A stretch of 64,000 bases of DNA from an uncultured virus (IMG/VR IMGVR_UViG_3300025087_000039) (IMGVR_UViG_3300025087_000039:1-64000), one strand, 5' to 3'. Positions 1-64,000 are shown, counted from the first letter of the stretch. Notes: generated by a model from the letters alone, not told the origin. Made by a program: numbers and translations.

Positions 1-587
1 TCGAGAGCGTCAGCGAGAAGTACCCGGTGGGCACCACCATCGAGTCCAAGATCAAGGCCATGACCGACTTCGGGATCTTCCTCGGCATCGATGAGGGAAT
101 CGACGGCATGGTCCACATCTCGGACATCTCCTGGACCGGGCACATCAAGACGCCCGCTGAGCTTTATCACATCGGGGAAACGATCCGGGCCAAGATCATC
201 CGGATCGATCCCTCTTCAGGGCGGATTGCCCTGGGCGTCAAGCAACTGGAGCCCGATCCCTGGGATACCGTCGGGGAAAGGTTCCCCGTCGGAACGAAGA
301 TCTGCGGCACGGTGACCGGGACCGCCGACTACGGCGTGTTCCTCTCCCTTGAGGGCGGACTGCGAGGCCTGGTCCACGTTTCCGAGATCCCCAAGGACCT
401 GACGAAGAACCTCGCCGGCTCGTTCCCGGTCGGATCTTCCGTGGAGGCCAAAGTGGTCTCCATCAACAAGGAGGAACGGAAGATGGCCTTCTCCATCAAC
501 AAGATGGAGGGAGGAGGGCCGACTTCCAAGGGAAAGCCGGGGTTCAACAAGCCCCGTTTTGTCATGAAGAGAAGCGAAACGAAGTAG
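1..587 (+). CDS. rpsA: Ribosomal protein S1-like protein, 5'-truncated by the window edge (last two S1 domains plus a basic tail)
   Basis: Two tandem S1 OB-fold repeats (TDFGIFLGIDEGIDGMVHISDISW...ALGVKQLEPDPW; DYGVFLSLEGGLRGLVHVSE). Frame is open back to base 3. GC-rich codons. Confidence 0.9.
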   Translation, partial: ESVSEKYPVGTTIESKIKAMTDFGIFLGIDEGIDGMVHISDISWTGHIKTPAELYHIGETIRAKIIRIDPSSGRIALGVKQLEPDPWDTVGERFPVGTKICGTVTGTADYGVFLSLEGGLRGLVHVSEIPKDLTKNLAGSFPVGSSVEAKVVSINKEERKMAFSINKMEGGGPTSKGKPGFNKPRFVMKRSETK

Positions 588-589
588 AG

Positions 590-1150
590 ATGGGGGATAT
601 TGATAATCGTTAATTTGTGGTCCTCAAGGGCATGAGGGAAAACTGCGGGTCACTAGAAACGGAACTAAGGAATTTTCGGATCTGTTAGTTAAGAAGATCT
701 AGACTTTCCTCTTATCCGTTACGCTTGGGCAACGCCCTGTGATCTCCAGCCACGTTTCATTTAGACAAGGGAAACTTAATTCTGGGAAACCTTGGAATGA
801 ACCATCATCGAAAGGAGACAGGATGAAATACCTCGTGTTGAGGTTTTTCCTGTTTAGAACACGGATAGCTTTTCACTGACCGCCAGAAGTCCGGAGCACC
901 TGGAGTGAAAACCAACCCCAACTTTGAAAGGGCGTGCCATGAAAAAGCGAAAGATGGTCTAAGGCTATCCAATCCCAAACCAAGAGACCTGGGACGCTGG
1001 GCTCTCGTGGATTGGAAGACTTAGATCGCTTCACCGCAGAAAGGCAAAGGCCTGCAGCTGAGAGAAACCCCTTTGCTCTCGCAGGCCTTTGCCTAGTAAT
1101 TCTGGATGGGCCCCAACCGGCGCCGTCATTCCGCCTTTGGGGCCCATCCA
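590..1150 (+). ncRNA. Candidate structured RNA / hairpin chain downstream of S1 (distal hairpins may also terminate transcription)
   Basis: Successive inverted repeats: 658-663/715-720, 818-823/848-853, 870-877/904-911, 968-975/1009-1016, 1042-1055/1081-1094 (14 bp perfect), 1103-1116/1137-1150 (14 bp perfect). No convincing long ORF. Confidence 0.5.
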
Positions 1151-1159
1151 TCCAAAATT

Positions 1160-1711
1160 CTATTTCTTAATCACACTTATATTTTTTAAGAAGTCATCTT
1201 TACTAATCTTATTTTTTTGCTTCTTTTTAGTTTCTTTTTTGATTTTTGTTTTAACTGGTTTTTCCTTCAATAAGCCCAATCCAGAATATATTTCATCTTT
1301 TTCTTCATCTGGTAATTTTAAACAAAGGTCTGATAATAATTCTATATCATCATTTTTTAATAAAGGAATTTTACTTCTTAAACCTTTAAATAATTCTTCT
1401 TGTTTTTTATAAGGTTTATAAAGCATCATATTTCTTTTAATTCTAAAATCAATTACACACTTTTTAATGAATAAGAATAATTCCTTTTTTTCTAAATATC
1501 TTAAATTGATATTATTAAATTTTTTATTTAAAAAATGATTTAATTCAGGACTATTTAAAAATAAAGAAATTACATAGGTATGAGTGATTGGAGAATTGTA
1601 TTTCAAAATATCAGGAATTAAAACTTTACCTTCTTCATTTAATTTAGGTTTTGGAATTTCAGAATTGATTGAATCGTCAAAAAGCCAATTAAAAAAAGTC
1701 TTAAATGGCAT
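1160..1711 (-). CDS. Hypothetical protein, possibly clamp-loader A subunit (T4 gp62-like)
   Basis: 183-aa ORF with SD and upstream AGAACAAA motif. Size and YN...N...FL.FI...KR pattern loosely recall gp62. Confidence 0.35.
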   Translation of the reverse strand: MPFKTFFNWLFDDSINSEIPKPKLNEEGKVLIPDILKYNSPITHTYVISLFLNSPELNHFLNKKFNNINLRYLEKKELFLFIKKCVIDFRIKRNMMLYKPYKKQEELFKGLRSKIPLLKNDDIELLSDLCLKLPDEEKDEIYSGLGLLKEKPVKTKIKKETKKKQKNKISKDDFLKNISVIKK

Positions 1712-1731
1712 ATCTTTTATCCTTTTAAATT

Positions 1732-1739
1732 TTTGTTCT
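1732..1739 (-). promoter_or_regulatory. AGAACAAA promoter-like motif
   Basis: 20 bp upstream of ORF 1160-1711; the motif recurs in many intergenic regions. Confidence 0.55.
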
Positions 1740-1779
1740 TTTATTCTAAATATTTTTCTTTTTGTTTTTTAATTTCTAA

Positions 1780-1800
1780 CTATATATATTAATAAACGAG
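1780..1800 (+). promoter_or_regulatory. Putative early phage promoter CTATATATATTAATAAACGAG
   Basis: Near-identical copies at 8820-8840 and 53651-53671, each upstream of a plus-strand gene block. Confidence 0.75.
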
Positions 1801-1841
1801 AAGGATTTTTATACCCACTTAATGAAAGGACTATTCTAAGA

Positions 1842-2237
1842 ATGGAAAACCTAAAAAAATATTTTTCACAAATGTTTTTTCAATTGATATTTTTAGGAAT
1901 ATTTATTTATGGTGTTTATTTTAAAAACTATATATTTTTTGATGTGTTCATATTCTATACAATTCTCATTACCTTAGCATTAATCGTTTCTATGCCTATT
2001 TTATTCTTTAAGGAAAATTTATTTGATTTAGCATTTATATATACGAAAAAGAAGCTTGAATTTAAAAAAGATTTTATATTCTATTTTAAAAATATATTAT
2101 GGATATTTTATATAATTAGTTTAGGAACTTTTGGACATACATTCTTAATGTGTATATGGATTTTTAATTCATTGATAAAAATTCTTTATGATACGAAAAT
2201 GGAAAATTTTGAGAAAACTAGAATCACTTCAGATTAA
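1842..2237 (+). CDS. Hypothetical membrane protein
   Basis: 131 aa with several hydrophobic segments; SD AAAGGA. Confidence 0.7.
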   Translation: MENLKKYFSQMFFQLIFLGIFIYGVYFKNYIFFDVFIFYTILITLALIVSMPILFFKENLFDLAFIYTKKKLEFKKDFIFYFKNILWIFYIISLGTFGHTFLMCIWIFNSLIKILYDTKMENFEKTRITSD

Positions 2238-2252
2238 AAGGGGGATAAAAGC

Positions 2253-2744
2253 ATGGACCGAGGGGCTCTAACAGAACAAGGTCAAAACCTAATGGAAGGA
2301 ATAATAACAAAAACCAATTTCAGAATATTCAATGACTCAAGAGACAAGGAAAATATTCCTGCGGTCAAAACCGAATTTTTTGTTCTGGATGCAATAAAAA
2401 ATTTGGTGAGATGGGAATTGATGTTTGGGGGAAATATTTCTGAAATTACTGAAATTAAATTGAGCACCAGAGTTTGCGGGTGTAAAGATATAATTTCTTA
2501 TCGTGGCTCAAAAGAATCCATACTGCCTTTGATCCAGACGTCTCTTCTATGGCTAAAGGCATCTGATAAGGTGTCAATGGATGAACTTTCCAAAAAAGTG
2601 GTTGGTCTGACAAACGGCTCTCCATTGTTGATAACTTTGGGGATGGGAATATTCGTGGGAAATGCAAGAAAGGAAAAATTCCTGCATATCCTTAATGAAA
2701 ATCTAAATTTAGTTGGTATTAAAATCGATACTTTAGAAAATTAA
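2253..2744 (+). CDS. Hypothetical protein
   Basis: 163-aa ORF with G-rich SD. Confidence 0.7.
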   Translation: MDRGALTEQGQNLMEGIITKTNFRIFNDSRDKENIPAVKTEFFVLDAIKNLVRWELMFGGNISEITEIKLSTRVCGCKDIISYRGSKESILPLIQTSLLWLKASDKVSMDELSKKVVGLTNGSPLLITLGMGIFVGNARKEKFLHILNENLNLVGIKIDTLEN

Positions 2745-2801
2745 TTATTCAAAAAATAATAAAGAATTGAATTGGTTATTCTCTCTAAGAAAGGATTTGA
2801 C

Positions 2802-2930
2802 ATGAAACCAGCCTGTCAAGGGGTTGGGACAATTGCAATTAGTGCCGCAGCAGTTTTGATGTTTCAAAAAGATCCGAGTGAATTCATTCCATTTTTTTGG
2901 TTAGTAGGAATACTTTTCATCTGGAATTAA
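2802..2930 (+). CDS. Small membrane protein (42 aa, absent from the ORF track)
   Basis: SD GAAAGGA then MKPACQGVGTIAISAAAVLMFQKDPSEFIPFFWLVGILFIWN*; two hydrophobic segments. Confidence 0.6.
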   Translation: MKPACQGVGTIAISAAAVLMFQKDPSEFIPFFWLVGILFIWN

Positions 2931-2942
2931 TGATATTCAGAA

Positions 2943-2991
2943 GACCTCAAGACAGGGACTTTTGAAATTCCCTTATCCCTGTCTTGAGGTC
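2943..2991. terminator. Hairpin terminator between convergent blocks
   Basis: 16-bp perfect IR GACCTCAAGACAGGGA/TCCCTGTCTTGAGGTC. Confidence 0.75.
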
Positions 2992-3012
2992 ATACTATGT
3001 TTTAAAGTTTTG

Positions 3013-3972
3013 TTAATTTAAAGTCTCATTTATAACGCTCTCAAAGATTTCATAAAAGTGATCAACCTTATATTGATTATTTAATTCTTTCAACGGTTTT
3101 AATTCTCCTCTAAAAATTTTTTTAATTTTATCTTTTAATTCTTCAATATTATTATATAAATATTCTCTTGGTAATAATTCGGGAAAAGCTAATCTATTTG
3201 GAGCCAAAGGGATACAACCCATTAAATATGCATCTAAAATTGAATAATTAAATGTATCTTCTTTTGAGGAAATTAAAAGAATTTTAGAATTTGCTAAATG
3301 TTGATAATAATCTTTCCATGAGTCAAATGATTTTCTAATAATTTTTGTGTTAAATTCTTTTTCTATTTCTCTCTCTATTTTTTTTGTAGATTTTTGTATA
3401 CAAGATCTAGACACAGAAGTTATGTCAATTATTTTATTTGAATTGAATATTTCATCATTAAAAATATCATATGGTTGTGGAAGTCCTGTGATCATTATAT
3501 TTTTTATGCCTTTTAATTTAAGGGCATGATAAACGCTTCCAACTAAAATATAATCATAATTATTTGCCATGCCCTGTTCAACTAAATATTTTTCTTTTCT
3601 TACTTTTTGAAAATAATCATATTTATTTAATGATGAGCCATGACAAAAGCATAAACTTAACTTTGGTTTTTTATGAAATAAAACTGAATGAAAAACTCCT
3701 GGAAAACTTAAATCAGCATGAAATAAAACATCATTTTTTTCTAGTTTTAAATCAAGATATTCTTCAACTTGAGATAGCTCAAATTTAATAGCCATTTCTG
3801 TATTAGAAAATAATCCCGAATTATCAGCATTTTGAGGAATATTATTTTTTCCTAAAACAATGACTTCGCTAAAAGCATCTTGAACATTCTTTGGAAACTC
3901 TGTAAACCACCATTCGCTATATCTCATCTTTATAGGAAGTTGTGGTACAAAAATCAATCTAGCCATTTTCAT
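3013..3972 (-). CDS. GT-B (GT4-like) glycosyltransferase
   Basis: C-terminal SKEDTFNYSILDAYLMGCIPLAPNRLAFPE matches the E-x-F-x4-E/D GT4 signature. Confidence 0.8.
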   Translation of the reverse strand: MKMARLIFVPQLPIKMRYSEWWFTEFPKNVQDAFSEVIVLGKNNIPQNADNSGLFSNTEMAIKFELSQVEEYLDLKLEKNDVLFHADLSFPGVFHSVLFHKKPKLSLCFCHGSSLNKYDYFQKVRKEKYLVEQGMANNYDYILVGSVYHALKLKGIKNIMITGLPQPYDIFNDEIFNSNKIIDITSVSRSCIQKSTKKIEREIEKEFNTKIIRKSFDSWKDYYQHLANSKILLISSKEDTFNYSILDAYLMGCIPLAPNRLAFPELLPREYLYNNIEELKDKIKKIFRGELKPLKELNNQYKVDHFYEIFESVINETLN

Positions 3973-4441
3973 TTCCTAATTCAATAAGCCATTTGTCATA
4001 CCCTGAAAACAAGAAATATTTATAATCATATTCCCATAAAGATTTTTGACTTGGATACAATAAATTTAAAACCTTTTTCTTTTCTTCTGAAAAAGGCGTT
4101 TCAAATATAAAAGGCGCATTCATTATTGTCGAATAAAAAATTACATTGTAACCATTTCTTAAAAGCCTTTCACCATGTTGTCCCAATAATCTATGTTCCG
4201 GATGAGTTTCATAAATCGGATGTGGAAAATAAAAAGTATTTTTTATTGATAAAAAAGCTGGAGGAACAGAATATTGAAAATATATAAATTTAACATCAAA
4301 ATGATTTCTCAAATTCAAACATTCTTCCGCTCTCTCTTTATTTAATTTTGTTGTAAAATTAACTACACAATTTCCTTTTTTTAAAATCTCAAAACAACCT
4401 ATAATCTCATCATCTGGATGTGGAGCCATAATCACATTCAT
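3959..4441 (-). CDS. PIG-L/LmbE family de-N-acetylase
   Basis: APHPDDEIIG and HPEH motifs, YPSQ near C-terminus. Confidence 0.85.
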   Translation of the reverse strand: MNVIMAPHPDDEIIGCFEILKKGNCVVNFTTKLNKERAEECLNLRNHFDVKFIYFQYSVPPAFLSIKNTFYFPHPIYETHPEHRLLGQHGERLLRNGYNVIFYSTIMNAPFIFETPFSEEKKKVLNLLYPSQKSLWEYDYKYFLFSGYDKWLIELGNENG

Positions 4442-4824
4442 GTTTTCTTCTTTCCGAAATCTATATTGATAATTTTACCTTCCTCTTTCACTTCTTCCTT
4501 TTCTCCAGGATTTATCATTTCATTAAAATCTTCTTCATTTAAAGAACTGATCAAAAGTTCTAATTCATCTTCAGAAGAAACATAAGTCATAAAAATCTTT
4601 GAATCTGTACAAGGTCCGATTTTCCCACTATAATATATCATTCCCACTATTTCTTGTTCTAAAAAATTTTTATCTTCATCATCTTCAATATCGAAAATTC
4701 CCCAAAATAAAATCGGTCTAACCACAACTTGAGGAATCCCATTTTCAAATCCAGAAAAAATGACTGCGTTCATTTTATCATTATTATTTTGAAGAAGGTT
4801 ATTTATAGTTTTATATTTCGCCAT
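4438..4824 (-). CDS. Hypothetical protein
   Basis: 128-aa ORF overlapping both neighbours. Confidence 0.6.
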   Translation of the reverse strand: MAKYKTINNLLQNNNDKMNAVIFSGFENGIPQVVVRPILFWGIFDIEDDEDKNFLEQEIVGMIYYSGKIGPCTDSKIFMTYVSSEDELELLISSLNEEDFNEMINPGEKEEVKEEGKIINIDFGKKKT

Positions 4825-5773
4825 TTGTTACCTCTTGCTTTTCAGGACAGCCTTGAATTCGATTTTGTTTTTCGTTTTTGAGATCGTTGTATCCACAGCC
4901 TTCGATAGTTTTATGGACTGATTGATGACATTCTATGCAAAGTGTGATACAAGAATCTATGTCGTTTGCGAAGCCGGGATTAAGAGCGATTGGGTCAATA
5001 TGATGACATTGAAGACTTTCTTGGACATTGCATCTTTGACATTCCCAATTGTCTCTTTCAAAGACGAGTTTTCGGATGAGGGGATTGACTTCGACTGAGA
5101 AATTATGTCCGTGTTCATTTGTTAGATTGGGCGTATCATCTTTCTTAATATTATACGGTTTGTGATTTTTTGGCCACAACACTTGATAATGATCTGGACA
5201 CAATTTTTTGCATTCACCAGAGCAATAAAAATTACAACCTATTCCATTATTTTTTCTAACTGCTCCAATTCTATTATCTAATTCAATTTGTGTTGGAACA
5301 TACCACTTTCCACAATATGTACATTTAACTTCTATTTTCTTATCTTTGTTTTCTCTATTTTTATCTTCTGTTATTTTTGGACTCCAATGTTTATAAAGAC
5401 TATCCTTAGCTCCTTTATAATATGGATTCCTCGGCCCCTTGCGATCTTTAAATATTGGATTATTTGTATGGGTTTCTTTTAATCTTTCTCTTAATTTTTC
5501 TGACCCTTCTTTACTATATAATTCTTCCCAAGTTTTTCCTTTTTGATAAGGAATTCTTTCTTTGCTCTTTAATCCAATTTTTCTCTTTATTTCTTTTGCT
5601 TTTTCTTCACCATGTCGCATTTCTAAAGTAATCCCTAAATTAGCATCTCTTAATTTTTGACGAGTTTCATCAGTAACCACATTCTTATTATGACCCCATA
5701 AATATTTATTAGTTTTTTTAGTAACTTCTTTTCCACACCCACAATCACATAAAGGAAAATTTTCTTCACTCAT
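4811..5773 (-). CDS. Free-standing HNH homing endonuclease with NUMOD3-like and Zn-finger DNA-binding domains
   Basis: CDCGCG, ETRQKLRDANLG, KGKTWEELY, CTYCG...YCSGEC, VFERDNWECQRC...LQCHHIDP...TLCIECHQSVH. AGGAG SD points to the ATG at 5773. Confidence 0.85.
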   Translation of the reverse strand: MSEENFPLCDCGCGKEVTKKTNKYLWGHNKNVVTDETRQKLRDANLGITLEMRHGEEKAKEIKRKIGLKSKERIPYQKGKTWEELYSKEGSEKLRERLKETHTNNPIFKDRKGPRNPYYKGAKDSLYKHWSPKITEDKNRENKDKKIEVKCTYCGKWYVPTQIELDNRIGAVRKNNGIGCNFYCSGECKKLCPDHYQVLWPKNHKPYNIKKDDTPNLTNEHGHNFSVEVNPLIRKLVFERDNWECQRCNVQESLQCHHIDPIALNPGFANDIDSCITLCIECHQSVHKTIEGCGYNDLKNEKQNRIQGCPEKQEVTNGEI

Positions 5774-5785
5774 TTTAAAGCTCCT

Positions 5786-5849
5786 TTTCATATCGACACC
5801 CATTATGATTTATATTTTGTTCTTATTCATAATGGGTGTCGATATGAAA
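5786..5849 (-). promoter_or_regulatory. 23-bp perfect hairpin abutting the HNH SD, with AGAACAAA motif in its loop
   Basis: TTTCATATCGACACCCATTATGA (5786-5808) / TCATAATGGGTGTCGATATGAAA (5827-5849); motif at 5816-5823. Confidence 0.75.
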
Positions 5850-5856
5850 TTAATTC

Positions 5857-6471
5857 TTAAATCTTAGCCATCAAATTCAAAGATTCATAAAGTTCCATTC
5901 GACAAGCTAAAAAATTCATCGCGTCGCCTTGAAGTGAACTCAGCAGGAGCTTGTCAGCATATAAAATTATGGATATTGACTCAACACAGCCACGTTTCTT
6001 TTTATCATAATGCGTATTAATTGTATCAGATAAAATTCCAGTAAAATTTCTGAGGGATTGAATATTGTTTCTTAAGATATTATTATCTCTGCAAAAATCT
6101 ATACAGTCATGAACTACATTATCCAAATCATCCAAATTCTCATCACAAATTAAGCTAACAAAAAGTGGAAACCCAATTCGTGTATATTTTCGAATTATCA
6201 TGGGACTAAAATTTTTATCGAGAAGCTTTGTTGCCACATCTCTATCTTCCAAGCCAAACCTTCCATCTCCAAGGTTCAGTTTATTCATATCTCTATCTTT
6301 TGCTATCTCGCCCATATTAATTCCCGCAGACGTTTCCTTCGCTTCATTAGTTTCCATTCCCGATCCAATCTTAATTCCCGTTCCCGGAAAAGAATCCACT
6401 TGCTTTCCCTTATTCATTTTCGCACTCACTTTCTTATCAAAAGATTCCTTAGAAATCTCACCGGATATCAT
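5857..6471 (-). CDS. Hypothetical protein
   Basis: 204-aa ORF in operon. Confidence 0.65.
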   Translation of the reverse strand: MISGEISKESFDKKVSAKMNKGKQVDSFPGTGIKIGSGMETNEAKETSAGINMGEIAKDRDMNKLNLGDGRFGLEDRDVATKLLDKNFSPMIIRKYTRIGFPLFVSLICDENLDDLDNVVHDCIDFCRDNNILRNNIQSLRNFTGILSDTINTHYDKKKRGCVESISIILYADKLLLSSLQGDAMNFLACRMELYESLNLMAKI

Positions 6472-6474
6472 ATC

Positions 6475-6567
6475 TAAAACTCGCTCAAATACTTGAAGAA
6501 ATCCCCAACAGAGAATTCAAGCCAAAAATTAAAACTCACTCAAATACTTGAAGAAATCCCCGACAGA
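6475..6567. repeat. 38-bp direct repeat duplicating the 3' end of ORF 6529-6876
   Basis: TAAAACTCRCTCAAATACTTGAAGAAATCCCCRACAGA at 6475-6512 and 6530-6567. Confidence 0.85.
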
Positions 6568-6876
6568 AACAACGGTCTTTGTCACGTTATCCAAAAACCA
6601 AAGATTACAAACTTCGGAATCGTCGGGATCAACCGAAACGACTGGCTTGTTCAAAGTCCGAGCGAAATAAATCTGCATTCCTGACATCATCTTATTCAAA
6701 CTTCCTACCAAAAGAAAATCTGCATTCTCAATCTTATTCTTGGACATTTCAATATGATAATCGCCATCTCCCATAATATCATTGATCGCAGAGATGTTTT
6801 GAGTCTTGCCATACTTTTGGATAATTTCTCCAGATTCCTTAGCCGAAAAACCAGTCATGAAAACATTGAACTTCAT
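6529..6876 (-). CDS. Nucleoside 2-deoxyribosyltransferase-like small Rossmannoid protein
   Basis: VFMTG...IENADFLLV...GMQIYFARTLNKPVV pattern typical of the NDT-like fold; the catalytic Glu is apparently Gln. Confidence 0.5.
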   Translation of the reverse strand: MKFNVFMTGFSAKESGEIIQKYGKTQNISAINDIMGDGDYHIEMSKNKIENADFLLVGSLNKMMSGMQIYFARTLNKPVVSVDPDDSEVCNLWFLDNVTKTVVSVGDFFKYLSEF

Positions 6877-6899
6877 TTCTTTTTTTAAATCCTTTTCTT

Positions 6900-8120
6900 T
6901 TAGTTATTTGACTTCTTTACATCTTCATCATGATCCTGATTCAAATGAAACCCACATTTAATCCAAGCTAAAAAACAATACGTTGCAATTTTCAAAAGAT
7001 CTTTTTCTCTTTTTTGATTCAAGAATCTTCCACAATATTTTACAATTGTTTGAATAATCCAATCGACTCCAGTTTTTCCTGGACTTAAAAGACAAACAAA
7101 ATCTGTATGTTCCATATCATTGATTAATGCATATTTTTCACCGCCATGTTCAAATTGATTTGCAATTAATTTTGCAAAAGCTGCCCAATTTTCTCTTTTA
7201 GCTGAAAGACCAGTATTATACATACTGATATCTTTTCCCTGACTATTTTTAATTTTCATATCATTTGAAGATTTTTTAATTTGTTCCTTGTTAATATTTT
7301 TCATGCTTTCTAAACATGAAACATTAAAAGGGTGTTTTTCTGATTCGGAAGGCTGAGGAAATTCTTTGAAATCTTCAATTTCTGGAAGAAAGTTTAAACA
7401 TTGTTTTACTACGTCATAGGGCAAAAAAGACTTAGCCATATAAAAAGCAATTTTTTCTTCATCATGATCATTCAATATATTATTACATGCTTCACACTTT
7501 TCATTTTCAGAACAATGACAGATTTTAATTTCTTTTTCCTGACTATTTTTAATTTGTTCCTTATCAGTTTTTTCTTTTCTAATTTCTTCAATGATTTTAG
7601 AATCAAATGGCGGAATATAAGCTGTTAAATGATCAACGTTACCATCTTTATTTTCATCTTTTTTATTTAATTGATTAGTAATTGACTTCATAATAAATTT
7701 ACATGATTTGTCAATTTCATGTTGAACTTCTGAACTTTTAGTACAATTTAATATTTCATTATAAATAGTAAAAATCTCATTTAATGTTAAACCTAACCCA
7801 TTAAACATTTTTTTATCATTAAAAATTCCTGATTTTAACATTACATTTTTTTCTTTTTGAAGATTTGAATTTTCTCCGCAATTAGAACATCCATCATCTT
7901 TAGAGCAAGAACATTTTTCTTCTGGTTTTACCGGCTCATTAATAAATAAAGAATCAAAAGCTTTTTTAAAAACCTCAACAATTCTTTCAAGACTTTCTTG
8001 ATTTGTATAAGTTCTATTTTTAATATTTACAATAATTCTAAATAGTTCTTCTGTTAATTCTTTATTTAATAATAGTTCTGTTTTCCACATTTTTAAACTA
8101 GCCTTTCTTTGGAGGTTCAT
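6900..8120 (-). CDS. Hypothetical protein with C-terminal DUF3310/dNTP-diphosphohydrolase-like helical domain
   Basis: C-terminal HGGEKYA...IVKYCGRF...EKDLLKIATY; two CxC..CxxC motifs and short internal repeats. Confidence 0.5.
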   Translation of the reverse strand: MNLQRKASLKMWKTELLLNKELTEELFRIIVNIKNRTYTNQESLERIVEVFKKAFDSLFINEPVKPEEKCSCSKDDGCSNCGENSNLQKEKNVMLKSGIFNDKKMFNGLGLTLNEIFTIYNEILNCTKSSEVQHEIDKSCKFIMKSITNQLNKKDENKDGNVDHLTAYIPPFDSKIIEEIRKEKTDKEQIKNSQEKEIKICHCSENEKCEACNNILNDHDEEKIAFYMAKSFLPYDVVKQCLNFLPEIEDFKEFPQPSESEKHPFNVSCLESMKNINKEQIKKSSNDMKIKNSQGKDISMYNTGLSAKRENWAAFAKLIANQFEHGGEKYALINDMEHTDFVCLLSPGKTGVDWIIQTIVKYCGRFLNQKREKDLLKIATYCFLAWIKCGFHLNQDHDEDVKKSNN

Positions 8121-8676
8121 AACCAGAATAATAGGTATTTTCTTTAATTTGATATTGATTTGAAAGAAGAGATTTAATTAGTTCTTTAGTCATTCCTAAT
8201 AATGGAGCTTCAATATTGATGGGATAAGATGGAGAAATTTGAGATGCATTATTCATTCGTCCAATAAATTCTTGAGAACAATCTGGAAAAGAATTTAGAT
8301 AATCTGAAAAGTCCGGCCCAATCCAAACCGTCTTAATATTCATACTTTCTGCAACGGATAAGGCCAAACCCAAAAAGATTGTATTTCTTCCAGGAACGTG
8401 CATTGGATGAGCATTTCCATATTTTCCTGAAACTAAATTTCCAGTTAAACCACTAGAAATATTTTCTCCTAAATTTACTTTCAAAATCTTATATGGAATA
8501 TTTCCTTCAGATAAATGAGATTCTGCATATTTCAATTCTTCAATATGTTTTTGCCCATAATCAATTAAAACACCAAATGGTTTCTTTTTTGTACCTAAAG
8601 CAAATTCGATCATAAGTCTGCTATCCGCACCACCACTATACAAAATAACCAGATCACATGTGCTATCAGTTCCCAT
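8098..8676 (-). CDS. queC: QueC-family PP-loop ATPase lacking the C-terminal Zn-binding Cys cluster
   Basis: LYSGGADS, DYGQKH..EL, HVPGRNTIFL, FPDC...F, EAPLLGMTK. Ends TYYSGY without CGxCxxC. Confidence 0.8.
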   Translation of the reverse strand: MGTDSTCDLVILYSGGADSRLMIEFALGTKKKPFGVLIDYGQKHIEELKYAESHLSEGNIPYKILKVNLGENISSGLTGNLVSGKYGNAHPMHVPGRNTIFLGLALSVAESMNIKTVWIGPDFSDYLNSFPDCSQEFIGRMNNASQISPSYPINIEAPLLGMTKELIKSLLSNQYQIKENTYYSGYEPPKKG

Positions 8677-8715
8677 TTTTTAGCCTTTCACGATTTGAGG
8701 AAAACTATTTTTTAA

Positions 8716-8775
8716 TTTGTTCTTTATCTAAAAAACTTTTTCTTAACCAAAATATTCAAATTTTTAATTTGTTCT
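8716..8775 (-). promoter_or_regulatory. Two AGAACAAA motifs (8716-8723, 8768-8775) in an 18-bp direct repeat
   Basis: TTTTTAATTTGTTCTTTA occurs twice upstream of queC. Confidence 0.6.
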
Positions 8776-8819
8776 TTAGGTTAAAAATACCTTCTTTTTT
8801 TCATTTATTCTTTTACTTT

Positions 8820-8840
8820 CTATATATATTAATAAATGAG
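8820..8840 (+). promoter_or_regulatory. Putative early phage promoter CTATATATATTAATAAATGAG
   Basis: 20/21 identical to 1780-1800. Confidence 0.75.
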
Positions 8841-8897
8841 TTATGAGTTGTTTATGTGGTTTTCATTCCTATATCAACCCTCAGAGAGGACATAACA

Positions 8898-9104
8898 ATG
8901 TCGGATATAATCGCTGTCGTTCATACCGAGGAAACGGTTGAAGAACTCATTCTCAAAAGCAGTACTTTCATCCTTTCCAAGAGAAACAAAAAAGGTGACC
9001 TCATGGAGGAAAGGGTGGTCTCGGAGAGAGAAGCAGATAAATGGTATAATAAGAATCAGAAGAAGGGAAACCTCTCAGTTCCCTTCGAATGGATGTTTGC
9101 GTAA
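8898..9104 (+). CDS. Hypothetical protein
   Basis: SD GAGAGGA before ATG 8898; first gene after the promoter motif. Confidence 0.6.
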   Translation: MSDIIAVVHTEETVEELILKSSTFILSKRNKKGDLMEERVVSEREADKWYNKNQKKGNLSVPFEWMFA

Positions 9105-9130
9105 TTATCAACCCTCAAATGGAGTCTTCA

Positions 9131-9340
9131 ATGATTCAAAATCCCTGTCTCCAAGGGGCTGGATTAGGGAGATTTCAAGTTCCCTTTTCCAAGGTGGTTG
9201 AATGTAATGACGCATCCCCGCCGGGATGTGCAACCTTTAAAAGAATTGGAACCTGGAAGGGATGGGAATCTTGCCCTTTCGGTGGGAACGCGGGATATCT
9301 GTTGATCGCCTTCCGGAGATGGGAAGAAAACAACAGATAA
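9131..9340 (+). CDS. Hypothetical protein
   Basis: SD GGAG before ATG 9131. Confidence 0.45.
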   Translation: MIQNPCLQGAGLGRFQVPFSKVVECNDASPPGCATFKRIGTWKGWESCPFGGNAGYLLIAFRRWEENNR

Positions 9341-9346
9341 GCAGAG

Positions 9347-9382
9347 GGGGCCGGATTGGTATTAGGAAATCAATCCGGCCCC
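9347..9382 (+). terminator. GC-rich hairpin (terminator or processing site)
   Basis: GGGGCCGGATTG/CAATCCGGCCCC 12-bp IR; no U-tract. Confidence 0.5.
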
Positions 9383-9413
9383 AGTGGAGTCAATCCCAGA
9401 CATGGAGAAAAAG

Positions 9414-9632
9414 ATGAACAGTTCATCATGTACTGTAAAAGAGATAACAATAAAAGATCTTAAACCTGGAGATAAATTTCGAATCAAAAGAAAAAAAGAT
9501 AAATTCTTGAAAACAGATTTAAAAGATATAGTGATGCATTTGGACACATTTAGATTATATGTGCTTTTGCCAAATATGGTTTGTGAAATTATTAAATATC
9601 AAAACAAAATAGTTTTAGATTTGAGTCAATAA
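9414..9632 (+). CDS. Hypothetical protein
   Basis: SD GGAG; IKDLKPGDKF motif common in small phage proteins. Confidence 0.55.
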   Translation: MNSSSCTVKEITIKDLKPGDKFRIKRKKDKFLKTDLKDIVMHLDTFRLYVLLPNMVCEIIKYQNKIVLDLSQ

Positions 9633-9805
9633 TGGATTTATGTCTCAAAATAATCGCCTTTGTGGTTGAAAGCGTATTTGCTTCAATGGTAACGTTAATA
9701 GGTTTAATTTTAAAAATCTCCCTTGAGATTTTGATAAAAATCTTTGAACTCATATTTCAATTGATAACCAAGGATGATGATAAAAATGAAACTCCAATAG
9801 TTTAA
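9632..9805 (+). CDS. Small hydrophobic protein (57 aa, absent from the ORF track)
   Basis: TAATG coupling with upstream ORF; MDLCLKIIAFVVESVFASMVTLIGLILK... Confidence 0.5.
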   Translation: MDLCLKIIAFVVESVFASMVTLIGLILKISLEILIKIFELIFQLITKDDDKNETPIV

Positions 9806-9816
9806 GGAGAAAGAAC

Positions 9817-10242
9817 ATGTTAGAGCTGACAAAGGAACAGAATGATATCATAAACCAATTGGGAGTCGATCAAAGAAATGCATTATTTGCGCTATTAGAT
9901 GTCAATAAATTTCCTAATGCAACCATGGATTCAATTAATAAATTGTTTATGATATTCTGTGCACAAAATCATAATGAATTTGCAAATCATCTCTTTTCCG
10001 AAATAATCGAAAATATAAACAAGCTTTTTACTATGGGAAAATGGGAAAAATTATATACAATTTTCGAGCACTTATTAAAACATAGGATTGAAGACTGTAT
10101 AAAGATGAAAAAAGAAATTGAACCTTATGAAGAAATATATTTAGACTTGGTTAAGTATATTAAAATATTCAGAGATGCTGGACTTATCAACCAACTCGCA
10201 ATTCTAAGAATGGCCCGAGAAAAAGGCCTTCTTTCCGAATAG
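9817..10242 (+). CDS. Hypothetical protein
   Basis: SD TAAGGAG; 141 aa. Confidence 0.7.
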   Translation: MLELTKEQNDIINQLGVDQRNALFALLDVNKFPNATMDSINKLFMIFCAQNHNEFANHLFSEIIENINKLFTMGKWEKLYTIFEHLLKHRIEDCIKMKKEIEPYEEIYLDLVKYIKIFRDAGLINQLAILRMAREKGLLSE

Positions 10243-10326
10243 GAAGTTCATTTACCAACGCCAGATAAAGAATGGCGTTCATTGTGTAATTCACCCAAAA
10301 CAATGTTACATGAAAGCGAGGACACA

Positions 10327-11175
10327 ATGGAAGATGGATGCCAAGTCGGAGAAGAGAAGGGTACGGAGAACAAGAAGGCGAAGGAATACCTGAAACATGT
10401 GGCCAAGAAAACAACCACAAAGGTCCTTCGGACGATGAAGATCACCCTGGTCATGATCCTGGGAATGATCGTTCTCTTCGCGGCCTTCGGGGGCTTCAGC
10501 TCCCAAGGCATGAAGGACGTGGCGAGCTCCGTGGGAAACAGCCTCACCGGGGCCAAGGACATGTATCTGGCCTTGAAGGCGATCTCCGGCGAAAACCAGC
10601 TCGCCAAGGACGTTGTTGAGGAACTCCGGGCTGAGGTGAAGAATCCGGAGTTCCTCGGTTTCAGGTTCGTGACGGTCGATGGGATGCAGGTGATCACCAA
10701 CGAGGAGGGGATGAAGAATCCCCATATCCTCAAGGGCCTCGTTTTCCAGGCCAAGGAGAATGGCCAGGACAGCGTCGTCTTCCCGTGGACGATATACCGG
10801 GATCTGGTGGAGGGAGCAGTGATTGCGCCAATCACCTCTGCCGGCATGGTCCTGGGTCCCGAGACAACCATGTCCTGGCTGATCAAGAGGATGATCAGCC
10901 AGGGCATCAGCAAGCCCTGGTGGGTAGTTGAGAACAGGAATGAAATCGTGGTTCCCCTTGGGACAACGGAGTTTGGCCCCATGGTCTACGGAGAGGAAAA
11001 AACCCTCCTCTCCGGCCTGTTCGGCGGCCCCCCTTCCTTCAAGTCCTGGGTTGACTTCCCGGCTCAGGAAAAAACCCTCAAGTTCAAAGCGGATGGATCG
11101 GTCGACAGCGGAACGAAGTACGTCGACGAGATCCAGGACTTCGCCAAGGACAAGATCAAGGAAGCCGTGAAGTAG
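10327..11175 (+). CDS. GC-rich membrane-anchored hypothetical protein
   Basis: SD GAGG before ATG 10327; TM helix ITLVMILGMIVLFAAFGGF; strong G/C third-position bias. Confidence 0.75.
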   Translation: MEDGCQVGEEKGTENKKAKEYLKHVAKKTTTKVLRTMKITLVMILGMIVLFAAFGGFSSQGMKDVASSVGNSLTGAKDMYLALKAISGENQLAKDVVEELRAEVKNPEFLGFRFVTVDGMQVITNEEGMKNPHILKGLVFQAKENGQDSVVFPWTIYRDLVEGAVIAPITSAGMVLGPETTMSWLIKRMISQGISKPWWVVENRNEIVVPLGTTEFGPMVYGEEKTLLSGLFGGPPSFKSWVDFPAQEKTLKFKADGSVDSGTKYVDEIQDFAKDKIKEAVK

Positions 11176-11713
11176 AATTCTATCATGTCCGAAACCTTCT
11201 GGAGGCCGGCAGGGCACGGAAGGAATTAGGCGAAGTAGAATTTGTGTGGTTTTTCCCGGGCTACGGCCTCAGCCTGGGATTAGCCGCTGGACTTGCCAAG
11301 AGCCCAACGGCCGAAGCAAATGGGGGAAGGGAAGTGCGTCAAGGCGCTTGTATCTTGATGACTTCATGTTAAGGCGACAGCGAATACCCTCACGGGGAAA
11401 GTCTGTAAGTCCACATCCAAACCTTCCCCCATTAAAAGAATGAAGGAAAGGGTTCCCCCAAGTTAACAGATCTTGGGGGAACCACCTTGCTGGCCGGCAA
11501 ACTCACTTACATGGGCCTCTGCCATAAGACCGCATAAAACTTTCCTTCACCAAGGGCTCTTTAGACGTCTAAAGGGTCCTGGGCGGTGGGGTACAAATCC
11601 GAGTGAGTTGCATCGGTCTACCCCACCGCCCAAAAAGAAAAGGGTTGGGCCTGGAGCGGGAACACCAAACCGTGCAAGAAGGCATTGCACACATCACCGC
11701 TCCAGGCCCTAAC
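11175..11713 (+). ncRNA. Candidate ~540-nt structured ncRNA (seven helical domains, possible pseudoknot)
   Basis: Perfect stems 11319-11330/11422-11433, 11441-11450/11540-11549, 11451-11462/11472-11483, 11580-11593/11619-11632, 11647-11659/11697-11709, plus GU-containing stems and A-rich linkers. Confidence 0.6.
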
Positions 11714-11787
11714 ACAAAAATTTATTTTTTTTAAATCTAATTCTAAATGTTCTAAAAAACTACTAAAAAAGAACCAGAGGAAACCCC

Positions 11788-12969
11788 ATGAGCGATCTGA
11801 TCGAGATTTTGTTCAGTTTTGATACGACAGGAAGTATGTATCCCTGTCTATCACAAGTTCGAAGAGTTCTTAAACAAAGTATTGAGAGACTTTTTAAGGA
11901 CATACCAAATTTAAGAATCTCAGTCTTGGCCCATGGAGATTATTGTGATAAAAATAGAACCTATGTTACGACATTTTTAAATCTGAGCAACAATATGACA
12001 AATATTACAAACTTTGTTATGAACATTGGTCCAACTGGTGGGGGCGACAGTCCCGAATGTTATGAAAAAGTTCTAAGGCAGGCAAGAACTGAAATTTCAT
12101 GGACTCCTGGAAGCAAAAAATTGATTGTCATCATTGGAGATGATATTCCACACCCTCCACATTATAATATGAACACTGAAAAAATTGATTGGAGAAAAGA
12201 ATTAGATCTTTTAAAAGAGATGGGAATTCAAGTTTATGGGGTTCATGCAATGCCAGGAATTCGAAGACACTCAAAACCATTCTATATGGAAATTGCTAAT
12301 AAAACAGGAGGGTTCTATTTAACTCTTGAACAATTTTCTGACATTATGAATTTAATTATGGGAGTCTGTTATAATCAAAATAATTCATTAAATCAATTCA
12401 ATGATGAAATTGAAAGATCAGGTTTTATGACAGTTTCTCTTAAAAAATCATTTGATGCCCTCAGAGGAATTTCAATTGAAAAAGATTATTCCGAGTATGA
12501 TTTTGAATATGAAGATCCATATTTTGAAAAACCGAAAAGAACATCATATAGAGATATTCGAAGGGTAACGAAAAAATCAGGAGAATTTAAAAATCTCCCT
12601 GAAGGTCTTGAAATTATTCCTTCAGGAAGATTTCAAGTTATTCCTGTCGATTCAACCATTGATATAAAAACGTTTGTTTCGTCTCAAGGAATTCCTTTTC
12701 AAAAAGGTAGAGGTTTTTATGAACTCTCAAAGTCAGTTAAAGTACAGCAATACAAAGAAATCATTTTAATGAATAAAAGGACAGGAGAATTTTTTGGTGG
12801 AAAAGAAGCTCGACTTATTTTAGGCCTTAAACCTCAAACGGCAAGTGGAGGGATAACTGAAAGACTTCCAAATATTGAACTATCAAATTGGAGGGTATTT
12901 ATTCAGTCAACTTCAAATAACCGAAAACTCATTGCAGGCACGACATTTTTGTATGAGGTTATTGACTAA
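11788..12969 (+). CDS. vWA (MIDAS) domain protein with conserved C-terminal domain
   Basis: FSFDTTGSM, HGDYCD, TGGGDSPECYE, IIGDDIPH; C-terminal FQKGRGFYEL...FIQSTSNNRKL. Confidence 0.85.
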   Translation: MSDLIEILFSFDTTGSMYPCLSQVRRVLKQSIERLFKDIPNLRISVLAHGDYCDKNRTYVTTFLNLSNNMTNITNFVMNIGPTGGGDSPECYEKVLRQARTEISWTPGSKKLIVIIGDDIPHPPHYNMNTEKIDWRKELDLLKEMGIQVYGVHAMPGIRRHSKPFYMEIANKTGGFYLTLEQFSDIMNLIMGVCYNQNNSLNQFNDEIERSGFMTVSLKKSFDALRGISIEKDYSEYDFEYEDPYFEKPKRTSYRDIRRVTKKSGEFKNLPEGLEIIPSGRFQVIPVDSTIDIKTFVSSQGIPFQKGRGFYELSKSVKVQQYKEIILMNKRTGEFFGGKEARLILGLKPQTASGGITERLPNIELSNWRVFIQSTSNNRKLIAGTTFLYEVID

Positions 12970-12976
12970 GAAATCT

Positions 12977-13018
12977 TTCGCCAATGGGGTCTATGTCTAA
13001 CCGGACCCCATTGGCGAA
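12977..13018. terminator. Hairpin terminator between convergent blocks
   Basis: 15-bp perfect IR TTCGCCAATGGGGTC/GACCCCATTGGCGAA. Confidence 0.75.
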
Positions 13019-13031
13019 TAAACATTTTTAT

Positions 13032-14057
13032 TTATTTCCATAATTCTAAATTTTTTTTGCAAATTTTTATAAAATTGAGATTTCCATCTTGAACTTCATT
13101 TGATAAATTTTGTTTTAAAATATCTAAATTTTTTATGGCTTTAAAAATTATCTTTTCAAGATTATTTTCATCGAATATAAAAACCCCTTTTATTTTTTTG
13201 TAAAAATTTAGAAATCTTGTTGTGTCTCTAACAAGCAAAGGTGTTCCAGCCATAAGAACTTCTGTTAAAACTCTTGGACATCCATCTTGCTTATTTGAAG
13301 TAACCAATCCTAATTTAGATTTATTCAATAATTCATTCATAGTTCTTCTATCTATAGATCCAATAAATTCAATATTATTAACGTTATATTTTTTACAAAG
13401 TTGTTTTCCCAATTCTGGTTTATTTCCACAATGAACAATTTGTAATGTTTTTAAATATTTTGAATTTGAAATTTTTTGAATAAAATATTCTTGTCCTTTA
13501 TATCCGATTTGTGTAAAATTACATGGCCAACAAATATCGTATTTTAATTCTTTATTTTTAATAGGATAAAATACATCAGGGCTTGCTGTTTTAAAAAATG
13601 GTAAATGTTTAGGACTTGATAATTCAGAATTATCCTCGACTAAAATATAGTCATAAATTCCCCCATATACAGGGTTGACTCTTTTTGAAGATCCTAGATA
13701 TAATTTTAATCCAAAGAATTTAGGATTCTTTTTTGTAATTTCACAATATGATTTAAATCCTCCTCTAAAAAAACTTATATCAGGTTTTTCTTTTTCTTTA
13801 AAACATTCATCAAAAGACTTAACCCATTTTTGAATATATCTTCGATTATCAAATTCAAAAATTATAGACTCTTTTGGTTTATCAGTTAATCTCCAAATGA
13901 TGACTTCATCGAAAATTCCTTCTTGATAAAAATAAAAAGGCATCATCAAATAAAAGTCATGACAATTTCTAAAAAAATCCAATTGATTGGTATACTTATG
14001 GTAGTATTCTAAATTCTTCAAATCGGTTCTAAACATCCAAAATATTTTTTTTCTCAT
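13032..14057 (-). CDS. GT-B (GT4-like) glycosyltransferase
   Basis: KGQEYF...FIGSIDR...SNKQDGCPRVLTEVLMAGTP. Confidence 0.8.
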   Translation of the reverse strand: MRKKIFWMFRTDLKNLEYYHKYTNQLDFFRNCHDFYLMMPFYFYQEGIFDEVIIWRLTDKPKESIIFEFDNRRYIQKWVKSFDECFKEKEKPDISFFRGGFKSYCEITKKNPKFFGLKLYLGSSKRVNPVYGGIYDYILVEDNSELSSPKHLPFFKTASPDVFYPIKNKELKYDICWPCNFTQIGYKGQEYFIQKISNSKYLKTLQIVHCGNKPELGKQLCKKYNVNNIEFIGSIDRRTMNELLNKSKLGLVTSNKQDGCPRVLTEVLMAGTPLLVRDTTRFLNFYKKIKGVFIFDENNLEKIIFKAIKNLDILKQNLSNEVQDGNLNFIKICKKNLELWK

Positions 14058-14740
14058 TTTATTGTGGCCTTCATGGGTTCAAAGTTTTTAATTTCATTAT
14101 ATTCAACTCTCATACATTTTAAACCCCAAACAGATAAACTATTTAAAGTTATAAAATTTCCATTATATTTATTTGATGCCCATAGATCTAAATTTACAAT
14201 ATCTTTTGTTCTTTTATGACTTATTGTAAATTCTTTTTTTAAATCACTATTTTTCAAATAATGTTCTAATAAATATCTTGATGAATCGATATTTATTTTT
14301 CTTGCTAAATATCCAACTAAATGAAAACTATTTTTTCCTGTGTACCTAATTTCAACCTTTTGAAAAAATGACGCATCTGTTAATGTTTCATATGTTTTTA
14401 TCGCTGCGTATTTTGCCATTGTCCAATTTTCGGTGTCAATATCGACAATGCAAAAATTCTCATGTGTTTCCATAGTCGTATGAATTGAGACGGTTCTTCC
14501 AGACATAATTTTATCATAATTCGAAGATGAAAATTTTATATAATCATTATTCAATTTTCTCTTAACTATAAATTCATTTTCATTTGTAGCTAAAAAAATC
14601 ATAGCCCTATGTCTACTTAATTCTTGTAATAAGTTCACTTTTTCTTTTTGATAATAATTCCAAATATCTATCTCAGTTAAACCTTTTGGATAATATTTAT
14701 TTTTAATAATTATTGTATCTGGATGTTCGGGATATGACAT
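14054..14740 (-). CDS. Stand-alone LigD-type primase-polymerase (AEP) domain
   Basis: HPDTIII.NKYYP.GLTE.DIWNYY, IVDID, YTGKNSFH, VNLD motifs. Confidence 0.75.
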   Translation of the reverse strand: MSYPEHPDTIIIKNKYYPKGLTEIDIWNYYQKEKVNLLQELSRHRAMIFLATNENEFIVKRKLNNDYIKFSSSNYDKIMSGRTVSIHTTMETHENFCIVDIDTENWTMAKYAAIKTYETLTDASFFQKVEIRYTGKNSFHLVGYLARKINIDSSRYLLEHYLKNSDLKKEFTISHKRTKDIVNLDLWASNKYNGNFITLNSLSVWGLKCMRVEYNEIKNFEPMKATIK

Positions 14741-14752
14741 TTTTAAGTTTTC

Positions 14753-15340
14753 CTAACTTTTAAATCCAGAAATTAAAAAGATTTTTTTTCCTGGCTTTTT
14801 TGGATTTTCTATTGTGTATCTTTGAATATATCTATTATCAAAAATATTTTTATAACGATCTAGAACTTCTTCAATTGTTTTAAAAAATCTAACATGAGAT
14901 TCAAAATTAGAATTAGGAACTGAAATAATTATGACAGAATTTTTTGGAATTAGACTTAATACCTTTATGTCATCTTGAATGTGTTCTAATGTTTCCAATA
15001 AAATGAAAGTGTTATAATTTTCAAAACCATTCTTTTTATGAAATTCAAAAAGATCTATGTTCTCAAAATTAAATTCTGGATACATTTTTTTAGCTATGTT
15101 AATTGCAGTTTTAGAGAAATCAATTCCTGTGTATTTCTTAAATCCTTTTTTCTTTATTAGACTTGCTATTTTTCCAGTGCCACAACCAACATCTAAAATT
15201 ATTCGTTCTGAACAAATTGTTGGAATAGAGTCAACAGCTTTTTTATACAATTCATAATATCCACTTTCTTCAATATTTTTTAAATGCTTAGGATTTTTAT
15301 ATACCTTATCATAATATTCTGGAGGCATCTCTTTTTTCAT
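14753..15340 (-). CDS. Class I SAM-dependent methyltransferase
   Basis: ILDVGCGTG, GIDFS, LETLEHI. Confidence 0.9.
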   Translation of the reverse strand: MKKEMPPEYYDKVYKNPKHLKNIEESGYYELYKKAVDSIPTICSERIILDVGCGTGKIASLIKKKGFKKYTGIDFSKTAINIAKKMYPEFNFENIDLFEFHKKNGFENYNTFILLETLEHIQDDIKVLSLIPKNSVIIISVPNSNFESHVRFFKTIEEVLDRYKNIFDNRYIQRYTIENPKKPGKKIFLISGFKS

Positions 15341-15343
15341 TTT

Positions 15344-16267
15344 TTAGAAAAGCTCCTTTTTTATAATCTTAGTCATTTCTTTTATCCTATAATCATTACT
15401 TAAATATTGTTGTGCAAATTTATTTCCTTCTTTGGCTATTTTAGTTCTCTCTTTTTCATGTTCTAAATAATAAAAAATTTTATTTCTTAAATCAATTAAA
15501 TCAGAATATATAACCAAGTGTTTGCCGTCCTCTAACCCAATTCTTTCTAGATCGGGGGGACGGTCTGCTAAAACAAAAGTTCCACATCCAAGAAACTCAC
15601 TATATTTCATATTAAATGAGCCAAATATATTATTTGAGATCACAGCAATACTTGAGCGATTTATTGCGTTAATATATGCTTGATGAGTGACCCTTCTCAT
15701 ATAAACTTTTAATTTTGTTTTAGAAAGCATTTTATTTATTTTAGATCTATTAGGATAAACATCTGATCTTTGTGTCGAACTTGTAATTACGTCAAAAACT
15801 TTTTCTAACCCAAGTCTTTTATAAACTTCCATATCAGAAGAAAATGGTAAAAAATAAGATGGAACATTTATTCCATTTTTCTTAAGATCTTCAACCTGTC
15901 TATATTGTCTAACAAAAAATAAATCAAATTTATTTTTTTTCATAAATTCATGTTGTCTTGGCCAACTTCCTTTATAACCAGAAGGATGTTTTGGAAAATA
16001 ATCAACAACAAAATGAACCTTTGGAATATGTTTAACATCTTCCAATCCATTAAATTCTAAAGTATATCTTAAGCCACATGTAAAAACAAAATCAAAATTA
16101 TTACCATATTCGTTTATAACATCCATAACTCTTTTTTTTGGATCAAAGTTTGGAAACCCTGAACCATAAAAAACTACATCATGAAATTTAGCTATATCAT
16201 TTCTAAATCTCTGATGCCCCCAATTATAACGCCCAATTAAATTTGGGCTTAAAACTAAAATTCTCAT
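15344..16267 (-). CDS. CgeB-like GT-B glycosyltransferase
   Basis: FNMKYSEFLGCGTFVLAD...EDGKHLVIY...ERTKIAKEG. Confidence 0.8.
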   Translation of the reverse strand: MRILVLSPNLIGRYNWGHQRFRNDIAKFHDVVFYGSGFPNFDPKKRVMDVINEYGNNFDFVFTCGLRYTLEFNGLEDVKHIPKVHFVVDYFPKHPSGYKGSWPRQHEFMKKNKFDLFFVRQYRQVEDLKKNGINVPSYFLPFSSDMEVYKRLGLEKVFDVITSSTQRSDVYPNRSKINKMLSKTKLKVYMRRVTHQAYINAINRSSIAVISNNIFGSFNMKYSEFLGCGTFVLADRPPDLERIGLEDGKHLVIYSDLIDLRNKIFYYLEHEKERTKIAKEGNKFAQQYLSNDYRIKEMTKIIKKELF

Positions 16268-16270
16268 ATC

Positions 16271-16909
16271 TTAACCTCTTTTTTGAAAATTGGTAGAAAG
16301 CCAGCAATACCGAATCATTTTTCCCCTATTCTTTTCCAAAGTATATTTTTTTATATCATAACTATTATATAAATATGTTTTATCTATAAAAGGCATAATC
16401 TTATCAGTATACCATTTCTTATGAAAATCATCAAAAAGAACAATCGTTTTTTCTGTCACAAAATTTTCTAAAATAATTGGAATGTGATCGGGTCTATTTT
16501 TTGTTTGATCTATATCAATAAATACTAAATCAAAATCTCGTTTTTCATTTTTAAATTTATTCCAGACTGAAAAATTTTCATCTAATAAACCCTTTTTCTC
16601 AACAAATTTTTTTGTCTTCAATAACCAATCTTTATCAGTGTCTATAGACCAAATTTTCATATCTTTGGTTCCATAACGCTTTCGATAAAATCTTAAAATA
16701 TAAGATGAAAAACCACTGCCTAAATCCAATACACTTTTACAATTAAAAAGTTCCATTAAAATCAAAAGAAAAACTGAACATTCAATTGACGCAGCCGCAC
16801 CTCCACTTGAGATGGTTGTAATATATTCATTATATTCATCAATAATCCCTTCAAAATATTTTTCATATAAATCTTTAAAATTATTTTCTATTTTCTTTTC
16901 TATACCCAT
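16271..16909 (-). CDS. Class I SAM-dependent methyltransferase (Methyltransf_24-like)
   Basis: VLDLGSGFSS, FDLVFID, VLFDD. Confidence 0.75.
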   Translation of the reverse strand: MGIEKKIENNFKDLYEKYFEGIIDEYNEYITTISSGGAAASIECSVFLLILMELFNCKSVLDLGSGFSSYILRFYRKRYGTKDMKIWSIDTDKDWLLKTKKFVEKKGLLDENFSVWNKFKNEKRDFDLVFIDIDQTKNRPDHIPIILENFVTEKTIVLFDDFHKKWYTDKIMPFIDKTYLYNSYDIKKYTLEKNRGKMIRYCWLSTNFQKRG

Positions 16910-16910
16910 T

Positions 16911-17258
16911 CTATCGTTCTCCAGTTATTTTTATTTTCTTTTGAACTTTTATAGCTTGAAAAATAGGAATGATTTTTTTTGATAAAACATACGGATTATC
17001 AGATGTAATTGGACCTTTAATATTTTTTAAAATCAATATTTCTTTGGCTTTAATATTTCTCCAGAAAAATATACTTTTAACTTGACAATAATAAGTACAT
17101 CTTTTTAATTCTTTATTATATTTAAAAAGAATTCGATATGTCATTTCTCCATATCTATTTTTTAGATCTTTATTAATATCAAAAACAATGTCAGATATTA
17201 ACAAATCTGAATATCTAAAAACTCGACCTTTTTTATCAATTCTCTTTTGAACAATCAT
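16911..17258 (-). CDS. Hypothetical basic protein
   Basis: 115-aa ORF in operon. Confidence 0.55.
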   Translation of the reverse strand: MIVQKRIDKKGRVFRYSDLLISDIVFDINKDLKNRYGEMTYRILFKYNKELKRCTYYCQVKSIFFWRNIKAKEILILKNIKGPITSDNPYVLSKKIIPIFQAIKVQKKIKITGER

Positions 17259-17273
17259 TGTTCACGCCCTTAA

Positions 17274-17879
17274 TTAAAAAGGATATTGAAGTTTTCTTAC
17301 GATAAAGCCTTCAGCGTATAAATCAGGCTCAGTGGATATTTCACTTGCCCAAAAAGATTCTCTTCTATCTATAAGATTGTGATTAATTGCATTTAACTCA
17401 AGTTGACTTTTAAAACAATCAACAATTTTTCTTTTTCTTTCTTTATCAATTATATTATAAACTGTAGGATAAAAATCATATGTTGAACCGCTGGAATAAA
17501 AGAATGTTGTCAAATTTCTTTTTCTTCCTACCGACCGGCCTATAAAAGCGGCTTGAACATGATGCTGATGGCTATCTTTTTCAAACATTGAAAAAATAAT
17601 ATCTGGCTTAATCAAATCTAATTCACCTATAATATCTGATGGGTCTAAAATATCTCCAGTAAAAAGAAAAATTCTATCTCTTGAAATTTTCATTAAATCG
17701 GAAGCACATATTTGTTCTTGAATTCTTATCTCTGGATCTCCAGTTCTTGTTTCATCACTATTTAAAATTGCTAAATAAACTTCATCATTTTTATCTATAT
17801 GTTTATTTAATGTTCCGGAACATGCAACTTCTATATCATCAAAATGAGCTCCAATTGCTAAAATTCTTTTCATATTCAC
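17274..17879 (-). CDS. PIG-L family de-N-acetylase
   Basis: ILAIGAHFDDIE, DSHQHH, FKSQ, AEGF. Confidence 0.85.
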   Translation of the reverse strand: MNMKRILAIGAHFDDIEVACSGTLNKHIDKNDEVYLAILNSDETRTGDPEIRIQEQICASDLMKISRDRIFLFTGDILDPSDIIGELDLIKPDIIFSMFEKDSHQHHVQAAFIGRSVGRKRNLTTFFYSSGSTYDFYPTVYNIIDKERKRKIVDCFKSQLELNAINHNLIDRRESFWASEISTEPDLYAEGFIVRKLQYPF

Positions 17880-17883
17880 TCCT

Positions 17884-18657
17884 TCAAAAATTCCAATTTT
17901 CTATATATTCTTTTTGTTTTTTTAATGGAGTCCCATAATAAATTCCAGACTCCGTAATATTTTTATAAACATTTGATCCCATTCCAATAATAACATTATC
18001 ACAGATAGAAACTTTATTTTTTATATTTGTTCCCACCCCAACCCAACAATTATTTCCTATTCTAACTGACCCAGAAATTATGCAACCATTTCCAATTACT
18101 GTGTTATCTTCAATAATACAATTGTGCCCAATATTAGAAAGGGCTCCAATATATATATTATTTCCAATGATCGTATCATCTAAAACTCCTCTATGTATTA
18201 CAGAGTGAGCCCCAATAATCACATTATCTCCAATAAATAAATTTCCTATATGAATCATTTGAATTTTAATTTTATTTTCGGAATCATCTAATCCAAACGC
18301 TAAATGTAATCCCTCAGCTCCTAACACAGAACTTATATGAATTGAACCATTTTTTCCTATTGATATTTTAGCCCTTGGTTTGTTTCTATTTATAAAATTA
18401 TGTAAAATTGAAAATGAATATAATACATTGGACACAAAATAAAATTTAACAAATTTATGGTTTAAAAAATTGTCATTACTATCTGCTAAATGAAACTCTA
18501 ATTTTTCATCAGCTAAAATATGAACAGGAAAATTTATATCAATTAGATATTTTAAATATGTCAAATCTTTAATATATGAAACGCAGTCTGGTTTCAAAAA
18601 TTTTATTGAGCATGTTTTTTTATCTAATAAATCTTTAAATAATGACATTTCAATCAT
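17884..18657 (-). CDS. Hexapeptide-repeat acyltransferase (LpxD-like)
   Basis: IGDNVIIGAHSVIHRGVLDDTIIG...NIGHNCII left-handed beta-helix. Confidence 0.8.
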   Translation of the reverse strand: MIEMSLFKDLLDKKTCSIKFLKPDCVSYIKDLTYLKYLIDINFPVHILADEKLEFHLADSNDNFLNHKFVKFYFVSNVLYSFSILHNFINRNKPRAKISIGKNGSIHISSVLGAEGLHLAFGLDDSENKIKIQMIHIGNLFIGDNVIIGAHSVIHRGVLDDTIIGNNIYIGALSNIGHNCIIEDNTVIGNGCIISGSVRIGNNCWVGVGTNIKNKVSICDNVIIGMGSNVYKNITESGIYYGTPLKKQKEYIENWNF

Positions 18658-19210
18658 TTTTATTTATCACTTTCTTTGCAGGAATGCCGATATATGTAGA
18701 GTTTTTGTCACAGTTTTTATTTACAAAACTCATCGCTCCAATAATTGTATTATGACCAATATGAACTCCTGGACCGATCACAGCATTTGTACCTATATAA
18801 CAATTTTTTTCTATCTTTATATATTTTGAATGATCCCCCTTAACATCAGAAAATATTGTCATAACATTTGGAGATAAAAAACAATTATGTCCTATATGGA
18901 TATTTCTACAAATTGTAGAATTAAATCTCAAAGTTGTATTTGAACCAACCACATTATCACCAGAAGATTTCACAAAACTATCGATTGAAACCCCATTAAA
19001 AATACATGTATTTTCTTGTAATAAAACATAATTTTTTAGAGATACATCGTCTCCACAAATCACACCTTCTTCGATAATACAAAATTTTCCAATTTTAAAA
19101 TTTTTTCCTTTGATAAAACTTTTATGAATATAATTTTGCTTAAAGATTCTTTGATAAATTCTCCATAGATGAAAAAATATTTTTTTATCAGTCATTCTAA
19201 TTTCCTCCAT
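18650..19210 (-). CDS. Hexapeptide-repeat sugar N-acetyltransferase
   Basis: CYIGTNAVIGPGVHIG...GAMSFVNK...IGIPAK. Confidence 0.85.
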   Translation of the reverse strand: MEEIRMTDKKIFFHLWRIYQRIFKQNYIHKSFIKGKNFKIGKFCIIEEGVICGDDVSLKNYVLLQENTCIFNGVSIDSFVKSSGDNVVGSNTTLRFNSTICRNIHIGHNCFLSPNVMTIFSDVKGDHSKYIKIEKNCYIGTNAVIGPGVHIGHNTIIGAMSFVNKNCDKNSTYIGIPAKKVINKND

Positions 19211-19938
19211 GAAATAAATTGTTCTCTTCCTGGTGTCACCTTAGAAAAATGATTTGCATCTCTCCAATACTTTCCTCTTTTACCCCAAACTAATCTAGCG
19301 TCTCCAGGTTTGCCATAAATACCATATTTCCATTTCATTATAAAATCCGACATTTTTGGATTCTTAAATCTAAATTGTTTTTCTGGGTTTTTATCATCAA
19401 CCATCATGGTTCGTCCTGTTTTGACAAATTCTCCCCTTATCAAAACAGGGTTTAACCCAAATTGTTTTTTTTGATCATCCGCCACAAAAAAACCTTCTTC
19501 GTTATATCTATATTTCGTATTAAATATTCTTGGGGTTAAAACATTTGGAATTGGTTCTTTATAGAGTCTCAAACATGCAAGGTCTTTGTATTTATTCATA
19601 ATTTCTATCATGTGATCAACATCGACTTTTCGGTGAACAATCCAATCATCCTCTAAATGAAAAACCCAAGGTGATTCAACTTGATCCCATGTCCATCTAA
19701 CAGCCTTAGGAAAAGATGGTTCTTTAGATATATTATATACGACCTTTTTGAAATGATTTTTACAAACTTCTAAAACATCATTCGCTGTAGCCTTGCCATT
19801 TCCCAAAGGGTCAATATTTACAATTAATCTATATCTATCTGGATTTTTATAAAACATACTTTTGAAAAATGATTTCAAAGTTCCTCTAACAATTTCCGGT
19901 CTTAACACAGATGTCATAGTGATATCTATTTTATCCAT
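19192..19938 (-). CDS. GT-A (GT2-like) glycosyltransferase
   Basis: WVFHLEDDW motif, FGLNP. Confidence 0.75.
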   Translation of the reverse strand: MDKIDITMTSVLRPEIVRGTLKSFFKSMFYKNPDRYRLIVNIDPLGNGKATANDVLEVCKNHFKKVVYNISKEPSFPKAVRWTWDQVESPWVFHLEDDWIVHRKVDVDHMIEIMNKYKDLACLRLYKEPIPNVLTPRIFNTKYRYNEEGFFVADDQKKQFGLNPVLIRGEFVKTGRTMMVDDKNPEKQFRFKNPKMSDFIMKWKYGIYGKPGDARLVWGKRGKYWRDANHFSKVTPGREQFISWRKLE

Positions 19939-20793
19939 TTATAAATACCTCTGGAATTTTTTTGCTTTTTTTTTTAAAATGAATTCATATTGATTATCCG
20001 GATTTTTGCCAATAAACTCTTTTAATCTCACAGGAATATCTTTCTTTAGCCAATAGTCATAGACAAAACCTAAATCAAAAGATCTTCCGCCATATTCTTT
20101 TATCACTCCAGAATATATTCTCCCTAATTCTCCAGCTGAAACCAACCACATATCATAATAATTTGCTTTTTCTGAAATCTCTTTAATCACAGTATTAAAT
20201 GACTTTTCATACTGATTTTGCCATTGTGATGGGATTTCTATACATTCTGAGGCGCATTCTAATTCTTGTAAAATGTCAATTATTTTTTTATTTGTTCCTA
20301 TACAACAAACTCGTTTACCTTTTAATAAATCGATTAAATTCATTTTATTTTTACTAATTCTTAAAACAGATAAAAAATTTATTTCTGGATTACAATAATT
20401 TTTATTATCAAATTCAGCATCATTATATATTTCATACCACAATTTTAATTTCATAATGGTTTGTTTATGCATTGGCTTTTTTGGCCCTCTAAGCCTGGGC
20501 CAAAAATATTCCGTAAAATATATTTCTGGGGTATCAATATAATTTGCCGTTCTTGCAGCCCATCCCCACCATTCTAAAATATCACCAGACAGTTCAATAG
20601 GAAAACCTTCTTTTAAAGATATTTCACTTAGTTGATTATGATTTCCTCTTGTAACAGATTCAATAAATTTTAATCCACCGTCACCAAATCTAATCAAAGA
20701 AAAAGGGATTTTATTTTCTATACATTTTTTTAAATCATTTAAAATTTCTTCGATAGAAAAAAGATATCTTCCTTTCATAATTTCTATTGACAT
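19939..20793 (-). CDS. GT-D fold-like glycosyltransferase
   Basis: PFSLIRFGDG and LVSAG..G....SFDLG motifs (DUF1792 type). Confidence 0.75.
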   Translation of the reverse strand: MSIEIMKGRYLFSIEEILNDLKKCIENKIPFSLIRFGDGGLKFIESVTRGNHNQLSEISLKEGFPIELSGDILEWWGWAARTANYIDTPEIYFTEYFWPRLRGPKKPMHKQTIMKLKLWYEIYNDAEFDNKNYCNPEINFLSVLRISKNKMNLIDLLKGKRVCCIGTNKKIIDILQELECASECIEIPSQWQNQYEKSFNTVIKEISEKANYYDMWLVSAGELGRIYSGVIKEYGGRSFDLGFVYDYWLKKDIPVRLKEFIGKNPDNQYEFILKKKAKKFQRYL

Positions 20794-20795
20794 AA

Positions 20796-21779
20796 TTATT
20801 TTAATTCCTCCAAAAGTTTTACAAACTTTTTCATATTATATTCTCGACTTCCTAAAGAGATAATTTCCTCCCTTCCTTTTTTTCCTAATTCAAATCTTTT
20901 TTTAGAATTAATAATTATCTTTTCCACACTTCGTCTAAAACTTTCAAAATTATTTTCTGAAACCACTCCAGAGTGATTATGTATTAAATAATCCTTTGTT
21001 CCAGATAATTCCGCATTTATTCCAACGACACAACATTCTGTCAACATAGCTTCAGCTGGAGGGATATGTAATCCTTCAAGACACGTTGGAGCTAACCATA
21101 CATTTATAGAATTATAAATCTCATTTTTTTCTTCAATTGAAGGAGTTTTTACGTATCGATCAATTACAGAGTCTGTCATTTTATCTGTTCCGTACATATA
21201 TAACTTTGTTTTATATTTATCTTTAAATTCACTTTGAATTTTTAAAATCCAGTCAGATCTTTTTGTTTTATGTTTTGTATGATATAATCCACCTAGAACA
21301 ATTTCATTATTATTTTTTCTTAAATTCATTGGATATTGTTCATTAAAATCATAACCAGGTCTAATAACGAAAGAACGAATATTAAATTTTTCAATATAAT
21401 TTTGTAAGCCTATACTATTTACAACTTTTATCGTTGGAACATTTAATATATTTTTTATGATAACATTTTCATCCATTTTCCATGTTTCCCAGCCTCTTAT
21501 CCAATGTATTTTTTTCCCACACCTCTGAGGAATATTCAATGTCGACTTGACTGTTTTATATCCTGTCGCAATTATAAAATCAGCATCAGGAATTTGATTT
21601 TCTCTTTTTATTGAAAGATAATCGCATTTAATTGGAGTCCAATTATAACCAATTTTTGTATTATCAATAATTGTTACCTCGTTTCCCAACTTAGCCAAAG
21701 TATTTGCAGATCTAACTATAGTATGTGACCCACCATTATTTCCGAGACCACAATTCAACAAATTAAAAATAATTTTCAT
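20796..21779 (-). CDS. GT4 glycosyltransferase
   Basis: NNGGSHTI, PDADFIIAT, EGLHIPPAEAMLTEC. Confidence 0.85.
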   Translation of the reverse strand: MKIIFNLLNCGLGNNGGSHTIVRSANTLAKLGNEVTIIDNTKIGYNWTPIKCDYLSIKRENQIPDADFIIATGYKTVKSTLNIPQRCGKKIHWIRGWETWKMDENVIIKNILNVPTIKVVNSIGLQNYIEKFNIRSFVIRPGYDFNEQYPMNLRKNNNEIVLGGLYHTKHKTKRSDWILKIQSEFKDKYKTKLYMYGTDKMTDSVIDRYVKTPSIEEKNEIYNSINVWLAPTCLEGLHIPPAEAMLTECCVVGINAELSGTKDYLIHNHSGVVSENNFESFRRSVEKIIINSKKRFELGKKGREEIISLGSREYNMKKFVKLLEELK

Positions 21780-22565
21780 TTAAAAAGTTCTCCTGAATAT
21801 TTTTGTCTTCATAGGATTTATTAAAGATATCTGATCATTAGTACATTTTTCATTAATAAGGATTGTTGGTTTTTTAAGCAAAAGACTTAATTTAGTAATA
21901 TCCGAATTTAAGTTTCCAATGCTTAGAGAAGATAATTTTAATGACTCAATAATACAACCTAATTTTGTAAGATTTTTACTTTCTTGAATCTTAGATATTT
22001 GTATATTCTTTCGTTTTATATTTACATTTTCTGAACTATTAATAATAAATCTTTCATTATTTTCTTTAAACATTACTTCAAATACTTTATCTAAAATACT
22101 TATTTTTTTTATAGCATCAAAATCTATAAAAATATTTTTTTTATCATATTTCAATGTGTCATGAATAAAAGCTTCATTGTCTCTTCTTGGTAAAAAATCA
22201 TAAAGCATTTTACTTCGAGGAAATTGCCACTTTACCTTATAATTAAAAGAATGTATTCTTGGAAAAAAATGATTTTCTATTTTAAATTTTCCTGAATATT
22301 TTGACTTAAATTTTTCTGACATTTTTATATATTCATCATTTGTTATTTCCGTATCTCTAAACATCTCAGAATTATTATCATCAAAATATAAAGGGATTAA
22401 AAAATCAACATATCTTCCATATAAATCAAATCTCTCTGGTCTTGTAAAAACAGCTATTTGACTTTTAGGATTTTTTCTTTTTGTATAAATGCAAAACGGA
22501 GCAAAATATAACATCTCCCATTCTAAAGAACCTATAAAAGGGCCAAATAAAAATATCGAATTCAT
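21780..22565 (-). CDS. GT9-like protein, paralog of 22565-23464
   Basis: Shared GPFIG.L.W, FDLYG.Y.D...PL, QFPR.KM...F.PR.DN. Confidence 0.6.
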   Translation of the reverse strand: MNSIFLFGPFIGSLEWEMLYFAPFCIYTKRKNPKSQIAVFTRPERFDLYGRYVDFLIPLYFDDNNSEMFRDTEITNDEYIKMSEKFKSKYSGKFKIENHFFPRIHSFNYKVKWQFPRSKMLYDFLPRRDNEAFIHDTLKYDKKNIFIDFDAIKKISILDKVFEVMFKENNERFIINSSENVNIKRKNIQISKIQESKNLTKLGCIIESLKLSSLSIGNLNSDITKLSLLLKKPTILINEKCTNDQISLINPMKTKIFRRTF

Positions 22566-23464
22566 TATTTATTCCTTAGAATTTTTGACATTATTTTCAA
22601 AACTTTTTCAGGTGGGATATTATAATATCTATCATCGATAAAAGTTATAGGAGTCTTTTTATAATTATAATCTAAAGTATGAAATCTTTTTTGATCTCCC
22701 CATTCTAAAACTTCTGTTCCTAAAGATAAAGATAAATTTGGAATAGAGGATTGACTTCCACAAGTCAAAATAGAATTTTTTATGCACTCTATAGTGATGC
22801 CGATTAAAGAAGAATCTTTAGTTAATTTAAAATTATTTATATCTAAAAATCTTTCTTTTGAATCTGGAATATATTCTGGAGCTTTTCCACAAATTATAAA
22901 ATTAAATCTATTATATAAATCGCTTTGATATAATAAATCATAAAACTCATTCCAATATTTCCAGTTTCTTTTAAATCCTCTTCGAAATCTAGAACCCAAA
23001 ACTACATTTTTTTTACCATTTGAAATATATTTATTTACTATAATTAAATTATCTTTTCTTGGCTTAAATTCATGAATCATTTTTCCACGTGGAAATTGAT
23101 GCTTATTTAAATGATGAGGCTTTTCTATCTTCGGATAAAGATGTTCAACAATATCATATTGATTCATATACTTATCATGAAAATTTGTTATTAGTTTATA
23201 ATAACCTGTTAATGGATAACCCTCTAATCTAAAACAGTTTCCTTTATATTTTGTAAAATCTCCATCAATTCTTAAAGGAACAAAAATATCAGAGTATTGT
23301 CCATAAAGATCAAAAGTGTCTTCCCTTGTATAAACGATAAGTTTAACTTTATTTTTATATTTAGAAATTTTATTCCAAATTACAAAAGGGGCAAAACGCA
23401 AAACTTGCCAGCCCAATTCCCCTATAAATGGTCCAGCTAAAATTGCTTTTTCCATTAATACCAA
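22565..23464 (-). CDS. GT9-like glycosyltransferase
   Basis: GPFIGELGW, RNWKYW, GSQSSIPNLSLSLGT. Confidence 0.65.
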   Translation of the reverse strand: MVLMEKAILAGPFIGELGWQVLRFAPFVIWNKISKYKNKVKLIVYTREDTFDLYGQYSDIFVPLRIDGDFTKYKGNCFRLEGYPLTGYYKLITNFHDKYMNQYDIVEHLYPKIEKPHHLNKHQFPRGKMIHEFKPRKDNLIIVNKYISNGKKNVVLGSRFRRGFKRNWKYWNEFYDLLYQSDLYNRFNFIICGKAPEYIPDSKERFLDINNFKLTKDSSLIGITIECIKNSILTCGSQSSIPNLSLSLGTEVLEWGDQKRFHTLDYNYKKTPITFIDDRYYNIPPEKVLKIMSKILRNK

Positions 23465-23745
23465 TTCCCTTTGGCTTTTCTAATTTTTATTTCTAAAGAA
23501 ATTTCTGTTCTTAATTTTTGAATACAAGGGTGTTTTATATTACCTGTTCTAAATCCGGTTCCTGTTAAATAATTCATAACGATTCTTAGTTTTTCTTTTT
23601 TAGTAGAACTTAAAGAACCTAAATATTCTCTTAATTTTTTACAATTTTTTTCTGGCTCTTCTGTCCATTTTCCTAAAAGAGATTCACGTACCTTTTGCCA
23701 TACAGGATCTTTTACTAAATTTGATATTGAATCCTTTTTATCCAT
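23455..23745 (-). CDS. Hypothetical protein
   Basis: 96-aa ORF in operon. Confidence 0.6.
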   Translation of the reverse strand: MDKKDSISNLVKDPVWQKVRESLLGKWTEEPEKNCKKLREYLGSLSSTKKEKLRIVMNYLTGTGFRTGNIKHPCIQKLRTEISLEIKIRKAKGNWY

Positions 23746-23748
23746 TAT

Positions 23749-24579
23749 TTACCATCCTTTGACAATATCTCTTCTGGACTCAATAAATTTATAAAAACTA
23801 TCAAAATCCATCTTAGAAATATTTTCATCTGATTCCTGAAATCTTATTCTTTTTAAAGCTTCTTTTTTATCTTTAATTTTAGTTAATTGATTACAAACAC
23901 TTCCGCAAATAGCTCCACAATGATAAGCTAATTTTGTTTGTATTCCAAGAATATAATTTTTTCCGCCTGACTTTTTATCCATCAAATGCCAATACATTTG
24001 ATCATGTTTTTTATTGTGTCCAACTAATGATCTTAAATCCAATAAACCGACATCTTCAAAAAAATTGCTTCTTGTTGTCCATAAACCAGACCCACCTAAT
24101 TTTCCAGTCACGGCAGAAATATCTGTAGTTCCTAAATCCAATGGAATTTTTGGCTTGATCCCACCTGGGCATTGGCTAATAATTTTAATATGATTTAAAT
24201 TTGTTTTATTTACAATTTTCCAAACTCTTTTAATTTTCTCATCCCATTCTGGAGTTACGATCATATCATTATCCATTAATACAAGAAAAGAAAATTCATT
24301 TTTCTTTGGATCTTGCATATGTTGAAGACCAAACATATTACTTGAAACAGCTTTTGAAAAAGCAAAAAATGTGGATGATGGAGTGTTGAAAGTAACCTGT
24401 TTAATAATTCCGCTTTTATATAATTCATTAAAATATGAAAAATGCTCATCAATTCTATAAGAAGTTAAATTATCATAAATATAAATATGAAACTCTTCCT
24501 TAGAATGCTTGACAATGGATTCAATACATTTTTGGGTAATGGCCAAACGGTTTCTACAAGTTATCATAATTTTATACAT
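23749..24579 (-). CDS. GT2 glycosyltransferase
   Basis: ITCRNRL..TQKCIESI, IYDNLT, LMDNDM. Confidence 0.8.
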   Translation of the reverse strand: MYKIMITCRNRLAITQKCIESIVKHSKEEFHIYIYDNLTSYRIDEHFSYFNELYKSGIIKQVTFNTPSSTFFAFSKAVSSNMFGLQHMQDPKKNEFSFLVLMDNDMIVTPEWDEKIKRVWKIVNKTNLNHIKIISQCPGGIKPKIPLDLGTTDISAVTGKLGGSGLWTTRSNFFEDVGLLDLRSLVGHNKKHDQMYWHLMDKKSGGKNYILGIQTKLAYHCGAICGSVCNQLTKIKDKKEALKRIRFQESDENISKMDFDSFYKFIESRRDIVKGW

Positions 24580-24597
24580 TGAATTATTTTCCTCGCC

Positions 24598-25851
24598 TTA
24601 AGACATATTTTTTTCGATTATTTTTAAAACCTCATTTGAATCTATATTATCATAACAAATCCCAGCACCAGAACGAGAATTTAAACAAGGTTTGTGTCCA
24701 TGACTAAAACAAGGAGAGCAGATACTTTTTCCGTCTATCCATTCTATATATTTGTATGTGGAGAGTCTTATGTGCCCTGGAAAAGCTCCATAAATTCCAA
24801 GGCCTTTTGTTTTAACTGATTCTGCAATATGTATTAAAGAGGAATCTGGAGAAACAACAAATTTGGCTAATTTTGTTAAAGCAATGCTATAAGATAATTT
24901 TTTTGATAATCCAGAAAAGTTTATCACCAAATCTTTAAAATTCAAAGTATCAATAAATTTCTGGACACTACTTTCCATTGGCGGGGAATCTGTGATAATT
25001 ACTAAATATCCTTTTTCATTTACCTTATCAATTATTTCCTTCCATTTAGATAATCTTGGGGATCTTAAAGGCGAGCTGGCTCTGAGCTGAAAAAGTACAA
25101 AAGGTTTATCCTGAGGGTTTAGAGTCTTTAATAGACTTTTTACAATATTTAAATCTTCCTCACTTGGTTCTTGTTCAGGATATAATTTTTCTTTAGGGAC
25201 ATTTAAACCAAGCCATTTTGTAAAAAGCTCATAGGCGTTTGTTGTTTCTGCTTCTTTACATCTTTCAATCACTCCTTCAAAAATTGCATGATAATCACTA
25301 TGAACTAATCGTTGTAAATTAAAAGGTAATTCAATCAATTCATCAATATTTTTCCACGTTTCAACCATACTTTTATATTGTGCTCCGCAAGCAAAAATAA
25401 TTTTAGAGGTTGGATATTTTTCTTTTAAATATTTCAAATTAGGTTGAATGAAACATAAATCGCCTATTCCACCAGTTCGCCAAATTAATAAAGTTTTATT
25501 ATTTAAATCTTGTCCTCTATAAGGTTTATAAATATTCATAAACTTTGACGTAGATGGTTTTAATAATTTTCGATTGCTTATTTTATCATAATGTAATTGT
25601 TCATAAATAGAGCTACTTAAAATATATTTTTGCCCCTTTTTAAATTCTTGTAAAGAAGTCTTGTTAACTATATACTTTGCATTTCTAATTGCTTCGGCAA
25701 TTATAATATTTGGAGGGCTTTTTCTAAGATCTTCAATTTTATCTACAATTCTTATATTTTTTGATAATCCAGAAATTCTATATTCGGTATCAGAAATCTT
25801 TTTACTTTCAATTTTATTTTCTCTTTGTAAAACAAGATTTCCCTGATTCAT
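24598..25851 (-). CDS. GT9 (heptosyltransferase-like) glycosyltransferase
   Basis: RTGGIGDL, VSPDSSLIHIA, GIYGAF, CSPCF. Confidence 0.85.
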   Translation of the reverse strand: MNQGNLVLQRENKIESKKISDTEYRISGLSKNIRIVDKIEDLRKSPPNIIIAEAIRNAKYIVNKTSLQEFKKGQKYILSSSIYEQLHYDKISNRKLLKPSTSKFMNIYKPYRGQDLNNKTLLIWRTGGIGDLCFIQPNLKYLKEKYPTSKIIFACGAQYKSMVETWKNIDELIELPFNLQRLVHSDYHAIFEGVIERCKEAETTNAYELFTKWLGLNVPKEKLYPEQEPSEEDLNIVKSLLKTLNPQDKPFVLFQLRASSPLRSPRLSKWKEIIDKVNEKGYLVIITDSPPMESSVQKFIDTLNFKDLVINFSGLSKKLSYSIALTKLAKFVVSPDSSLIHIAESVKTKGLGIYGAFPGHIRLSTYKYIEWIDGKSICSPCFSHGHKPCLNSRSGAGICYDNIDSNEVLKIIEKNMS

Positions 25852-25882
25852 TTTTAAAGATACCTTTCAAACTTAAAAAAGA

Positions 25883-26167
25883 TTAAGATTTCTTTGTTAA
25901 AGATTTACCACTCTTCACCTTGTTCCAGTCACTATTTACCTCATCAAAAAATTTCTTCCTCTTTTCTTTTTCTAACTGGGTAGGGCTTGAAACTTTATAT
26001 TTTTCAAGCTTCTTCTTAAAAAATTCATTATATGAAATTTTCTCCTGAAGTTCGACCCTAATGCTTTCTAAAATCGATTCAATCTTTTTAAGAGATAAAT
26101 AATCTTTACTTTCAGAAGTCTTAAAAATCTTTTCTATATTTTCTTTAATTTGTTTTCTAGTTGCCAT
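25883..26167 (-). CDS. Small phage protein, probably virion-internal
   Basis: YNEFFKKKLEKYKVSSPTQL..EKRKKFF...W resembles a domain recurrent in T4-like phages (from memory). Confidence 0.45.
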   Translation of the reverse strand: MATRKQIKENIEKIFKTSESKDYLSLKKIESILESIRVELQEKISYNEFFKKKLEKYKVSSPTQLEKEKRKKFFDEVNSDWNKVKSGKSLTKKS

Positions 26168-26190
26168 TAATAAACTCCCAAATTATATTG

Positions 26191-26790
26191 TTAAATATTT
26201 TTACTCTTTTTATATAGTTCTAAAAAAACAGAAATATAACCCTCTAAAATTTTATTTAGCGTGAAATCATTCATTGGAATTGAAGAATGTTGTTCACCAT
26301 TTAAAATATTTAGAGCTTTAATAATAGTGATTCTTTGTTCTTGAAAGACTAAATTATCAGCCTCTCCAGATGTTCTAATCCATTTAAAAGCGCTATGTTC
26401 TTTTGATAATTTTACCTCTTGATTAGGATCTTTCATTTTACAAAGATAATTCCAACTTGTAGTTTTTCTTGTTTCTCTATCAGCTAAATATTGAAAGGAA
26501 TCAATTAATTCAACTATTTCAATATCTAAATCAGTTTCTTCTTTTATTTCTCGAATTGTGCAGTCTCTTATTTTTTCGTTTTGTCCTTTGTCACATTTTC
26601 CTCTTGGAAATTCCCAAGCGTCAGGCCAATGATCTTCCGATGATCTTCTTATTAAAAGAATAGAAAATATTCCATCTTTATCTTTTTTATAAACTATACT
26701 GGCTCCAACGTTCATTTCTTTTATTACTTTTTTATCATTTCCAGATAAAATAAATTCACATAGGCATTTATTTTTATTCATAATTTTCAA
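26191..26790 (-). CDS. Nudix hydrolase
   Basis: WEFPRGK...REIKEETDL Nudix box; LSKEH..FKW. Confidence 0.85.
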   Translation of the reverse strand: MKIMNKNKCLCEFILSGNDKKVIKEMNVGASIVYKKDKDGIFSILLIRRSSEDHWPDAWEFPRGKCDKGQNEKIRDCTIREIKEETDLDIEIVELIDSFQYLADRETRKTTSWNYLCKMKDPNQEVKLSKEHSAFKWIRTSGEADNLVFQEQRITIIKALNILNGEQHSSIPMNDFTLNKILEGYISVFLELYKKSKNI

Positions 26791-28007
26791 CTCCTAATTT
26801 TATATACATACAATTCTATGATCATCCCTTTTTCTAATTCCACATAATCTGTCAATTCGATCAAAGTTGTGCTAATTAAATTATAATGATCTCCATAAGA
26901 TAATTCCCCAAACTTTGAATTGATATATAAAAGACGATGATCTGTAATTTCTTCAGGAATTGTAATTTGTAAATTTGCGGTTGAATCGATATCGGTCTGG
27001 GTTACCTCATAATAATATCTATGATTAAAATCTGCGACATATGTATATTCAAATGAAGAGGTTGCATCCTCAAGTAAACTCCAAGCGTCTGGCGTATGTT
27101 CTTCATCATTTATTCCAGAGTTCCAATGTGAACTTAAAAGTTCTCTTTCCAAAGGAGGTTGAAAAGAACTATATCTGGAATATGCCGAGCCATATCTTAA
27201 TTCAAAATCAATTTTCTCAACAAGATAATCTGTCTCTATAACTAAGAATGAAGGAATCGATATTTCATAATTTACATTACATAATAATCTCCAATCTGAT
27301 AATTTATCTGTTCCTCCATATTTTGTGCTTCCATCTGTAATTGATGATAATTTTAACTGGGGTCTTATTTTCACCGGAACAACAAGTTCATTAAGGTTTG
27401 TTGATTTAATTAAAGAAGAATATGCCGACGCACTTTCCCAATCTATAACATAAGATTTTCCTGTGACATCATTTGTATATCTATAATTTACTAATTCTGG
27501 AGGCAAGATTATAAAGGAATTAAAATATTGAGGTTGGATGACCCTATCAATTCCACCAAAAATTGATATTAAAAATAATCTAAGATCTAAATATTCATAA
27601 ACGTTTTCAACCCACATAATAAATTCTACATCTCCAGTTAATCTCATAAATCCTGGGGTAATTTTTATATTTCTATCTTGATAAATTGGATCAAATAAAC
27701 CAGCTGCCATTCCAGGATTTAAATTAGGAAATCTCCATAATTGTTTTCCTGTTGTATTTGAGTCTGAAGGTAAAAATTCTCCAGTTGGATTTAAAGCTAT
27801 AGCCGGAAGATTTGGTTGATCTGTCTCTCTTCCATATTGTTCAGTTTTAGAAATATATTCAACGGCTTTATGATAAGTTCCAATAACTTTATAAGAAAAA
27901 CGTGGATATAAATAATCTGAAAAATAATCTAACATATCTTTATAAAAATGACCTAACGTATTATGAATATAAAAATAATTAAATCTATTTTGACTATCTT
28001 CTAGCAT
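26787..28007 (-). CDS. Hypothetical virion protein, possibly tail terminator/completion type
   Basis: 406 aa, beta-rich; LPAIAL motif loosely like the gp15 LPRIS motif. Confidence 0.35.
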   Translation of the reverse strand: MLEDSQNRFNYFYIHNTLGHFYKDMLDYFSDYLYPRFSYKVIGTYHKAVEYISKTEQYGRETDQPNLPAIALNPTGEFLPSDSNTTGKQLWRFPNLNPGMAAGLFDPIYQDRNIKITPGFMRLTGDVEFIMWVENVYEYLDLRLFLISIFGGIDRVIQPQYFNSFIILPPELVNYRYTNDVTGKSYVIDWESASAYSSLIKSTNLNELVVPVKIRPQLKLSSITDGSTKYGGTDKLSDWRLLCNVNYEISIPSFLVIETDYLVEKIDFELRYGSAYSRYSSFQPPLERELLSSHWNSGINDEEHTPDAWSLLEDATSSFEYTYVADFNHRYYYEVTQTDIDSTANLQITIPEEITDHRLLYINSKFGELSYGDHYNLISTTLIELTDYVELEKGMIIELYVYKIRS

Positions 28008-28015
28008 CCATTCTC

Positions 28016-30049
28016 CTAAAGTGAAATACTATCAGCCCAGTTTTCACTTGGAATATTATTAATCCGATCTTTTGCTTTTAAAAGCGTTAAAACGTTATCT
28101 CTTTTTAAACTTGAATTTTCAATTTTATCTAAAAGATATTTATAATTAGTTTTTTGCTTTTGATCATTTTCAGGATCCCAAATAATCAAAGATTTTAAAA
28201 TATTCTCTGGTAATAATGTTAAATCTATCTCATCTTTTATATCTACTTTTTTATTTTGGAATTGTTTCTTAATAACCAATAATAGGCGATCAACATTCTC
28301 AGAATTCTCTTGACTTTCATTGTTTAACCTTATATACCTTTCGAGCATAGATTCATTTTGATCTTCTTTCTTTTCTTTTTCTGGCTCGATCAATAACGAT
28401 TTAATTTCTTCAGATATTTCCAAGGGAATTTTTCCATGAACAATAAAATTTGTTTCAGAAGGAACGATATCGTTTAAAATTTGTTCTAAAGAAAATGCGT
28501 TCTCAAAAGAAATATGTGCAGTTTTGTTTTTAAAATACTCATCATGTATATCTTTTATATAATCATTATTAGTTTCTAAATGATCAAAAACTCTTTCAAA
28601 AAATTGTCTCATTTCATTTTCTGAAATATTTTTATTATACATTTCTAATTTTTCTTCGATAGATTTAAAAAACCCAAGTTCCTTATATGATCTAAACTTA
28701 TTAAGAAGAATATTAACACCTTGATCTTTATTGAAAAATTTTATAATACTGTAAATCAAAGAATCTGTGACCGTTCGCACCCCTAATAAATCTAAGGAAA
28801 AATTTTCATTTTCATCTGTTATCTTTTGTTCCAATTTTTCTTTTGCTATTCTTATATAAATTGATGAGATTAAAAGATCCATAGATAAATTTTTATTAAA
28901 ATCAGTAAGTTCATTATTTTTCAAACGATACCGTAATAAAGGAATTGTATTTGGGATTGGATTATTACAAGAAAGATAAGAATTTAAAATAATAGAATAC
29001 AACAATTTTGAAAGGTAAAAAATGGATTTTCTTTCTTCTTCAGACGCACCTCGGAAAAAATCTTCTGTATTGTTTCCAGGAGACATTTTTAAGCATGTAT
29101 TCATAAAACTATATATTGGATTATTCGTTGACAAACAACTTTTTGTTAATTGAATTAAATTGGAAATATCATTAGATAAAATATTATCAATCAAAATACT
29201 TTTAACTTTTTGAGAAAAAGTGGGCTGCGCGCTCTTAACGTTCAATTTACTGATTTCTTCTATCTCGATAGAATCCAAATTTTTCTCGATAAAACTATTA
29301 AAATTATCCAGAATATTTTCTTTATTATCCTCAGGATTATTCTCGCGCTCTATACGTAAAACATTCTGAGCCTCTTTTTGGAAATTGTTCTTGGGATTAT
29401 TCTCGCGCTCTATACGTAAAACATTCTGAGCCTCTTTTTGGAAATTATTTTCCCTAGTAATTGAGACTTGAGAAGGCAAAATTTCTATATTTCTAGAAAT
29501 CCTATTATTAACATCTAAAAGCTTTGAAAGAAGCTGACTTTGAATCATCGACAGAAAACTTTGCTCATAATTTTGTATAAAACTTTTTAATCTCATGGCC
29601 AATATTTTAACAAATGTAATCGGTACTATTATGCTATTTGAAGAGGTCTCGGAAAGGAAAATTGAAATGTGAGTTATATACTCGGGATTATTCTCGTCTT
29701 CTAGAAAAGTAAAATTTAGAATTTTATCCTTTATTTTTCTTATTACTTGAAACTTTTCTTTTCCGATCTTGTTTGAATTCTCAAATACATTTTGAAGTGA
29801 TGATAAAAGATTAGTAGCTTCAAAAACATTTAAACTACAATTATTTGAAAAATTATCATTCGAAATTGAAATCGAAAAGAATAATTGGTTGAAATTTTTA
29901 TAATCTATCGTACTCGTAAAAAGAGAACATTTAATATATCCATTTGTACTGTATTTCAAATCTTTAAAAGAAAGGATATTCTGATTGAAAAATTCTGACT
30001 CTTGGTTGGACATATTTAAAACCTTTCTAAAAGGATTAAAGGAGGACAA
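28016..30049 (-). CDS. Large hypothetical protein with 20-aa tandem duplication
   Basis: 677-aa ORF. Confidence 0.7.
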   Translation of the reverse strand: MSSFNPFRKVLNMSNQESEFFNQNILSFKDLKYSTNGYIKCSLFTSTIDYKNFNQLFFSISISNDNFSNNCSLNVFEATNLLSSLQNVFENSNKIGKEKFQVIRKIKDKILNFTFLEDENNPEYITHISIFLSETSSNSIIVPITFVKILAMRLKSFIQNYEQSFLSMIQSQLLSKLLDVNNRISRNIEILPSQVSITRENNFQKEAQNVLRIERENNPKNNFQKEAQNVLRIERENNPEDNKENILDNFNSFIEKNLDSIEIEEISKLNVKSAQPTFSQKVKSILIDNILSNDISNLIQLTKSCLSTNNPIYSFMNTCLKMSPGNNTEDFFRGASEEERKSIFYLSKLLYSIILNSYLSCNNPIPNTIPLLRYRLKNNELTDFNKNLSMDLLISSIYIRIAKEKLEQKITDENENFSLDLLGVRTVTDSLIYSIIKFFNKDQGVNILLNKFRSYKELGFFKSIEEKLEMYNKNISENEMRQFFERVFDHLETNNDYIKDIHDEYFKNKTAHISFENAFSLEQILNDIVPSETNFIVHGKIPLEISEEIKSLLIEPEKEKKEDQNESMLERYIRLNNESQENSENVDRLLLVIKKQFQNKKVDIKDEIDLTLLPENILKSLIIWDPENDQKQKTNYKYLLDKIENSSLKRDNVLTLLKAKDRINNIPSENWADSISL
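29334..29446. repeat. 60-bp-period tandem duplication (53 bp identical)
   Basis: 29334-29386 equals 29394-29446; encodes NFQKEAQNVLRIERENNP twice. Confidence 0.9.
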
Positions 30050-30059
30050 ATGTGGGAAT

Positions 30060-30720
30060 CATTATCTTTGAAATATTATTTTCTAATACCTTAGTATTCC
30101 GGAAAAAATAATGGTTTAAAAGGGAATATAATCTGTAGGAAACCTGAAATTATAGATTGAAAAATATTTTTCCTAGTTATTTAGTTCTGTAAGTTTTAGA
30201 ACTTTTCCCTTGAATTTTAAATTTTTATAAATAGATGGATTTAAGTTAAAAAGAGGTTTAAGAGTTGAAGGTTGAGCAAAGTGGAGCCCAGCGGAACGGA
30301 GCTCAAAACTTCAACTGATATTAAAAGCTAATAGAAGAATTTTGTTTTATGAAAAATATTTATGAAAAAGAATATCGAAAATGCTTTTTACTCAAGGAGT
30401 ACAAAATGATATTTTGTTATTTTTCTCCAGTAATTTCCCGAAACATATTACGGAAACTTTTTTGTATTTTGTTTTTAATTTTAGGAATTTTTTAAAATTC
30501 CTTATATTAATCTTAGATCATAGATCTAAGATCTATAGAAAAAATAATAACATATTCAATATTTTATATGGTATATTTTTCATAGATAATACTACTGTTA
30601 TGTCTTAAGATATAACTGTTCTTGAATAAAGAACTACAGCATCAAACTTAAATACCATTGTAAAATACTTATTATTTTTTTAATAACAATCGTTATTGAT
30701 AAGGGAATATAAAATTTTAA
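30060..30720. other. Candidate replication origin
   Basis: Longest AT-rich non-coding stretch; hairpin 30263-30316, IR at 30483-30502, palindrome with three GATC at 30511-30534; next to a Rep-like gene and the coding-strand switch. Confidence 0.4.
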
Positions 30721-30728
30721 ATCTAAAC

Positions 30729-31658
30729 TTAATTTTCTTTATTTTTATTTGGGTAGAATCTTTTTTCTATAGCCACATATTCAAATCTTCTTCTCGAAAA
30801 TTCAAATCCTGAGATCATATTCAATTCTTTTAATTCTAATAAACTATTTTTCAAACTCTCTTTTAATTCGGCTGTTATTAAATAAGAACCTAAAGATAAT
30901 AATATTTTAAGTTCTTTTAATAAGTATGTATTTATTCTCTTTTTAGATCCGTAAATTAATCTTCCTAAAAACTGTGTACTTTCTGGTAAACTATAAAATT
31001 CTAAAGGAAACCAATCTATATTAATTACTGATAAATTGTTCAAAAAACAAAAACCTATTTGATCATTAAAATTTAATCGATATTTTCTAGTATAAACATT
31101 ACCATTTTTTCCGACTTCAATATTTTTAACATCAAGATCAAAAAATGATTGTTCTTTTATAGTATTAATTTTGATATCTTCAAATGTCACTTTCTCTTCT
31201 TTATTGAAAGCTCTAAAAACATATTCTGAACTTATTTTACATTCTGATATATTTTTTAAAATATTATATACATATCCAGAAGAATATTTTTTAAAAATAG
31301 GAAAATCTTTAAAAAGCGTATAATCATCAATACATAATTGGAGATATGGATTTCCATTATTATTAAGATTATTAAAATCTTTTTCATTTTTAAATGTTGC
31401 TTGATTTTTAATTATATAAGGATCTAAGGGATTTCTAGGAATATCTTTATATAGTTTTGTTAGAAAAATAGTTCCTATAATATCCATCATCATATATGAA
31501 TCACAGTTCCAATAATTTGATAATTCAAGGTCAAAATTTGTTTCTTTATCAATTGGATTTATAATTTTTAATACATGAGGAAGTTTTACATTTTTTCCCC
31601 TTCGTTGGGGATTTGAAAGAATGTATCTGTTCATTCCACGTTCAGACGCTAGTTTCAT
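30729..31658 (-). CDS. Putative replication initiator (winged-helix Rep-like)
   Basis: C-terminal FYSLP..TQFLGRLI...LKNSLLELKELNMISGF resembles the Rep wHTH pattern. Confidence 0.4.
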   Translation of the reverse strand: MKLASERGMNRYILSNPQRRGKNVKLPHVLKIINPIDKETNFDLELSNYWNCDSYMMMDIIGTIFLTKLYKDIPRNPLDPYIIKNQATFKNEKDFNNLNNNGNPYLQLCIDDYTLFKDFPIFKKYSSGYVYNILKNISECKISSEYVFRAFNKEEKVTFEDIKINTIKEQSFFDLDVKNIEVGKNGNVYTRKYRLNFNDQIGFCFLNNLSVINIDWFPLEFYSLPESTQFLGRLIYGSKKRINTYLLKELKILLSLGSYLITAELKESLKNSLLELKELNMISGFEFSRRRFEYVAIEKRFYPNKNKEN

Positions 31659-31793
31659 TTTTTAAGCCTTTCATTTTTGTGGTTTAATGTGCCGTGTAAA
31701 TTAAAAACATTTTACTTTAAGTTAGAAAAAATTTTATATTAATTTGTTATATAAAAATAAAAAATGTTCTTAAAGAATTAGTTTCTAGAGAAA

Positions 31794-31801
31794 AGAACAA
31801 A
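31794..31801 (+). promoter_or_regulatory. AGAACAAA motif at the head of the plus-strand replication block
   Basis: Intergenic; divergent ATAACAAA on the minus strand at 31743-31750. Confidence 0.55.
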
Positions 31802-31816
31802 TTTAAAAACTTTTAC

Positions 31817-32101
31817 TTGAAAGGAAGAAAAATGGAACGAAATCCAAATCCATCATATGAATTTACGGGTACTATTCATTGTTCTGTTTGTGGACTTATG
31901 CATCCTCCTGTGAAAAATGGAGATTGCCCTTTGAAGCCAATTGAAGGAATATCAAATGAAAAGTTAAATCATATTTTATCATCAATCAAGACAATAATTA
32001 AATTCAACTTTGAGAAGAAAAATATAAAAGATTCTGATAAATTCTTGAAAGATTTGATAATTCATTTGACAACATTTTCCGAAAACTATAAGGATGAATA
32101 A
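31817..32101 (+). CDS. Small Zn-binding hypothetical protein
   Basis: CSVCGLMHPP...CP. Confidence 0.65.
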   Translation: MKGRKMERNPNPSYEFTGTIHCSVCGLMHPPVKNGDCPLKPIEGISNEKLNHILSSIKTIIKFNFEKKNIKDSDKFLKDLIIHLTTFSENYKDE

Positions 32102-32500
32102 ATGGTTAAAAAGAATCTTGATAAAATAAAATCTTTGATGGAAAAATATTATGATAAGGTAAATGTTTCTGAGGTAAAAGATACAAAAAGTATATTATTA
32201 ATGAGTTCAAATATTTATATTCTAATAGAAACGATTACAGATTATTTAATGTTATCTTTTCATATCTCAAGTGATTACAAAAAAGTTACTAATTTTTTAT
32301 TGGATTTAACGACTTTTATTCCACAGAATAAAATTGTAGCAATGGAACCTTTTTATGGAACTGATCAACGTTGGTTTTTATTTGGGAATGAAGCGAAAAT
32401 GGAATATGTTAATTTTTTAGAAAAAGTATTTAGAGCTAAGTTTGAGCAAGAATTTGAAATGAAATCTGTTTTGATTTCCTCTGATGGATTTCATTGCTAA
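32102..32500 (+). CDS. Hypothetical protein
   Basis: 132-aa ORF. Confidence 0.65.
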   Translation: MVKKNLDKIKSLMEKYYDKVNVSEVKDTKSILLMSSNIYILIETITDYLMLSFHISSDYKKVTNFLLDLTTFIPQNKIVAMEPFYGTDQRWFLFGNEAKMEYVNFLEKVFRAKFEQEFEMKSVLISSDGFHC

Positions 32501-32551
32501 AGAATGTTAAATTATTTTTCATAACAAATATTTAAAAGAGAAAGGTGAAAA

Positions 32552-33526
32552 ATGAAAATCCTTGAAAGTTTATGGGTAGAGAAATATCGTCCGAAGGAAA
32601 TTAAAGATCTTGTAATTCCTAATGATTATATAGAAGATTTTACAAGCTATTTTAAAAAAGGAGAAATCCCTAATTTATTATTTTATGGATGTCAGGGAAG
32701 TGGAAAGACTACTTTAGGAAAAATCATTTGTTCGGAGAATGGAGTTTTACATAGAAAGGTTGATAATCTATTAATTGTCAATGGTTCTTCAAAATCAACA
32801 AGAGGTATCGATTTTGTTGATACAACCATAGAACCTTTTTTAAAGGTTCCCCCATCTGGAACAGATAAATATAAAATTGTTTTTATCGATGAAGCAGATT
32901 ATTTAACAGATAATAGCTTTAGTTCTTTAAGACACATCATTGAAAAATATCAAGTTTCTTATGGAAGATTTATTTTTACATGTAATTATATTTCGAAAAT
33001 TCCCCCAGCAATTCAATCTAGATTTCAATCCTATGAATTTGAGAAAATCCCAACTAATTTTATTTTAAAATACTGCACAGATATTCTTAACAATGAAAAT
33101 ATATCTTTTCAAGAAGAAGATGTAAAATATTTAATAGAACAATTATTTCCGGATATCAGAAAAATAGTTAACACTCTTCAAAGAAATTCAAACACAGGAA
33201 AACTTCGTTTTGATAAAAATGGTATTATAACCTCTGAAAAACTTATTGTCTCAAGTTTTATAAAAGCTTGTGAATCTTTAAATGATAAGAATGAATTAAA
33301 TCGAATGTTAGGGACAATAGTGAATTCATTGAATGAAAGTTTGGATTATAGAAATTTATACACAACAATTTTTCAAATGGAACGAGTCTCTCCAATTGTA
33401 AAAATATTAGTTAATAAATATAGTAATGAACATAAAGATTGTTTGGTTCCCTCAATGAATTTTATGGGAATGGTTTTTGAATCTTTAAAATCTTTAAGAG
33501 AATATGAAACTTTGAGATCTAAATGA
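32552..33526 (+). CDS. Clamp-loader AAA+ subunit (T4 gp44/RFC-like)
   Basis: LWVEKYRP, GCQGSGKTT, IVFIDEAD, FIFTCN, AIQSRF. Confidence 0.92.
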   Translation: MKILESLWVEKYRPKEIKDLVIPNDYIEDFTSYFKKGEIPNLLFYGCQGSGKTTLGKIICSENGVLHRKVDNLLIVNGSSKSTRGIDFVDTTIEPFLKVPPSGTDKYKIVFIDEADYLTDNSFSSLRHIIEKYQVSYGRFIFTCNYISKIPPAIQSRFQSYEFEKIPTNFILKYCTDILNNENISFQEEDVKYLIEQLFPDIRKIVNTLQRNSNTGKLRFDKNGIITSEKLIVSSFIKACESLNDKNELNRMLGTIVNSLNESLDYRNLYTTIFQMERVSPIVKILVNKYSNEHKDCLVPSMNFMGMVFESLKSLREYETLRSK

Positions 33527-34500
33527 TTTACACTGAAGAATTTAAAAAGTTTCTAGAAAATTATTTTGGGCCAAAGAAAATTGTTTATAAAGCAAAAAAT
33601 ATAATTATTCCTTGTCCGTGGTGTGAATATTTTGAAGAAAAGAAACATTATCATTGTTATATATCTTTAGACTTACCAATCTTCAATTGTTTCTATGCAA
33701 ATTGTAGACAATCTGGATCAATAAAAAAGTTAGTTCAAAAAGTTTCAGGAAATGATAATTCAAATAAGTTAATTGATTATACAAAAATAAAAAAGAATCA
33801 ATTAGATTTTTCTAAATCTGGAAAGGCTTTTAAACCAAAGGAATATAATATCCCAGAAATCAGAATGGGTCGATTTCCTGATAAAGAATTTTATTTAAGA
33901 AAAAGAATTGATTTTTCAGATCTGAATATTCTTAAAATAAAAGGTTTAATTTTTAGCATAAAGGATTTTTTATCTTTAAATTTTATAGAACCTCATCCTG
34001 ATTTTAAAAGGATAGAGGATTATATTGAAGAAAAATTTATTGGTTTTTTAACGGAAAATAAAACTTGTATATTTTTTAGAAATATTGATGCATCTAGCAA
34101 TTTTAGACATTTCAAATTTAAGTTATCAGAATCGACATTTTTGGATTATTATAAAATAAAAGGACCCAAAAAAGATTCTAATCTTGTTATATTAGGAGAA
34201 GGAATTTTTGATATTTATAGTGAAATGATTTTTGATAGTATCAAAGTCCAAGATGAAGCAAATTTGTATGCATGTTCTTTATCTAGCTCATTTGGAGAAT
34301 TAGCAAGAAGTATTGCTTTTAATGAACAAATATATAGATTAAATATAAATATCCTTTCCGATTCAGATGTCCAATTGAATTATTATAAGAAAATGAAAAA
34401 AGATTATAGACATCTAATAGATAAATTATCTGTCTTTTATAATAAGAAAGGAAAAGATTTTAATGTCACACCAGCTATTCCAATAAAATATGTTTTATGA
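33523..34500 (+). CDS. DNA primase (Zn finger + Toprim, gp61-like)
   Basis: CPWC...FNCFYANC; LGEGIFD; SDSD; KDFN. Confidence 0.75.
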   Translation: MIYTEEFKKFLENYFGPKKIVYKAKNIIIPCPWCEYFEEKKHYHCYISLDLPIFNCFYANCRQSGSIKKLVQKVSGNDNSNKLIDYTKIKKNQLDFSKSGKAFKPKEYNIPEIRMGRFPDKEFYLRKRIDFSDLNILKIKGLIFSIKDFLSLNFIEPHPDFKRIEDYIEEKFIGFLTENKTCIFFRNIDASSNFRHFKFKLSESTFLDYYKIKGPKKDSNLVILGEGIFDIYSEMIFDSIKVQDEANLYACSLSSSFGELARSIAFNEQIYRLNINILSDSDVQLNYYKKMKKDYRHLIDKLSVFYNKKGKDFNVTPAIPIKYVL

Positions 34501-34521
34501 TTTTTAAATAGGAGAAATGGT

Positions 34522-34959
34522 ATGGATGAGAATGAAAATCTAATTCAAGGAAAAGAAGAAACATTAGATAAAAATGAAATCATTATTCAAAGAATTAAAG
34601 ATCATTTCGACTCAACAATAGATTCAGATATGAAAATTGATGGAAACATTTATAATTTAGGACTTTTAGATTATATAAAATTATTTGGAAAAGCTGCGGA
34701 AAGAAATAAAATTTTTCATATTGATGGAAATAGTACATGTATGTTTAATTGTAAACATGATGGAAATGACGCAATAATTATGATATTCAATATTCAACAA
34801 AAAAATAAAGAAGAATCAACTGTGAAATATTCTGCAGAAAAGGTTATGAATATTATCAAGTGGCTTGAAAGTGGTTTTACTTTTTATGAAAAGGTTTTTA
34901 TTCTCCAAATGGAAACAGGGGTTTACATTTCAGTGATTAAAGAAATAGAGAGGGATTAA
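34522..34959 (+). CDS. Hypothetical protein
   Basis: SD AGGAG; 145 aa. Confidence 0.65.
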   Translation: MDENENLIQGKEETLDKNEIIIQRIKDHFDSTIDSDMKIDGNIYNLGLLDYIKLFGKAAERNKIFHIDGNSTCMFNCKHDGNDAIIMIFNIQQKNKEESTVKYSAEKVMNIIKWLESGFTFYEKVFILQMETGVYISVIKEIERD

Positions 34960-34960
34960 G

Positions 34961-35146
34961 ATGAGAGGAACTGTCGCTAAAAAGATTCGAAAAATGGTAA
35001 ACGCTTTTGATCCAGAACTTTTAGGAACTATTAGAACTATGTATGGGGAAAAAACAAGAACTATGGATAAAAAGTGTATTGGTAAAGTGGCTAAAAAATT
35101 ATATAAAAAGGGCATGGTTAATATCTCAAATCTCGGAGGGAAATAA
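34961..35146 (+). CDS. Small basic hypothetical protein
   Basis: 61 aa in operon with SD. Confidence 0.6.
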   Translation: MRGTVAKKIRKMVNAFDPELLGTIRTMYGEKTRTMDKKCIGKVAKKLYKKGMVNISNLGGK

Positions 35147-35151
35147 TCTCA

Positions 35152-35910
35152 ATGAATACCGTGACTCTTCAGCAAGAACAATATGATGAATTTATTCGGT
35201 GTCTACAAATTTTAAAAGATTCATGTACGGACGTTGATATTAGAAATGGCCAAATTAGACAAAAGACAAATGATGTTTCTGTAATTTTTGATATGAATTT
35301 ATCTGAGATAATTTCTGAGTTGAATTTTCCCTTAAGTAATTTAAAGCAAAAGCTTGATATTTTGAAGTGTTTTATTAATCAAGAGGTTACCCTTTCAGAA
35401 TTACCGGAAGAAAGATCTTTTGGTTTTTCAGATCAATTTTCAAATTTAAAAATTAAGAATACGTCTTTGGATTTTTTAGATAATAAATTTATTACCAATG
35501 ATGATTTAAATGCAATGTTTACATTACAAGAAGAAGATCTTATTTTAGAATGCACAATTAACAGAACTATCTCAAATCGAATGAAGGTTATCTCTCAAAA
35601 TTTTAGCTCAACATCTTTTGAAGTTTCCATTGAAAATAATGAAGCGAAAATTTCTTCTAAGACTCAAGCCAAAGATCAATCGGTTGTCTTTATACAAAAT
35701 ATAACGACGAATAAATCTATCGAGTCTTCAATTTGTAATTTGGTTCCAATTCCTTTCATTGTAGAACATGATGGTGATATTGAATTTAAAATGTATATTG
35801 TGGATTATGAAAGAAAGACAGTGCTTTGTAAATTTAAAACTCTCATTGGCTCCATAGATATTGTAATGTACTCAAGAGGTTCTCTTATAAGTTCTGAAGA
35901 TGAGGAATAA
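35152..35910 (+). CDS. Probable sliding clamp (gp45/PCNA-like)
   Basis: 252-aa acidic alpha/beta protein with acidic tail, located among clamp loader, primase and RNase H genes. Confidence 0.5.
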   Translation: MNTVTLQQEQYDEFIRCLQILKDSCTDVDIRNGQIRQKTNDVSVIFDMNLSEIISELNFPLSNLKQKLDILKCFINQEVTLSELPEERSFGFSDQFSNLKIKNTSLDFLDNKFITNDDLNAMFTLQEEDLILECTINRTISNRMKVISQNFSSTSFEVSIENNEAKISSKTQAKDQSVVFIQNITTNKSIESSICNLVPIPFIVEHDGDIEFKMYIVDYERKTVLCKFKTLIGSIDIVMYSRGSLISSEDEE

Positions 35911-37046
35911 TGAATCCGACAACCCTTTTACCTTATTATCCAACTTATAATATTTTAGATGAGGTCGTTAGTTCAAAAAATTATAAAAATATTAATATTT
36001 TTATAGATTTAAAGAACAATCTTCAGACAACATTTTTAGAGTTCGCTGTCAAAAATATCATAGAGAATTCTAAAGCTTCAAATTATTATGATACATCTAT
36101 TTTTTCATCAGTTATTTCTTTTTTGGGATTTCATAAATTATATGCATTAAAAAGAGGGTTGAATATAAATTTTTATATATTTTTTGAAACGGGTCAATCA
36201 TATTATCATATTCATTTACATAAAGATTATAAAAAATCAAGACATGTTGGTGGGAATTTATTTGGACTGGATTTAGAAGATAGAGATCTTTTTAAATCTG
36301 TCTTGTATTCAAATTTCTTAATGACAGAAAAAGCATTAAATAGAGTTCCTAATGTTTTTGTTGTTCATCTACAAAATTTAGAAGCAGACTTTGTTCCTTA
36401 TTATTTAATCAAAAGAAAAAAGATTTTACAAGATGAAAACACAGTCAATTTAATTTATTCGACTGATCATGATCTTTATCAGTGTGTTGACGAAAATACC
36501 TTTGTTTTTTTCAGACATTATAAAACAAAAAAAATTATCAAAAAAGGACAAGTTTTATCTGAATATTTAAAAATAGAATCTGATATTCCAGATGAATATC
36601 TTCCATTTGCGATGAGTATTATTGGAGATTCTGGAGATGATATTGATGGCATAAAAGGAATTGCCGCTGGAAGATTTATTCCGATTTTTAATGATTTAAA
36701 AAATATAATTGGAGATATGACCTTATTATATAAAAATATTGAAGAAGGTTCAAATCCTTTTTCATTGTATCAGGAAACAAAACTGAACAAAAATATAGAT
36801 AAAATAATTGAATCTGAAAAAAACAGTTCATTGATTTCTAGAAATATGAAATTAGTATCATTTGAACTTTTATCAAGAAAATTAGATAATCCTGATTGTA
36901 CTGAAATAATTGATAAAAAGAAAAAACTTTTAGATCCATTCAAAATTAAAGAAATTGTGTCATATGATTCAATTCTTAACGCTCTCGTAAAAAATCATGT
37001 AATTCTTGAAGAAGAATCTTTAAATGTTTTATACTATGGGAGTTAA
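35910..37046 (+). CDS. RNase H / 5'-3' flap exonuclease (T4 rnh-like)
   Basis: FIDLKN, YKKSR, LEAD, STDHDLYQ, IIGDSGDDIDGIKG. Confidence 0.88.
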   Translation: MNPTTLLPYYPTYNILDEVVSSKNYKNINIFIDLKNNLQTTFLEFAVKNIIENSKASNYYDTSIFSSVISFLGFHKLYALKRGLNINFYIFFETGQSYYHIHLHKDYKKSRHVGGNLFGLDLEDRDLFKSVLYSNFLMTEKALNRVPNVFVVHLQNLEADFVPYYLIKRKKILQDENTVNLIYSTDHDLYQCVDENTFVFFRHYKTKKIIKKGQVLSEYLKIESDIPDEYLPFAMSIIGDSGDDIDGIKGIAAGRFIPIFNDLKNIIGDMTLLYKNIEEGSNPFSLYQETKLNKNIDKIIESEKNSSLISRNMKLVSFELLSRKLDNPDCTEIIDKKKKLLDPFKIKEIVSYDSILNALVKNHVILEEESLNVLYYGS

Positions 37047-37052
37047 AGGATA

Positions 37053-37775
37053 ATGCTAAATGATAATCAAGTTATTCAATTTATAAAAAGAAAATTAGGG
37101 TTTCCTCATGTGGGAATAGAGTTGACTGATGAGGAAATTATGTATGATGTTAAAAATTTTTCATTGAAAGAATTTTCATATTATATTCCAAGTAAGGCAA
37201 TTACAGTTTTAAATACAACTTTAAATTCTTCTAAGGTTGCAGGAAAAGGAAATGAGTTTTATATTACCGAACCCGATGGTTTGGAAATTTTAAATGTTAA
37301 AGAAATCTATGGTTCTGACTCTCAATTTTTTATTCATGGACACCCTATTTGGGGTGCTTTAAGTCAACCGACTGATTTAAGAAACTTTGCTTTGGATGTT
37401 GCCACAAGTATGATGATAAAGCAATTTTCTATGTTTGATAGAACCTTTGAATTTAAACATCCAAATATAGTTAGAATTTCTCCAATTCCAAATAATTCAG
37501 AAACTTATTTAGCCATCGAATACGAAAGACAACAGCCACAAGATTTTAGAGATATACCAAATGATCTTCAAATGTTTTTTTGTGATTTTGCTTTAGCAGA
37601 TATAATGATTGTTTTAGGAAATATTAGAAGAAAATACAGTGGAAATATGAGAACTCCTTTTGGAGAAATTCCTATAGACGCTGATGTCGGTGAAAAAGGA
37701 GAAACTAAAAAAAGGGAATTATTAGATAAACTTTCAACAAATCGACTTTTAAATGTGGTGGTAGATTTTGGATAA
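37053..37775 (+). CDS. Probable neck/head-completion protein (gp13-like)
   Basis: FIKRKLGFPHVGIEL N-terminus and LGNIRRKY C-terminal motif. Confidence 0.65.
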   Translation: MLNDNQVIQFIKRKLGFPHVGIELTDEEIMYDVKNFSLKEFSYYIPSKAITVLNTTLNSSKVAGKGNEFYITEPDGLEILNVKEIYGSDSQFFIHGHPIWGALSQPTDLRNFALDVATSMMIKQFSMFDRTFEFKHPNIVRISPIPNNSETYLAIEYERQQPQDFRDIPNDLQMFFCDFALADIMIVLGNIRRKYSGNMRTPFGEIPIDADVGEKGETKKRELLDKLSTNRLLNVVVDFG

Positions 37776-38244
37776 AGAATATTTTATAGGCTTAGATTTA
37801 TCAATGACCGGAACAGGGATGATTATCATTGATAATAATTTAAATATTATAAATCAGGAATTAATATCTTCTTCTCCCTCTGATGGCTCCAATGAAAAAA
37901 GAATAATAAAATTAAAAAATAATATTTTCTCATTTCTTCCTGAAGATCTGAAAATGATAAATAAAATTGGAATTGAAGGAATTTCTTATGGAAGCAAAGG
38001 AAGATCAATTGCTGAAATGTCGGCATTGAATTATTTTATTAGAATAAGCTGTTTAGAAAATAATCTCTCTTATATGGAAATACCCCCAACCACATTAAAG
38101 AAGTTTATAACTGGAAAAGGAAATTCTCCTAAAGATTTAATGCTTTTAAAAACATATAAAAAATTTGGTGTGGAATTTGATAATAATAATTTATGTGATG
38201 CTTATTGTTTAGCAAGATTTGTTTTAGAGGAATCTAAAAAATGA
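37768..38244 (+). CDS. RuvC-like Holliday junction resolvase
   Basis: IGLDLSMTGTG, IEG, PTTLKKFITGKGNSPK, NNLCDAYCLA. Confidence 0.88.
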   Translation: MDKEYFIGLDLSMTGTGMIIIDNNLNIINQELISSSPSDGSNEKRIIKLKNNIFSFLPEDLKMINKIGIEGISYGSKGRSIAEMSALNYFIRISCLENNLSYMEIPPTTLKKFITGKGNSPKDLMLLKTYKKFGVEFDNNNLCDAYCLARFVLEESKK

Positions 38245-38663
38245 GTCAACCATCTGAATTTATAATTGTAAAACATGATGCTATAAAAAGAGGATTACAT
38301 AATGATTTAAGATTTAAAAAACCATCTGGAAATATGTGGATATCTTTTTCTGTAAGAGATCAAATTCCATTAGTTCCAGGGAAAAAGATTGTTATAATTG
38401 AGACCACAGAACATACGAGAGAAGAAGCGTTATTTATAGGAAAAATTGAATCCGGCTATGGAGCAGGAACCATTGAAAAATATGATAAGGGGGCATGTGA
38501 AATAATTTCATGTTCAAATAAACATATTAAAATTATATTTCATGGTTCCAAAATAAAAGGGTTATATCATATAATAAACACAAGTACGTTTGGAAAAGGT
38601 GATAAAAATTCAAAAACATGGTTGTTTTTTAAGGCTTCAACCCAGGAGAATAATAATGAATAA
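38241..38663 (+). CDS. Stand-alone LigD 3'-phosphoesterase domain
   Basis: IVKHDA...LHNDLRF, TTEH, GYGAGTI..YDKG, G.Y..I, WL. Confidence 0.8.
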   Translation: MSQPSEFIIVKHDAIKRGLHNDLRFKKPSGNMWISFSVRDQIPLVPGKKIVIIETTEHTREEALFIGKIESGYGAGTIEKYDKGACEIISCSNKHIKIIFHGSKIKGLYHIINTSTFGKGDKNSKTWLFFKASTQENNNE

Positions 38664-39063
38664 TAGAAAATATTCTAAAGATTTATTTAAAATGTTATAT
38701 GAAAATGTTTTAGAATATGGGCAAGAAGAAAAAATTAGAAGTTATATTAAAGATCTATTTTTATCTAAAGCTAATCTAACGCATGAAGCCGCAAGAGAAT
38801 ATGCTTTAAATGATCTTAAAATCGATTATAAAAGATTCGATGAAATTGTTTATAATTTATATCATGAACTTTTAATGAATATTGGAAAACATAATCATGT
38901 TCCTGATGAAGAATTTGATCAAGAACAATTAAAAATGGGAATCAATGTTGAGTTAGAACATACGAATTGCCCAATTATAGCAAAGAATATTGCTAAGGAT
39001 CATTTGAGTGAACCGGGGCTAGAAAAATCTTATTATTCAAAATTGAAGAAGATGGAAAAATAG
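38656..39063 (+). CDS. DUF5661-like protein
   Basis: EQLKMGINVELEHT...AKNIAKDHLSE...YYSKLKKME. Confidence 0.7.
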   Translation: MNNRKYSKDLFKMLYENVLEYGQEEKIRSYIKDLFLSKANLTHEAAREYALNDLKIDYKRFDEIVYNLYHELLMNIGKHNHVPDEEFDQEQLKMGINVELEHTNCPIIAKNIAKDHLSEPGLEKSYYSKLKKMEK

Positions 39064-39150
39064 GGAAAAAAAGAAATTGAAAATGAACAAAAAATTATAG
39101 GAAAAGTTGAATACGCTACTTTCGATAGATTAAAAAGGAGTTATTAAATA

Positions 39151-41514
39151 ATGAGCAAAAAGAATATTCTGTCTGAAAATTCAGAGAAGATCGCAATTTC
39201 TAGATATTTTGAACCTGGAGAAGATTGGGAAAGTGCCACACATAGAGTAGCTAAAAATATTGCCTCTGTAGAAAAAGAAAAAGATAATTATACCCGGGCA
39301 TTTCATGAAATACTTTATAATCAAGATTTTCTTTGTGCTGGAAGAATTTTAAGAAATGCTGGACATGCCAAGGGTTCATTGATTAATTGTTTTGTTTTAC
39401 CCATCGGAGACTCAATTGAAGAGATAGGACAATATTATAAAGAAGCACTTATTCTTTGGTCTGAAGGGGGTGGAGTTGGATGCGACTTTTCTCCTCTTAG
39501 ACCAAAAGGAGATTTGATAAAACAAAAAGGTGGAAAATCTTCTGGACTTTTATCTTTTTTAAAAGCTGGAGATACAGTTGCCTCAACAATCGAAAGTGGA
39601 GGGGCTAGACGAGCGGCTGGATTGGCTGGGGTGGATATATATCATCCAGAATGTATGGATGTTATTAATGCAAAACTCGTTGATAAAGAAATTTCCCATT
39701 ATAATATTTCAATAAGAATTAACGGTGAATTTCTGGAGGCAGTTGAAACAAATTCTGAATGGGAATTTCGTTTTAATCAAAGAAATTATCATAAAATGAA
39801 GGCAAAAGAAATTTGGTATAAAATTTTAGATAATATGATTAAATGTGCTGAACCTGGTCTTTTAAATTTGGATAATCTTTTAAAGAATAATTCATATTAT
39901 TATGACCCGGTTTCAAGTTGTAATCCTTGCCATACTGGGGACACATTAGTTTTTGTTGCGGATGGAAGAGGGCTAGTTCCTTTTAAACAATTGGCTGAAG
40001 AAGATGCTGATGTTCCTGTTTTTTCTTATAATGATAAAACAGGAAAAGTTGAAATTAAAATTATGAGAAGGCCAAGAAAGTCTGGAAAAAATAAGGTCAT
40101 TCTAAAAGTCAATTTAGAAAATGGATTATTTTTTAAAGCAAATGAAATTCATAAAGTCACACTTCAAAACGGAAAAAGAATTAAGATCAATGAATTAAAA
40201 GTTGGAGATTCTTTACATAGCCTAAAAGAAAATATTTTTTCAATAAATTTTCCAAATAAATTTGTAGAGATTGAAAAATCTAATTTAGAGAAAAAGTGTG
40301 AATATTGTGGAACGACTTTTTTAACTGATCAACTCTCAAGAGAAAAATGCTTTTGTAGTTTTCCATGTTATGTCAATAGTAAAAAAGAGAATGAAAATTC
40401 AGTGGAGTCTAAAGAAGGAATAAAAGTTGTTAGTATAGAGACGTTAGAAAAAGAAGATGTTTTTAATGGAACTGTTGATGATAATCATAATTATTATGTT
40501 TTTGTTGGTAAAGAAGATATAAACGATAAAGAGAAAAATTTATTTTTTATTAATAGCCGAAATTGTGGTGAAGCTATTTTAGAGCCGCATGGAATTTGTG
40601 ATCTTGGATCAATTGTTTTACCCAATTTTATCACAGGATCTGTAAATACAAATTGGAGAAAACTCGAAGCCACTATAAAACTTGCAGTTCGGTTTTTAGA
40701 TAATGTCATTGATGTAAATAAATATCCATTAAAAGAGGTTGATATAAAAGCCCATAATTCAAGGAGAATTGGTCTTGGGGTTTTGGGGTTAGCAGAATAT
40801 CTTTTTGCTAAACAACTTAGATATGGCAGCAAAAGAGCCAATGAAGAAGTTGAAAGATTAATGAAATTTTTTAGGGATTGTGTTTATCAATCTCTTGTTG
40901 AGTTAGCCTCTGAAAAAGGAGCTTTTCCAAAGTTTGATGCAATCCCATATCTTCGGGCATCTTTTATCAAAAAGCTTCCACCAAAACTTAGACTTGATAT
41001 TAAGAAATATGGAACGCGTTGTGTGACTGGAATGTCCATAGCTCCAACGGGAACAATTTCTCTTTTGACATCTTATACTGGAGGGATAGAGCCTCTTTTT
41101 GCAAAGGCATATAGGCGTGAAGATCGTGTTGGAGAAAGAATTTATGTTCATCCTCTTTATAAAAAGTTATTGGAAAATAATGAAGAAATTCCAGAATGGT
41201 TTGTTGATACCTCAGAATTAAAACCTGAGGATCATTTTGAAGTTCAATGCGCGGTTCAAAGATATGTTGATGGAGCTGTTTCTAAAACAATTAATATGCC
41301 GAAAGGCTCAACAACTGAACAATTAGATAATCTTCTTTTAGAATATATTAAAGATCTTAAAGGGGTTACGGTTTATGTCGATGGGTCAAGAGAGGGTCAA
41401 ATATTAAATATTGTTTCTGAAAAAGATGCAAGAGAATATATCAAGAAAGAACAGACAAATTCAAATCTTACAGAAAAAGATGTTTCTTGCATTTCAGGAA
41501 AATGTGAGATATAG
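39151..41514 (+). CDS. nrdJ: Class II (adenosylcobalamin-dependent) ribonucleotide reductase with intein
   Basis: GRILRNAG, LINCFV, GGARRAA, EPG, NP-(intein)-CGE, CDLGS, RRIGLG, IAPTGTIS, KGVTVY, C-terminal CxxGxC; no nrdB nearby. Confidence 0.85.
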   Translation: MSKKNILSENSEKIAISRYFEPGEDWESATHRVAKNIASVEKEKDNYTRAFHEILYNQDFLCAGRILRNAGHAKGSLINCFVLPIGDSIEEIGQYYKEALILWSEGGGVGCDFSPLRPKGDLIKQKGGKSSGLLSFLKAGDTVASTIESGGARRAAGLAGVDIYHPECMDVINAKLVDKEISHYNISIRINGEFLEAVETNSEWEFRFNQRNYHKMKAKEIWYKILDNMIKCAEPGLLNLDNLLKNNSYYYDPVSSCNPCHTGDTLVFVADGRGLVPFKQLAEEDADVPVFSYNDKTGKVEIKIMRRPRKSGKNKVILKVNLENGLFFKANEIHKVTLQNGKRIKINELKVGDSLHSLKENIFSINFPNKFVEIEKSNLEKKCEYCGTTFLTDQLSREKCFCSFPCYVNSKKENENSVESKEGIKVVSIETLEKEDVFNGTVDDNHNYYVFVGKEDINDKEKNLFFINSRNCGEAILEPHGICDLGSIVLPNFITGSVNTNWRKLEATIKLAVRFLDNVIDVNKYPLKEVDIKAHNSRRIGLGVLGLAEYLFAKQLRYGSKRANEEVERLMKFFRDCVYQSLVELASEKGAFPKFDAIPYLRASFIKKLPPKLRLDIKKYGTRCVTGMSIAPTGTISLLTSYTGGIEPLFAKAYRREDRVGERIYVHPLYKKLLENNEEIPEWFVDTSELKPEDHFEVQCAVQRYVDGAVSKTINMPKGSTTEQLDNLLLEYIKDLKGVTVYVDGSREGQILNIVSEKDAREYIKKEQTNSNLTEKDVSCISGKCEI
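39928..40563 (+). mobile_element. Intein (212 aa) at the RNR thiyl-radical Cys
   Basis: Starts CHTGDTLV, ends DVFNGTVDDNHNY...INSRN|CGE; no LAGLIDADG motif, internal CxxC...CxxxC. Confidence 0.88.
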
Positions 41515-41526
41515 GAGATAAATAAA

Positions 41527-41736
41527 ATGTTGGTTTTAATGCCCAATGAAGTTTGTAAATTAGTTTGTCAATATTCAGAAAGATGCAATGGAACTAATCC
41601 AAATAGAAATGTAAAGTTTACTTGTGAATTTCTTCAGGAAGATGGCTCAATAAAAGACAGAAAAATGAAAGGGCGAAATTCCTTAGATCAAACGGGTAAA
41701 ATGGAAGTTTTGATGGAGACCCCATGTCTGAAGTAA
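41527..41736 (+). CDS. Small Cys-rich hypothetical protein
   Basis: SD AGGAG; four Cys in the first half. Confidence 0.6.
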   Translation: MLVLMPNEVCKLVCQYSERCNGTNPNRNVKFTCEFLQEDGSIKDRKMKGRNSLDQTGKMEVLMETPCLK

Positions 41737-42155
41737 ATAATAATATTAATGAAAAACTAATTTCTGAGTTTTCTATTCAAAGAGATGAATTAGTAAAGAT
41801 GATTCAGGAATTAGAAGTTTTAAAACAAAAAATTGATAGATTATTTGGTGATAATTTAGATCATAAATATATGAGATTTTTTGAAGAAAAAGTTAAATCA
41901 GCGACTGAATTATTTAAAACTATTTTAGATATTAGAAAAGAGATTATCAAATCATTAAAAGATGAATTAGAATTTAGAAGAAAAATTGATCTTAATAATA
42001 ATAATAATAATAATGATAATCCTGATAATATAAATTATGATGATTTAGCTAAAAAGGTTGAATTATTAAATATAGCTAAAGAAAGATTTAAGAACAATAA
42101 AAATCTTAAAAAGATTGAGAGTTTTGATGAAGGAAAAAAACAAGAAGTTGGGTAA
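41724..42155 (+). CDS. Coiled-coil hypothetical protein
   Basis: 143 aa with poly-Asn run. Confidence 0.65.
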   Translation: MSEVNNNINEKLISEFSIQRDELVKMIQELEVLKQKIDRLFGDNLDHKYMRFFEEKVKSATELFKTILDIRKEIIKSLKDELEFRRKIDLNNNNNNNDNPDNINYDDLAKKVELLNIAKERFKNNKNLKKIESFDEGKKQEVG

Positions 42156-42191
42156 CAAATATAAAAGTTCACTTTTATAAAGGAGAAAGTA

Positions 42192-43469
42192 ATGTCTGAA
42201 TTAGAGAATGGTGAAGAGAAAGAAATTATTCCTAAGGACAATGAAGAAAAAGGTGAGACGTTTAATATTCTTCCAGATGAGCCGGCGCCTTCTTCATTCC
42301 AAGAGGTATCTGAGTTTATTGATATCATGTCTGATATTAAAAAGAATGCTGTGCCCATAGAAGACACTTTTATTGAGGAAAAGCCAAAGAAAAGATCGAA
42401 AACAGAAAATGTTGAAACATCAGAGCAGCAAAATTTATTTGAAGAATTTTCATCTTTCCTCAAGAAGACAAAAGAAATAACTCAAGATTTTGAAGATCGA
42501 GGAACCATTCCAACTGGAATTGATATTTTAGATGCCATTCTTGGTGGAGGGTTTGCGATTGGAGCGATCAATGTTTTAGTTGGACAGCCTGGCTGTGGAA
42601 AGTCAATGTTAGCGGCTCAATGTTTAGCCAATGCCCAAAAACTTAATCCAAATATGTTGAGTGCATATTTAGATTCTGAAGAGTCTATGACAAGAAATCG
42701 TTTAATTAATCTTGGAATTAATTCTCCTCCAATTACCCCATATAATGAAATAACAATTGAAAAGGTTTTTAAATTTATTGAGGGTCTTTGTGTATTTAAA
42801 GAAACTAAAAAAATTATCGAAACTCCATCAATGGTTATTTGGGACTCGATTGCAAATACCTCAACGGATAAAGAAAAGGATCCAACTATTGATGTGAATC
42901 AAGTCATAGGGTATAAAGCAAGATTGTTAAGTTTTCTTTTGCCAAAATATATTACGAAACTTAGAAAACATAATATTTGTTTATTATCTGTAAATCAGTT
43001 GAGAGATGTGATGGCAATGGGACAATTTGCTCCTCCGAGGGATTTGAAGTTTCTCTCATCGACAAAAGATATGCCAAGTGGAAATTCTCTAAAGTTTAAT
43101 AGTTTTCAACTTTTAGAAATCAAGGTTCGTGGTGAGGTAAAAGAAGAAGATTATGGCTTCAGAGGATTTTTAGCTGAGATAAAGTGTGTTAAGAATAAGT
43201 TATTTACCCCAAATATTCCAGTTCCTATTTGTGGAAATTTCGTCAGAGGTTTTTCGAATTTCTGGACAAATTTTAATTATCTTCATACAACAAAAAGACT
43301 GACTGGAGCTGCTGGTTGGTGGAAGTTAACAGATTATCCTGAAATTAGATTTAGACGAAAAGACGCAGAAGAACAATATGAAACAGATTTAGCTTTTAAA
43401 GAGACATTTGATAAATGTGCTAAAGAAGCCATAAAGATAGATTTTATTGATAAATATGGCGATGCATAA
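42192..43469 (+). CDS. RecA/UvsX-family recombinase
   Basis: IPTGIDILDAILGGG, GQPGCGKS, YLDSE, IWDSIA, VNQLR, KNK. Confidence 0.9.
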   Translation: MSELENGEEKEIIPKDNEEKGETFNILPDEPAPSSFQEVSEFIDIMSDIKKNAVPIEDTFIEEKPKKRSKTENVETSEQQNLFEEFSSFLKKTKEITQDFEDRGTIPTGIDILDAILGGGFAIGAINVLVGQPGCGKSMLAAQCLANAQKLNPNMLSAYLDSEESMTRNRLINLGINSPPITPYNEITIEKVFKFIEGLCVFKETKKIIETPSMVIWDSIANTSTDKEKDPTIDVNQVIGYKARLLSFLLPKYITKLRKHNICLLSVNQLRDVMAMGQFAPPRDLKFLSSTKDMPSGNSLKFNSFQLLEIKVRGEVKEEDYGFRGFLAEIKCVKNKLFTPNIPVPICGNFVRGFSNFWTNFNYLHTTKRLTGAAGWWKLTDYPEIRFRRKDAEEQYETDLAFKETFDKCAKEAIKIDFIDKYGDA

Positions 43470-43543
43470 AAGTTCTGATAATCTTTTTTGTTGAGAACAA
43501 AATAAAAATTTAAATCTTTTTATTGTGAAACAGGCGGAGGAAA

Positions 43544-43861
43544 TTGAATATGAGTTCTTCAATGGCTGATATTTTAAAAGATTACGTAAAAGAATCTATT
43601 AAAAATCTTGTCGATAAACCATCTGAAGTTTTTGTCAATGTTTCAATTTCAACCAAAACAATTATTGTTCAAATCTCTGTTGATAAAAGTGATTGTGGTA
43701 AAGTCATTGGAAAGAAAGGCAGAACAATAACGGCTTTAAATATTATCGTGACTGCGATAAAAAATACAAAATTTATAAATGATTCAAGAAAAGTATCATT
43801 GGTAGTTTTAGAAGATGAAACCAATGAAAGACCCAGTAAAAGACATGGAGGAAAAGAGTAA
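43544..43861 (+). CDS. khpA: KhpA-like single-KH RNA-binding protein
   Basis: LVDKPSEV...VDKSDCGKVIGKKGRTITAL: UPF0109/KhpA signature with GxxG loop. Confidence 0.8.
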   Translation: MNMSSSMADILKDYVKESIKNLVDKPSEVFVNVSISTKTIIVQISVDKSDCGKVIGKKGRTITALNIIVTAIKNTKFINDSRKVSLVVLEDETNERPSKRHGGKE

Positions 43862-44427
43862 TGTTAAGCCCTACTTCAAAAGAAAGAATTCTTGAAAATT
43901 TTTATAGTATAGATTATATATTTTTTGGAAAGCCTGTTAGGGAAATGAAAACTTGTTGTGAAGCATTGATGGAAGAATATTTGACTATTAAAGGGTCTCT
44001 TTTAAGTGTTTTGTCTGAAATGTATAAAGTGACAAAACATTCTCCAAAACCAATTGGTCAGAAATTAACGGAGAAGAGACTACACATTTTAGCCGCAGAA
44101 AGTGCAAAAATTGCTAGGCAAAATAGTAAGGCAATTTTAGTTACAGAAAAGTCTGAAAAGGATATTAAAAAGGCTGTGAAATCCTTGATTCAGGAATCAA
44201 AGAAAGTTAAAATTAATGAGGCGGTTGAAAAAACTATTAGGAAAAAGGGATTCTCTTTGGCTATCGATAATCTTTTAATTTCAAGAATGTTAAATGAATC
44301 AAAGTCTCCCAAATCTTTAAATGAAATGGATGGAAGAATTATTGAAGAAGCTTATAAAGTTCTTAGAGAATCTCTCGTGGACTCAGCTATTTTGATTGCG
44401 GAATCTAATGAGTCTAAAAACAAGTGA
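43861..44427 (+). CDS. Hypothetical protein (possibly head-internal)
   Basis: 188 aa; several (I/L)xES motifs. Confidence 0.6.
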   Translation: MLSPTSKERILENFYSIDYIFFGKPVREMKTCCEALMEEYLTIKGSLLSVLSEMYKVTKHSPKPIGQKLTEKRLHILAAESAKIARQNSKAILVTEKSEKDIKKAVKSLIQESKKVKINEAVEKTIRKKGFSLAIDNLLISRMLNESKSPKSLNEMDGRIIEEAYKVLRESLVDSAILIAESNESKNK

Positions 44428-45310
44428 TCTAAAAGATCTTTTAACTTATTTAGAAACGAATAAGGGGAAGTCCCAAGAAGATTTAAAAAGTGGGACTTCC
44501 CCTTATTTCCAACAAACAGAAATAAAGAAAAATGAATCAAAAGAAGATTTTAAAGATCTTCAACAAAATATTAAAACAACATATAAAGAAACAAGTTGTT
44601 TTGATGTAGAACTATTTGAAAAAATAATAAGAAAAAAATTATTACAAGAAAAAAATAAACCTCAAGAATATGAACGACCGTATATTTCTGTAACTGAATT
44701 ATTTTCATGTTTGAGAAAAATTTATTATGCCAGAATGAATTATCAAATCAATGAACAAAAAGTTTTTATTTATCCTTATAGTTATTTAATGAGAGAAACT
44801 GGATCTTTTATTCATAAGATGATTCAAGAGATTTACCCTTTTGATGAAGTGGAAAAAACAATAATAAGCGAAAAATATAAAGTCAAGGGAAAAGTTGATG
44901 GAATTATTAAAAATAATGTTATAGAAATAAAAACTATAGATCCTGATAAATTTGAAAATAAATATAGAGAAAATGATTTAATACAAGGATTAATATATTC
45001 TGAGATTTTAAATAAGGAATATGGATATAATATCACAAATGTGACTTTGATATATATTTTAAGAACATTAAAAAAGCCAGTTATTTTTGATCTTCCTTGT
45101 AATGAGGAGATTTCTTTAAAATATTTAAAATATGGACCCATTCTAAAAAAGCATTTAGATGAGAAAACTGTTCCTGAAAAAATAGGAAAGACAAAAGAAC
45201 AATGTACATATTGTGAATATAAAGATTTTTGTATAAAAGATGGAGGCGATGATATTCAATCTCCGCCAAAGGAAAAAAGAAATAAGAAAGATTCTATCTT
45301 TTTGTTTTAG
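44408..45310 (+). CDS. Cas4-like PD-(D/E)xK exonuclease
   Basis: SCLRKIYY, GSFIH, GKVDG, IEIKT, QGLIY, CTYCEYKDFC. Confidence 0.85.
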   Translation: MSLKTSDLKDLLTYLETNKGKSQEDLKSGTSPYFQQTEIKKNESKEDFKDLQQNIKTTYKETSCFDVELFEKIIRKKLLQEKNKPQEYERPYISVTELFSCLRKIYYARMNYQINEQKVFIYPYSYLMRETGSFIHKMIQEIYPFDEVEKTIISEKYKVKGKVDGIIKNNVIEIKTIDPDKFENKYRENDLIQGLIYSEILNKEYGYNITNVTLIYILRTLKKPVIFDLPCNEEISLKYLKYGPILKKHLDEKTVPEKIGKTKEQCTYCEYKDFCIKDGGDDIQSPPKEKRNKKDSIFLF

Positions 45311-45321
45311 GAGATTTCGAT

Positions 45322-46611
45322 ATGCCTATCGTAATATATCCGATGTTATTTCCACAATCAATATCTTCTAATATTATTCCTGGCATTGTTAAAGCCTTGG
45401 AAGTTTATACGTTAGTTTATAAGCAAGATGAAATTATGAGGAGAGTTAGCCCACAATGGGCTAAGCAATGGATGGGAATTAATGATTCTGAAATGATCTC
45501 TATAGACGGACATTTAATATCTGAAGTTGAGGGAACTGTCCCAGGTGGAGATTTTAAAATTCCAGGTGGAGAGGCAGGAAAAAAATCACAAGCTCAACGA
45601 GATGAAGAAAATGCTGAAGAATTTTTTCGAAAACAAAGAGAGTTTGAACAAAGAGAAAAAGAACATGAATTAAGACAAAAAGAATTAAAACATAGAATTG
45701 AAGATTTAAAACAAAGACAAGATGAAATGAAATGGCAAAAAGGTGAAAGAGCTTCTAAAGATTTTGAAAAAGAAAAAGCTCAAATTGAAAAAGATCTTCA
45801 AAGAGCTGAGGAACAAGGAAGAAAAGAAAAAAGTGAAATTTTAAAAATCATTCAACAAAGAGAAGAATTAGAATTAAAGAAAAAAGAATCTGAAAGAAAA
45901 GAAGCTGAGTGGGAAGCAAAGGGCAAAGGAGGGACTGTTGATGTTAGCCCTATCTCAACTGGGTTGACTCTTGAGCCCACATGGGTTAAAATGACGATAA
46001 AAACCAGAGATGGTGGAGAGACGACTGGTTTATTAGGAATAAAAGTTATCCCTTATATGGTTAAATCAGAAGCCGATTTAGCACAACTTCTTTTATATGA
46101 TAGACAAATTAGTAAAATTGAAAGTTATATTTTAAATAAAGGAAGACAGGTATTAAAACTTTTGTATAAGTTTTGGGATCGGGGAATTTGGAGATCAAAG
46201 GGCAGTACTGTTAAAGGCGATGTTCGTCATGATATAATTATGGCTAGAACATCCTTTAGAGATTTATATGCATCTATAAATTTTTCATCTTTAAATGATG
46301 ACTTTTTTAAATCTGCAGGAAGAATAAATAGATTATATAAGATGGGGTGGTCTTCATTGATTTTCTTAGATGATGTTAATCGACGGGTAATGTTTTGTAT
46401 GAAAGAATTTAAAGGGATGTGTTCAATTACAAATTATAGTTTTTTGTACTCAAGCGTTGGGGTTGGAACTCATTCTAGAGTTTTTGAAAATATGGAAGAA
46501 GTTAAAGCCAGTGCAAGTTCTATTTTTAAAACTCAAATTAAAGAAACAAAATTATTAGGAGAATCAGTTGCACAAAATAAATTAATAGATTATAAAGCTG
46601 GGAGAATTTAA
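45322..46611 (+). CDS. Hypothetical protein with central coiled coil (probably virion)
   Basis: 429 aa. Confidence 0.65.
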   Translation: MPIVIYPMLFPQSISSNIIPGIVKALEVYTLVYKQDEIMRRVSPQWAKQWMGINDSEMISIDGHLISEVEGTVPGGDFKIPGGEAGKKSQAQRDEENAEEFFRKQREFEQREKEHELRQKELKHRIEDLKQRQDEMKWQKGERASKDFEKEKAQIEKDLQRAEEQGRKEKSEILKIIQQREELELKKKESERKEAEWEAKGKGGTVDVSPISTGLTLEPTWVKMTIKTRDGGETTGLLGIKVIPYMVKSEADLAQLLLYDRQISKIESYILNKGRQVLKLLYKFWDRGIWRSKGSTVKGDVRHDIIMARTSFRDLYASINFSSLNDDFFKSAGRINRLYKMGWSSLIFLDDVNRRVMFCMKEFKGMCSITNYSFLYSSVGVGTHSRVFENMEEVKASASSIFKTQIKETKLLGESVAQNKLIDYKAGRI

Positions 46612-46613
46612 TA

Positions 46614-47273
46614 ATGGCTAAAACTATAATTCAAGAATATTTAGAGAATATTTATTTACAAGAATCTCTACTAAATGAAGGGTTATCTGATTTTATTGGA
46701 AAATTAACTCCAGAAAAAATTAAGGATATTTTTAAAAATTTACAAGGAAGTATTTCTAAAGGGAATTTAGAAAACGCATATGCACATTTGAAATCTATAG
46801 GAATAAAAATGACTTCGATTGATAAGATCGAAGAACTAGGTGAAAAGATTGATCCAAAATATAAAGAAGTTTATCAGGACTCAAAAGCATTATTATCATC
46901 AAAAGTTCCAAAGTTAAAAGATGATTATTTAAATATTGGATCAATAGCGGTTTCATTATATTCAATTTATCAAGATAAAGAAAATCCTAAGAAATCTTTA
47001 CATGATAACGTAAATAAATTTTCTAATACATTTTTAGGTTTATTTAAAGAGAAGAGTGAAGAAAAAGTTGATATGCCAAAAGGTGTATTTTTAGAGTTTG
47101 CAATAGGGTGGGCTTTATTACTTTCTATCGTAATACTTTACGGAAAGGCAATTTTTTATATTGCGATTGCCGCTTTGGTTTATTGGAAGGTAACGATTTT
47201 TGGTTTGGTATTAATTTTAATTGGTTATCTTGTAAATAAACTCCTTGATATGATTGATAAAGGGAGTAGATAA
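46614..47273 (+). CDS. Hypothetical protein with C-terminal TM helices
   Basis: N-terminal YLENIYLQESLLNEGLSDF; paralog of the next ORF. Confidence 0.65.
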   Translation: MAKTIIQEYLENIYLQESLLNEGLSDFIGKLTPEKIKDIFKNLQGSISKGNLENAYAHLKSIGIKMTSIDKIEELGEKIDPKYKEVYQDSKALLSSKVPKLKDDYLNIGSIAVSLYSIYQDKENPKKSLHDNVNKFSNTFLGLFKEKSEEKVDMPKGVFLEFAIGWALLLSIVILYGKAIFYIAIAALVYWKVTIFGLVLILIGYLVNKLLDMIDKGSR

Positions 47274-47904
47274 TATGAAAGAAACTAAACTTATTCTAGA
47301 TTTTTATCTTGAAAATATTTGTACTGAAAATGTTTTACAAGAAGATATTTCTGATTTTTTACAAAAAAAAATACCTATTGAATATATTAGCTCTTTAAAA
47401 AATTCAGTGTTAAATTTTTCAAGAGAAGGGAAGCTCGATAAGGTTTTAAATTTATTCAGGTTTATACCAAAGGTTTTAAGTTACGATAATTTAATACAAA
47501 AGGCAGAAAAATATAAACCTTCTTTTCAAACTGATTATAAAAAGAATTTATCAATTTTAGAAGATTCTTACGGAGATAATATTCATAAATCTATCTTAGA
47601 ACCCGTGGCGGCAATTTTATCTTTAAGCCCTTTAACCAGAAATGACACAATAAAAGGGTTCTCTAAAAATTTTAACAATACATATTCAAAAAGTTTTGAA
47701 ATTGGATGGTTAGAAGATCTTCAAAAAACTGGATTAATTGAATATACCATAAAATTTGTTTATGCATCTTTAGAATGGTTTTATGATGTTTTTACACAAG
47801 CTGGAATCTCAGAATTTGTCATTTTAAATATTTGTTTAATGCTAATTATTTATTTGATTTTAAATGCTATTAAATATATCAAAGATAGGAAAAGGGAAGG
47901 TTAA
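47254..47904 (+). CDS. Hypothetical protein with C-terminal TM helix
   Basis: N-terminal YLENICTENVLQEDISDF. Confidence 0.65.
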   Translation: MIKGVDNMKETKLILDFYLENICTENVLQEDISDFLQKKIPIEYISSLKNSVLNFSREGKLDKVLNLFRFIPKVLSYDNLIQKAEKYKPSFQTDYKKNLSILEDSYGDNIHKSILEPVAAILSLSPLTRNDTIKGFSKNFNNTYSKSFEIGWLEDLQKTGLIEYTIKFVYASLEWFYDVFTQAGISEFVILNICLMLIIYLILNAIKYIKDRKREG

Positions 47905-48501
47905 ATGGGTGATAATATTGAATTAAGATCAAATATAAAAGATCTTGAATTATATAGCGATACAGTTCCATTTCGTTTAAGTTTAAAAATTGAAAATTTT
48001 GAAGATGAAAAAGCCTATGTTCAATTTATAAGATCTTGTGAAAAATTAGTTAGAATTTCCTTAGAATATAAACAATGGAAAAATTATATTATAGATGTGA
48101 TAGGGATGAATCATTGTTTTATAACCAATGAATTAATAGATGAAGTTTCTATCGAAGTTCATCATCATGTTCCTTCTTTATATATTTTAATAAAAACTTT
48201 GATAAATAAAAAAATTGAAGAGAAGGAAAAGTTTTCATCTTTTGATATATCCGATGAGGCAATAAGATTACATTTTATGAATAAGATAGGATATATTTGT
48301 TTGGTAAAAACACTTCATGAAAAATTTCATAATGGTTTTTTAACAATCCCACAAAGTTTGATTAAAGGAGATTATAAATATTTTATCGAGAAATACTCAA
48401 AATATATTGAGGATTCTGACTTACAATTAATACAACAAAGATTATCGATAAATGAAAGTAATTGTACATGGTCTAAAGATGATTATAGGAAAATAGCATA
48501 A
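47905..48501 (+). CDS. Jumbo-phage HNH-like conserved protein
   Basis: VR.S.EYK.W..Y...C....IEVHHH...L...LHEKFH. Confidence 0.55.
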   Translation: MGDNIELRSNIKDLELYSDTVPFRLSLKIENFEDEKAYVQFIRSCEKLVRISLEYKQWKNYIIDVIGMNHCFITNELIDEVSIEVHHHVPSLYILIKTLINKKIEEKEKFSSFDISDEAIRLHFMNKIGYICLVKTLHEKFHNGFLTIPQSLIKGDYKYFIEKYSKYIEDSDLQLIQQRLSINESNCTWSKDDYRKIA

Positions 48502-48890
48502 TGATAACAATCGATCAAGATGTCAGACAATTAATAAGAATGCCTTTAGATATTTCTAATATGTCTGAAAAATATGTTACGTCAAATGAAATATTTATTT
48601 TCCAATCTCCATCCCTCTGGACATTGGAAAAGAATTTATTTTTTCTTTTAAGAAATTCTTCAGAAAAACCATTTAATAAAAAATATAAGTTTAAACCTAT
48701 GGATTTATCTTTTGATGAATATGGAACTATAAATTATGGGCAGATTCTTATGTACGTAAATGGCGTTATGTCGAGGGAAGAATTTGATTTGGATAAGGTT
48801 GTTATTCCTACGAGTTGGGCTTTAACTGAAATTGTTCAAGATCTTTTTCCCTTAAAAGACGTTGATTCTTTAACAAGGGTAAATTTATAA
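48501..48890 (+). CDS. Baseplate wedge protein (gp53/LysM-like)
   Basis: YKFKPMDLSFDEYGTINYGQILMYVNG...IP. Confidence 0.65.
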   Translation: MITIDQDVRQLIRMPLDISNMSEKYVTSNEIFIFQSPSLWTLEKNLFFLLRNSSEKPFNKKYKFKPMDLSFDEYGTINYGQILMYVNGVMSREEFDLDKVVIPTSWALTEIVQDLFPLKDVDSLTRVNL

Positions 48891-49786
48891 TGATAGATTA
48901 TAAAAAGTCTTTTGACCTATTGAGAGGAACAACAAATTTAATTGACCTTACAAAAAAAGATTTAGATTTTTATTCTATCCCAGAAAATTCAACAAAAAAT
49001 CTTTTTGCTTTTTTAAAAATAAATGAAAAAAGAATTTTACATATTGCTAAAGAACCTATTTTTAAACTTTTTAAAGAAGAAAATTTAGACATGTTTAAAA
49101 TTGTTGAATTTGAAAATTACTTATTACCAATCACTTTAAATATTAAAACTGAGCAAATAATTTTAAATTTAAAACCATTTCATGTATCTGAGTTTAGTCG
49201 AATAAATATTCAAACTCTTTATGCTATGATTTTATATGGGGTATCCTTTCATAGATTTATTTATGGCATTTCTCCGATAAAACCTTTGTACGCATCGGCT
49301 ATTATAAATTATTATTTATCTGTTATGATCAGATTATTTGGAAAAGATTATGGACTTTTAGGTATTTATTCTTCTGAGATTCCAAAGTTGAAATTTCTTT
49401 TAGGGGTATATATTTATCAATCATTTTTTCATGAGAAAGCTGAGAAGTCTTATATTTTATCTTCTTCATTATCTTTGGTTAATTATAAGGAAATAAAAAA
49501 GGAATTAGACACTTTAGATTTTTCTGATATAAGGGCTTTGATAATTTCCTTATCAAGATTTAAAGTCATGCCAGGTTTAGATCAATATAAATTTACATCT
49601 AAATTTTTAAAATTATTTGGGGTAAATTTTTTACCAAGTCTTGAAGATCTTAGCAGATTTTGTTCATCAATTTTTGCTTCCACTGTTAAAAGTTCAAATT
49701 TAATTCCTAATTTTATTTCGAAATATAATGAGAATGAATATATTAAAATAGGTCTATTACAAAAAGAGGTTTTTAAAATAAAATGA
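48890..49786 (+). CDS. Hypothetical protein
   Basis: 298-aa ORF. Confidence 0.65.
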   Translation: MIDYKKSFDLLRGTTNLIDLTKKDLDFYSIPENSTKNLFAFLKINEKRILHIAKEPIFKLFKEENLDMFKIVEFENYLLPITLNIKTEQIILNLKPFHVSEFSRINIQTLYAMILYGVSFHRFIYGISPIKPLYASAIINYYLSVMIRLFGKDYGLLGIYSSEIPKLKFLLGVYIYQSFFHEKAEKSYILSSSLSLVNYKEIKKELDTLDFSDIRALIISLSRFKVMPGLDQYKFTSKFLKLFGVNFLPSLEDLSRFCSSIFASTVKSSNLIPNFISKYNENEYIKIGLLQKEVFKIK

Positions 49787-50556
49787 AAGATAATAGAGAA
49801 ATACAAAATGAATCCTTAGTTTTGGTGGTTGGATCTATCGCTGTGTTGTCAAGTATTATTGGCATGATATCTTTTATTTTAACTTTATTTTCAAGTAAAA
49901 AAATAAGTCCAGATAAAAATCTAACTGATCAATTAAATAAAGTTTTAGTTCCTTTAGGAAAGAAATTTGAGGTTAGAATTGTAAAAGAAAAAACTCCAAA
50001 CGCCTTTATTATCGGGCCTAAAGTAATTTTTGTAACATCTGGCCTTGTGGATATTTTAACCCCAAGGGAAGTCATTTCAGTTTTATTACATGAGGTTTGG
50101 CATGTCTTAGATTTACATATATATAAAGATTTATCTTATAAATATATAATTTTTTATTTGGCAGCATTTGTAGCAATTTCTTCGAATGCAGTTATCCCCT
50201 TTTCTGGAATAATAGCTTTTTCACTTTCTTGTTTTATATTTGAAATTCCATATAAATTGATTTTTGGTCGAAAATATGAAAAGATGTCTGATAGTTATGC
50301 TTCCAAATATGGATATGGAGATGAGTTAATATCTTCACTTAAAAAACTTGATAAGGTTTATACAAGATTGATAAATAGTCAACAATGTGGTTTTATTTGT
50401 AAAGTCGAATCAAAAATAACAAATGAGTTAGGAGAACACCCTTCATTACAAACACGAGTTGAAAATTTGTTAAAATCAAAAGAATTAGAGGAGGCTGCAA
50501 AAACAAATAATTTAAGCAAATTTAAAAACATAGCCATAGGTTTTTTTAAGAAATAA
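49783..50556 (+). CDS. M48/HtpX-like membrane zinc metallopeptidase
   Basis: PNAF, VTSGL, LLHEVWH, E..SD.YA, HPSLQTRV. Confidence 0.85.
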   Translation: MKDNREIQNESLVLVVGSIAVLSSIIGMISFILTLFSSKKISPDKNLTDQLNKVLVPLGKKFEVRIVKEKTPNAFIIGPKVIFVTSGLVDILTPREVISVLLHEVWHVLDLHIYKDLSYKYIIFYLAAFVAISSNAVIPFSGIIAFSLSCFIFEIPYKLIFGRKYEKMSDSYASKYGYGDELISSLKKLDKVYTRLINSQQCGFICKVESKITNELGEHPSLQTRVENLLKSKELEEAAKTNNLSKFKNIAIGFFKK

Positions 50557-50559
50557 AAA

Positions 50560-51510
50560 ATGAAAAAACTAGATATTAAACAAGGGGTTTATGGGTTTTA
50601 TAGAGCGAGGGTTGTTAATAATAAAGATCAACAAAAATATGGAAGAGTGTTAGTTTGGATTCCAGATTTAATGTCAAATATTCCTGATGATCAAGGGATA
50701 TTTGCCAGACCCGCAAATAATCCGATGGGAGGGCGAAACACAGAATCTTCAAGTGATTGTTATTATTCAGGAACTTCATATAATCCTAAGGTTGGCTCAT
50801 GGGTTTGGATATTTTTTGAAGGAGGAAATCCTTCTAATCCTTTTTATTTTGCATCTTTAGATTTAGAAAATGCTAAAGTTTTACCGGAGTGTCAAGTTGG
50901 AACAAATTACGAAGATAAGTGGGTTATTTTTAAAAGTTCAAATGGAAGATGCATTGTTGTATCAGATGACCCATATGATCAAAGAGTTGAAATAACTGGA
51001 AAGAAAAGAAATATTTCAAATCCTCCTTCTGGAGATACAAATTCAGTTTATGAAATTGATGGAAATCAAACCACAATTTTATTAGATGAAAGAACAGGAA
51101 AAGAAAAAATTTTGGTAAGAACTTATAAAGGAGATTTTATAAATATTAATGTTTCAGATAGAAAATTGGAAATGTCTTTTGATAATGACATTACAATTAA
51201 AACCAATGGAAATTTAAATATTATAACTGGGAAGAATTTAAATATTAAATGCAATCGAAATATTCAAATACAATCTATATTAAATATTGGAATTAGAGCT
51301 GGGTTAAATTGTTTTGTCCAGGGAACATCGGGAATGAATATTAAAAGTTTATCAAGTTTAAATATTCAATCAACTACAAATGTCGATGTTTTGACAAGTG
51401 GAATTGTTAGCTTACAAGGTTCTTTAGTTCGAGAGCAAATGGGAGCGACTCCAGCTTTATCTCCTTCGACGGTAACCATAAATAATCCAGAAGGGGATAG
51501 GGATTCATAA
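50560..51510 (+). CDS. Baseplate spike (gp5/VgrG OB-fold plus beta-helix)
   Basis: YRARVVNNKD...GRVLVWIP, PKVGSWVWIFFEGGNPSNP, C-terminal 8-residue repeats. Confidence 0.85.
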   Translation: MKKLDIKQGVYGFYRARVVNNKDQQKYGRVLVWIPDLMSNIPDDQGIFARPANNPMGGRNTESSSDCYYSGTSYNPKVGSWVWIFFEGGNPSNPFYFASLDLENAKVLPECQVGTNYEDKWVIFKSSNGRCIVVSDDPYDQRVEITGKKRNISNPPSGDTNSVYEIDGNQTTILLDERTGKEKILVRTYKGDFININVSDRKLEMSFDNDITIKTNGNLNIITGKNLNIKCNRNIQIQSILNIGIRAGLNCFVQGTSGMNIKSLSSLNIQSTTNVDVLTSGIVSLQGSLVREQMGATPALSPSTVTINNPEGDRDS

Positions 51511-51512
51511 AA

Positions 51513-51815
51513 ATGAATAGAGCGACATTATCGAGCATAGGAACGGGAACGTGTTGTTGCCACTCAGACCCTCCTTGCATTCCTATGACCGGTTTTATAA
51601 TTTCAGGAAATTCTTCGGTTCTTGTTCAGGGCCTTCCAACTGGGGTAGTTTCAAGTATTATTATAGGAACTTGTGGACATGTGGGCGTTGTTGTTTCAGG
51701 GTCAAATTTAGCCATAACTGGTGGGGTGCCAATTGCTAGAATCAGCTCAACTTTTGTTGGGTGTTTTACCGGATTAATTGTGACTGGAGCGGCGAATGTT
51801 TTGGTTGGAGGCTAA
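51513..51815 (+). CDS. PAAR-like spike tip protein
   Basis: 100 aa with CCCH, three G-x-I-x-SG repeats, CGH; follows the spike gene. Confidence 0.75.
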   Translation: MNRATLSSIGTGTCCCHSDPPCIPMTGFIISGNSSVLVQGLPTGVVSSIIIGTCGHVGVVVSGSNLAITGGVPIARISSTFVGCFTGLIVTGAANVLVGG

Positions 51816-53057
51816 ATGGCTGTTATTAGAAATCAAGATAATTTCACAGACCCTCTTCAATATATAAGAGACCAATTATTTATTTTAGATTATAATAATT
51901 CTTCAGATAAAGAAATTTTAAAGATGAAAATTTGGGTATTGGATGGTTTATTTTTAGAAGAGGATGGAGGCATTTTATCTGACATTGATATTCAAAATCC
52001 AAAAAATCATTTTGAGTGGCTTTTAAATGAACTTTCTTTTTTAGATTCATATATTAAAACAACCGAAGGAACTTTGACAGATGGAGAATTAAATTTTACT
52101 GAATTAAAGCAATCAAGAATTGACTCAATGTCGAATTGGGTAATTACAATTAATCCTTCGACTGGGCAATATTTTAAAGATTATGAAATGCCATATAGTA
52201 ATAGACCGACCCTTTTATCTGATCTTCAATTTCAAGAATTATATCAACTATTTATTTTAAAAAGAACTAGTGGAGAATGGACAACAGCAAATAATATTAT
52301 AGATTTGATAACGACATATTGTATAGACCAAGAATCTTTTCAAGCCGAATATATGTATTTAAATTATGAAGATCCAGCGGATACATATCAAAAAATTTTA
52401 GATCAAGCCTCTGATAATAAAGAAAAAAATGATTATAATTATGTTTTGAATATGAATGAGATCTATGATGAGATGATGGGGATAATCAATTTTGTTTATG
52501 AGGACTCAACTTCTTTTGATGAAATATATTTAGTTAACACCCCACAAATTAGAAATCAAATTGCTTTGGTTGCGGGAAGTCCAACACATAAAGGAATTAT
52601 TTTAGCCGGCGGCGGATATAGATTTCAATGGATGGATATTTTTGGAAATGTCATTTCTGAACCTCATCCTGGAATGACAATTTCAGCAACAGATTGGCTT
52701 ATGGGAACTGTTGAATGGAATTTTGATTATTTTAAATTTGTTGGATATACGACGTTAACAAATACGATAGAAGATTTTTCTCCAGTTTGTGGAAAGGATA
52801 GATTGCCAAATGGAGAAGACACTTCTGGGTCTTTAACCATTGAAAGATTTGAAGAATTGAATAACAGATGGAAAAATATAAATAATTTAAGAGAAGATGA
52901 AATTACAAATATAGGAACTCGTGTTATAATTGAGTCAATGGTAAATGCAGTTATTCCAGATCTTCTTCCTGATCGTTTGCAACATTTTAATGACAAAAAG
53001 ATTCAAAAAACTTATTATACAAATATTATAAAAGAAAAACGTTCTGAGTTTTCTTAG
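51816..53057 (+). CDS. Hypothetical (probably virion) protein
   Basis: 413-aa acidic ORF after PAAR. Confidence 0.6.
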   Translation: MAVIRNQDNFTDPLQYIRDQLFILDYNNSSDKEILKMKIWVLDGLFLEEDGGILSDIDIQNPKNHFEWLLNELSFLDSYIKTTEGTLTDGELNFTELKQSRIDSMSNWVITINPSTGQYFKDYEMPYSNRPTLLSDLQFQELYQLFILKRTSGEWTTANNIIDLITTYCIDQESFQAEYMYLNYEDPADTYQKILDQASDNKEKNDYNYVLNMNEIYDEMMGIINFVYEDSTSFDEIYLVNTPQIRNQIALVAGSPTHKGIILAGGGYRFQWMDIFGNVISEPHPGMTISATDWLMGTVEWNFDYFKFVGYTTLTNTIEDFSPVCGKDRLPNGEDTSGSLTIERFEELNNRWKNINNLREDEITNIGTRVIIESMVNAVIPDLLPDRLQHFNDKKIQKTYYTNIIKEKRSEFS

Positions 53058-53066
53058 AGGTATAAT

Positions 53067-53585
53067 ATGAAAATTCCTTTTAAGCCCAGCTTGATGAAAA
53101 CTAGATATCGTAAACCACGATGGATAATTATACATCATACTTCAGAAATATATGATATTCCCTCTTCCAGAATAGACAATGGAAAATATCAATTGCCTGG
53201 AGTTTTAAAAGGCGTTTTAGAAAAAAAGCAAGCTGATATAAATTATCATTATATTATTGAAAAGATTGATGATGATTATCAAGTTTTAGCTGGGAGGCCT
53301 TTTGTTTATATTTGTGAGTGGGATGATATTCCTTTTAATATCAATGAAAATTCTATTCATATTGCATGTTTAGGTTCATATGATTTTAAAATTCCAGAGC
53401 CTCGCCTTTATGAAGTTTTGGCTTATCGTTTAATCAATCCTCTCATTCGAGTATTTCACACACTCCGTCCAGAAAAAATCCTCCTTCATAACGAAGTTAG
53501 CACTAATGAAAAAATTACTTGTCCTGGAGAATTTTTTGATAAAGCGATTTTGATTTCAATGGTTAAACGTTTTATCATTAAATAG
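53067..53585 (+). CDS. N-acetylmuramoyl-L-alanine amidase (Amidase_2)
   Basis: IIIHHT, INYHYII, GRP, NENSIHI, LHNEV, TCPG. Confidence 0.85.
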   Translation: MKIPFKPSLMKTRYRKPRWIIIHHTSEIYDIPSSRIDNGKYQLPGVLKGVLEKKQADINYHYIIEKIDDDYQVLAGRPFVYICEWDDIPFNINENSIHIACLGSYDFKIPEPRLYEVLAYRLINPLIRVFHTLRPEKILLHNEVSTNEKITCPGEFFDKAILISMVKRFIIK

Positions 53586-53650
53586 ATATTTTTTTTCATA
53601 AAAAGAACAAATACAATATCCCCTTTATTTCTTCTTTGACCTCCCGTCTT

Positions 53651-53671
53651 CTATATATATTAATATTTGAG
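53651..53671 (+). promoter_or_regulatory. Putative early phage promoter CTATATATATTAATATTTGAG
   Basis: Third copy of the motif; AGAACAAA also at 53604-53611. Confidence 0.7.
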
Positions 53672-53722
53672 ATCTATATTTATCCATTTCTTTTTTTTTG
53701 AACCCAAAAGAAGGAGGCTAAT

Positions 53723-55156
53723 TTGTTCGAATTTGATCCCAAAGAAAAAGTTGTTAAAATCAGTGATGGATCAACCGAAAGACAAGTTCAATTAATTAGC
53801 TCAACTGTAACCAACAAGTTTTTTATTGTGGAAAATTTTATAAACAATCTTTTAAAGATGTTTGGTGATGAATTTTCAAAATGGTATTTTAATATGATTT
53901 CTGAATATCAAGATAATATGGAAAATAGATTGGAAATTCTTGAAAATAATATTCCAATCATAAAAAAATATGTTGATGATTATATTTTAAATTCTGGTTT
54001 GGATTTTAATAAACATGTTGATTTATCTAAAGCTAAGAAAACAAGTATTTTATTTATGCCTGACGAGATCGAAAAAATAATTAAGCTATCTTCTTATTTA
54101 AAACTTATAGCGATTTTTTCTAATTCAAAAGATAAGTTGAATCAAAATCAATATAAAAAGATTTATAATTTGGTAGCCGATGATGTTTCAAAATCAGATA
54201 TTGCCGTAAAGATTTTTGACTTAATAAAAACAAAAACATTTAGATATAATTTGACAGATAAATCAATGTGGGATTATATTATGGCAATTCGTTGTAAATC
54301 AATTGATATTCATGTAGTTGAGATTTTTAATTTTGTTATGAATAGTATTTTAATTCTTTGTGAAGAAGATAAAAACCCAATCACTTATTTTATTGGGGTT
54401 ACAGATGAATCGGTAAAATGGTTTTTGAGATCAGTTTATAAAGACACAATCGTTTATGAGGATAGTATTTCAACTGAAGATATTTATACCCCAAGTACAG
54501 ATAATTTAAAAACCTATACATATAATAGTGGACTTGGAAGAATTAAGGGCGTTTCATATGAATTGATTTATGACACGATTGAAAAAGAATCAAGTTCTCA
54601 TTTTGATAGCAAGAATGAAGATTTAAAATTATTAGAATTTCAAACAAGAATAGGAAAGTCTGAATTTATTTCTCCCTTGTGTGAATGTTTGACTTTTCCA
54701 GTTCTTTCAAAAATTACAAATATTCCTTATGTACATTTCAAAACTTTATCTCCAGAACATTCTGCGGTGGTTTCAATCTTGGTTAGTAAAATTCTTCAAA
54801 AAGTTTTTGATAATGAATATAAAAATCTCTTTACATTATTGGAATATTATCCAACCGCTTCTCCGGCATTGATGACAACCTATACAATAAAGTCAGTTAA
54901 AGAATATATAGAAAAACAAAATGATTCAACCTTTTTTGGATTTAAAACCAAAGTCTTTTTATATAATACTTTAAGTTATTTTATAGGAAGAATTTCCAGA
55001 GCTGGCTTTTATCATACGATCACAGGCGCTCCTTTACCAGGTATTCCTTTAACAAAAATTGAGTCTGAGATGATAGAATATTTTAGTGATTATTTCTCTG
55101 GAAAATTAGATGATAAATTTGATAAAATGAAATATATTTTGAATTCATATTTATGA
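53723..55156 (+). CDS. Hypothetical helical protein, candidate RNAP promoter-specificity (sigma-like) subunit
   Basis: 477 aa, TTG start with AGGAGG SD. Size and early-type promoter fit AR9 gp226/phiKZ gp68; homology not verified. Confidence 0.4.
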   Translation: MFEFDPKEKVVKISDGSTERQVQLISSTVTNKFFIVENFINNLLKMFGDEFSKWYFNMISEYQDNMENRLEILENNIPIIKKYVDDYILNSGLDFNKHVDLSKAKKTSILFMPDEIEKIIKLSSYLKLIAIFSNSKDKLNQNQYKKIYNLVADDVSKSDIAVKIFDLIKTKTFRYNLTDKSMWDYIMAIRCKSIDIHVVEIFNFVMNSILILCEEDKNPITYFIGVTDESVKWFLRSVYKDTIVYEDSISTEDIYTPSTDNLKTYTYNSGLGRIKGVSYELIYDTIEKESSSHFDSKNEDLKLLEFQTRIGKSEFISPLCECLTFPVLSKITNIPYVHFKTLSPEHSAVVSILVSKILQKVFDNEYKNLFTLLEYYPTASPALMTTYTIKSVKEYIEKQNDSTFFGFKTKVFLYNTLSYFIGRISRAGFYHTITGAPLPGIPLTKIESEMIEYFSDYFSGKLDDKFDKMKYILNSYL

Positions 55157-55302
55157 CTGGTTGTTTATTTTTTGTTGGACTTTTGTTTATAATTATTGGG
55201 TTAATTATTTCGTTAGGGTTTGAAATTGGAATCGGAATATTTTTAATAGGTTGTTTTATATTTTTTCCAATTTTATTGATCTCAGGAATAGATGATTTGT
55301 GA
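55153..55302 (+). CDS. Small membrane protein (49 aa, absent from the ORF track)
   Basis: ATGA coupling; MTGCLFFVGLLFIIIGLIISLGFEIGIGIFLIGCFIFFPILLISGIDDL. Confidence 0.55.
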   Translation: MTGCLFFVGLLFIIIGLIISLGFEIGIGIFLIGCFIFFPILLISGIDDL

Positions 55303-55693
55303 TAATTGCATTTTAAATAAAATATGTGAAAAAAATTGTATAAATTTGCTAAATCAAATATCTGAAGAATATATTAGTAAAGATAATTTTAATATTTGTC
55401 CTTTATGTGGAATAAATTTTTATGAAAAAATTCATGATATAAATTGTATTGTTTTTACAGATAATAAATTTGTTGAGTTAAAAAGAGACTACCACTCAAG
55501 AGTTAGTTTTACAAGTTTTATTATTGGAATGAAGGAAATTCATATAGGCAGAATGAAAATAAACAATCCTTGTGAAAAGTTTGATAAAAATAATCCAAAA
55601 AATTGTTGGAAATGTCTGAATTATATAGAATATAGTTCAATAACATTGTATTTAATAAATGAAAATAATAATAAAATATACATGGTATTTTAG
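55292..55693 (+). CDS. Cys-rich protein, paralog 1
   Basis: MICDNCILNKICEKNC...CPLCG...PCEKFDKNNPKNCWKC. Confidence 0.75.
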   Translation: MICDNCILNKICEKNCINLLNQISEEYISKDNFNICPLCGINFYEKIHDINCIVFTDNKFVELKRDYHSRVSFTSFIIGMKEIHIGRMKINNPCEKFDKNNPKNCWKCLNYIEYSSITLYLINENNNKIYMVF

Positions 55694-55732
55694 AAGATGA
55701 GAATATAAAAGATACAGAAGGGAACCTTTTTC

Positions 55733-56022
55733 ATGGGAAAAATAATTAAATGTAACCATTGTGAAAAAGAAGTTGAAGAAAATTTTGGAAATTTGGTTCC
55801 TTCTTTTGATAATATTTTAGATCTTGGGATTGTCCCAATAATGTTAGAATTGATATGAAATATATTTATCTCTGTTTTCATTGTTACATGAAAGCGTCAA
55901 AGATGGCACAAGACCTGCAAAAATTTATTGGTGGTGAAGTCACAAACCCAATGCTTCTTCCATTTTCCGGTTTATACAAAGGAGTTAAATTTAGGTTGGA
56001 ACAGAAAGAAAAAAAATTATGA
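55733..56022 (+). pseudogene. Frameshifted Zn-ribbon protein
   Basis: CNHC in one frame, LCFHC in the -1 frame; the 3' part ends in ATGA coupling with the next gene. Confidence 0.5.
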
Positions 56023-56249
56023 AAATATCTAAAAGAACAAAAGAAGTTTTGAGTAATGTTATGGAAGAATTTTTATTTGAGCCAGTCAATAAGATAACAA
56101 TTGAAAATATAAAAGATTATATTAATTATATGACAAATATACCCAAATGTTTTATTGAAGTACGAGTGAAAGATATTAATAAAATTTTGGTTGGATATTA
56201 TGTTTCAGAATTTAAATATCAAGAATTCATTTTATTTTATGATTTGTGA
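56019..56249 (+). CDS. Small protein resembling the tail-sheath C-terminal FLFEP motif
   Basis: MEEFLFEPVNKITIENIKDYI. Confidence 0.45.
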   Translation: MKISKRTKEVLSNVMEEFLFEPVNKITIENIKDYINYMTNIPKCFIEVRVKDINKILVGYYVSEFKYQEFILFYDL

Positions 56250-56634
56250 TAATTGTATCTTAACAAATGTTTGTGGTTTTGAATGTGAAAACTTTATTGA
56301 TAGTATTGAAAAAATTGAACTGATGAGATTAGAAAAAGGAAAATGTCCATTTTGTAATCATATAATATCTAATGGATTTTGTTCATGTGGAATTTTTGTA
56401 TCAAGACTTATTCTTGATTTACCTTATCATAGAGAATGTGGGATTGAACGACGATACCATTTTGGTATTAGATTTAATAATCGAGAGGTTGAAATTTACC
56501 TCTTATATATTGTAAAACCATGTAAAAAGTTTGAAAAAAATAATGCAAAAAAGTGTTTTGACTGTTTAGGTTTTGAGTTTGATATTTATTGTAGATTTTT
56601 AAATTATAAAAATATAATTTCGGCTGTTTTTTAA
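56239..56634 (+). CDS. Cys-rich protein, paralog 2
   Basis: MICDNCILTNVCGFEC...CPFC...PCKKFEKNNAKKCFDC. Confidence 0.75.
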   Translation: MICDNCILTNVCGFECENFIDSIEKIELMRLEKGKCPFCNHIISNGFCSCGIFVSRLILDLPYHRECGIERRYHFGIRFNNREVEIYLLYIVKPCKKFEKNNAKKCFDCLGFEFDIYCRFLNYKNIISAVF

Positions 56635-57017
56635 TGATTTGTGATAATTGTATTTTGAAAAAAGTATGTAAAAAAAGTTGTATAAATTTTTTAGAACAAT
56701 TATCTCAAGAATATATTTTTGAAGAAAAATATGTATTATGTCCATTTTGTGGACAACCATTTAAAGAAATATCACCAAAAAACTGTAAGGTTTTTACATC
56801 ATTATTTTCTAGCCTTCGAGATTGTCACTCTGATATAGTTTGTACGCGTTTTCTAGGACATATGCTATTACGTATTTATAGAATAAATATAGAAAAACAT
56901 TGTGTTAATTTTGATAAAAATGATCCAAAAAAATGTTGGAATTGTATAGGTTATATATTGAGTGATAAGACAACTTTATATTTAAAAAATAAAAATAAGT
57001 TATATATGATATTTTAA
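56634..57017 (+). CDS. Cys-rich protein, paralog 3
   Basis: MICDNCILKKVCKKSC...CPFCG...HCVNFDKNDPKKCWNC. Confidence 0.75.
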   Translation: MICDNCILKKVCKKSCINFLEQLSQEYIFEEKYVLCPFCGQPFKEISPKNCKVFTSLFSSLRDCHSDIVCTRFLGHMLLRIYRINIEKHCVNFDKNDPKKCWNCIGYILSDKTTLYLKNKNKLYMIF

Positions 57018-57018
57018 A

Positions 57019-57426
57019 ATGCAATCAAACTTCTTTTGTGATAAATGTATTTTAAGAATCAATTGCTTCTCTTTTTGTGATTTATTTTTTGACCAAATTT
57101 CCGATAAATGGTTATTTAACAAAAATTTTAATATTTGCCCCCTTTGCGGAAAGAGAATAAAAATTGATTGTCAATGTATGAAAGATGTATATGAAAGTGC
57201 CATTAGTAATCCGAAAGGGAATTGTCACTCTGGAATAATGCAGGCTGTCTTTATATTAAAACATCATAATCGAATAAAAATTTATTATTCTGAAATAGTG
57301 AGACCATGTAAAACATTTTTTAATAAAAATTCAGAAATAAATTGTTGGAGATGTTTTGGATATACATCATTTGGAAGACCATTTAAATTTCTAAAAAATA
57401 AAAATGAAATATTTATCATTTCTTAA
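57019..57426 (+). CDS. Cys-rich protein, paralog 4
   Basis: FCDKCILRINCFSFC...CPLCG...PCKTFFNKNSEINCWRC. Confidence 0.75.
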   Translation: MQSNFFCDKCILRINCFSFCDLFFDQISDKWLFNKNFNICPLCGKRIKIDCQCMKDVYESAISNPKGNCHSGIMQAVFILKHHNRIKIYYSEIVRPCKTFFNKNSEINCWRCFGYTSFGRPFKFLKNKNEIFIIS

Positions 57427-57452
57427 AACAAATATATCTTTGAAAGGATAGG

Positions 57453-58325
57453 ATGAAAAACACCGTTGGAGTTATAGTCGGAAGATTTCAAGTTGATAAA
57501 CTCCATGAAGGACATGAAGAATTGATTCGATTTGTATTTAATGAACATACGAAAGTTATTATTTTTATTGGAATTTCTCAAGCTAAAAGTTCATTTCGAA
57601 ATCCATTAGATTTTGAAAATCAAAAACAAGTGATTTTAGAAAAATTTCCAAAAGCTATCGTTTCATATATTAGAGATGAATATTATGATAAAGTTTGGTC
57701 TAAAATCTTAGATGAAAAAATCTATGATATTATTGGCCCAAATGAGGAGCCTATTTTATATGGGGGCAGAGATAGTTTTATTTCTTTTTATTCCGGAAAA
57801 TATTCTCATGTAACAGTCGATAGTAATTCTAAAAAATCAGGAACTAAAATTAGAGCACATATAGGAAAATCAATTCTACAAGATTCAGCTTTTCGTTCTG
57901 GTATAATTTGGTCTTCACAAAATAGATATATCAATCCAATCCCTACTGTAGATATTGCAATTTTAAATGAAGAAAATACAGAAATTCTTTTATGTCGAAA
58001 ACCAAATTTAGATAAATTTCAATTTATTGGTGGTTTTGTTGACCCAGGAGAAACAATCGAATCTGCGGCAAAAAGGGAAACTTTTGAAGAAACTGGTCTT
58101 GAAGTTTCCTCTATTCAATATATTGGAAGTTGTGTAATTGATGATTGGAGATATAGAAATGAGCCTACAAATATTATAACGACATTATTTAAAACAATTA
58201 GACTTTTTGGGAAGGCAACCCCAAGGGATGATGTTGAAGAATTGAAATGGTTTAAAATTGAAGATTTTGAAAAATATGTAATTCCATTTCATTTTCCCCT
58301 TGTTGGACTTTTGAAAGGACTTTAG
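57453..58325 (+). CDS. nadM: Bifunctional NMN adenylyltransferase / Nudix ADP-ribose pyrophosphatase
   Basis: VGRFQ..LHEGH (HxGH), RNPL, SGTKIR; Nudix box GGFVDPGETIESAAKRETFEETGL. Confidence 0.9.
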   Translation: MKNTVGVIVGRFQVDKLHEGHEELIRFVFNEHTKVIIFIGISQAKSSFRNPLDFENQKQVILEKFPKAIVSYIRDEYYDKVWSKILDEKIYDIIGPNEEPILYGGRDSFISFYSGKYSHVTVDSNSKKSGTKIRAHIGKSILQDSAFRSGIIWSSQNRYINPIPTVDIAILNEENTEILLCRKPNLDKFQFIGGFVDPGETIESAAKRETFEETGLEVSSIQYIGSCVIDDWRYRNEPTNIITTLFKTIRLFGKATPRDDVEELKWFKIEDFEKYVIPFHFPLVGLLKGL

Positions 58326-58327
58326 AC

Positions 58328-59692
58328 ATGAGAAATATAACAACCTTATCTGATTCCTATAAAATGGGACATTATGGAATGTATCCAGATGGAATTACAA
58401 ATGTTTATTCATATTTTGAGTCTAGAAGTGGCGCAAAATTCAATGCAACAGTTTTCTTTGGACTTCAATATTTAATTAAGAAAAATTTGTTGGGTCAGGT
58501 CGTGACAAAAGAAAAAATTAAGATGGGAAAAGAATTGATCGATCAACATTTGGGCCCAGGTATTTTTAATGAAAAAGGTTGGAATTATATATTGAATAAT
58601 TTTGATGGAAAATTGCCCGTAAGAATTAAGGCAGTTCCTGAAGGAATGGCAATTCCAACAAATAATGTTATAATGACAGTTGAAAATACCGATCCAAATT
58701 GTTTTTGGTTGACAAATCATTTAGAAACTTTATTGACTCATGTTTGGAGTTCAAGTACATGCGCGACTCTTTCTAGAGAAATTAAAATTCTTTTTAAATA
58801 TTATTTAGATCTTACAGCGTCTTCCAATTTTCAAGGAATTGATTTCATGCTTCATGATTTTGGTTATCGTGGAGTTAGCTCAGTCGAAAGTGCGGGAATT
58901 GAAGGGGCTGGTCATCTTGTAAATTTTAAAGGCACAGATACAATTAGAGGCATCGAAACAGCGATCAAATATTATCATTCTGATGTTTGTGGATATTCAG
59001 TCCCCGCTACCGAACATAGTATTATGACAAGCCGTGGTCAAGAAGGTGAAAAAGAATTGTTAAAAGATCTTTGTAAAAAGTATAATTCTGGAATTTTAAG
59101 TATTGTCATTGATAGCTATGATTTTGAGAATTTTATTTCTGAGGTTTCAAAATCTTGTAAAGAAGAAATTTTAAATAGAAATGGAAAAACTGTATTTCGT
59201 CCTGATAGCGGTGAGCCAGTATCTACGACAATTTTAGTTCTTGAACTTTTGAAATCTATTTTTGGATGTCAAGTTAATGATAAAGGCTATAAAGTTTTAA
59301 ATGAAAAAATTGGTGTTTTGTGGGGAGATGGCATTGATTATCTTGGAATAAGAAATATTCTTCATGCGATGAAAGCAGCCGCTTGGAGTGCTGAGAATAT
59401 TGTATTTGGAATGGGTGGTGGTCTTTTACAAAAAATAAATAGAGACGATCAAAGGTTTGCTTTTAAATGTTCAGCACAATGTGTAAATGGAGAATGGAGA
59501 GAAATTTTTAAGAAGCCAAAGGATATAAGCAAAATGTCTAAGAAAGGTAGATTTTCTTTAAATAAAGAAGGAGAAAATTATATTACTGTAAAGGAAGGAA
59601 CCGGCGTAGATATTTTAGAAACAGTTTTTGAAAATGGAGAATTGTTGATAGATCGAACTTTTGAAGAAATTAGAAGAAACGCAGCTATTTAA
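58328..59692 (+). CDS. nadV: Nicotinamide phosphoribosyltransferase (NAMPT)
   Basis: SDSYKMGH, LHDFGYRG, FKGTDT, SVPATEHS, IDSYD, RPDSGEP, GDGID, FGMGGGLLQ. Confidence 0.93.
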   Translation: MRNITTLSDSYKMGHYGMYPDGITNVYSYFESRSGAKFNATVFFGLQYLIKKNLLGQVVTKEKIKMGKELIDQHLGPGIFNEKGWNYILNNFDGKLPVRIKAVPEGMAIPTNNVIMTVENTDPNCFWLTNHLETLLTHVWSSSTCATLSREIKILFKYYLDLTASSNFQGIDFMLHDFGYRGVSSVESAGIEGAGHLVNFKGTDTIRGIETAIKYYHSDVCGYSVPATEHSIMTSRGQEGEKELLKDLCKKYNSGILSIVIDSYDFENFISEVSKSCKEEILNRNGKTVFRPDSGEPVSTTILVLELLKSIFGCQVNDKGYKVLNEKIGVLWGDGIDYLGIRNILHAMKAAAWSAENIVFGMGGGLLQKINRDDQRFAFKCSAQCVNGEWREIFKKPKDISKMSKKGRFSLNKEGENYITVKEGTGVDILETVFENGELLIDRTFEEIRRNAAI

Positions 59693-59704
59693 GGAGGATT
59701 AAAA

Positions 59705-59959
59705 ATGGATTATAATATCATAGTCGAGATAGCAAAAGTTGGAAATTATACCGATAAACAAATTGAAGGGCTTTTGACAGGTATATGTGATGATTTACAT
59801 TCGAATGATTGTCGTAGTTGTCCCATGGTTGAAATGGAATTAGTTAAAATCGATGAGAATTATAAATTTTCTTCTGATCTTTTCAAAGATGAAAAAGGAA
59901 ATTGTCCTTTTCATAAATTTGGAAGAAGAATGCTTGAAGCAATTAGATATCACGGATAA
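59705..59959 (+). CDS. Small Cys-containing hypothetical protein
   Basis: SD AAGGAGG; CRSCP...CPF. Confidence 0.65.
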   Translation: MDYNIIVEIAKVGNYTDKQIEGLLTGICDDLHSNDCRSCPMVEMELVKIDENYKFSSDLFKDEKGNCPFHKFGRRMLEAIRYHG

Positions 59960-60048
59960 TAGACTACAAGAAAATATTAAAGAAAAATGGGTTGGGGCAT
60001 GGTTTATCCCGATCCATTTTTTTGCACTTTTTCTTTAAACTTTTTTAA

Positions 60049-60056
60049 AGAACAAA
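60049..60056 (+). promoter_or_regulatory. AGAACAAA motif heading the RNAP operon
   Basis: Intergenic, ~50 bp before ORF 60104. Confidence 0.55.
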
Positions 60057-60103
60057 TATTAAAATGGGGTTGAAACATTCATATTTTGGAGGATTAAATA
60101 ATT

Positions 60104-60532
60104 ATGAAGGAAAAGGAAAGCATCACAGAATTGATCAAAAAGATTCATGACATTTTACAACCTGATAGTTATAAGGAGTTTCTTGAAAATATGATGGATC
60201 CATCTTATGTTAAAAATATGTATGAAAAAAATCCTAAATGTTTTATTAAGATTCAACATGGGGAAGGAGAGGAAGGTCCAGTTTTTCCAATCTGTAATGT
60301 TCAAGGAATTCATGATCCAAAGGTTATTTCATTCTCTTTAAAATTAGCGATCGCAATAAGCAAGCTACATAAATTTTCTCCAGTTGAGGTTGCAAAAGTT
60401 ATCGCTTATCTTGTAAGAAAATATAATGTTTATAATCAAGAGATTCCTAAGCCTCAAGATATGGCATATTTAAAAGGTAGAGAAACCATGTCCTTAAATA
60501 AGATTCGTGAAGAGATGAAGGAAATAAAATAA
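60104..60532 (+). CDS. Hypothetical protein
   Basis: SD GGAGG; 142 aa. Confidence 0.7.
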   Translation: MKEKESITELIKKIHDILQPDSYKEFLENMMDPSYVKNMYEKNPKCFIKIQHGEGEEGPVFPICNVQGIHDPKVISFSLKLAIAISKLHKFSPVEVAKVIAYLVRKYNVYNQEIPKPQDMAYLKGRETMSLNKIREEMKEIK

Positions 60533-60533
60533 T

Positions 60534-62879
60534 ATGGCCAATCTTAATTTTTTAAATGTTGAAGAATTTTGTAGAAAACTGACTCCAGTTTTATCTACAG
60601 AATTTTTTTCGAGAAGTGGTGGGTTTAATCAAGAAGGGTTATTTTCTGAAGATATTTTTGGACCTGAAGGATCTTTTGAAAGAAGGCAAAAGTTTTCTTA
60701 TATAGATCTTGGAGCTTATGTTTTACATCCAACCGCGTATAAAATTTTAAAACAAATACATAGAAAATTTGAGAAATATATATCTACAGAAGAAAAATAT
60801 ATTATAACCGATGGAAAAATAGAAACAGCAGAAGAAGGGAGAACTGGATTACAAAATTTTATGGAAGATTTTGATAAAATTGAATTTAGAGGGGAAACAC
60901 GTACAAGAGAAAAATTAATCTTTTTATTAAAAGAATCTAATAAAAAGGGACTTTTATTTATTAGAAAACTTCCAGTTATTCCCCCTGATTTAAGACCTAT
61001 CTTCAAAGATGAATCAAATCAATGGATTCATGATAGTTTAAATGATATTTATTTATCAGTTATGTATAGAGCCTCACAAATAAAATCTGTTGGCTCAAAA
61101 GGTGAACTTTTTGATTTATTAAATTTTAGTCTTCAAACTTCGGTAAATTCTCATGATGATTTTATACGCACAAGAGTTCAAAAAAAGGATGGAATTATTA
61201 GAAATCAATTATTGGGAAAACGTGTCGATTTTTCTGGGCGAGCGGTTATCACCCCTGGACCAGATTTAAAAGTAAGTGAGGTTGGACTTCCATTTAAAAT
61301 GGCTGTAAAACTATTAGAGCCATTTATAATTCATATTCTTTTACATACAAATCTTATAGATAAAAATCTTTTATCAAGAGAAATAAAAAAATATACAAAA
61401 AGTGAATTAAATGTTGATACAATTCTTCAGGTTATAAAATCTATAAAAATAGGTGATGAAGTTCCTAAAGAATTGTATGATATATTTTTTCAAGCCACGG
61501 AGATCGCCTCAAAAGATAGAGTTGTTTTATTAAAGCGAGATCCAGTTCTTCATGATCAAGGTTATGGGGCGTTTTATATAAAAATTCATCATGGAAATAC
61601 CATGCAATTATGTGCTTTAAGAGTCGGTGGGTTTAACGCCGACTTTGATGGAGATGCAATGGGTGTTTTTCTTCCTTTGAGTAAAGAGGCTCAGGAAGAA
61701 GCAAAAATGAAAATGATGAGGCTAACAGCCGGTTCATCAACAAATAGTATGACCTTTGAATTATCAAAAGAAATGGCTCTTGGACTTTATAGTTTAACAA
61801 AAGATGTAAAAGTAAATAAATCCCCAGTTTCGGTTTCAAAGGAATTATTAGAAAAAGGAACAAATCCATATTTACCTGTAATATTTAAAAAAAGACAAAC
61901 CACTCTTGGAAGAGCAATTTTTAATTATTGTTTTCCAGAAGATTTTAGATTTGTCGATGGACAAATAAACAAGAAAATTGTCAACAATTTAATTCAAGAA
62001 ATATATCAAAAATACGGAAAAGAAATAACTCTAAATACATTTTTAAAGGTTGAAAATATAGGATTTAAATGGGCTACGATTTTTGGAGATAGCCTTCCCC
62101 TAGATGAATTAACAATTCCTGATTCTATAATTCAATTAAAGAAAAAAATGAGTGGGGCCACTATAGAAGAGGCTTCAGACCTTTTAGAAAAAATGAAAAA
62201 AATATTAATCGAACATTTAAAAGATACTGGATTATATGAAATAATTGAATCTGGTGCTGGAAAAGGATGGGATTCTCCTATGCAAATTTTAGTGGCAAAG
62301 GGTATCATCGCTGATCCAAAAGGAAACGTTTTGCCCCCAATTGAAAGTTCTTTTTCTGAAGGGTTAACAAATAAACAATATTTTGAAGCATCCTCTGGAT
62401 CAAGACATGGCATCATTTCACGGGTTATATCGACTAGTCAAACTGGCTATTTTGCAAGAAAATTAGTTTATCTTTTAAACTCTGTTGAAGCTGATCCTAT
62501 ATTAAAGGATTGCAAAACAAAAAGAACTTTAAATATTAGACTTACCAAAGAAATGGTCTCTAGATTTATGGGCCGTTATATTTTAAAGAATGATAAAATT
62601 ATAAAATTTGAAGAATCTGGTTTGAAAGAAGGCGATATAGCAAATATCAGAACACCGATTTTTTGCGAATCTTTAAAAATTTGTCATACATGTTATGGAG
62701 ATTTATTGAAGGTTAACAAAACCCCGTACATTGGAATTTTTACTGCTTTAAAATTGGGACAAATGAGTACTCAAAATATTATGAGAGTTTTTCATACTGG
62801 AGGCAAAGTAACAATCGCAAAAAGAAATATGCTTAAAGATATTCTTGAAAACAACCCGTCTGACGATTTGGAACTTTAA
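60534..62879 (+). CDS. rpoC: Multi-subunit RNA polymerase beta' subunit, N-terminal part with catalytic site
   Basis: GLFSEDIFGP, LPVIPPDLRP, LLGKRVDFSGRAVI, RDPVLH, FNADFDGD, bridge helix TSQTGYFARKL, C-terminal Zn site, trigger helix STQNIMRVFHTGG. Confidence 0.93.
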   Translation: MANLNFLNVEEFCRKLTPVLSTEFFSRSGGFNQEGLFSEDIFGPEGSFERRQKFSYIDLGAYVLHPTAYKILKQIHRKFEKYISTEEKYIITDGKIETAEEGRTGLQNFMEDFDKIEFRGETRTREKLIFLLKESNKKGLLFIRKLPVIPPDLRPIFKDESNQWIHDSLNDIYLSVMYRASQIKSVGSKGELFDLLNFSLQTSVNSHDDFIRTRVQKKDGIIRNQLLGKRVDFSGRAVITPGPDLKVSEVGLPFKMAVKLLEPFIIHILLHTNLIDKNLLSREIKKYTKSELNVDTILQVIKSIKIGDEVPKELYDIFFQATEIASKDRVVLLKRDPVLHDQGYGAFYIKIHHGNTMQLCALRVGGFNADFDGDAMGVFLPLSKEAQEEAKMKMMRLTAGSSTNSMTFELSKEMALGLYSLTKDVKVNKSPVSVSKELLEKGTNPYLPVIFKKRQTTLGRAIFNYCFPEDFRFVDGQINKKIVNNLIQEIYQKYGKEITLNTFLKVENIGFKWATIFGDSLPLDELTIPDSIIQLKKKMSGATIEEASDLLEKMKKILIEHLKDTGLYEIIESGAGKGWDSPMQILVAKGIIADPKGNVLPPIESSFSEGLTNKQYFEASSGSRHGIISRVISTSQTGYFARKLVYLLNSVEADPILKDCKTKRTLNIRLTKEMVSRFMGRYILKNDKIIKFEESGLKEGDIANIRTPIFCESLKICHTCYGDLLKVNKTPYIGIFTALKLGQMSTQNIMRVFHTGGKVTIAKRNMLKDILENNPSDDLEL

Positions 62880-63214
62880 TGGATAGATTTGAAGTAAAAA
62901 AATATTTTTTAGAAAAGAATATTAAAAATCCTGGGTCTTTTAGACAAACTATTAAAAAGTATGATAGAAAAATATATGATTTCATCATTAGTGAAACTAA
63001 GTATCTAAAAAAAGATAATTTTAGTGAAAGAATATATCATATTTTAAATGATTTATATGAAATACCTAAATGTGAATGCGGAAACATATTAAAATATATT
63101 AATTCTTCATTGACATACAGAAAATTTTGTGGAGTTAAATGTTTTTTTAAAAATGAAGAAATGAAAAGAAAATTAAAAATTACACTATTTATATTAAAAA
63201 CGAGGAGATCATAA
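62879..63214 (+). CDS. Homing-endonuclease-type Zn-finger domain protein (no nuclease domain) between the beta' halves
   Basis: SERIYHILND.YEIPKCECGN.LKY...YRKFCGVKC. Confidence 0.6.
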   Translation: MDRFEVKKYFLEKNIKNPGSFRQTIKKYDRKIYDFIISETKYLKKDNFSERIYHILNDLYEIPKCECGNILKYINSSLTYRKFCGVKCFFKNEEMKRKLKITLFILKTRRS

Positions 63215-63877
63215 ATGTATAAAATCTCTGATTATTTAACTCAGGAAAATAATTTTTTAATAGCAAAAAAAGATTGTTCTTTAATATTAAATTTAGATGA
63301 CTACGAAATTGACAATAATATACAATTTTTAGAAAATCAAATTTGGCTAGGATCTTTAATCAGTCGTATTCAATTTAGTGACAAAAATAAATTTGATTTA
63401 ATTCTCGACTACTCAGTTGAAATAAATGGTTCCAATATGGAAAAAACTGAGAATTTAATTATATTGACATTTTCTGAGGGTGAAATTATTTTATCAACTA
63501 GTTATGGGACTGATAACATAAAAGAACAGGTCCAATATGTAGAGAGACTTTTAGGCGGAAAAGAGATTTATAAAGACGTGTCTCATCTTTATAATAAACT
63601 TTTTAAAATATTTGAATCTTCTGGCTCGGATTCAGTTCATATTGAAACTTTAATTTCTCAAGTTTTACGTGATCAAGCAAATACAGCTTTTCCCGCTAGA
63701 ATGGGAAAAACTTGGAATCCAATTATGATGAATATAAAAGAATTAGTTTTTCAAACAGGATTCTTACAGTCCTTAGCTTTTGAAAATGTGAATAAAGCTA
63801 TTGTCACCGGGTTAATAACTGAGGAACAATTAGAAGCGTCTCCTCTTGAAAAAATTCTGACTGGAGAATTGAAATAA
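63215..63877 (+). CDS. RNA polymerase beta' subunit, C-terminal part
   Basis: VHIETLISQVLR, TGFLQSLAFEN, LEKILTG correspond to beta' KHIEVIVRQM, SFLSAASFQE, LKENVI.G. Confidence 0.8.
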   Translation: MYKISDYLTQENNFLIAKKDCSLILNLDDYEIDNNIQFLENQIWLGSLISRIQFSDKNKFDLILDYSVEINGSNMEKTENLIILTFSEGEIILSTSYGTDNIKEQVQYVERLLGGKEIYKDVSHLYNKLFKIFESSGSDSVHIETLISQVLRDQANTAFPARMGKTWNPIMMNIKELVFQTGFLQSLAFENVNKAIVTGLITEEQLEASPLEKILTGELK

Positions 63878-64000
63878 TGCTTTGGATAGATAAGTTTAGA
63901 CAATATACACAAACTACCGATGTGGTTCGTTATAAAAGGAGCAAAATTAAACCTTATCTTATTGTGTATTTTCCTGAAAACTCCATGTTAATAGATGATT
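63877..64000 (+). CDS. 5' end of next gene (truncated by window)
   Basis: TAATG coupling; open to window end. Confidence 0.5.
   Translation, partial: MLWIDKFRQYTQTTDVVRYKRSKIKPYLIVYFPENSMLIDD

Follow-up and report, generated by a model that had tools for sequence, protein, structure and literature searches.

Phages reportedly carry so-called morons, which Hendrix and co-workers are said to have described as extra genes of deviant composition that have their own expression signals and lie between conserved phage genes. REP/BIME elements are clusters of GC-rich extragenic palindromes in 3′ intergenic positions, which are thought to stabilize the upstream mRNA, and the REPs form a repeated sequence family with many copies per genome. 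PeSL cassettes are promoter-early stem-loop units bordering swappable ORFans in the hyperplastic regions of T4-type phages (PMC2839356, PMC4122927), and GOLLD and ROOL are large, ornate RNAs that are frequent in phages and prophages (10.1101/2024.12.08.627333, PMC5737381).

We analyzed a stretch of 64,000 nt from an uncultured virus (IMGVR_UViG_3300025087_000039:1-64000; called the window here), and in particular its gene-free part at 11175-11713, which begins at the stop codon that ends a + strand ORF (10282-11175; the ORFan) and extends to the AT-rich leader of a VWA-like gene (11788-12969). This part, called the trailer in the following, makes up the last third, at the 3′ end, of a 1.46-kb block at 57% GC. 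We propose, at about an even chance of being right, that these 540 bases are transcribed together with the ORFan as the hairpin trailer of a foreign, moron-like cassette and would serve for termination, insulation or stabilization.

Judged by analogy, the closest model for how the cassette would work is a phage moron whose 3′ signal is oversized. The block departs in composition from the phage (57% vs 27% GC) and has conserved phage genes on either side; some genomes of the population carry it and others have it replaced, and hairpin signals follow its gene. A gene of deviant composition that is variably present between conserved genes, which is the mark of a moron, is therefore what the block contains. 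Unlike a moron, the ORFan had no promoter-like site of its own in a scan that is a weak test here, and its 3′ signal is an array of seven domains over 540 nt instead of one terminator. The trailer also resembles REP/BIME elements in that GC-rich palindromic hairpins cluster between genes on the 3′ side, but each of its hairpins occurs once in the record, and none was found in the 401 Desulfobacterota genomes searched. Indeed, self-BLAST of the block returned only its own inverted repeats, with the trailer hairpins in no repeat family, and BLAST of the trailer against those 401 genomes (E<=0.01) gave matches in nine genomes that were all of chance size (<=38 nt), and 8 of the 10 matches fell wholly or in part within the AT-rich spacer that follows the trailer; we thus rejected the trailer as a REP-type repeat.

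The cassette and the PeSL setting share ORFans in a variable region of a large phage with T4-like replication, stem-loops at cassette borders, and indel or replacement polymorphism. PeSLs are short, sequence-conserved, repeated units of promoter plus terminator, however, whereas the trailer hairpins all differ, are unrepeated, stand seven deep and have no sigma-70-like promoter attached; with neither a repeated conserved unit nor an attached promoter, the trailer was not accepted as a PeSL. GOLLD and ROOL share with the trailer a size class (~500-800 nt), a phage location and a multi-domain predicted fold, and also a neighborhood with tRNAs, as is seen at the corresponding locus in a relative of this phage (L099). 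Unlike GOLLD and ROOL, the trailer matches neither model and no conservation of it was found in the searches made, and its stems are long perfect palindromes in place of the irregular covarying helices of those families.

Fold and coding content of the trailer

The initial annotation had described the region as a GC-rich, multi-domain structured RNA candidate, and its folding against dinucleotide shuffles bears out the structure: the + strand of 11175-11713 has an MFE of -244.0 kcal/mol compared with -180.0 +/- 6.95 kcal/mol in the shuffles (n=100; z -9.21), and 0 of 100 shuffles folded as well. No codon periodicity was seen in any frame of 11175-11713, where GC by frame position is flat (0.49/0.58/0.53), and the six small tail ORFs on both strands matched no Pfam family at E<=1. 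The trailer is hence strongly structured and non-coding, and the idea of coding remnants was rejected, since neither the six tail ORFs nor the two antisense ORFs across the ORFan gave a Pfam family.

The 175 pairs of the MFE structure (100 G-C, 58 A-U and 17 G-U) fall into seven domains. Domains 1 and 2 (11175-11287, + strand) are two imperfect, G-U-rich hairpins from the stop codon onward, drawn from the MFE helices, and hold 8 of the 17 G-U pairs, which are thus concentrated in the weak 5′ domains; the 144-nt stretch 11175-11318 folded at z -2.4 on the + strand, where 3 of 200 shuffles were as good, and at z -1.6 on the - strand. Domain 3 (11319-11433) forms a three-way junction on a perfect closing stem of 12 bp (11319-11330/11422-11433), with z -4.5 (+) and -2.7 (-). 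In domain 4 (11441-11549; z -5.4 on the + strand and -4.5 on the - strand), a perfect 10-bp closing stem (11441-11450/11540-11549) adjoins an inner, perfect 12-bp hairpin (11451-11462/11472-11483), and there is a weak second branch. Domains 5 and 6 (11553-11632) are a 12-bp palindromic hairpin and then a perfect 14-bp stem (11580-11593/11619-11632) around a small hairpin, and the stretch 11550-11640 that holds them reached z -7.6 (+) and -5.4 (-). The last element of the GC-rich block is domain 7 (11647-11709), a perfect 13-bp stem (11647-11659/11697-11709) around a 6-bp hairpin, whose stretch (11641-11713) folded at z -5.4 (+) and -5.7 (-). The four closing stems that had been quoted before are accordingly perfect to the nucleotide. 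As to the tiling of the region by about seven helical domains, the MFE fold does have seven, but its first 144 nt are marginally structured and the rest of the trailer strongly so.

The - strand of 11175-11713 gave an MFE of -222.5 kcal/mol (z -5.74), and the + strand outfolded it in four of the five sub-domains. The better-folding strand is also the sense of the flanking genes, which are co-oriented as had been annotated, and this advantage counts for the trailer reading. Counting against it are the size of the array, since seven domains over 540 nt far exceed what a terminator or stabilizer needs while other genes of this phage use one hairpin, and the multi-branched build of domains 3 and 4, which is unusual for simple 3′ stabilizers.

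The five trailer stems of at least 10 bp are pure Watson-Crick palindromes with G-U at 0 of 60 pairs, and perfect palindromes of this kind therefore carry no strand or RNA-level signal. They form equally on both strands, and the - strand also folds well (z -5.7), both of which would suit palindromes that act in DNA and have no RNA role, either as recombination or exchange points for the shuffling of cassettes or as by-products of palindrome-perfecting template switches in the donor or the phage. We consider such an origin improbable, and the 5′ domains speak against it with their + strand-specific G-U pairs; further evidence on it comes from the ORFan and from the variant junctions described below.

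The ORFan gene and its GC-rich block

The window is part of a record of 125,597 nt at ~27% GC, in which only five stretches exceed 45% GC (1-1200, 9101-9450, 10251-11750, 75301-75550 and 90151-90800). The third of these, the block at 10251-11750, has 50-59% GC between flanks at 0.27-0.34. The region had been described as GC-rich and structured in an otherwise very AT-rich genome; it is GC-rich, but it makes no island of its own, because the upstream gene at 10282-11175 is equally GC-rich. Composition therefore marks the foreign origin of the whole block, and not structural or RNA selection alone. That two-thirds of the GC-rich block are a real gene counts for the trailer reading.

The ORFan (+ strand) encodes a protein of 297 aa if it starts at a TTG, or of 282 aa if at the ATG of position 10327, for which one membrane helix is predicted. 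The ORFan's GC at the three codon positions (0.53/0.36/0.77) indicates a real gene from a GC-rich source, and with GC3 at 0.77 the block looks recently acquired and un-ameliorated. The 303-aa ORF on the - strand was rejected as the real gene, because GC1 would exceed GC3 in its frame and Pfam gave no match; indeed, neither of the two long antisense ORFs across the ORFan matched Pfam at E<=1. The ORFan protein itself was the sole match among 5.8e9 clusters and again in a HMMER search of 1.84e9 representatives; it belongs to no Pfam or PHROG family, and no relatives were found in viral contigs or genome contigs. The single metagenome locus with the ORFan (L001) is of the same phage. An Atlas feature search returned Cache-like sensor domains (score 0.93, with 132-145 of 256 features shared), and Atlas's own model of the ORFan has a pLDDT of 0.38, so that a Cache-like protein may be taken as a weak lead only.

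The ORFan region also folds better than its shuffles (z -5.7; 20 shuffles), and its coding sequence contains two perfect 12-bp hairpins (10618-10656 and 10874-10903). Palindromes at these positions favor a DNA-level origin, since the inside of a coding sequence is a senseless place for a 3′ RNA signal.

Phage, neighbors and cassette variation

PHROG matches in the record include a clamp loader, a primase, a UvsX-like recombinase, ribonucleotide reductase, baseplate and virion proteins, and the beta subunit of a multisubunit RNA polymerase. CheckV puts the record (G000) at 40% complete, which corresponds to a genome of ~310 kb. The trailer is thus carried by a huge, AT-rich phage of lytic type. 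L001 is a second assembly that is 99.99% identical over 12,891 nt, with one mismatch.

Downstream of the trailer, the VWA-like gene (11788-12969, + strand) is an AT-rich, conserved phage gene whose match to Pfam VWA_4 (E 2.7e-5) is below the family cut-off. Relatives of this gene at 43-45% identity are found in two other phage records (L098 and L099), both of which lack the block. In L098, small ORFs crowd the sequence ahead of the VWA gene, and L099, a complete record of 210.7 kb with terminal repeats, has genes for tRNA-Phe, tRNA-Gly and tRNA-Lys there. The slot can therefore host RNA genes, though not this trailer.

Variation at the locus was surveyed with DNA contigs of four groundwater-metagenome runs aligned to 8500-13000, of which 30 letters per loose end were seen. 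In each of two runs (X8 and X10), one contig tracks the window to 10131 and then continues for at least 255 letters in unlike, AT-rich sequence, and another contig joins the window at 11722 after at least 255 unlike letters; other contigs of the same runs have the window's version with zero differences. As contigs part from the window at 10131 and come back to it at 11722, ORFan and trailer look like a single swappable cassette (10131-11722), replaced in the variants by the AT-rich sequence. Further variants skip 8862-9109 and 9355-9631. These results are a strong hint that the ORFan and the trailer make one presence/absence unit within a hypervariable + strand module. The presence or absence of the block as a unit in the X8 and X10 contigs counts for the trailer reading; that this evidence consists of loose ends of metagenome contigs, at 30 letters each, counts against it.

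The variant junctions also bear on palindromes as exchange points in DNA. The right junction at 11722 is 12 nt past the last trailer hairpin, and that at 9355 falls inside the hairpin 9347-9382. Promoter and stem-loop cassettes mediate shuffling of this kind in T4-type phages (PMC2839356, PMC4122927). No hairpin lies at the left junction (10131), however, and the hairpins have no sequence in common with one another or with other sites of the record, which leaves no homology for recombination of the PeSL type.

Transcription signals

A promoter-like 21-mer (<=2 mismatches) occurs in three copies in the window (1780, 8820 and 53651) vs 0.03 expected, all of them just upstream of + strand ORFs, and by its occurrence and placement it would act as a promoter. 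The + strand module that contains the ORFan and the trailer probably starts at the copy at 8820-8840 (+ strand); it ends at a perfect 15-bp hairpin at 12977-13018, which lies between convergent genes and closes the unit. By a scan that is a weak test in this phage, no promoter-like site was found on the + strand at 10008-12139, nor near the ORFan start (10243-10330). The lack of such a site inside the trailer or at its border with the gene, together with the 21-mer at 8820, counts for the trailer reading. None of the 12 runs listed for the sequence is an RNA run, which speaks neither for nor against this reading. An 11-mer near the VWA gene was dismissed as a promoter box, as its three matches vs 0.74 expected were reached in 6 of 100 shuffles.

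For an intrinsic terminator, we required a GC-rich hairpin with a T-run within 0-2 nt. The sole + strand call in the trailer was the inner hairpin 11337-11360, in a scan that returned 4 sites overall vs 3.5 expected. Domain 7 was not called a terminator; its T-run starts 13 nt past the stem vs the required 0-2 nt. The trailer was therefore rejected as a canonical intrinsic terminator, and this property of its last hairpin counts against the trailer reading.

Hairpins and structured tails elsewhere in the phage

The 125.6-kb record has 118 perfect inverted repeats with arms of at least 10 bp and a spacer of up to 110 nt. Arms with at least four G/C are found in 24 of them, five of which are within the 391 bases of 11319-11709. 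Also, single perfect GC-rich hairpins of 12-17 bp stand behind many genes (2943, 9347, 12977, 44459, 72949, 98434 and 108622), and most post-gene hairpins of this phage are without a T-run. The trailer stems resemble them in style and are stacked several deep; this resemblance counts for the trailer reading.

Furthermore, the format of a gene with a structured tail recurs in the record, which counts for the trailer reading as well. Behind a GC-rich ORF at 8856-9104 lies a structured non-coding tail of ~280 nt (9105-9382; z -4.3) with a perfect hairpin at its end, and the ORF predicted in this tail has no codon periodicity. A GC-rich S1-domain gene (3-587), which itself folds at z -3.8, is followed by a structured non-coding tail of ~560 nt (588-1150; z -5.2) with perfect 14-bp stems at 1042-1094 and 1103-1150. 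The three GC-rich tails have no sequence in common beyond chance, and a motif shared by all of them was discarded, the best being one 10-mer in two tails vs 0.12 expected. Domains 3 and 4 and the look-alike at 9179-9287 were likewise rejected as copies of one Y-shaped module (consensus -7.9 kcal/mol, with no convincing alignment).

The closest homologues of the S1-domain protein are in 80 Desulfobacterota loci at up to 57% identity, and 48 of the 80 loci, chosen for ~3 kb of downstream flank, were checked by hand for the spacer behind the gene. It was positive in 42 of the 48, with a median of 80.5 nt and a maximum of 354 nt; bacteria therefore do not usually have a hairpin tail of 560 nt at this place. 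This result can be set against the view that the trailer is functionless DNA of the donor, either decayed coding sequence or intergenic DNA, which was carried along by chance. In a block that was recently acquired and is un-ameliorated (GC3 0.77), neighboring donor DNA would still be intact, and the trailer bears no sign of selection in the phage. We nonetheless hold such a remnant to be very improbable: long hairpin tails are not usual behind the S1 gene, the sole GC-rich gene with checkable homologues, the trailer has no codon periodicity and no Pfam signal in its six tail ORFs, and z -9.2 with five perfect stems is unexpected of decayed coding DNA.

Searches for known RNAs and relatives

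The initial annotation had recognized no known RNA family in the region, and an Rfam search leaves that view standing: none of the 4227 families, which cover HEARO, group I and II introns, ribozymes, riboswitches, 6S and CsrB-like RNAs among others, matched at the gathering score in the whole 64-kb window. At E<=10 over 8500-12200, the sole match in the region was to a microRNA model at 19.2 bits vs a gathering score of 90, and this match is the 14-bp hairpin as read on the - strand. The covariance models of GOLLD (which we take to be RF01998) and ROOL gave no match even at E<=10, and ARAGORN found 0 tRNA or tmRNA genes in the window and 0 in the whole 125.6-kb record.

Diverged relatives of the trailer, from which covariation could be read, were also sought. 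A 'distant' blastn search of 50,697 phage records returned no match to the trailer or the block, BLAST against the two related phage records gave only matches of 15-23 nt (E>=0.4), and the block had only matches of up to 39 nt in five Desulfobacterota genomes. A covariance model of domains 4-7 (R1; 272 positions and 85 pairs, with two identical copies as its input) retrieved nothing but itself from the records G000, G405 and G406, and had no match in any of 151 genomes taken from the 401 Desulfobacterota genomes, in a run with stricter filters and without a positive control. Exact hairpin patterns of domain 6, of the inner part of domain 4 and of domain 7 had 0 matches in viral contigs. The sole other copy is thus the one in the 99.99% identical assembly, and the collection of homologues ended with no diverged relative.

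A long-range pseudoknot had been proposed between 11500-11508 and 11601-11609. The 9-nt complementarity exists, with eight Watson-Crick pairs and one G-U pair, but it is no more than chance: 9-bp windows of such quality number 4.2 +/- 2.9 per shuffled sequence, and the real sequence has five outside the MFE helices, at about four places. The pseudoknot is at chance level and carries no weight.

The initial annotation had inferred a large undescribed phage RNA or a cluster of small RNAs released by RNase III. The cargo of the cassette would then be an autonomous large non-coding RNA or processed small hairpin RNAs, serving, for example, as an infection scaffold, a sponge or a decoy. The extreme fold (z -9.2), the multi-branched domains 3 and 4 with A-rich linkers, the favored + strand and a size within the range of phage-borne ornate RNAs are all consistent with such an RNA, and the tRNA genes that the distant relative L099 has ahead of its VWA gene suggest that the locus can host RNA cargo. 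We consider it unlikely, nonetheless. The region has no Rfam match and no promoter-like site of its own; with no homologue in the collections searched, there is neither conservation nor covariation to support it. Its stems of at least 10 bp are perfect Watson-Crick palindromes with 0 G-U pairs, unlike those of long-evolved RNAs, the pseudoknot is at chance level, and domains 3 and 4 and the look-alike at 9179-9287 are without common structure. The region travels with a foreign ORFan as one variable cassette. A folded mRNA trailer accounts for the observations at least as well, and an autonomous RNA gene is less likely than a structured trailer on the mRNA of a strain-variable, foreign cassette.

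Discussion

If the trailer belongs to the message of the ORFan, the events may have been as follows. A strain-variable foreign cassette at ~10250-11721 would have been acquired recently by an AT-rich phage of ~310 kb and would be read on the + strand within the unit that extends from near 8840 to the hairpin at 12977-13018. Past the stop codon of the ORFan, the transcript would fold into a row of very stable hairpins, which would act as the single post-gene hairpins of this phage presumably do, namely as 3′-end or processing signals and as barriers to 3′ exonucleases. The trailer would thereby stabilize the message of the foreign gene and give the VWA gene downstream some insulation from it. 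Both the co-transcription and the role as a stabilizer, terminator or insulator are what we infer from the arrangement of the locus.

A bolder reading is that a GC-rich gene plus a long hairpin trailer may be a recurrent cassette format, present three times in the record at 3-1150, 8856-9382 and 10282-11712. That the trailer is either an autonomous, lineage-specific ornate RNA (or processed hairpin RNAs) carried as cargo, or the module by which a recurrent cassette is captured, expressed or moved, appears distinctly unlikely to us. If it were true, a folded trailer would be a module that lets AT-rich huge phages capture, express or move foreign genes.

In conclusion, the ordinary reading, if true, would provide a clear case of a huge AT-rich phage that carries fresh GC-rich genes with folded 3′ ends. 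It would also serve as a warning that a GC-rich "structured RNA island" found in an AT-rich phage can be mere foreign DNA. Should the trailer be an RNA in its own right or a module of the cassette, huge-phage biology would gain a new large RNA or a new format of gene capture.

Other GC-rich inserts and structured tails

A second GC-rich, structured and non-coding tail was noticed at 9105-9382, directly 3' of a small GC-rich ORF (8856-9104). The folding z-score of this tail was -4.3, its 3' end is formed by a perfect 12-bp hairpin (9347-9382), and the GC content of the predicted ORF that spans 9105-9382 was flat across codon positions. In population variants, 8862-9109 is skipped, with 11 letters in its place, and 9355-9631 is likewise skipped.

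Also, the record begins, within positions 1-1160, with the 3' end of an S1-domain (ribosomal protein S1-like) gene at 54% GC, which shares at most 57% identity with its homologues in Desulfobacterota. This gene is followed by a non-coding structured tail of 560 nt (z-score, -5.2) including two perfect 14-bp hairpins, and the GC content falls to 27% at about 1150, after the gene and its tail. The S1-domain gene and tail may be cargo carried by the phage or else flanking bacterial DNA. The end of an S1 gene likewise opens a second viral record, L104, in which an IHF/HU-like gene and, by eye, an apparent start of a tRNA come next; no tRNA was called there by ARAGORN.

Beyond the window, a further GC-rich insert with a small gene was found at positions 90168-90730 of the whole record (G000:C1). 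The N-terminus of the encoded protein resembles, by eye, a helix-hairpin of the Rho-N/SAP type, and 3' of the gene lies a GC hairpin of the classic kind, trailed by a short T-run. This insert, comprising the gene and the hairpin with its T-run, is a compact moron of the same phage.

In the complete 210.7-kb phage relative L099, the region at 3940-4720, upstream of the VWA gene, contains tRNA-Phe, tRNA-Gly and tRNA-Lys, the latter two of which are separated by 350 nt without annotation. Because this stretch has a tRNA-like start and a motif of about 20 nt present twice, it could represent a tRNA with an interruption or some other RNA.

Inverted repeats and a recurrent motif

The ORFan coding region itself contains two short-looped inverted repeats with perfect arms of 12 bp (10618-10656 and 10874-10903), which is far above chance for 900 nt. 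The longest inverted repeat of the record, a perfect one of 23 bp at 5786-5849, lies between two minus-strand genes and adjoins an HNH endonuclease gene (4811-5803).

An AT-rich motif of 21 nt occurs three times in the window (1780-1800, 8820-8840 and 53651-53671; 0.03 copies expected). Each copy is located just 5' of the first plus-strand ORF following a strand switch or gap, and the motif is a candidate phage promoter.

Gene content of the phage

The phage encodes QueC (8098-8676), a protein matching a PHROG labelled "CRISPR/Cas system associated" (44396-45310; E = 1e-24), a multisubunit RNA polymerase beta-like protein (60534-62879) and also several glycosyltransferases. These genes together point to a huge phage that would be equipped with its own machinery for transcription and DNA modification.
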